A DNA stretch of 60,584 bases, filler included, from Sphacelaria rigidula (Eukaryota): the NCBI GenBank assembly GCA_964200075.2. It is 10 parts of 10 records of this genome, joined end to end, with 100 filler letters (N's around TTAATTAATTAA, not from the genome) between each part and the next. Parts side by side here need not be neighbours in the genome. Positions count along the whole stretch, not along the records: positions 54,617 to 60,584 come from CAXNAA020023127.1; 9 more parts are not named here. One strand, given 5' to 3'. The notes beneath the pieces are model-generated. The model worked only from the letters and a program-made list of their open reading frames with translations, was not told the origin of the DNA and did no database searches. Within the stretch, counting starts at the first letter, position 1. Each line of letters starts with the position of its first letter. Positions 1-60,584 of the stretch are shown here, piece after piece. A program made the translations under genes and the position numbers.

Positions 1-11790: not shown

Positions 11791-12224
11791 GGGTACCAAT
11801 TCGAATGTGCGTGTCGTAGGTGAGCTTCGGTCGTAGTCTGCACCTAAAAGGGTGGGAAGACCGAGAACGCCGGTACGGAACCCTGGGAGTAAACGAAATA
11901 CTGGCGTCGTCAAGGGCTAAAGAACTTGTGTAGCTTGGCTTGATGCTGTCGAACTGCCCAAATGTCAGGCACGAGCCAAAGTACAGGTGCAGATATCATT
12001 TTTTCGTCCGCGTTGGAACTTGAACGGAAAACCTTGACNNNNNNNNNNNNNNNNNNNNNNNNNNNNNNNNNNNNNNNNNNNNTTAATTAATTAANNNNNN
12101 NNNNNNNNNNNNNNNNNNNNNNNNNNNNNNNNNNNNNNCTGGTAAGGATTAGCAAGGACGGTATTGGAAAGGCGAGCCTTCGCCTGTGACCACGGGTTCG
12201 CGAGATCGGACTAATGTGCAGAAA

Positions 12225-12258
12225 TAATAATAATAAAAAAAAAAATGAAAAATAAATA

Positions 12259-12314
<56 letters not shown>

Positions 12315-12315
12315 A
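12225..12315. repeat. (AAT)n microsatellite, possibly the tail of a retroposon 3' end at 12139-12224
   Basis: Long AAT run next to the contig start. Confidence 0.85.
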
Positions 12316-15300
12316 ATAAATAGCTGACGTGAAAGCGTATCAGTGTGCAGCCGGACAAGGTACAGATATGTGCCAAAGCACAGTGCACACGCAGGCAACG
12401 ACAGCAATCCCGCAGCTTGAGAGACCTGCCGACAGTGTGACCATGGCCCGTTCTTGTGGGTAACTACCAGGCGGATGTAGGCCAATACGTATAACAACGA
12501 GCGGTGGACAATCCCAGGCCTAACCGGAACAGAGCAGAATCCCAAGAGGCAGAGATTCCCGTGTAGGGGCCATCGTCTGCTGCAAAAAGGAGCGGAAACT
12601 GTGCATGCAGCGCTCACCGGGACAAAAGAAATGCTTGTGCGCGTGTTTGATCCATTCATCCTGGGCAGCAACATGTTCTACTCGTACTGCTGATGTTCCT
12701 GGTAGGATGGTGGTGCGTTCTGTTTCCGACTACAGTAACTGTCTTCTCGCTCCGCCGTGACTTATTTGCCCGTCCAATCCGAAGCTGTGGAACAGCCGCG
12801 TGATTGTGGCTACAGTCCTTCATGAGTTGGGATTGTGGTTGTCGGAATGACGAAACAAAACTTCCAATATTTAGCGGTCAGCCGCGGAAAGGTAACAGAG
12901 AGTGTGGTAACGTGTACATGTTTGGGGGCTGACGGGAAACCTGCGGACAGGCACGTCGATTGCCAAAACCCGGTGAAGTCGTCGCCAAACACCAGTGAAA
13001 GCCGAATTGAGTTGTTATCAATAGGTGCACCGCGCGTGTCGTTTGCCGGAATCCATTGGTGGCGTGATTTGGCCAATCAGGCGGCTGCATTTGTTGAATT
13101 TCTCAAGCGGATTTTGAGCTATACCGTATTTTTGGCGAAAACGCAGGCGGTATACCGGTTTTTTGCAATGGCCCGTTCGTTGTAGTGGCGTCCCTCCAGC
13201 GGGCCTGGTCAGAGTACCCACAACACAGCTGGGCGCGGTATAGGTGAGGGAGAGATGTTCCCAGCCCGCTTCACCATCCACTCCGGGAGATTGCTCGGGA
13301 ACCACTTGAAGAAGTGGTTTGTGAGCTTCATCTATACTGACCAGTGGATTGTTGTGTTCCTGGCTACGTCCTCCGGTTGCACTACGACGCAGGGCTCAGA
13401 TGCCGTGCAAATCATTGTCAAACGCATTGTGCACGGTACCCCACGGTACATTGAATACGGTACACGGCACAATCGAGAAATTGAGGGACGTTAGGGAGAC
13501 TGCTTCGTCACCCGACGGACAGTACCTTTGATAGACGAAATCTATTGACGTGGCACTCTCCGTTTGAACCTATCTGTTGGCTGGATGGGACTTTCTACGA
13601 CATGTTTCTGGGATTGACTCATGCCACGGTAGAGTTGCATAACATATGTGTTAGCTTCTTTTCTCAGGTTTGAAATGTTAGAAATCCTTGATCAATTCAT
13701 TAAACCATTTGTGAAAGTTCTGAGAGCACGTAACGGTCAGCATTCCAATCGGCTAGGGATATTTCGAATGCATTCTAAAACGGGAAGGTCCTGACGCATT
13801 TTCTTGTATAGCTCCCAACTTTAGGATCCCCTCTGAGAAACATCTGGGTCGAACTGTTCATTCCCTGCCGCAGCATGGCTCGATTCCTCTCCTCAAGAGG
13901 TGGGATTTCGTTCTAAGGGCTCTGCCAGCGCTTGATCTATTCCCACGACCGATACTGTCAGATACGGTCAAAGACGGCACCCTGAGGGTGCATGTCGACG
14001 ATGGGTGATGCTGCCGTCTACGGCATCGTTTTCAGATACGAAAGAGCTTTTGCTGGGGCTCTAAACTTGCAGCTCTGACCAGTTAAGTTTAAACTGGTCG
14101 CTGGAGCTGTCAGTAAATCTAGATTCATCCAGTTAGTCGCCGAAGCCGCGAGCCCCAACGCCATCCCCCCCGGTTGGTGAGGGAGCCTCGCGAGAGCGTC
14201 ACCAGAGGCAATACAGATTACGGGACTCGGTCTGTTCTCCCATAAAATGTGAGGATAGTTGTAAAAAAGGTGACCCATCACATCGAAGAGCTAGGTGGGT
14301 TAGATTAAATTAAAACCGTATCGAAAGCAGTGAGCCATCACTGATCTATAGCATGCAGCAGAAGAGACTCTCCGTGAGGAGCGGAGGATGGGAACAAAGA
14401 AGCCAAGACTGACAGGACATCGGGATAAGAGCGCAAAATTATGTATGTCCAGGCCGACAAACACGCATGTAGTTGCATAAAAAGCCATGGTGTACTTAAA
14501 TTTTGTGGTCGCGGGTTACCGTCTGTTACTTCGGTTTTCGGATGGTGTGCAATGAAACGACAAACCTCGGGATATATCCGCTATATCGCTTCGAGGTGCA
14601 GTGAGCAGGCGTTACATCATGTTCAAAACGCTCTTTATCATGCAAGTGGGAATTGGGGTTTGGCGTTCGGCATTTCCACGCCAAGCATCCCGCCGTATAG
14701 GAGCGACAACTCCTTTCTCGTTCTTCACTTTTCTCATTCGACGGACCAGCCGCCGACCTACACGCTACGGCGGAAAGAAACGGAAAAAAATGCAGAACCG
14801 CGAGGGATCAACGAAGCAGATGGGACAAAACAAACCAGAAAACACCTAGAGCAGTCAGCTATTAAGAGTGACTAGCCCAGGGCAAACTTGTTGTTCATGT
14901 GGTATGGTACTATCACAGAACGCTAGACCTGTGCTGTACAAGTCGAGCGAAACGCGGAAGGCGAAGCACAGCTGTGCACCGCCGCTTCACGCGTCCTTGA
15001 CGCAAACAAATTTCCGTCGACGCCTTCGAAGCGCCCCCAGTCTCAATTGATACCCCATTTTCCTCTGCAAATGTGAAGTGCTGGCCTCGATTGCACGTTC
15101 AGTCACACAAGCATCTTCGTTATGAACTCGCTATATTAGAATTGGTATGAAAATAGCCAGCAACGGCAAACCTCACATAAACTGAACGAACTGGCGCCAT
15201 CGTCGCCAGTTCCAGTTTATTTCCAGATTCCACTTTAACTGATAAAATAAAATGGTCCAGGTCGATGCCCTGTAAAACATCGTACATTTGCCATCGCTCC

Positions 15301-15324
15301 ATTCGACTCCGTTCGGCCGATCCA

Positions 15325-16325
15325 GGGGAGGGTGTACTCACTCGCTGCTTGCCCTAGTGGTTTGACCATCGACCACGCCTCCCTTTCGAGACGGAGCGTC
15401 GTTCCTACTGCTAAGAGAGACACCTCCAAGATTCGGGTGCTCATTACGTTTCTTCCGCACAAGACACACAACCTTCGACATGTCTTATCCCTGTCCTATT
15501 TTGCTGTCTGTGGCCACCATCGCCATCGTTTCCTTGCTACTGTGTAACGCACCATACGAATTTATGCCACCTTCGTTCACGTTCCACATTTCCCCCTGTG
15601 GCACGTCCCGTTTCTCCTTATATAGCTCAGATTTCGCCACTATATGAGTTCTAATCTATGGCTTCGCCACAGGGGCAACTCTTCATCTACTTCCTCCTCC
15701 GTTCGACTGATGTTATATCTCTTCCTTCTTTCTGGCAAACCCAGGTCTCCCACTCGATATCGCACTTCCGGTTTTTCCGCGGAGTCCATTGGGCCATGCA
15801 GAAATGTTTTCTTCCCTATTTCTTCTCAACCCCCCTTGAATCTTCAGGTGTTTTTCCTCGTCTTGACGCCTATTTCCCCTCATTTCTATCATGTCTCTTA
15901 CTTTCGTCTTGCACCCGCCATCTTCACATATGGACATTATCTCGTCTTTGTTTCCTCCCATGTCTTTCAATACTCTCTCGACTACGCTATTCCACCTTAT
16001 TTCAGCCTAGCATTTCGTCACTTTCTTCCATACGATCGTATAAACTGTGGTTGGCAATCTCGTTCGTGGCATGCTCCTCGAGCAATATTCTCGAATCGAT
16101 TTCCTCATGTTTCGATTTGTTTCAAGTGGGTATAATCCCAACCCTGCTCTCAATGCCGTATTACTCGTCGTTTTGAACATCCAAGCATTTTCTTAGCTAC
16201 CGCCATCTGTACTGTTTCCAGCTTCTTCACCAACGTTGCATCTCCCCCCCCACACTTCTCCAGCATATTCCAGCTTTGGTACAATCACATGAATCAGAAT
16301 ACATGTTCTTATCCTTTCCATTAGT
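15325..16325 (-). mobile_element. Degenerate 5'-truncated non-LTR retrotransposon (LINE) ORF2 C-terminus and 3' end
   Basis: Minus strand translates, with frameshifts and stops, to CILIHVIVPKLEYAGEVWGG..KKLETVQMAVAKKMLGCSK/TSNTALRAGLGLYPLETNRNMRK (typical post-RT region), then a decayed CPCG..THIV knuckle; ends GGTCGATGGTCAAACCACTAGGGCAAGCAGCGAGTGAGTACACCCTCCCC. Confidence 0.85.
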
Positions 16326-18207
16326 TGATTTATGTGTGCAACCCAAGAACAGTTTTTTCATATCTCATAGGGGGGGTAGAGCCGCTCGAATTGATGATCA
16401 AAGGAAAATCGAGGTGGTCGACGCTTTGGTATGAGCGGTACTCAGGCTGGCATGCCCGCGAGTGAGGGCCGTAATAAGTCCGCGCCAAAACCGATGTCGA
16501 AAAATTGACACGTGTTCCCCATCCACAACCCCACATTACCTCGACCTGAAACATTTAGATAAGTTGGGTGAATTTTCAACCAAGGGTTTTTCGGTGCCAT
16601 CGCCCCTATCTGCGTTATGGCATAGGATCACGTGAAAAATCTTGTATGTGTGGGGGGTGGGGGTGGTAAGAAACGCCCGACTCCCATATTAAATCCGGCG
16701 TTAGCTTGGAACACGTCCTCAACCGAAAGATTTTATCGACGCGAAACCACCGACCTGCCTCAGGCCATGAAATCCAACTTGGCCTTGTCGAATATCGTGT
16801 GGCACCACCAAAGCACGCGTATCTACTCTGTTCGTTGGATGATAACGATTGTGCTCTAACAGCAAGCGAACTGCAGGGAATCGTCACCATGACCAATACG
16901 CTGAACTTTGGAAGAAGACGTCGGATGATATTCTTCATCGCTTTCTCCCCTTTCGACATTATGCTTTATACTGAACCACCGCACCGAACCGGACGGCCGG
17001 TGTGACCACCTCTCCTTCGAATCACACGCCAGTGCCATTTTCGCAGTATCACCTTTTTGATGCCGAGAGGTGAAGGTCTCGCTGACGGTACAAGGAGTCG
17101 AAAGTAATGTGTGTGTGTGTGCGCGCGCGAGCGCCTTTTACCTTGTACGGCGACCCCCTAAGCATGCTTCACGAACCACCTCAGCGACAACGGCGTGCAT
17201 ATATTTATAGCGTCTTTCCTACCGGCGAGAAGCGTTGGGTTTGCATGTGTCACTACAGGAGAAGATATCCCCAACAATATGAACCACCTGAACGCGGCGC
17301 AACTACAATGTTATCATTTCTGATACCACACTTGTAGTCCGACGCGATTTAGCACCGCATCTCACATGCTGTACGCCCCCCACCCAGATGGCAATATCTC
17401 GATATACACAGCAGATTCGTGTTGAGTTTCAGCTTGCTGCCATTCGTGCAGCCTGAGTAAGTTTGATCGCGTGTACGATGGTACATGGGAAATTGACGTT
17501 TTGGCATGTACATGATTCGCTTTTGTCTGAGCTGCATTGGGCAGGCTATCCATCGCTGGTTCGTGTACTTTTCTGGATGGAATTGAGCAGGACATTGACA
17601 ACGACCTAAATCCGGATACACAGTACAGCTGAGTATCATCGTTGTCATTTTTGCTCTGTTCATTTCTTTGACTCCGTCCGGTCGTATTTTTGGGGTGGTG
17701 GTGAAGAACGTCACACTACACTGGGTGAACTACTCTCGAGCCCAAGGGGCCCCACATCGGAATGCCACGGCACTAGGGCCACCCCCCCCCCCCCCGCCCA
17801 AGGTGAACTCATGATCATCCATGCCAAGGGGTCGAGAATGAGGAAATAACCAGATCAGCTATGCAAAAATCTTATTCTTCCCGTTTCTCCACAAACCTCC
17901 GGAAGTAAACTATCAATCGCATCACCTAGGGTCCTCCTCGACATGAGCAGCCCAAAACCAAGTAGTTTTGGTGGGTCAGTCGTTCTTGTGGCCGTAGGCA
18001 AGGGGCCATACAGACTGGAATGCGTTATTCACCGCCCCCCATTCCCGAATACCTCATTCTGGGCGACGGGCGGGGGGGGGGGGGGGGGGGGGGGGGGGGT
18101 GAGTCTCNNNNNNNNNNNNNNNNNNNNNNNNNNNNNNNNNNNNNNNNNNNNTTAATTAATTAANNNNNNNNNNNNNNNNNNNNNNNNNNNNNNNNNNNNN
18201 NNNNNNN

Positions 18208-18450
18208 CCCCCCCCACCAGCACCCGCCTTGCATTTTGGTCTCGCGGATTGAGTAATGACTACAGCACTCCCGCACCGCGTCAACTCACGCCAAACAAAC
18301 TCAGACAACCACTCTGTTTACTCGCGTGCTCACGCTTTCCGTGGTGGAAATCAGATACTACGGAGAAAAAAATTGACGCATCATCGGGAATCGAACCCTC
18401 GTTCTCTCCACCCTAATGGCGACCGTCGGACCATTACACCACCGGGGCGC
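18208..18450 (-). mobile_element. tRNA-derived SINE (tRNA-like head 18375-18450)
   Basis: Reverse complement GCGCCCCGGTGGTGTAATGGTC...GGGTTCGATTCCCGATGATGCGTC has Pol III A and B boxes; related head at 24480-24555 and a fragment near 54800-54820. Confidence 0.65.
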
Positions 18451-18487
18451 TTTACTGCGCAGCACGTGTTCCAATCTCGAGTCTCAC

Positions 18488-21400
18488 CTGCGAAAACCAT
18501 CTGATGAGCTGCATAGACAACTTTGAAAAAAGAGTCCTCGTGGTTTCATCCAAATCGACCGCCAGTCTGAGCACCGCCGGCAGCACGCGACGAAATAATT
18601 TGGAGAACTCTCCCACCCTGCCATGCTGGCCTGACGAAGGGTCCGTCGCGGTGCACCCTACCTATGGCACAGCCAACAGGGGACCACGCCGGAGGGATGG
18701 ATGCACGTAGGCCGCAAGGGAAATCGTTTGGAGGCTCCGTTGGTAGAGTATGATAATATAGAGAATACACCTGGCTGTGAGTTGTTTCGGCGGGTTTGAT
18801 TAGTTAGGTCAGACTTGGTGCATGCATCATGATGTATTGGCGATGTCACCGGTAACGTACATCCCTACAACATATCAAGAAGGGAGGGGGCTCAGAAAAT
18901 GCGCTAGAAACCAGGCGGGCGGTCTCGGTGTTTCTGCACGCAAGGCGGCACATACTAACCATTTTTGCGACATGAGACATTATCCGTTGATCATTAACAG
19001 CGACTTTACCTCGCTCTCCACCGAATCATACCCTGTTCGGTCCCATTCCAACTGTAGCGGTGCTACATGCATACATCACTTTTCTCGACTGTACACAAGT
19101 ACGACACGTGAGGTGCTTCCACCACGTCGCGATCTTGTGCTTCGTCCTTCGTGTCTTTCCGCCCAGAAACACGTTTTTTTCTTTTTGTGACGCATATTGA
19201 TTGATCCTCGAGACGCACAGTTGTGGTCATTATCCATAAATAGACGTACCCTAGATGAACCTATATGCGGTATAGATACTTCCGGAGGAGGTTTTCCCAG
19301 GGATTGCAGCAGCCCAGGCTTAATATCAGCAAGTGCAACAGCGTGCCCCCCCTGGGGTCACCAGTCCTCATGACCACTGGCAAGCCCTCGCCAGGGAAGC
19401 ATACATGCACGACTCGTGTACACCGCTCTCCGTCTGTAGGTATGACGACGTGGTCAGTTTGATAATAATTTCGAGAAACTGGCGATGTGGGAACAAAATG
19501 TGCTCCGGCGTGTGCGTGGCTGAAGTATCCACAGATTCTGTCCACTTTGGGTATCGTTTGTTGTTCACAGCTACCTGACACACGAGGAGACGCCAAAAAA
19601 AAAACATGACATTCAGCCGAGATGTCACCTGCTGCAAATTCATGGGAGTCGTTTACCGAGTGACCTCAGAAACACTCTGTTCTGCATTTCGTGACCACAG
19701 TTGCAGCCTCTGGACCCACGGCTCGGCCCAAACCGGGGGGAATACTGTGCGCTCGCACAGGTAGATAGTCTAGGGCAAGGGGAGTGAAGTATCAAAACGT
19801 TCACCATAACTATCGGATGGGGGTCCCTGTTTTCTCGCGCGCGGACCTATTTTCCATCCTGGGCTTCTCAAGAACTGCGGATACCATGCTGGTGAACAGT
19901 TTTGTGAGATCTGGTCGAGATATCTTGAGGTAAAGGGACATATCCTGGAAGTGCAGGGCTCCTCCATCACGAGAGAAATTGATGTAGACCAAGTCTCCTC
20001 GCCCGGCGGTCATGTACTCCGAGCAAGAGCAGGGCGTGGACGCGTCAGCAGGTGCGAGAATGAATGAGTCCTCCGCGTCCTGTGGGATTTTGTTCCTCCC
20101 AACGTTCGACCCGTGGTGCTACGTTTGTTCTATCGTTTCGCTTTTGGTTTCCATTCTTTTCATTTGGCAAGCGCTTCCGTTTTTGTCCACCTTGGGCACA
20201 TGTGTCTTGTGGATAATGACAACTCCTGGGGGCATCAGCGATCAGCTTATGTGCGACAATCACTCAATCAATCAATGGCTGTTCACAGCATTTTCATTCC
20301 GGAAAGAGTAAATGCCACCTCCAGCCTTCCATACGATCTCCGGACCGGAAGCCATGCAGCAAGGATCTGCCGTCTTTTCCCTCCTCCCTCGAACCAGCAG
20401 CAGATTTTAGAGCGGCGATTTTTTTTCTTGTTTTTCGTGTCACTCGTGCCTTCTACTTCCCTATCTCTTCTACTTCCTCTCGGCCTCACGCTGCTGTGAT
20501 TTGTTCTCCCTTTCCTCTCCGTCTTTCACCACTCTCATGTTTTCGTACCTAGCGTTTCCCTATCTATCTTGGGCACGTCTATCTTGTAACCACGCCTAGA
20601 TTCGTGGCCGATGAATGCACGACAGTCAATCATCGATCACATCATGTCTCGGACACTGTGAATCGCCACCTACCCAAGAGGAGTCTAGCCTACTGTTCGA
20701 TTCAGCAAGCTCCTACCCTTGCAAACGGCCACCTGGGAAAACTCCAGCTATATCGACATCAAACAGTTGTGCGCATCTACTTCCACTCTTCCAAATCTTC
20801 GCACGTTTCGCAGTCTTCCATTTTCATCGAGCTGAGAAAAATTGACGACATGATTAGTTGCACATCCTGAGAACGTTGGAAATCGGAAAAACGTGGGCTG
20901 CGGTCCATCCTCTTTGGGCGTGATAATAGCGCCGAAGACTTGTGCTGGGGACATTTCCTGGTTCGAGACTGAAATGCCATCAACTTCAACGAGGCTTGAA
21001 CATCCGAAGGAAATTATGGAGTCCCACAAGAAGTGACGTCGTAAAAAGCACGGGCGACGATTGTGTACTTACACTACATCTTCCCTCCGACTCCTGCCCC
21101 CGACGACCGCCTGAGTGGGGATGGTTGTGTCCGGGTAAGCTAACCCCAACCAGCAACCAAACTACACAACCACGCGTAGAAAAGAGTGGCATACAAAGAT
21201 TAGGTTGTGTTTTGCGTCAGCGGTGATGTAACACCAAAGCTAGGCAGTGGCCCATGTCGACAGTGATTGATTGATTATCTCACATTAGCTGATTGCAACA
21301 ATGCAGCCCGTGGTCAGGAGCAGCAAAACAAATAACAGAATAACAAAAGAAAACAAGATAATAAAAGAAACAGAAAAATACAGAAGCAACAGCGTTAGAA

Positions 21401-23733
21401 AGGGAAGAAGAAAGGAAGCAGCGACAACAGCAACAACAACAAACAACAACAAACAAACACACACACGCACAAGCAACAAGATGATTAAATCTTGCATTAC
21501 GTGCTGATGACAATGTCGAACCCCAAACTCGACCTTGCAGCCGCAGAGCTTTGCCAGTGTTTTGGGGCACTGCCACGGAGAGCACGTTGTTGGAGATGAG
21601 ACACGTGTGAGAAATCACTAGATGTGGCGGACTGGCGTTGGCGGTCGACGCGGGCTGGAAAGGAAAAGCACCGTGACCGACATGCCAAAGAAAAAACGGC
21701 CTTTTCTAGTTTGCTTTTTTCTTCCTCATTTTGTTTGTTCGTTCGTTCCTTCGCTTCACCCATCAGTCTACTCTGTGTCCGTTCCACTTTTTTTATTTCT
21801 TCACCTTCCTTCAGCGAGTATCTCCGCTTTGTTGTATCTGGAGTACGTCTAATATGTGACGCGGCTGGATCCCTGTCGGGACCAGCTCATGTCGCCCAGA
21901 GTCAATCAATTAACCAATCAAATACGACAATTGTAGACATGGAATTCAGGGCAGGCGTATGCAAAATACTCGACAATGGGACTAAAAGTATGAAGTTCGG
22001 CAGCATACCACACAATCGAAAACGCAGGGCAGATGGATAAAAGCGACCGCACAATTTACGCGCACCATGTAGACCACGAGAGCATGCAGGCATTCCGCGG
22101 CCAGGGTCTTCGTTTGTCTCGCACCCTCGTGCCTGGCCAGCTCCACCAATCTCTGCAGCACGCCATCCATGCACACTGGCAGAGGATCCATCTGATCCTT
22201 GTATGGAATCTGTTTGTATCACGTGGTCAGAGCAATTTGGAGGGTTGAAGGGGAGATGAAGTCTCCGAAATTGGAAAGAAGCCAAAGGTACGGTGAAACG
22301 CAATACTATATGATCATCGCGAAAGTGAATGATACCTGTGATCTGTACGGGACAGAATCTGCACTCTGTTCAGTGCACACCTAAACTTAAATATGGGATC
22401 TATAAATATTGAGTTTTTCTGTCGGAAACATGGATAGATCTCGCGGAATTTCCCACAAGTAATACCGAACCTGATCTACCACGCACTGCCAAGAAATAGC
22501 AGTACGTTCTAGCTGTACCGGACAAAGCACTTTGGTCAGCTCACTCTAACATCGGATTTTTTTTGTTAATCTATGACCGACGGCCTGTTCTGTGGTGCGT
22601 AACAAGCGATTTCGTATACAATTTTGTCCCACTAGATACGCCTGCACACCCCAACAGAGGCAGCGGTGCAGCCACACGAATGGCCAATTCGTTTTCCCAG
22701 TATTTGCCAAACCTGGACCCGCACTCGTTTTGTGGGCTTTCTCGCCAATTTCCTCGACATGACGCATGGGAACACGATCATCTACGTGATCCTGGTCAAG
22801 CGAACTCGTACGAACAACTCATTCGTCAAACAAAAACTTCCTCTACTTCAGTATCCCGGCTTAAATCATCCAAAAACGAGGAATGGCACAGATTGCAGCT
22901 CCGGCGTCGAGGCAACCTGAAAGTTTGGTCCTTTACCTACGGTTGAGGTTTTGGAACAAACTAACAATAACGCCAACCCTAACCCTAAGCCCGACCCGAG
23001 GAGTACGAGACCCTCGGGCGAGGGTGGTGCATAGGTTCCCCGAGGCATAGTGTGCGTTGGCAGACCTGAAATCGACGCCGCAGGCGCCGAATTCGACAAA
23101 AAACACGTTCTGGACGAGCTCAGTCCACCACTGCTCACCTGCCCCCAACCAAAACAATTCTCAGATCTTTCTCTAGTCTAAAATCAGGTGTACTGCCGGC
23201 GTCACACCTCCTAGCAGGAACGCTCGTGAACACCTGCACGGTGCTCACCAGCTGAGTTTTGGTCCAAGACTAACTTTGGTCTTGATCCAAAACAACTTGA
23301 GGCGGAAGAGGTGGGAGCTGAGAGATACGCCGCACCTCGGCGACGCCATGGAAAAGTTGAGGCAATATTCCAGCGATGTGTTCCATAGGGCATACCCGGA
23401 AGTGGGGGACGTCCGTTTGGCAAACTCAAACAATACCGGAATGTGTCCCGGACATCCCGGTATAATTACAGTAGGGCATCGAGCCCTGTCTCGAACACTG
23501 CGGTGTTGCCCGCAAGGGTGTTGACCGATATCATACCTCTTTTATACTTGTGGAAATACCCTAATCTTAGCCGGTATATCCTACAGGACACAGCCTTGAA
23601 ATATTAGCCGTCTTTTTCTAGATCAAACGGGGTTGGGTTGTGTATCCTCACCTCGAGGACGATGCGGGGCACCGTATCCCAGGCGAGCGAGTCCGACAGT
23701 GCTTGCGATGCATCGGCAGCCACAAGATGGTTC
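18488..23733 (-). CDS. PRKDC: DNA-dependent protein kinase catalytic subunit (DNA-PKcs), internal fragment, 3 exons
   Basis: Exons 23733-23652, 22209-22066 and 18661-18488 with GT-AG boundaries splice in frame to NHLVAADASQALSDSLAWDTVPRIVLE-IPYKDQMDPLPVCMDGVLQRLVELARHEGARQTKTLAAECLHALVVYM-VGCTATD...FSKLFRRVLPAVLRLAVDLDETTRTLFSKLSMQLIRWFSQ. This is colinear with the DNA-PKcs HEAT segment as recalled (AWD...LPRVxELA..DRQTKVAACELLH...FPVLLRLAxDxDxVTRQL...MQLIHWF). Confidence 0.88.
22960..23110. repeat. Interspersed repeat with CCCTAACCCTAA tract; related copies at about 52925-53100 and 53205-53350
   Basis: GTGTGCGTTGGCAGACCT matches the reverse complement of AGGTCTACCAACGCACAC and AGGTCTGCCAATGCACAC. 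Confidence 0.6.
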
Positions 23734-24276
23734 CTGTCCGTGAGAATCATCGGGCACGATCGCGAATACAGTCGCGGCAAACACCAGCAAAAAGGCCTGG
23801 GTTAGAGTCAGCAGGAGCGCTCGTTTGCTCACCAAATGCTCGATACCCATGATGATGAGAGGCGGGAGGGTGCATTCGGAAGTTCCGAGCTCCGGCGCTC
23901 AGAGGGCTAATTCGACGCTGCATTTTGTTGATACCTACATTATTGCATGTACAACACTGTTGACACGGGGGGCAACAAATCCCCGGCGCCGATGTTTCGA
24001 GCTTGGGTTCCGGAAGAGAATACACCCTGCTGCCAAACGACGCTGTGCGCAGGGAACGTTCCGACGGTATGGTTGCAACAGCGCGCGAGTCTATAAAACA
24101 TAGAGGCCCGAAATCACCATTAGCGAGGGGAGGTTTGGTGTGTGCCCATGATCATGCATGCCATAGTCATAAGGCCNNNNNNNNNNNNNNNNNNNNNNNN
24201 NNNNNNNNNNNNNNNNNNNNTTAATTAATTAANNNNNNNNNNNNNNNNNNNNNNNNNNNNNNNNNNNNNNNNNNNN

Positions 24277-24341
24277 CGTTAGGAGCCCCTGAAGTAGACA
24301 TAATTTCGCGAAAAAAGTGCACCCCTACCGTGGCATTGCTC
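24277..24341. mobile_element. End of Sola-like MITE
   Basis: GTGCACCCCTACCGTGGCATTGCTC terminus; truncated by the contig start. Confidence 0.75.
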
Positions 24342-24479
24342 AAAGTCGTCTTGAACGCGCGTGAAATACTGTAGCGCCATTACAAGATTTCCCACAATCT
24401 ACGGAGGCTATTAACGTATGTATGGTCAAGGTGCTTGGCGTGTGCGCACGTTTTGCTGTTGTTCTGCACATGATGCGCC

Positions 24480-24555
24480 GCGCCACAGTGGTCTCATGAT
24501 AAACGTGACACCGTTAGGGCGGGAAAACGTGGGTTCGATTCCCGCCAGATGCGTC
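24480..24555 (+). mobile_element. Degenerate tRNA-like SINE head
   Basis: GCGCCACAGTGGTCTCATG...GTGGGTTCGATTCCCGCCAGATGCGTC; homologous to 18375-18450. Confidence 0.6.
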
Positions 24556-24599
24556 TAGTTTTCAGCTTTTCCCCTCAAAATTATTTCATTTCCGTCTGT

Positions 24600-25265
24600 A
24601 CTTATTGAACTGTCGGGTACCGCGGAATATAATTATTACAGAACTTACAGAATCTATCGGGTATGATATGGAGGTTGTACAAAAGCCCTGATCAGCAACC
24701 GGGTGTATCTACAAGGGTATACCAGTGCCCCTGGTCAGGGTACACATTTCGCACATATCGTATAGGACTGTCGGGTACCAGTATGGGAGACTTACAGAAC
24801 TTACAGAACTGTCGGGTACGGGTGTGGGAATCCAAAGAACTTCCAGAACGGTCGGGAATATGCTTAATACCGGAGTATATACCCCAGATATGCAGAAAAA
24901 ATCGCACCATAGAGAACAACGTAACTTGAAATGTACTGAAAGCATGCTTCGATACCTTATGGGTTTTGTGCATAGTTTGGTTTGAGCTTGGTTTTGGCCG
25001 TTCTTCCCCGTCCAAGATTCCCCTGAGGATGGTGGAGGAAAGAAATCCAAGGCTGTCTTCTGTAGGGGACGGGTATTCTCAGCTCGGTATGACGTTTCTT
25101 ACAGAATTTACAGAACTGCCGGGTACCTGTATGAAAGCGTTATAAAAGTCAGAGAACCTATCGGATACGGTATGGAGGTTGTACAGAAACCCTCATCACC
25201 TATCGGGCTATATCGTTGCCCCGGGTAAGGACAAAAATCTCATATCGATTTCACAGAACTATATA
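24600..25265. repeat. Degenerate satellite-like repeat (ACAGAAC / TGTCGGGTAC motifs)
   Basis: Recurrent TTACAGAACTTACAGAACTGTCGGGTAC and TATGGAGGTTGTACA units. Confidence 0.7.
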
Positions 25266-26285
25266 AGTGTAGATGAGGCAACCGGGCGAAGTTGGTCAGC
25301 CTTGAAGGAAGGCTATAGTACCGTAGTAAACGACTCTCTCTTATCGAACATCACCACCGTCAAACCAACTGTCAAACCACAAAATGTACTCTAAACCGGA
25401 GGGGAACGTGGAAGTTGTCAAATGCATCTGCTGACTGAGGGCAGAACGAGCGCTCACTACCCAGGAAACAGCGCACACCGCGCCAGCTGGCGATATGAGC
25501 TTGTTTGCTTGGACGGGTAAGATAGTACTACAAATGGACCGCTAAAGCAAAGACACATGAGATCGCTACGCCCTTCTCAGCATAGCCATTGTTATCATGT
25601 CGGAACGTTGAACCGTTGCGACAAACACAGCTTTCCCTAGACCTGTAGGTTGAAATCGTCACAGTACAGTACCATGAGGGCCCACTTGACCGTCACACTT
25701 GAACTCTCAGGTCACAGTAGGAAAACGAATATGCGTCATCCACCCCACTCTGCTTGTGTCTGATCGCATAATCTCCAACCAGCTGCAGCGGCGGCGCCAG
25801 TAAGCAATTATTGCGGCACCGTCGTTGTCCACCACACTCATCACGTCAATGTGCTGTTTCACGAGAGAGTGCAACAGGCTGACAGGAAGCATATACCATG
25901 CGGTCGAGTACAATACATCACCCCAGTCACCCAGTAACCCAGAAGCCTCAAATACGGCAAGAGAGACACAACCCAAAACTACGATAATCGGAAAACTTAC
26001 GACGCATATGCTGTACGGTAACTTACCATTCCCCCGGCCTCCCTCAAACAGTACGGTCCGAACATGACTATAATTCAGACGACGTTGTGGCAGCGTTTGT
26101 ACCCGGCCCCGGAACATCACCATCGCCCATCTGCGGGTTCCCCGCCAGCCGGACACTGTCGGGCCGGAGGACAGTCAGCTATACACACGAGAGCTACATA
26201 AGACATCCGAAGGGAGCCTTTTCACTGGGGTAAAGCCCACTGCTTTGTTGAGATATTTGCTACTTGGACACAAAACTCTGCTCTT

Positions 26286-29200
26286 TCATTGCGCCGCAGG
26301 TGGGGTTGGGAGCGGCAGAGATGGTGCATTGGCAGGCTTTCCCGCAGCTCGTTCGTCGACCCAGGCGTGGGCAAGCGCCAAGAGGGCACAGACCGCCACG
26401 TCCGACCTCAACACTCGCGATCCCAGCGATACCGCCTGCGTTTGGGAAAATGAACGCAGGCACCCATGGTACTGAAACAAATTTATCACCGCCTCTACGA
26501 ACATGTCGTGTGCACAGCTACGAATGGATGTGACGGAGCGAAGTAATCGATGCGGCAGAACGGACAATAGCATTTCGGTCAATATAGGTCACCAAGAGGT
26601 GAGAATTTTGGAGTGGCTGCGACTGTTGCTTGAAACGCTCTCATATTTATTAAGTGTACTCTTCGTAACGCAACCACAGCAAACATATCAAAACGTGTCG
26701 CCGTTCTAATGGCCTCGGCGTGTTTTTTGTTTCCCTAGTACGAAGCGTCACTTTCTAACGACGAGCATAAGAAAACGATACTTCTCTGTCACATAAATAA
26801 AGGTACCTAAATTTGTACGGGCCCTTAACGATGTCCGTTTTTTTGTTTTTTAATGAACTACTGTTTTTTGGGTTAAGAAAATGTGTTCAAAATTTGCAGC
26901 TCGTGCTTGAACCATACCGCCGAACGGCTGCAAAAAAAGTAGTAGGCCCAAAAATGGCCGTTTTTTGCCCCTTTCCGAGGGGAAAAAAAGTGTCGGCGTG
27001 TGCGATTAAAAAAAACAATAAAAAAATCCCGACACTTTCGTTCCCCTCGGAAAGGGGCGAAAAAACGGCAATTTTTGGGCCGACTACTTGTTTTGCAGCC
27101 GTTCGGCGGCATGGTTCAAGCACGAGCTGCAAATTTTAAACACATGTTTTTAACCCAAAAAAACACCGTAGAGTTCATGAAAAAGAAAAAAACGATCGGA
27201 CATCGTTAAGGACCCATACAAATTTAGGTACCTTTACTTATGGGACAGAGGAAGTATGTCGAGTACGGCCTCCTCGCCAACATTCAAGAATCACATGTGC
27301 CATTCCAACTCGCCTGGAATCCAAATGAGCTGAGGAGGTTCAGCTCGTGTGGCTCCTCCCACCCGCCTTCAGGTCCGACGGTAACCAGCACACCCGCCTC
27401 AGCTGGGTCGCAACCTGTGATATGTCGTGTGCATAGGTCGCATGTAGGGTGGCAGCACCCAAGAGCCTGAAAAGGGCCATCTTGAAAAAAACGTGTTCTG
27501 GAGACAAAAATTGAGCATAGTTCAGATACTTGCTGGGAAGCTATAATAGAGCTACAGCTTTCGATCGCGCCCACCCATGGCATAGGGTTCCCGGCAGGCG
27601 CTACAGGGTTTTTTGTCACGGAACAAAACACTGCGGTCATCAGCGACATTGAGCTCTCCATAAATGCGAGGTACCATCAGGAGGCTTCCAAGTTTCCAAC
27701 GTTCGGGTACATTCCGCAAAGTTTGCGTCCATGAGGCCAAACATTGTTGGCGTCACTGTTTGGAATTGAACGAAGTCGCACATCACACGTCGCATGACCA
27801 TTGTTGCTTGATAGTAGTCCGACACACTGGAAACATGCTGGAGTTGGCGCCACGATGGGCAGTGCGGCGTAGTATCGAGGCTGCCCAGGCCTCGGCTGAG
27901 ATGATGAGCGTGGCAGAAAAAGGCGGGAAAAGAAGGGGCCTCTACAAGCGGAGCTGATGTTCTACTTTTACTGTAGAGCCTCGTTTCCCTACGAACTGTT
28001 TTTATTTTTTTTCCGCTGTGGGATCCCCAAGTGTCGACGTAGCCACAGCGTCAGAAATATATGTTTTGCACTGTGCCCCCAGTGTTATTCATCATGTACG
28101 CCTAGATATCCCACGTGCGTGCCGCCCTGTGCAGTACGTGCCACAAAAAAAATCGTTCTCACAGTAGTTCGCACCCAGACCATTGCAAAGCTGTCGCTGC
28201 CGACAGAGTTGCTTTATGTGGCGGAAATTAGTTCGCCGAAAAGAGCGTGTCACCCCTGTACGTAGCTTCTCATCGTTTAGGAGAAAATGAGACCAAATTA
28301 CATATCCTTGTTCCTGATTCAAATATCTTCCTGCACGGAGAGTTTTGTTGGAAAAATCGGAACCGTTATTTTCAGGGTCTAGTGGTGCCACATCTCTCAG
28401 TTCCGGCACCACACACACACGCACGCACACATCCCTCCGCCTTCCCCGCCCCCCCCCCTTTTTGGCCTCAATGAAACTCCTACACATTGAACGAAAACCG
28501 CTGTAAAAGCAGACTGAAGACATGTACGAACCCCTGCATTATTATTGCTGGAATAGTGATTCAAGTGATCGCCGGATCAGAGAGGCCCCAGTGCAAAGTT
28601 TGCGCTATGTTCACCCCGCGCGCCCGATCTGCAGGGCTGTAGGACACGAAGTTGGGAACAGAAAAGCTGGTAAAAAAAAGCCCGCATATTAGTTTGTACG
28701 TACGAGGCATGTACACTTGGTCCTTATGTGGAGTGTCCAGGGGAAAATACAATACATGTATGCACATGGAAGTTTTGTTCGCTTTGGTGCCCGTGGCTAG
28801 AAATCTGGGGCAAAGCATAGAGAGGCCTGGATCAGAAAGCACATGGCGAGAGCATTCAGTCAATATAAGTTTCGGCGGGTGACGCATGGCCCTCCCGAAG
28901 ATACACGCCGAAACGTCCCTGAAAAGAGCAGTGATTTCCGTTACGTTACAGTACCCGGTGGGGTTTCTCTCCTCGTCTCGGAGCGTGAGTTGCTGAAAGT
29001 GAGGGAGACACAGGCAGAACGAGGGTGTACTGGGCGTACCGTGCCATTTACTCGACTAAAACTGTAGGCCGTACGGTACAATCTGTGGTAAAATTTAGGG
29101 AAGCGACAGAGGTGAGTCACCGTTTGTCATAGCACGTGAACGTCGATCCGTTTTTCTATGGCCGCGCACAGCGTGTAGCCATGCCGGCTCTACCGCAACA

Positions 29201-30141
29201 GCTATGGTGGCTGTTAGAGCGTTTCTCTCCCTTCTTTTATTCTCACACATACTCCGGTAGTCACGAGAAGCACTCTTAAGTCTGGTTGGAGATCCATGCT
29301 TCGAACACCTCTATCTGCTCGCGAATCAGTCTATTTTTTGCTCAAGACGGTGAAACGTTCAAAATCGTCGTTTGGAATGCTTGATGTGGAGGGAAGTGAA
29401 CCCAATCAACCACGTCGGTATCTGACAACACCTTTTCACCACTTTCCTGGTACGATTTTTACATGATCCATAACACCTTCAAGGCAAAAGTAATAACAGA
29501 CGAAGCTGTGGCCGATCAACAATAATCAGCCTCTAGGCTGCTGCTGCCTTAGACAGCACACGCAAAACGTGGAAGGGACAACGAAAAGCAATAAAATCCA
29601 GGCGAACGACAACCAAACAAGGAATAACTGCAACCGCGGCGGGAGAAGCTAAGATTGCCAGAAAGACAAAAGCTCCCTACTGTACTGTACAACACTCCTG
29701 AGCGTAACTTGGAGATATGATATCATACGCCGTCCTACTTTCCTCACCTTCCGGTGGTTCTACTTCAGCAAACCGCTTCGCCGCGATAGACAACCCCGCC
29801 TCCCCAGCCCGTCGCGGCCCTTCAACACTGCCGTCACCCGCTACCCCGGTCACGCCTACCTTTCCTTCCTCTTCTCGCACCCGCCCATGCCATGCCGCCC
29901 CACCGTTACAAGTTTCATTTTCTTGCGTCACCCCCCGTCCCTCTCCCCGTCCTTGTCCTTCTAAGCTTACTTGTGCGCATGCGGACGGGAGCGATTGGGA
30001 GATTGGCGTGCAGGAAAGCCTGTTGGGATGGGCAACGATCCTCGCCCAACGGTCGCTCGGGAAAAGTTGCTCAAGGTCATCCTCCAGAAAGACCTTGAGG
30101 CGACGCACGACCACCACCTCGGGGAGGGCTGTGTGTCCAGA
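26286..30141 (-). CDS. rsmE: RsmE-family (16S rRNA m3U1498) SPOUT methyltransferase, C-terminal 3 exons; probably organelle-targeted
   Basis: Exons 30141-29748 (or ending 29971), 27414 (or 27466)-27314, and 26435-26286 (stop): SGHTALPEV..RRLKVFLED..IVAHP ... VLVTVGPEGGWEEPHELNLL..GFQ-AVSLGSRVLRSDVAVCALLA, matching the RsmE motifs GPEGG and SLGxRxLRxETA. Confidence 0.88.
26781..27254. mobile_element. Stowaway-like (Tc1/mariner) foldback MITE in the rsmE intron
   Basis: TA|CTTCTCTGTCACATAA...TTATGGGACAGAGGAAG|TA; the element is a near-complete palindrome. Confidence 0.85.
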
Positions 30142-32065
30142 CTGAAGAATCCAACATAAAACCGAGAGAGGGGGGGGCGAAGGGAAGAAAGAGAGCTTAG
30201 TGTCATGGGGAGGAGGAGGGGAGGGGGGGTCCGGTCTGGAGGTANNNNNNNNNNNNNNNNNNNNNNNNNNNNNNNNNNNNNNNNNNNNTTAATTAATTAA
30301 NNNNNNNNNNNNNNNNNNNNNNNNNNNNNNNNNNNNNNNNNNNNTACTCCAGAAAAACTCAGAAAAAAGGACGTCTACGAATTCTGAAAACTTCTGATGC
30401 TGACTACTATACGCGATTCACCGACCGTTGGAACTCTTGCGGGTCTGAAAAGCACACCGTGGGCGATATAGTGCAGCGTGAAAGGTGCGAACAATCAACC
30501 AGATGTCGTTCAAAGAACAAGACCTCGAAATCAGCACTCTTCCATTTTCAGTACCAAAAGGGTCAAGGGAAAAAGGGTGCCGGTCACTCTTCTTCCAGGA
30601 GCCATACCCTTCCCGCCCCCGTCCCCGTCCCCTGGCCGTTTTTTTCGGGCAAATTACGGATTTCACACAATCGTTTCCAGCCCAAGAACAAACCTTTCAT
30701 TGCTGTGTTCACCCAACCACGATTTCTCACAGTTCAGGCAGCGCCCAGGGATTATATGCTTGGTGTACCCCCACCTACCGATGTACGACGAAATCGATAA
30801 GATGTGAAAACCAGACCGAACTCGTAGGGTCATCACAGTTGTGTACAGCATTATCTTCGGGCGGAATACAACATGTATACTTTGTCTGTATATATATGTC
30901 ATGTATTGTTGTGGGAAGTAGTGTGTAGAGATTTAGTGTTTCCCGCAGAAGCATGCCATCAAATATTTTCGACCCCCTGCACATGAAGATCGGTGAGCCG
31001 TTCTCTCTGTGCTACAGATAGACAATACTCGCGGATGACATTGCACATCTTGGTTTTTTTCTAGGGGATCAAAAGTATATCAGTCAGCTACCGTTTGAGG
31101 CCACATGAAACAAAAGGGCATACTGTAGGCAACATCTGCGGGTACCCTAGCAATGAAGTATTCTAGGTTTGAGTTGAGATTTTTTCAAGTGTTTCTTGTA
31201 TCGTTCTACGCGTCGGGGTTGACCTTGAAATTTTTCCGTCGTTTTTATTTTTTCATTGTCATAATCTTTTATTTCATCGTTCACCGCCGGATGTTCCAAA
31301 GCGCCGATTTCGTCATGGATAATTTCAACCCCCCTGCTACGCTACATATCTCCTGCAGTACTCCACGCGCCCCGTATTGCTATGACCATAAAACTCCCGC
31401 GACCAGCAGGTTCACAAGTCCACAACAGAAACCGTAGCGCTGATTTTTGGGTGAAAAAAGTTCAAACGTGGAAAGGAATCGTGTCTCATGACCATAACCA
31501 TGAGGAAAGAGTTGTGCAGTTCAACGAACAAGCGGAACTAAAATCGAGCACGGATATCGCGCGGACAGTGAGAGCGACATGATTTCTGGAAATAAGTGCG
31601 TCTTTATCGCATCATGTTTAAGCGCGATCCCTGAAGAACAGCGATCCCTGAAGAACAACCCGCGGGATGAAATGCGTCATGACGACGGGAGTGTGGCGGA
31701 TGAAAAATAAGGGGTCAACAAATATGAATGTCGGCTTTGCGCTCGTTTTTTCTTTTTTTTACTACGAGCCCAAAAATATAGTTGCTGATTGTTTTTATGT
31801 TTCGACATACGTACATGCTTTTTGTAGTGTGCAATCAGGGCTGTGAACAAGCAAAAAAACAAGTCCGGAGCGTTATTACGACCGTCGTAACGGGAGGAAA
31901 ATAGCGTTCATGATGTACGATTGTTACAGGGGATGACATCAATTGGTGATGACACCTTTTCTCGTTTTCCTCGCTCGATTTTCCACAAGGCTGCGGGTGG
32001 GGTGGCGCCGAATCTTGCACTGTTGAAAATAGTATGCTCGAGGTTTGTCCCTTCAGGGCAGTGTA

Positions 32066-32807
32066 GAGCAATGCTACCGTAGGGGTGCCCTTTTCGCGCA
32101 AAATATTTTCTGGTTCAGGAGCTCCCACCGATTCTAGATGCACAAGAGTATGGGATGAGTCAGGGCATCCCCGTTTGCAAATTTATTCGGTACATCCCTA
32201 CAGTAGCACAGTGGAATAGTAATCCTGGCTTACTCTCACATAATTCATAATAAGGCTACTTCTTATGTATCGAAAAGTAAAAGTTGTTGAAAAGTGCTTT
32301 TTTGGCTCTTCTCCGTCGTTTTTGTCCCCAAAAGAGGGCTAGGCGGATGTGGACACCTTGGAATGACTTGCTCTACTCGCTGAGACCGTTCCAGAGCACC
32401 TTTGCGTTTTCTGTTGGTCACAGTTTGGTTCTTGGCCATAAATGCATTTTCAATAACATACGGTCAAGGTATCGAAAAACAGGGGGAAAATTACCATTTT
32501 TTCAATAACTCGACCGTTTGTTATTAAAAATGCATTTATGGCCAAGAACCAAACTGTGACCAACAGAAAACACAAAGGTGCTCTGGAACGGTCTCAGCGA
32601 GTAGAGCAAGTCATTCCAAGATGTCCACATCCGCCTAGCCCTCTTTTGGGGACAAAAACGACGGAGAAGGACCAAAAAAGCATTTTCCAACAACTTTTAC
32701 TTTTCGATACATAAGAAGTAGCCTAAGTGCTGTTTTGGATTAGATAAATGGCTCCCAACAATTCTAACCCCAGAAAATGTTTGTGCACCCCTATTGCAGC
32801 ACCACTC
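32066..32807. mobile_element. Sola-like MITE interrupted by a foldback element
   Basis: GAGCAATGCTACCGTAGGGGTGC ... GCACCCCTATTGCAGCACCACTC; flanks TGTA/TATA; internal sequence homologous to 8182-8441. Confidence 0.8.
32254..32723. mobile_element. Tourist-like (PIF/Harbinger) foldback MITE
   Basis: TAA|GGCTACTTCTTATGTATCG...CGATACATAAGAAGTAGCC|TAA; arms of about 210 bp, nearly identical. Confidence 0.9.
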
Positions 32808-33309
32808 TATACGGTTTTCAACCGCAAAGCCGGGGTTGTTGTGTTTCGTTTTGGGGGAGGTGTACTAATGATCATTGCACGCCATAGTCATGAGACCATA
32901 TGACCTCTTTTGTTCCGGGGAGGGGGGCGTCAATATTCGTGTACGTTTCATCCAAATCATTCTCAAAACCGACGACGCGGTGTTCCGCAAACGCTGAAAG
33001 TTGGGTGTATCGGGTGTCTGCCCTTCATCATCATCATCACATGCTGGGGCAGCAATTCCACTCTTGCTCGTCGATATTTGTCCGATCACACGGCGGAGGA
33101 GACTTTCTAGCACCCGCAGGCAATTCTGCGACGCACTATTAGAGCTCCTTCAGGACATTTGAGAAAAACGTTCACTCTTCCTGATGAGGGTGTATTGAAT
33201 CAATCTATCATAGACCCCGAGGTTTATGGTCGGCACCCCCTCCATACAATGACCCATGATAGCCGGCCTTGACGTGTAAGTCCTGCCTCTCTCTCTGTTG
33301 GTTTCTCAC

Positions 33310-34423
33310 CCGAGCTCGGCAGCCCTTGTGTACCACGCGCCGGCAGCCGATAAATCCCTCGCGACACCTCGACCGAGCTCGTGCATAAGCCCCACCGCAT
33401 TCGCTGCGGATGGTTCACCAGCATTGGCTGCGCGCAAGTAGAACCGCAGAGCCTCGGGGAGGTTCCTCAGGCAACCGATGCCGTTGTAGAGCATATCGGC
33501 TACACACACCGCTGGTGAACCATGACCCCGCAGAGATTAGACCACGGACCGGGAGGTTGGGGAGCGAGGGCTGAGTTGCGGGGGATCGAACACTGCAACA
33601 CTTTAAAGAAAAGGAAACGATAGCCTGGCAAATTCTGCCTCGTCTTGCCTTTACAAGCATACGGACATTTTGAATTGTTGAACTTTAGCCGGCCCGGTTT
33701 CAACCCTCACCGGGTGACAACCGATCGACGACATGGCACTGTGGGCCATATCCATGCTACTGAGTATTTCGTTTTTATGCCCTATAATGCGTGTTCGTAA
33801 GCCTTCAAACATCGACATATAATAAAAGCATCCGCATCCTGGCCATTACTGTCAAAATCTTGTCGCTCCTACCCCCCCTCCCCTGGTTAGACACTCATGG
33901 GACAGTGTATAAGCCGTGGCTGTCTCTGGAAGTTGCGATACCACAAAATAAAGCAACTCGTTGTTGGCTGCCATTCACACGCAAGCTTATCAGTAGGCTT
34001 CGGGCCGATTACTCTTAGCAGGATGCAGCTCACCCTTCATGCGACTCGCCAAACACACCACGGCGCTTCGCTCTTGGTGGTTNNNNNNNNNNGTAGGGGT
34101 GCAAGGTCAGTAGTCTAATGACTATGGCATGCATGATCATGAGTACACCCCCCTTCCCCCCCCGACCCCATGTCCCGAGTAAAAATGATAGCGCTGTCCA
34201 GGAAGCGAACAGTGAAGCGCTGCTTACCTGCGGTTGGATGGACTACCGGCCCTTCCGCTGCAGCTAGAAAGTTCTCGAAGGCTGCCACAGGGTCGAGCGG
34301 TATTCCCAAGCCCTGTTCGTAAAGGCGGCCGAGCTGGTAGGATGCATCGGCCACGCCATGATCAGCCGCACGTCGGAATAGATCCGCCGCCTCTCGTAGT
34401 TGCGCAGTTGCCTCACGGCACAC
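33310..34423 (-). CDS. Sel1-like repeat (SLR) protein, 2 internal exons
   Basis: Exons 34423-34228 and 33511-33310 (GT-AG, phase-compatible): EAADLFRRAADHGVADASYQLGRLYEQGLGIPLDPVAAFENFLAAAE...VADMLYNGIGCLRNLPEALRFYLRAANAGEPSAANAVGLMHELGRGVARDLSAAGAWYTRAAELG, the SEL1 consensus. Confidence 0.9.
33890..34170 (+). mobile_element. Short retroposon with C-rich tail, in the Sel1 gene intron
   Basis: Homologous to 54135-54450 (CTTAGCAGGATGCAGCTCACCCTTCATGCGACTCGCC); ends ATGACTATGGCATGCATGATCATGAGTACACCCCCCTTCCCCCCC. Confidence 0.8.
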
Positions 34424-35408
34424 CTGTGAACCGTGGATACGTAACGCCCGAGATGGTAGCCCCCGCAAGCGGAAGGAGTAACAGCTGAGGTGGAGGGTGA
34501 CGACCCGTGGGCTTCGGTCAAAATTTTGATGGGGTAACAGTATTGGGCGTACCCCATGGATACCCCCACGGCAACTGAGTAATATCCACGGACAAATACG
34601 ATTGCCCACGGTGCCCGGGCATCGTTGCATTGCATCAGGTGTAGAAAATCGTCATGGTCTAGACTTTTTGTACCGCAAGGAATGCGCAATTACCCATCAC
34701 TGTACCCAATCGAGCACACACATACATATATATATATATATACAAGAGGTTCGGCGGCTTCCGCCGCCGCGCTCAATGAGATCGATAGCCAAGATACGTG
34801 AGGACCGGTCATCGTTGCTCGCATTAGGTGACGGAACAGGTCATAGCTTCAAGTGCAGTATATTGCGCTGTGTGCATGTGGAGACCCGTGTCCTGGGGGC
34901 AGGGTATGAAGAAGAGGCTTTATGATGTTTTGACAACTGTACCGATCCGGTAGAACGGGCAAAAGACTACCCCCACCGTCGAAGAACAGATACGAAGACA
35001 CTCATTTACTACTTCCACCCACAGCAACGAATAGGAACACGATACCCGGGGACACAAAGACTTGCGACGGACACACACGATTGTTCGCAACCATGAGTCC
35101 AGAACTATTGCACCGCAGAAACGCCCATCGTACAGAACAGGGTCCAGAAACAGCAACTGAAAGGGCATAAAATATTCATTCCCCCTCCTTGGTGGGCAAC
35201 AACGAAGCAGGCAACACCCGCAAAGTAGTGGATATATAAGATAAACGGAAGAAGTAAAGCAACAATATGTATATATGTAAATAACATATCCTTTTTTACT
35301 ATCCATGCTTTCACAGCGGTCCTGGTACACGAGGCACTTCCGGGGCAGGGCTGGCACACCTCTAGCGTGTGTTGATCTTCACACGCATATCGCATCGTCC
35401 CAACTGTA

Positions 35409-35520
35409 GAGCAATGCTACGGTAGGGGTGCGCTTTTTGCGCAAAATCTTGTCTGGTTCAGGAGCTCATAACGATTCTAGATGCACAAGAATATAGGTCA
35501 GGGCATCCCCGTTAAATTTT
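35409..35520. mobile_element. Left part of Sola-like MITE
   Basis: GAGCAATGCTACGGTAGGGGTGCGC...TCTGGTTCAGGAGCTC...ATTCTAGATGCACAAGA. Confidence 0.8.
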
Positions 35521-37788
35521 CTGGTTGTTCTGCGACAGGCACCCCCCCCCTTCCCCCCCGCCGCTCTCTTGAAACCCCCGGATGTCCGTGGACGGCCAGC
35601 CAGTGGAATTGTTCCGAGGCGAGGCTCGCGGTCAAAGGGTCAAGAAATTTACTCTCACATTCTCAAAGATTACAGTACTTGGCGCCTGAACTGTTTATAT
35701 TGTCAATTTCTTCGTAATCGGCGATTATGTCAGGTTCTTTCGCTTGCCACGGCTCATCACACTGAGGACCTGCAGATACTTGTACAGTACCCCCTCCACA
35801 TTCTAAGAAAAAAAACATCTGTACAGTACTCAATATATTGAAGGACTTACGGGCTGACCGGTCATCGGGGATCCTGTCACGTTTCAGCCCAAATTCTAAC
35901 TTTTCGGTATTTTCGGTGGATCGAGCCTGCCCCGATCGTATTTGTGAAAAAATGTGCATTTTTTTTTTTTTTAAATTCTACCTACTCGTTGCGCTAGAGT
36001 TGAATAACTGTGTTTCACGGTCAATAGCACCCTCCTGATAAACGGGGTATCTACTCGTATCGCGCGATAACACCAAGTAACTCTAACTTGGGCACTGGGG
36101 GGGGGGGAGAAGACGATCTGTTCATTTTACCAAATCTACCGACGCTGACACTTTCGAGTTCTATCGAAGAGCGGTCGCGAGAAAAAAACCCTCCTGTACA
36201 ATAAAACGTTCAGGCACCCAGTACTATATATCCCTGCCCCCACCCCCCACCCCCCACCCTCGAGGTCAATAGTCTTATGACTATGACATGCATGATCATG
36301 ACTAACCCCCCCNNNNNNNNNNNNNNNNNNNNNNNNNNNNNNNNNNNNNNNNNNNNTTAATTAATTAANNNNNNNNNNNNNNNNNNNNNNNNNNNNNNNN
36401 NNNNNNNNNNNNCAGTGTGAGGTCAAATGACGTGGATGCCATGTGGTTTCAAATATACACCATTATATCAGTGTTGTGGTCAGAATGTGCTTGTCTTCTA
36501 GTGTGGTGGTGAACGCTGCTCGGTTTCAGTGTATTTTAATCTGCTCCGTTCCACTACGGTAATTTGCCGTTGTACCCGGCTTCAGTTGAGGTTGTTGTTG
36601 TCTTCACATTAAAAGCCGCTCCGATATGTGCGCGGTAAATTCGTACTGGGCATCTGATGCGGACGCCTTCCGTGGTCACAGGCTAGCTACCTATGACAGC
36701 CTGGATTCGAATTTGAGGTTCAACATTTGGGCGAGGTTCAACGGACCATTGAAATTTCACTTCCTTTGTCCAAAAGGCTCGAGATTCGCAACCGGTTTCG
36801 ACCATGTAAGCCGAACCCAGAAGTTTCTGCACGGCAGTGCAAGCATGATGATGATCAGTCAAACAGAAAAACCGCCGTCATTCATTGTCCCGCAGTTTTT
36901 TAGCGGGATCTGCGTCTAAGCACTACGGAGCACGTAACAAAAATGCTAAAAACGTACTTCTTTGGACTAGTCGTCGGGTTGTCGAGCGCCTCTTCTTGTT
37001 GAGTATCTGAGAGAAACTTCACACTGTTGCGCCGGTGACGACCGCCGTCAGCGGAACGATCCAATCCGGGAACAGACACCAGCGATCTTTGTAACGCAGC
37101 ATCATTCAGCAGTCTGCCGAGATACACCATCACCAGAGTACAGCATCACTACAGTACAATCGTCAGTTGGATAAAGTGGGTGCCCCACAATAAAGCTGCA
37201 GAGACACACAACGGGGGTAAGGATCAGTCCCACGGTTGGGGTTGTTTCGCCAGTAGTGCCCATGCGAGGCGCTTTATCCGGTCTATACCAGCTATCACGC
37301 CGTGTATGGTCACCTCCGCCGTGGCTGTGTTGAGAACCGGTTCCGCGGTGAGGCTGTCGAACAGTACCATACTGTTGTGCAACGCGCTTGCAAAATCTGA
37401 GCCGTTTCTCTTAATTTAGAACCCGCATCAGCTGTAGTTTGAATATCTCTCCTGGCGGTCCCAACTGGGGTCTGATCCAGGGGCGGAAAGCGCTGGCACC
37501 CTCCCCCTCAGATAGGATTTGTGACAACTGTGGGGTATTTGGGGAAAATCGCTTGGAATGAAACATGTAGAATAGTATTCAGGGATATCGTAGTATATCT
37601 TTCCCTGTTCAAGATCGAAACTTCCTTGCTTGAACGCTTTGTACCCGTTACAATGAACTACTGCTTTCCAAGCAAACGACCCGTCATTTTAGGACTTCCA
37701 CTGGGGTCTACCCCTAAGCACGCGGTCCCCTCACGCATCACGACACTAACGTGGCTGGGACACGTCAGGAAACGCTCCGGAAACTACC

Positions 37789-37993
37789 TGCAATGCCTGA
37801 GAGGACCGCGTGCTTAGAGGACCGCATCTGAATTTGAATATCCGTATGGTTGGGGTTAGGGTTCGTATTGGGGTTAGAGTCAGGGGCATGGTACCTGCAG
37901 GGACTGGCCCAATTGGTGTAAAAATATGTGGATCCTGGGGTGTTTTGGACTACGCCGTGGTCCCCTAAGCACGCCGTCCTCTCACGCATTACA
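37789..37993. mobile_element. Ginger-like telomere-repeat MITE
   Basis: TGCAATGCCTGAGAGGACCGCG...CTCTCACGCATTACA; 5-bp TSD CTACC. Confidence 0.9.
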
Positions 37994-51897: not shown

Positions 51898-52315
51898 CAA
51901 GGGCAGGTCAAGTAGAGTATACTCAATACTCAGTATTTTCGAGGAGTCTTCAAGTGCTCAAATTCTGAGTAGAGTTGTCGAGGCTGTACTCAATCTACTC
52001 AAAATTTGAGTAGAGTATTTGAGGTCATACTCAATCCACCCCAAAAATAAGAAGAGTATTTGAGGTCATACTCAATCTACCCCCCAAAATGAGAAGAGTA
52101 CTTGAGGTCATGCCCAAGTGATACTCTATGCTCAAGTATTGCTGAGAGTGCTTACTCAATATTTTAGTAGAGTACTGGAGGTCGTACTCGATCTACTCAA
52201 TATTTTTGTAGAGTATTTGAGGCCGTACTCAACCTACTCAAAAATTGAGTAGAGCAAATACCCGTATGTTTTACTCGAGTACTCAGAAGTGCATACTCTA
52301 CTCGACCTACCCTTG
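51898..52315. mobile_element. hAT-like MITE with internal tandem and inverted subrepeats
   Basis: TIR CAAGGGCAGGTCAAGTAGAGTAT / ATACTCTACTCGACCTACCCTTG; 8-bp flanks GAATGTAG/GAATATGG (6/8); repeated ACTCAATCTACTC and GAGTAGAGTATTTGAGG. Confidence 0.75.
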
Positions 52316-54134
52316 GAATATGGGCATGTCAACACTCGCTGAAGTTCCCTCCGGCGAAAGAGAGAGTGCGTAGAAAGGAATATTCGTGGCCAACCAGCGA
52401 GTGCTTCCATTTTTTTTTTAATCTCGGGTACGTCCATCATGTTACCACGGCTGGATCCCTGGCCGATCAGTTGAAGTGCGACAATCAATCAATCATTTCA
52501 TCAATCGATCAATCAATCAAACGAGGGTATCGGTAGCCGAAAATAGAAATGAGTCGGCCATGTTCTTGTTTTTGTGTTGTTGTGCGCAAGCATTAACATG
52601 GAGGCGTCACGCACGCATGCAATACCGTTGCGAAATATTCGTTCGTGGCGGATTTTGCGCTTTTTTTTTTTTCCCCCGTTTATTTCGCAGTAGTATATTA
52701 TATTATAGTCGAATGAAATGGTTCTGCTCCCAAGTGAGTCCCTTTGTGTCGTGCAGATTCACATCACCGTAGCGGTCTCTTATTTTTTGTCGGTGGAGTT
52801 TTGCCTCTCATTCGGCCTTCCCCAAATCCATGGTTGAAACATACTCGAGTTTTTTGTGTGGACACCGATGTTCGAAACTTTAGTGGGGCTAACAGTCAGC
52901 CCCGAGTGTTCCTAGCATGCGCAAAACGTGTATTTGTTTCTTCTCTGAAATCGATGCCACAGGCGACGCTTGGAGGTCTACCAACGCACACTTCTGCCTA
53001 GGGCACCTACTTGACACCATACTCTCCCCTTGCCCGAGGGATCTCGGTATGCCTTGGATGGGTCAAGGTTAGCGTTAAGGCTTAGCCTTAAGGCTAGCGT
53101 TGTTCAGAGAATGTGCGCATCCTGTGACAATATATTGGTTAATGGTTGTAACGGACAAAATTGTACTGCGTAAAGTATAGGCCTGTTGCAACCAGTGACC
53201 ATATGTTGTTCAAGGTGTGAAAATATGTCAACCATGGATTCGGTGAGACGATTGGAGGTCTGCCAATGCACACTTTTGCCTCCGGCACCCCCTGACACCC
53301 CCCTGGCGCGAGGAACTCGAAATGCCTCGGTCGGGGGTTTCGGGTTATTTTTGACCAACTTTTATGGCAACCAATCTCGAGTTTTACAAATATAAGGATT
53401 TCAGCCTGTCTACAGGCGATTTTCTCCCATGGATTGATTTTACGGACCCCAGCCCGTTGGGCAACGCTTTTCGGCTAGCTGTGAGCAAACCAGATCAATT
53501 CTTCGATTATCTGGACGTGTACTTCTGGTATATCACCTTTCTGCTCGTATCAGGAAACTTCCGCATCTCCCCCGATTTTTCTCGTTTTTTTCAAAATCGG
53601 GGGAGATTGCGGGAGTCTCCCGATTTGAGCAGAAATGTAGGTATATCAAATCCCTACTCTTATGAGCTTCGGCCCTAATTGAGTACGGGTGCAAAGTGTC
53701 CTAAGCTGTAGCCAATAGAGTCTACCCGTTGATCGGATGGAACTTTCCCGGGATTTTGTTACTCGATTTGAGTGTGAACACCGATATTCGGACGTGTAGA
53801 GGGGCTGACAACTCCAAGTGTTCCTAGCGTGTGCAGAACGCAGTTTTGTCTGAATCGGCGGTGCTCTGAAGCCAAGTGAAGAAACACAAGATTTTTTTCT
53901 CAACATTTTGCCAACCCTCTACCTCCTCCCCCTCCCCCATGCCTGGCCTATTGGGTTGGCGTCGGTTGGCAACGGCGCTGTAAAATATGTCTCTCATTGC
54001 GTAAGCTAGGCAACTAAGTTACCATTTATTTTGCGGTAACCATGATGGTAGTCGAGCCAGATCATGTTGTGCGGCATGAGGGAACCTCAACTCCACACAA
54101 TGGGGACGATCGTACTACGTGGTTTTCAAATGGA

Positions 54135-54516
54135 GAGACGCCCATGAGGCAGTTTATAAGCCGCGACTGTCTCTGGAAGTGGCGATGCCAGAAAATGAAG
54201 CAAATCATTGTAGGCTGTCATTAACATGCAGGATAACCAGTACGCTTCGGGCCGAACAATCTTAGCAGGATGCAGCTCACCCTTCATGCGACTCGCCGAA
54301 CACCCCACGGCGCTTCGCGCTTGGTGGTTTGAGTGCGAGCCTGATCCGGCGAAAACCCGGCGTGCTCCATCCCGACTTTGTAGGTATGAGAGGTCAATGA
54401 TCATATGACTATGGCATAAGATATCATGCGTACACCCCCACCCCCACCCCTGCTCCGTCTCGAAAGGGATGCGTGGTCAATGGTCAAACGACTAAGGCAA
54501 GCAACAAACGAGTACG
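54135..54516 (+). mobile_element. Short retroposon with C-rich tail followed directly by a LINE-type 3' end
   Basis: 54135-54450 matches 33890-34170; 54451-54516 (GCTCCGTCTCGAAAGGGATGCGTGGTCAATGGTCAAACGACTAAGGCAAGC) matches the LINE end at 15332-15396. Confidence 0.8.
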
Positions 54517-54930
54517 NNNNNNNNNNNNNNNNNNNNNNNNNNNNNNNNNNNNNNNNNNNNTTAATTAATTAANNNNNNNNNNNNNNNNNNNNNNNNNNNN
54601 NNNNNNNNNNNNNNNNGACTGATTGGGGCGTTAAAGCTGATTTCTTACTGCTACACGCCTCTCATGTGGGCGAAATAGCTGCAAACGAGCCCAATAGTGG
54701 GATCGCAGCCGGTTCGTTGGATGGTGCCGGTGCACTTTTTGTGGGGGGGCTACCTCGGCAGTAGTCGAGGACGCTTACCCCTCATCAGAGCGGTCGATTA
54801 CAATACACCACCGGGGCGCGGCGGCAAAGCATTACCACACACATATTTGAATTTTCTTGGAAAAACGGGAGCTGCAGGTATCCCGGTACTTGTGTTGCTA
54901 TAGCCTCGGGGGGTATTTCAATGGTATCAT

Positions 54931-55143
54931 TGTAATGCGTGAGAGAGGACCGCGTGCTTAGAGGACCGCGCCGTAGTCCAAAACACCGCAGGATCGATGT
55001 TTTTCAAAACCAATCGGGCCAGTCCCTGCAGGTACCACGCCCCTGACCATAGCCCCAACACTAACCCTAACCCTAACCCTAACCATGGCGATGTTCAAAT
55101 TCCGATGCGGTCCTCTAAGCACGCGGTCCTCTCACGCATTACA
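54931..55143. mobile_element. Ginger-like telomere-repeat MITE (best-preserved copy)
   Basis: TGTAATGCGTGAGAGAGGACCGCGTGCTTAGAGGACCGC...GCGGTCCTCTAAGCACGCGGTCCTCTCACGCATTACA; TSD TCAT; internal CTAACCCTAACCCTAACCCTAACC. Confidence 0.95.
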
Positions 55144-55269
55144 TCATTACCAGTGACAGAAACTCTACAACAGTAAAAGGGACGAGTAGAACAAGCACGA
55201 GGGGTTGCTGCATGTCTAGGTTGTAGCAACCATGACCATCTCCAGAACCACAAGGAATCGCGAAGTTAC

Positions 55270-58200
55270 CAGATTTGATGGAGACATCGGCGCAGTTCCA
55301 GAACTCTTCGGGGTACTTGTCATCTTCACCGCCGCACAATCCAGGCTCCGTGGTGATCCAGTTCTCCTTGTTGGGTGCGCACTCGCTAGGCCACGAGGGA
55401 GGATTGAACTCCTCATACCCAGGGTGGTGGCACGAGTTACCCGTGTCTACAAGATATAACAGAAGAGGGCGGGAGAAGAAGGGGAAGGTGCGTTGTCGTG
55501 AGGAGGGAACTGATGTTGTTTATTGATCATGACGCAGGCGTGTGCACGGTACCCTTCTCAACAAGGACCAGCACAATACACCTTCTTGAGCTGCACATGA
55601 AGCAAACGTCGCAATTATCTACACCACACACTCGTCGGTATCGACACCGCACGCTGAGTCGTGGTTGATATGTCAACTCAAAGTCAAAACAAGGCAGCTT
55701 TGGAACAAAGCAAATATACAACTTGTGGCAACTCTACACTGAGATCGTGGCAACCAAAATGTCACAACCGAAGTGAAAACCCAACATCCTGAAGCAAGCA
55801 TCAATGTAGGTGCGTCTAGACAGCACAACGTACAGTAAACCATCTGGATGATGCATCTCTCGCACGTCAGACCCTTGGGCAGCTGGTAGCGCGCGGTCAC
55901 CACGTGTCCAGAGTCAGTACCATCGGGTTTCGACTGGTCCGTCTCGGCCGCCCGGCACGGTGGGTCCACGTAGTAGCGACCCGGGTGGTTCGGATCTATG
56001 GGACTTGCGTCTCCGTCGTCCTCGGCCCGATCAAGTGGATACCTATTAAAGCAGCTCTGCGTAACGGGACTGTCGGGCCCGTCTGGTAGGTCCTCGGCGT
56101 TGCAGAGGAAAAACTCCAGGTGGCCCTGTTTTGTCGTGGTTGTGAGTGGAAGGGGTTAGCGCGAGGAAAGAGCGCGCGCGCGGGGGGGGGGGGGTTGCTA
56201 TCAAGTTGGCAACCATTGGTGTCAAATCCAAAGGAAAACCTTCCGAACAGCAAGGACTCGGGATCCTGGAATGATGACCTGACGCACCAAACGCACGACA
56301 GTCATGAAAAGATAAGAGGAACAGAGTAGCGCTCGAGGTTTCTGGACCAAAACTTTGGTAATGACCTGCTCCGATTGAATAACTAATAATTTCTCTCCGG
56401 TGAGACATCCGCTGAAAATTTTGCAGGCTTCTGACACATCCTGACGTACACGTTCGAAGCACCTGTACTAAACTCTCGACATAACGCAAAAGTATGCGCC
56501 GTAAACTCCGGACTTTTTTTTAATACAGTACATGATGCTCTTCGCTGAATTCAGTCTATAAATCGCATCACGTGTATACCGTGAGTAGAACGCTGGCGCC
56601 TTACCCAGTGGTAGGTGGACATGACGACCTTCATCTCCACCACCGAGCCCTCCGCCAGGGTTTCCAGCACGGGGTACACACTGTTGTCCTGCCCGTATCT
56701 GTTCGTGCCTTCGGGCTGAGTCTGCGTTGCGAATATTCGGGGGAAGGGGGTGTTCGGTGGGGAGGTCGTCGTGAGAAATCTAAACGAACGTGACCTCATT
56801 CCATGATCGTCTGGAAAAGGATGCACTATTGTCGAGTGTACGTGCGAGATTCCCTGAAGTGGTCGTCCTGTAATGCGTGAGAGGACCGCGTGCTTAAAGG
56901 ACCGCATCGGAATTTCAGAAGCCCTATGGATAGGGTGAGGGTGAGGGTGAGGGTGAGGGTTGGGGTCAGGATCAGGAGCGTCGTCCCTGCAGGGACTGGG
57001 ACAATTGGTTTCGAAAAACGTCGATTCTCAGGTGTTTTGAACTACGGCGCGGCCCTCTAAGCACGCGGTCCTCTCATCATGGATTGCAGTCCACCACTTC
57101 AGAATAACCATTTGTTATGGGTGCAATGTCATCACACATGTAAAGCGTGTGGAAACAAGTGCACACACATGTTTGGAAACCGGACATCATAGTGTTTCTC
57201 TTCTGACGTATTTTTGTTGTGACAACTATATCTTCGGAATTCCGCTGAGAGGGGAAGTAGAAACACTCTCGAAATCGTCAAATGAGACCTTTCCGCCAAG
57301 ATCTCTTTCGCTGTGAAACAACGTAGGTATTCGGATTGTAGATAGACTCCATAGAACAAACAATACCAAAGACACGTAATGTATGTACATGCCAAGCGGG
57401 CCAATGAGGGCAAACTGTTAGATCACGAGCTCTATAAGCTAACGCGGAATACCGGGAAAACATGGCAATTTTAAAAAGAAAAATCGCAGCGCCATACCCG
57501 AGTTAGACGCCGGAGAGTCGAAGTGTTTCGCAAATACCTTGACAAAATTTGCCCTCCAGTACATGGGCGATGCCTGGGTGACCGGGCTAAAACATACCCA
57601 CTATTCAAAAGTAGATGAATTCCACGACACGAGCCATGCGTTGGTTATACACTGTGGGTAGCGAGACACATGGATGGTGTCGTGTTTTTGCGCCAACTAG
57701 TGTTTTCGTCTTTTTGCTCATCTCGGATAGGACTGTGATATGACCACGGCTAGAACCCTGGGGGGTCCGTCAACGTGCGATATCAATCAATCAATCGATC
57801 AACGCCGGACATACCTGTCCAGGGTCGCCACACAGGCCATGCCGAACAGAGATAGCGTCGGTCTCGTAGTAATTCCCGTTGGGCAACAGCTCACCCCTCT
57901 CGTACGAGTCATGGTGGGGCCAGCGACCGTCGCCGTAGATTTCCAGTTCGATGGGATCCGTGTTGGCATGAGCCCGCGCGCGCACGGCCGACGGACCTTT
58001 GGACTGCATGCAGTGTGGACAGTGCTCCAGTTCAGGAAATCCTCTGCATTCCGTTTGAGCGCCAGCAGCAAAGAGTTATGGCGGCGGCGGGGGGGGGAAA
58101 ATGGGAATTATCAAAAACGAGCTTCCACACATTCTTTTCGATGAACACATCCGGAATGCGCGTTCCGATGGGCTCTTCCCTCACACTCTTTGCAACCAGC

Positions 58201-59155
58201 TTCACATTCTAATTGCAAGCATGGACGGGCACGGCTCCAAGACGAATCAATCAAATGATGGGCCACTGCTAGTGTCGTTGTGGTGGTTATTGGCAAATAT
58301 GTTGCATCTTGTGCGAACGTTGTACATGGACTGCATGAATCACGACCATGGGGGCATACAGCCGGGTTAAGCATGGCAATAACTGATGAATATGAGAAGA
58401 ACTAGAAGAATTTTGCCTTTCCCAAATTTTGCCACGGCGTCTGTTCGTGCTATGTGAAACCTTAACCCCCCCCCCAAGATGTTTGGAGAGTGATGTTCAG
58501 AACGCGGCCCCGTATGTGTATTGATTGGTCGGTGGTCATGTAGCACCCTCGTAAGCACAAGGCAGCACCTATACAGATACATGCACCGTGAGCCCTTTAC
58601 TAAAGTCCGTTACGAATGAGTTCAACTACAGTATACCAAAAGTGTCAGTGGTGCAATAGTGTGTTACTGCGACCTTTCGACCCCATATGGAAATTCCAGT
58701 CGCCCTGACCGATTACGCGGAAGGAGTAGGGTGAAAATGAAGGTGTTTCTGGCGTTCAGTCATAAAACTCTCGTATCGACATACGTTACTGTCCCTGCAC
58801 ACGATCAATGAACCCATCGCGCAGCGCTTTGATCACCTTTCGCCTGTGCTACCTCACACATTCACCGCCTGACTCCAACGAAGACACGGCCAACTTGGCA
58901 ACACGATATATTCGCACAGAGAGTTCGCAGAGATACTGCAACGAGAAAAGACAAGAATGAAATTCCCACAGGGGAAGTCGTGGGTACAAGAGCAACTCGG
59001 TGGAACACTCACGCTTGCTGGAATACGGGAGTGTAGTGGAAGGTACGGCTGACTGGCGCCATCAAGAAAGCGTGGCCCTCAACTTGATCGGGAAGCACTC
59101 CTAGGAAGAACCCGCCGGTGAAGATCGCGGCTTTCACCCACGTCGACAGAGCCAT
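55270..59155 (-). CDS. Secreted copper-dependent lytic polysaccharide monooxygenase, AA15-like (chitin-binding type-4 fold), 3'-partial, 5 exons
   Basis: Exons 59155-59013, 58043-57815, 56721-56605, 56125-55834 and 55446-55270, all GT-AG and phase-compatible. Signal peptide ..VEG|HAFLMAPVSR (His1), HCPHC, HGLCGDP, STYHWGHLEFFLC, QSCFNRYPL, RYQLPKGLTCERCIIQMVYYTGNSC, EEFWNCADVSI. Alternative upstream ATG at 59176. Confidence 0.9.
56869..57088. mobile_element. Ginger-like MITE in the LPMO intron, with (GGGTGA)n variant repeats
   Basis: TGTAATGCGTGAGAGGACCGCG...GATTGCA; TSD GTCC; internal AGGGTGAGGGTGAGGGTGAGGGTGAGGGT. Confidence 0.9.
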
Positions 59156-59860
59156 ACTTGTCGATCGCCGAACCATGTCAATTCTGTTTGTTGGATGGAG
59201 AAAAAGATGATGGTGCTCGTCCGGTATATTACAGTTTGAGTGTGTACGTTTGTAAGCAAAGTTATGCCTGTCGCCGACGGTGGCTATGATTTTGTGGGGA
59301 GGTGGGGCTCCATGTGCGCGGGGGGGGCACGATGGGTGAGAAAGGCAACCAACCGCTAAATTCTCTCTCGCGGGCATGGGAGATACGTTTTGAAAAATCG
59401 GGAGTTTGGGCGTTACAAGAGAGGGACGTTCCAACCGGAACAAAATACAAGAGAGCGTTGTGGGACAGTTGATACCTCGGGTGATCTGAGATGACATTGC
59501 CTGGATCGTAAATACCGCGGAGCAATTTGAAAGATAGTTTTGACTTCGGCGAACCGTTGAACTTCAATAGTTTAGCGTCGCACTGCCGAACGTTTGGTAT
59601 TGTGTATATATATATATATGCACGTCGTGTTGTGTCGAACGTTCGGCTTCAATTTCACGTCTACTGCATATTGCACCGTATAAATCCACCGTACCGTCAC
59701 CTTTTGTCGGGAAACTATTCGTTGATGGTTCAAGCGTTCACCCTTGGCTGCAAAATTGTGATTTTTGAGGCCCGCGTGCTGTGCAATCGATTCGATTGTT
59801 TGAAACTTGATGTTAACCCAGTGACCGCCAGGGTGGATATTCTGGGCAGTCAGTAATAAA

Positions 59861-60291
59861 CACGGGATTTTGCAAATTGGGGATGGATCTTTCATTGGGG
59901 ATGAAAACCTAAGGACTAAAATCTTCGGATCCACACCAAATCTTCGAAGTATGCTTCCATTTCTTCACTTGCTGGTGGCTATTGACAACTACTACACGCC
60001 ATAAAAATTTGGATTTCGATAACCGAAATGCCGGAGCCCTAGGTGAAACACCAATTTTGGCAGCCGATCGGACACCTGAAATCCCCCAAAATTGTTTTTT
60101 CACCAAGGACCCTGACATTTCGGTTATCGGCATCCAATTTTGTATGGCGTGTAGAAGTTGTCAATAGCTACCAGCAAATGAAGAAATGGAAGCATACTTC
60201 GAAGATTTGGTGTGGATACCGTACGAAGATTGTAATCCTCCGGGTTTTCATCCCCAATGAAAGATTCGTCCCTAATTTGTGAAATCGCGTT
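59861..60291. mobile_element. Foldback MITE (same family as 46213-46644) upstream of the LPMO gene
   Basis: CACGGGATTTTGCAAATTGGGG...CCTAATTTGTGAAATCGCGT; arms ATCCACACCAAATCTTCGAAGTATGCTTCCATTTCTTCA and its reverse complement. Confidence 0.85.
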
Positions 60292-60584
60292 TTAATACCT
60301 TTTTCACGTGAAAAATTGTGCAGGACTCAAACGGCATACTCGGGCAGTCAAGAGGTCAATGCATAACCATTTCTGCAGGAAATATAGCGACAACATCGCC
60401 GCCAATGGGATTACTTTCCCCACCGTGCGTTGAATCAATCATGAGCGTTTCGCAGAATGAGTTTGTTTCACTCAAAATCCAAATCACCGCTCTGAGAAAC
60501 TCGAAATGGTTGTTTCGAAAAAGTTCAAGGGTCGGACAAACAATGATTCGTCTGTAGATTACTTGGTTTTAGTATGATGAGTCG

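Follow-up and report, generated by a model that had tools for sequence, protein, structure and literature searches.

We analysed a window of 60,584 nucleotides from the brown alga Sphacelaria rigidula, which consists of ten ~6-kb contigs joined by N linkers, and searched the 244-Mb assembly (27,214 contigs) from which it derives. At positions 54,931–55,143, alignment to a 211-bp family consensus places a full-length, 213-bp copy of a miniature inverted-repeat transposable element (MITE) on the plus strand, flanked by two copies of a 4-bp target site duplication (TSD), TCAT, at 54,927–54,930 and 55,144–55,147. The left 37-bp terminal inverted repeat (TIR; 54,931–54,969, plus strand) starts with TGTAA, contains two copies of a AGAGGACCGC motif and is lengthened in this copy by a 2-bp GA duplication. 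It is followed by a degenerate continuation of a parental long TIR (54,970–55,054, plus strand; consensus ~38–122) that is homologous to the ends of foldback and giant relatives. Next comes telomere-type junction filler at 55,055–55,087 (minus strand), which includes (CTAACC)4 at 55,061–55,084, is G-rich on the minus strand and is absent from the parental TIRs. The right arm (55,088–55,143, minus strand) corresponds, in reverse complement, to the parental TIR's first ~56 bp and ends in the second 37-bp TIR at 55,107–55,143. Some ~125 bp separate the copy from a splice donor, judged by eye, that precedes it in a minus-strand gene; on this prediction the copy is probably intronic.

The original prediction listed nine copies of this element, and all nine are present in the window, on three contigs separated by N linkers, with the TIR as quoted (37 bp) and each of the five quoted TSDs exact. 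A second full-length copy (56,869–57,088, minus strand) has the TSD GTCC and a tract mutated to TGAGGG units. It sits inside a spliced GT–AG intron at 56,722–57,814 (CT..AC joint 56,721–57,815, in contigs of an RNA-like run), so that the proposed dispersal into introns holds for at least one copy. Only the left ~145 bp remain of the copy at 6,925–7,083 (plus strand). The copy at 8,056–8,533 (plus strand; 5-bp TSD GGCGT) has its tract interrupted by an unrelated inverted-repeat element of ~250–280 bp, and in the copy at 8,892–9,235 (minus strand; 4-bp TSD ACGT) the left 106 bp are tandemly duplicated and an extra TIR unit is present. An older copy at 9,862–10,053 (plus strand) is internally deleted. 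The copy at 11,245–11,790 (minus strand), for which a one-mismatch 4-mer serves as TSD, is interrupted by a 331-bp TG..CA element with its own 5-bp TSD, TGGTG; this insert is a probable solo LTR or another TGT-ended element. A full-length copy with the 5-bp TSD CTACC occupies 37,789–37,993 (minus strand), near the remnant right end of a further copy, not in the original prediction, at 37,694–37,742 (plus strand). The decayed copy at 40,266–40,430 (minus strand) has lost most of its tract, has no TSD and lies between predicted exons of a gene that we take to be Hsp70-like and that gave no Pfam match; another of the host genes is presumably LPMO-like. A neighbouring locus encodes EsV-1-7 repeats (E 4e-165), which have proliferated in brown algae (PMC12477816).

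The family consensus is non-coding and without a match in Rfam, and its 37-bp TGT..ACA TIRs, with the terminus TGTAA, conform to the pattern TGTNR. The terminal 25-mer of the TIR has 1,481 exact matches genome-wide, compared with 0 for a control. Forty evenly spaced stretches (343,400 bp) yielded six matches, two of them full-length, with 37 of the 40 stretches empty; from these we estimate ~4,300 copies and fragments (95% range 1,600–9,300). The element is a MITE in that it is short, non-coding, bounded by TIRs and TSDs, present in high copy number and shares its ends with longer elements. No identical pair occurs among the copies compared (best pair 98.5%; mean ~5.5% from consensus), which indicates that the burst is old, and none of the joints listed is an empty site of the kind that insertion polymorphism would leave. 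Copies are clustered: the 77.6 kb surrounding 29 best-hit loci contain 11 additional copies where 1.4 are expected (P=2e-7). Neighbouring copies are no more alike than others (3 of 66 best matches against 1.1 expected; mean rank 0.43), which speaks against local hopping; the clustering is better explained by regional preference or retention.

Both 4- and 5-bp TSDs had been read from the window, and their genome-wide tabulation recovers the two classes consistently within one family. Among 113 distinct full-length copies, 49 have an exact 5-bp TSD, 24 an exact 4-bp TSD, one a 3-bp match and 39 none, with 0.59 and 0.88 for shuffled flanks; a stricter set of 68 copies gave 34 exact 5-bp and 16 exact 4-bp TSDs, 11 with one mismatch and seven without any (shuffled, 0.66 and 0.45). 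The search covered lengths up to 10–12 bp, and the sets are non-random collections of best hits, exact-TIR hits and their neighbours, with one nested locus counted twice in the set of 68. The 5-bp and 4-bp classes are of equal age (5.5% versus 5.8% from consensus, p=0.84) and have a half-site preference in common: a purine at −3 in 134/146, G at −4 in 82/146 and T at −2 in 69/146 half-sites. The first base of the TSD is other than T in 140/146. The TSDs are not AT-rich, and the 16 four-bp TSDs include no CCGG and two CCGT/ACGG. We infer a single enzyme whose two subunits each read a half-site and cut with a 4- or 5-bp stagger. Since telomeric repeats occur in only 2 of 222 flanks, the MITE does not target telomeric DNA.

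The 37-bp terminus is common to three size classes: the 211-bp MITE, ~1.1-kb foldback elements, and giant elements with terminal blocks of 0.7–1.7 kb. Foldback and long ends amount to about 50 candidate matches, compared with thousands of MITEs. Among six foldback copies, one has an exact TSD and three have a TSD with one mismatch, in one case after shifting the end by 2 bp. The long terminal block, at sizes of 1.25–1.7 kb, is found on only 5 of the 27,214 contigs, and one giant relative, on contig C10636, measures 8,356 bp with 720-bp TIRs. Alignment of the ends shows where the two arms of the MITE come from: consensus positions 1 to ~122 reproduce, in degenerate form, the parental TIR's first ~120 bp, and positions ~156–211 correspond to the first ~56 bp of the same TIR, reverse-complemented. 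The giant long-TIR elements, which exceed 12 kb, are the likely parent of the MITE.

Exactly at the junction of these two TIR pieces lies a ~33-bp telomere-type tract, (TTAGGG)~4, which is absent from the long ends and from all six foldback copies. The consensus contains four perfect units; the longest perfect run per copy ranges from 0 to 7 (median 3, 68 copies), and junction-bearing runs genome-wide have at most nine units. Common tract lengths differ by multiples of 6. At the break the parental sequence is AGG; the corresponding bases are ATGG in most MITE copies and AGGG in a small number, which blurs any seed in register with the repeat. TTAGGG as the telomere motif of brown algae is supported by its being the telomere repeat of Ectocarpus (PMC11541908), and by the one contig-terminal array here, a (TTAGGG)n array on the 3′ G-rich strand of contig C583.

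Short telomere-type tracts are abundant in this genome, and a 16-mer of this type has 2,688 overlapping matches against 4 for its reversed control (~670-fold); such tracts are common outside the MITE too. The MITE junction is present on 388 of 652 run ends of its own register, a register that favours the MITE. By hand count, the MITE accounts for at least 20 of the first 62 telomere-tract loci listed and for 13 of the 29 loci with at least seven units. We put the share of the MITE at roughly one third of all short telomere-type tracts in the genome, and the element thus does disperse them, as had been claimed. Such a source gives a large share of interstitial telomere-type tracts a concrete origin, as one junction scar copied thousands of times; it bears on how telomere-motif counts, FISH and ChIP are interpreted in algae, and provides thousands of replicate tracts for tests of selection and binding.

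This anatomy suggests that telomere-repeat filler was captured once at a repaired break and then amplified. The MITE would have been born by internal deletion during break repair, for example after excision, with a few TTAGGG units added as filler at the break. The tract would then have hitchhiked through the old burst, changing only by 6-bp slippage and neutral substitution. Short interstitial telomeric sequences at double-strand breaks, as far as the available account goes (PMC7215372), similarly comprise a few TTAGGG units at a junction, a flanking deletion and possible in-register bases. As in those sequences, the host telomere hexamer is absent from the ancestral 'empty' sequence, here the parental long and foldback ends. 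The mammalian tracts in that account are each one-off scars, whereas here one scar has been amplified thousands of times (PMC7215372).

The origin of the tract, and only its origin, might differ from this. It is possible, though the less probable account, that the tract is not telomerase filler and instead grew by slippage from a C-rich proto-repeat or was copied by template switching from an interstitial or subtelomeric repeat, a reading that overlaps with the main one. The parental TIR is already C-rich and hexamer-like at ~108–122, where it grades into the perfect units, and length changes in 6-bp steps are ongoing. Against this alternative as a whole, the pure units are exact copies of the host telomere hexamer, their orientation is the one that 3′ extension of the short arm by a G-rich strand would give, and the ~670-fold excess of the 16-mer extends genome-wide.

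A weak rve match among 126 open reading frames from MITE-rich loci led to a candidate autonomous partner on contig C1162. The gene on this contig is broken and appears to be split by introns; it encodes an H2C2-like motif and the full set of three DDE motifs, which align across a clade of related integrases. The C1162 integrase piece matches rve with an E value of 6e-4, and its homologue P0002 with 2.6e-8; an H-x3-H..C-x2-C pattern at L153:3237–3419 aligns to P0002 and gives no match to Pfam Integrase_H2C2. The N-terminal piece resembles YPYY by eye, an SH3-like piece has no visible GPY/F motif, and neither has homologues among the proteins compared. The YPYY, USP and Ulp1 patterns used here are those we take to define these motifs, judged by eye where no search backs them. 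The gene has an in-frame stop, contains a MITE and is cut off at the terminal block.

The C1162 integrase is the only one of its clade in the assembly (1/76 and 2/112 scored candidates, all on C1162), and its surroundings suggest a link to the long-TIR family. Immediately downstream of the gene is a block of 1,249 bp with the MITE's 37-bp TIR at its end; this block matches the end of the C10636 element at 94% identity, and the first 960 bp of C1162 are 97% identical, in matching orientation, to the interior of the same element. Shared interior on one side and the terminal block on the other would place the integrase inside a C1162 element of at least 12.2 kb, between the shared interior and the right end; the left end of this element is missing from the assembly. 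The original claim of an integrase-type, Ginger-like non-autonomous element is thus supported by a broken gene with H2C2-like and DDE motifs that apparently lies inside a long element with the same terminus. The expected long, integrase-bearing copies with this TIR are represented by that broken copy, and no intact autonomous copy was found in the assembly. Reverse transcriptase and RNaseH gave no match on the examined parts of the long-element contigs.

Protease-like exons adjoin the terminal block elsewhere. Contig C13501 carries USP-like and Ulp1-like exons upstream of the block and on the same strand. The USP-like label is based on Atlas, where clusters named 'putative USP domain' score 0.94; sequence searches of Pfam and PDB gave no match. 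The Ulp1-like exons match Pfam Peptidase_C48 with E values of 0.0056 and 0.064, below the curated cut-off; their His/Asp/Cys motifs were judged by eye, and they lie on a different contig from the DDE motifs. They are repeated on C25372 in a paralogue that is 77–83% identical, with no terminal block in the 600 bp examined downstream. The integrase and protease exons are joined only via one predicted Nemacystus protein, P0015, which matches both the C1162 DDE region and the first USP-like exon of C13501. The P0015 gene model may be chimeric, because two of its four genome matches are to its first 41 residues, at unrelated loci.

The integrase belongs to a small clade. Eleven representatives were recovered at E<1e-10, and a clade profile collected 18 proteins at E<1e-25, well separated from the next matches, which are Gypsy, Copia and further rve proteins at E>=3.7e-11. 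In a quick 110-column tree, 20 clade rows formed a single branch (SH-aLRT 95) distinct from the Gypsy and Copia proteins of this genome, with the deeper forks unresolved. The only named eukaryote in this clade of ~20 proteins is the brown alga Nemacystus, and no labelled Ginger2 protein is among the clade or profile matches. The best NCBIfam match of P0002 is IS481 (E 5e-12; 45.9 bits against a cut-off of 224), and its AlphaFold model is poor (pLDDT 52.8), with Foldseek rows of weak retroviral integrases at E>0.001. A search for longer proteins with a 125-aa DDE piece gave no match, an Atlas search started from a Gypsy integrase yielded no Ginger reference that could be used, and metagenome and viral contigs gave only distant matches of 25–45% identity.

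Other routes to a partner were unproductive. The best 30 of 150 loci scored by an rve profile (1,683 candidates) are Gypsy or Copia without a TIR, and an rve_3 profile found 0 matches in the genome. Three TIR patterns with a negative continuation gave 3, 11 and 4 matches; the first two sets are ordinary MITE variants, and in the third set L149 alone could be recognised as a MITE. Contig C14864 has a 161-bp stretch that matches the C1162 transposase at 94% identity; it stands alone and provides no link.

It is unlikely that the C1162 integrase comes from another element nested in or captured by the long-TIR family, in which case the superfamily would be unassigned, as for DNA5-N1_Ec32. In keeping with such a capture, no TSD was found at the ends of C1162 or C10636, only one of the five long-element contigs holds the integrase, and elements of this family often insert into other transposons. 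The C10636 and C5306 elements combine interior and terminal block without an integrase, so the integrase could be an insert or cargo. These points are countered by the sole integrase of the clade and a protease-exon relative of the same Nemacystus protein, which abut the same rare block in the same orientation, and by the TGT termini and 4/5-bp TSDs, which predict an integrase-type enzyme.

Taken together, these features make it likely that the element is a MITE of a brown-algal, Ginger-like DNA transposon family (retroviral-integrase-type, cut-and-paste) with giant long-TIR parents, and that the telomere-type junction scar is its passenger. The family with its giant parents is probably previously undescribed. 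An integrase acting in trans would bind the doubled AGAGGACCGC motif of the TIRs and insert copies by cuts staggered by 4 or 5 bp, with each subunit favouring G-R-T-N immediately beyond the position that it cuts.

We then considered whether the tract itself could be functional. The original prediction held that its G-runs persist and that it might seed chromosome healing. Mismatch to the consensus reaches 6.9% for the tract, compared with 7.9% for the remaining interior and 3.1% for the TIRs, the last value partly reflecting TIR-based selection of copies. Columns of the C-runs do not differ from other G/C columns (p=0.95) or from other tract columns (p=0.69), so the G-runs are kept only as well as the rest of the interior. 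Both arrays of at least 10 units in the assembly lie outside MITEs, which gives no support to a role in healing. The contig-terminal array was added onto a Gypsy-type reverse transcriptase fragment. No MITE-seeded chromosome end was found among the arrays of at least 10 units, in a fragmented assembly with almost no chromosome ends. Many copies could form the predicted G-quadruplex (G4): 17 of 68 have a motif if loops of up to 7 nt are allowed, and 49 of 68 if loops may reach 12. In the 54,931 copy a modelled G4, located in the loop of the TIR hairpin, lowers the fold energy of the G-rich strand by 5.9 kcal/mol. We take the motif as a capacity and not as evidence of function. Two-sided nested insertions fall at consensus 105–145 in six of six cases, two of them by the MITE itself, a pattern that breaks in the repeat alignments may bias.

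A functional tract, in which G4 formation or binding of telomere proteins favours transposition or clustering, or in which dispersed tracts act as healing seeds for the host, is improbable. Such a function could explain why tract-bearing MITEs number in the thousands when candidate tract-less relatives number about 50, and it would be in keeping with the G4 motifs and their modelled effect, the concentration of nested insertions and the clustering of copies. Ectocarpus subtelomeric satellites likewise carry TTAGGG motifs, and similar motifs in Chlamydomonas have been hypothesised to be healing seeds (PMC11541908). On the other side stand the lack of excess conservation in the tract or its G-runs, the limit of nine units on junction-bearing runs with longer arrays outside MITEs, the near absence of telomeric repeats from the flanks, and the position of the contig-terminal array on a Gypsy-type fragment, a weak test of healing with so few chromosome ends assembled. 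Short size alone can account for a high MITE copy number, and the abundance of the element therefore needs no function of the tract. A fuller version of the functional account, doubtful to the same degree, would have an undescribed giant foldback-ended integrase lineage, distinct from both Ginger1 and Ginger2, with a USP-like and Ulp1-like protease gene and a 4/5-bp stagger that varies, a telomerase-filled break, and a tract that aided the spread and clustering of the MITE as a G4 and insertion hotspot. If true, a transposon would be a main distributor of active telomere-protein or healing sites. On present evidence, the tract is a passenger and not a functional module.

Identity as a Gypsy- or Copia-derived solo LTR or TRIM, whose TG..CA ends and 4-/5-bp TSDs in Ectocarpus (PMC12477816) would fit, is largely refuted and very improbable, given 37-bp perfect and ~56-bp degenerate TIRs derived from long inverted ends, no direct repeats around an internal region, no internal sequence shared among 222 flanks (30 scattered cross-hits), PBS-like starts in 2/109 flanks and PPT-like starts in 1/113, heterogeneous loose ends (agreement 0.31) and no proper TIR at any of the 30 top rve loci.

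Comparison with described systems places the family of the passenger-bearing MITE near Ginger elements. As far as the available description of Ginger1 goes (PMC2836005), it resembles the present family in its TGTNR termini and non-autonomous derivatives, and probably in its H2C2 and DDE integrase, Ulp1 protease module and intron-split gene, for which the counterparts here are the broken C1162 gene and the putative Ulp1-like exons. Ginger1 TSDs in this description are 4-bp CCGG (75%) or CCGT/ACGG, whereas 34 of 50 exact TSDs here are 5 bp and none of the 16 four-bp TSDs is CCGG (PMC2836005). Ginger1 TIRs of 40–270 bp and lengths of 2.6–7 kb contrast with blocks of 0.7–1.7 kb and an element of more than 12 kb. 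Ginger1 has a GPY/F motif and a C-terminal Ulp1 or OTU protease, and the family here has an extra USP-like module; the same source reports Ginger1 from four animals, whereas the host here is a brown alga (PMC2836005).

Strict membership of Ginger2/Tdd, to which the original prediction pointed, is not supported. The Ginger2/TDD elements in the same account (TDD-4, TDD-5, Ginger2-1N1_NV; PMC2836005) share the TGTNR termini, a 4- or 5-bp TSD and H2C2(-like) and DDE motifs, and include a known MITE, the 252-bp Ginger2-1N1_NV. In that account each family has a single TSD length and the target is AT-rich (RTATAY), whereas both lengths occur here with G-R-T-N outside the TSD. The available Ginger2 descriptions are also without protease domains or giant TIRs, so that the putative protease exons and >700-bp TIR of the present family fall outside them. 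The element probably works like Ginger; its giant size, long TIRs, two protease-like modules, two TSD lengths and single half-site preference fit neither group as described. IS481EU/Banshee elements, in the account available (PMC10045372), also have TGT..ACA ends, an integrase-like DDE and several TSD lengths per family. They lack an HHCC motif, have TSD classes of ~4/15/25 bp and are reported from parabasalids only, whereas the present family has an H2C2-like motif and mainly 5-bp TSDs (PMC10045372).

The closest brown-algal entry is DNA5-N1_Ec32 of Ectocarpus (PMC12477816), a non-autonomous TGT..ACA element with a 5-bp TSD labelled 'possible Ginger?'. It differs in its TGTTG termini, 9-bp TIR and length of 502 bp, with no autonomous partner or telomeric tract noted (PMC12477816). 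The curated Ectocarpus repeat table (PMC12477816) has no other Ginger family, and uncurated 'familyNNN', Repbase or Dfam entries may match. Where that library had only a partnerless MITE, our analysis supplies a candidate transposase clade common to at least one other brown alga. Giant brown-algal KDZ, EnSpm and Sola1 elements (PMC12477816) similarly exceed 10 kb, carry nested insertions and pseudogenised transposases, and are mobilised in trans; they belong to other superfamilies, with other termini and TSDs of 8, 2 and 4 bp (PMC12477816). In the literature we surveyed, mostly judged from titles, we found no description of a telomere-repeat MITE or of a curated autonomous Ginger element in brown algae. 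GTCY MITEs of insects and Xstir of Xenopus, as described in the account at hand (PMC6947457), likewise disperse a tandem repeat; in the present MITE that repeat is the telomere hexamer of the host, located at a deletion junction. Automated annotation of Saccharina sculpera, in the portion of the report available, lists 875 ClassII/Ginger hits that make up 0.01% (PMC12595068).

The long terminal blocks (0.7–1.7 kb) of the giant, probably parental elements, which share the 37-bp terminus of the MITE, contain a second copy of this TIR, facing inward in reverse orientation about 435–455 bp from the end. This arrangement is found in the giant element with the broken integrase gene (L153:6726–7180) and in both blocks of the 8,356-bp long-TIR element (L197:59–493 and 7960–8414), so that each giant-element end resembles a stand-alone MITE. 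Further inside, the terminal block carries tandem sub-repeats. The giant elements also share an interior (L197:2300–4241 corresponds to G000:C1162:1–960, and recurs at C5306:6554–7709) with minus-strand ORFs that possibly represent an accessory gene. One of these ORFs has a weak match to PRORP (E 0.0025). The integrase gene itself houses an old MITE copy (L153:4802–5012) with termini changed symmetrically at both ends, which can be read either as GG..CC with an ACGT TSD or as an extra G/C. These symmetric changes suggest TIR homogenisation.

Within the MITE, other insertions are nested preferentially at consensus 105–145, at or beside the telomere-type tract, as seen at four genomic loci (L053, L096, L149 and L155) and in the window copies at 8056 and 11245; three further loci (L099, L165 and L167) show one-sided insertions. 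Two of the nested insertions are MITE-in-MITE, both after ACCCT. A TG..CA element of ~331 bp is present at window 11355–11685 and at L099 (G000:C9616), and the two copies are 96% identical across 242 bp. They represent two insertions in opposite orientations, at the same MITE position to within ~10 bp. The CAACA end of this element recalls DNA5-N1_Ec32, an Ectocarpus library non-autonomous element ("possible Ginger?"), or a Copia solo LTR.

At L156, L160, L161 and L165, MITE copies lie within or adjoin a gene with EsV-1-7 repeats and the gag and integrase ORFs of Copia/Gypsy elements, and the MITE is therefore not restricted to introns. A multi-copy spliced gene on the minus strand (window 55270–59560), with at least four GT-AG introns, is host to two MITE copies. 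We take its product to resemble a chitin-binding/LPMO-type protein; a Pfam search of its single ORFs returned no match. Repeats of very high depth occur at window 54620–54818 and 59794–60584.

Short telomere-type tracts also occur without any MITE (window 22961–22997; L110:4030–4052), as do longer arrays. The 3′ end of G000:C583 closes in a (TTAGGG)n array (L091:1497–1567) joined directly to an RT fragment of Gypsy type; a subtelomeric satellite is absent, and the end looks like a healed chromosome end. G000:C25608 contains ~15 TTAGGG units in an internal array (L093:1479–1572), with one compact gene-like ORF on each side; the contig does not look like the host DNA, which is rich in introns, and may derive from another organism. 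At G000:C79:14464–14518, a CCCTAA run immediately follows a TTAGGG run, a head-to-head arrangement like that of a telomere fusion or palindrome.

A second TGT..ACA MITE family is represented by a 227-bp element at L027:2985–3211 (G000:C16807), which has TIRs of ~49 bp beginning TGTCT and is flanked by an exact 5-bp TSD, GGGCC. A further inverted-repeat element of 237 bp, with TIRs of ~61 bp and AATT on either side, lies at window 26895–27131.
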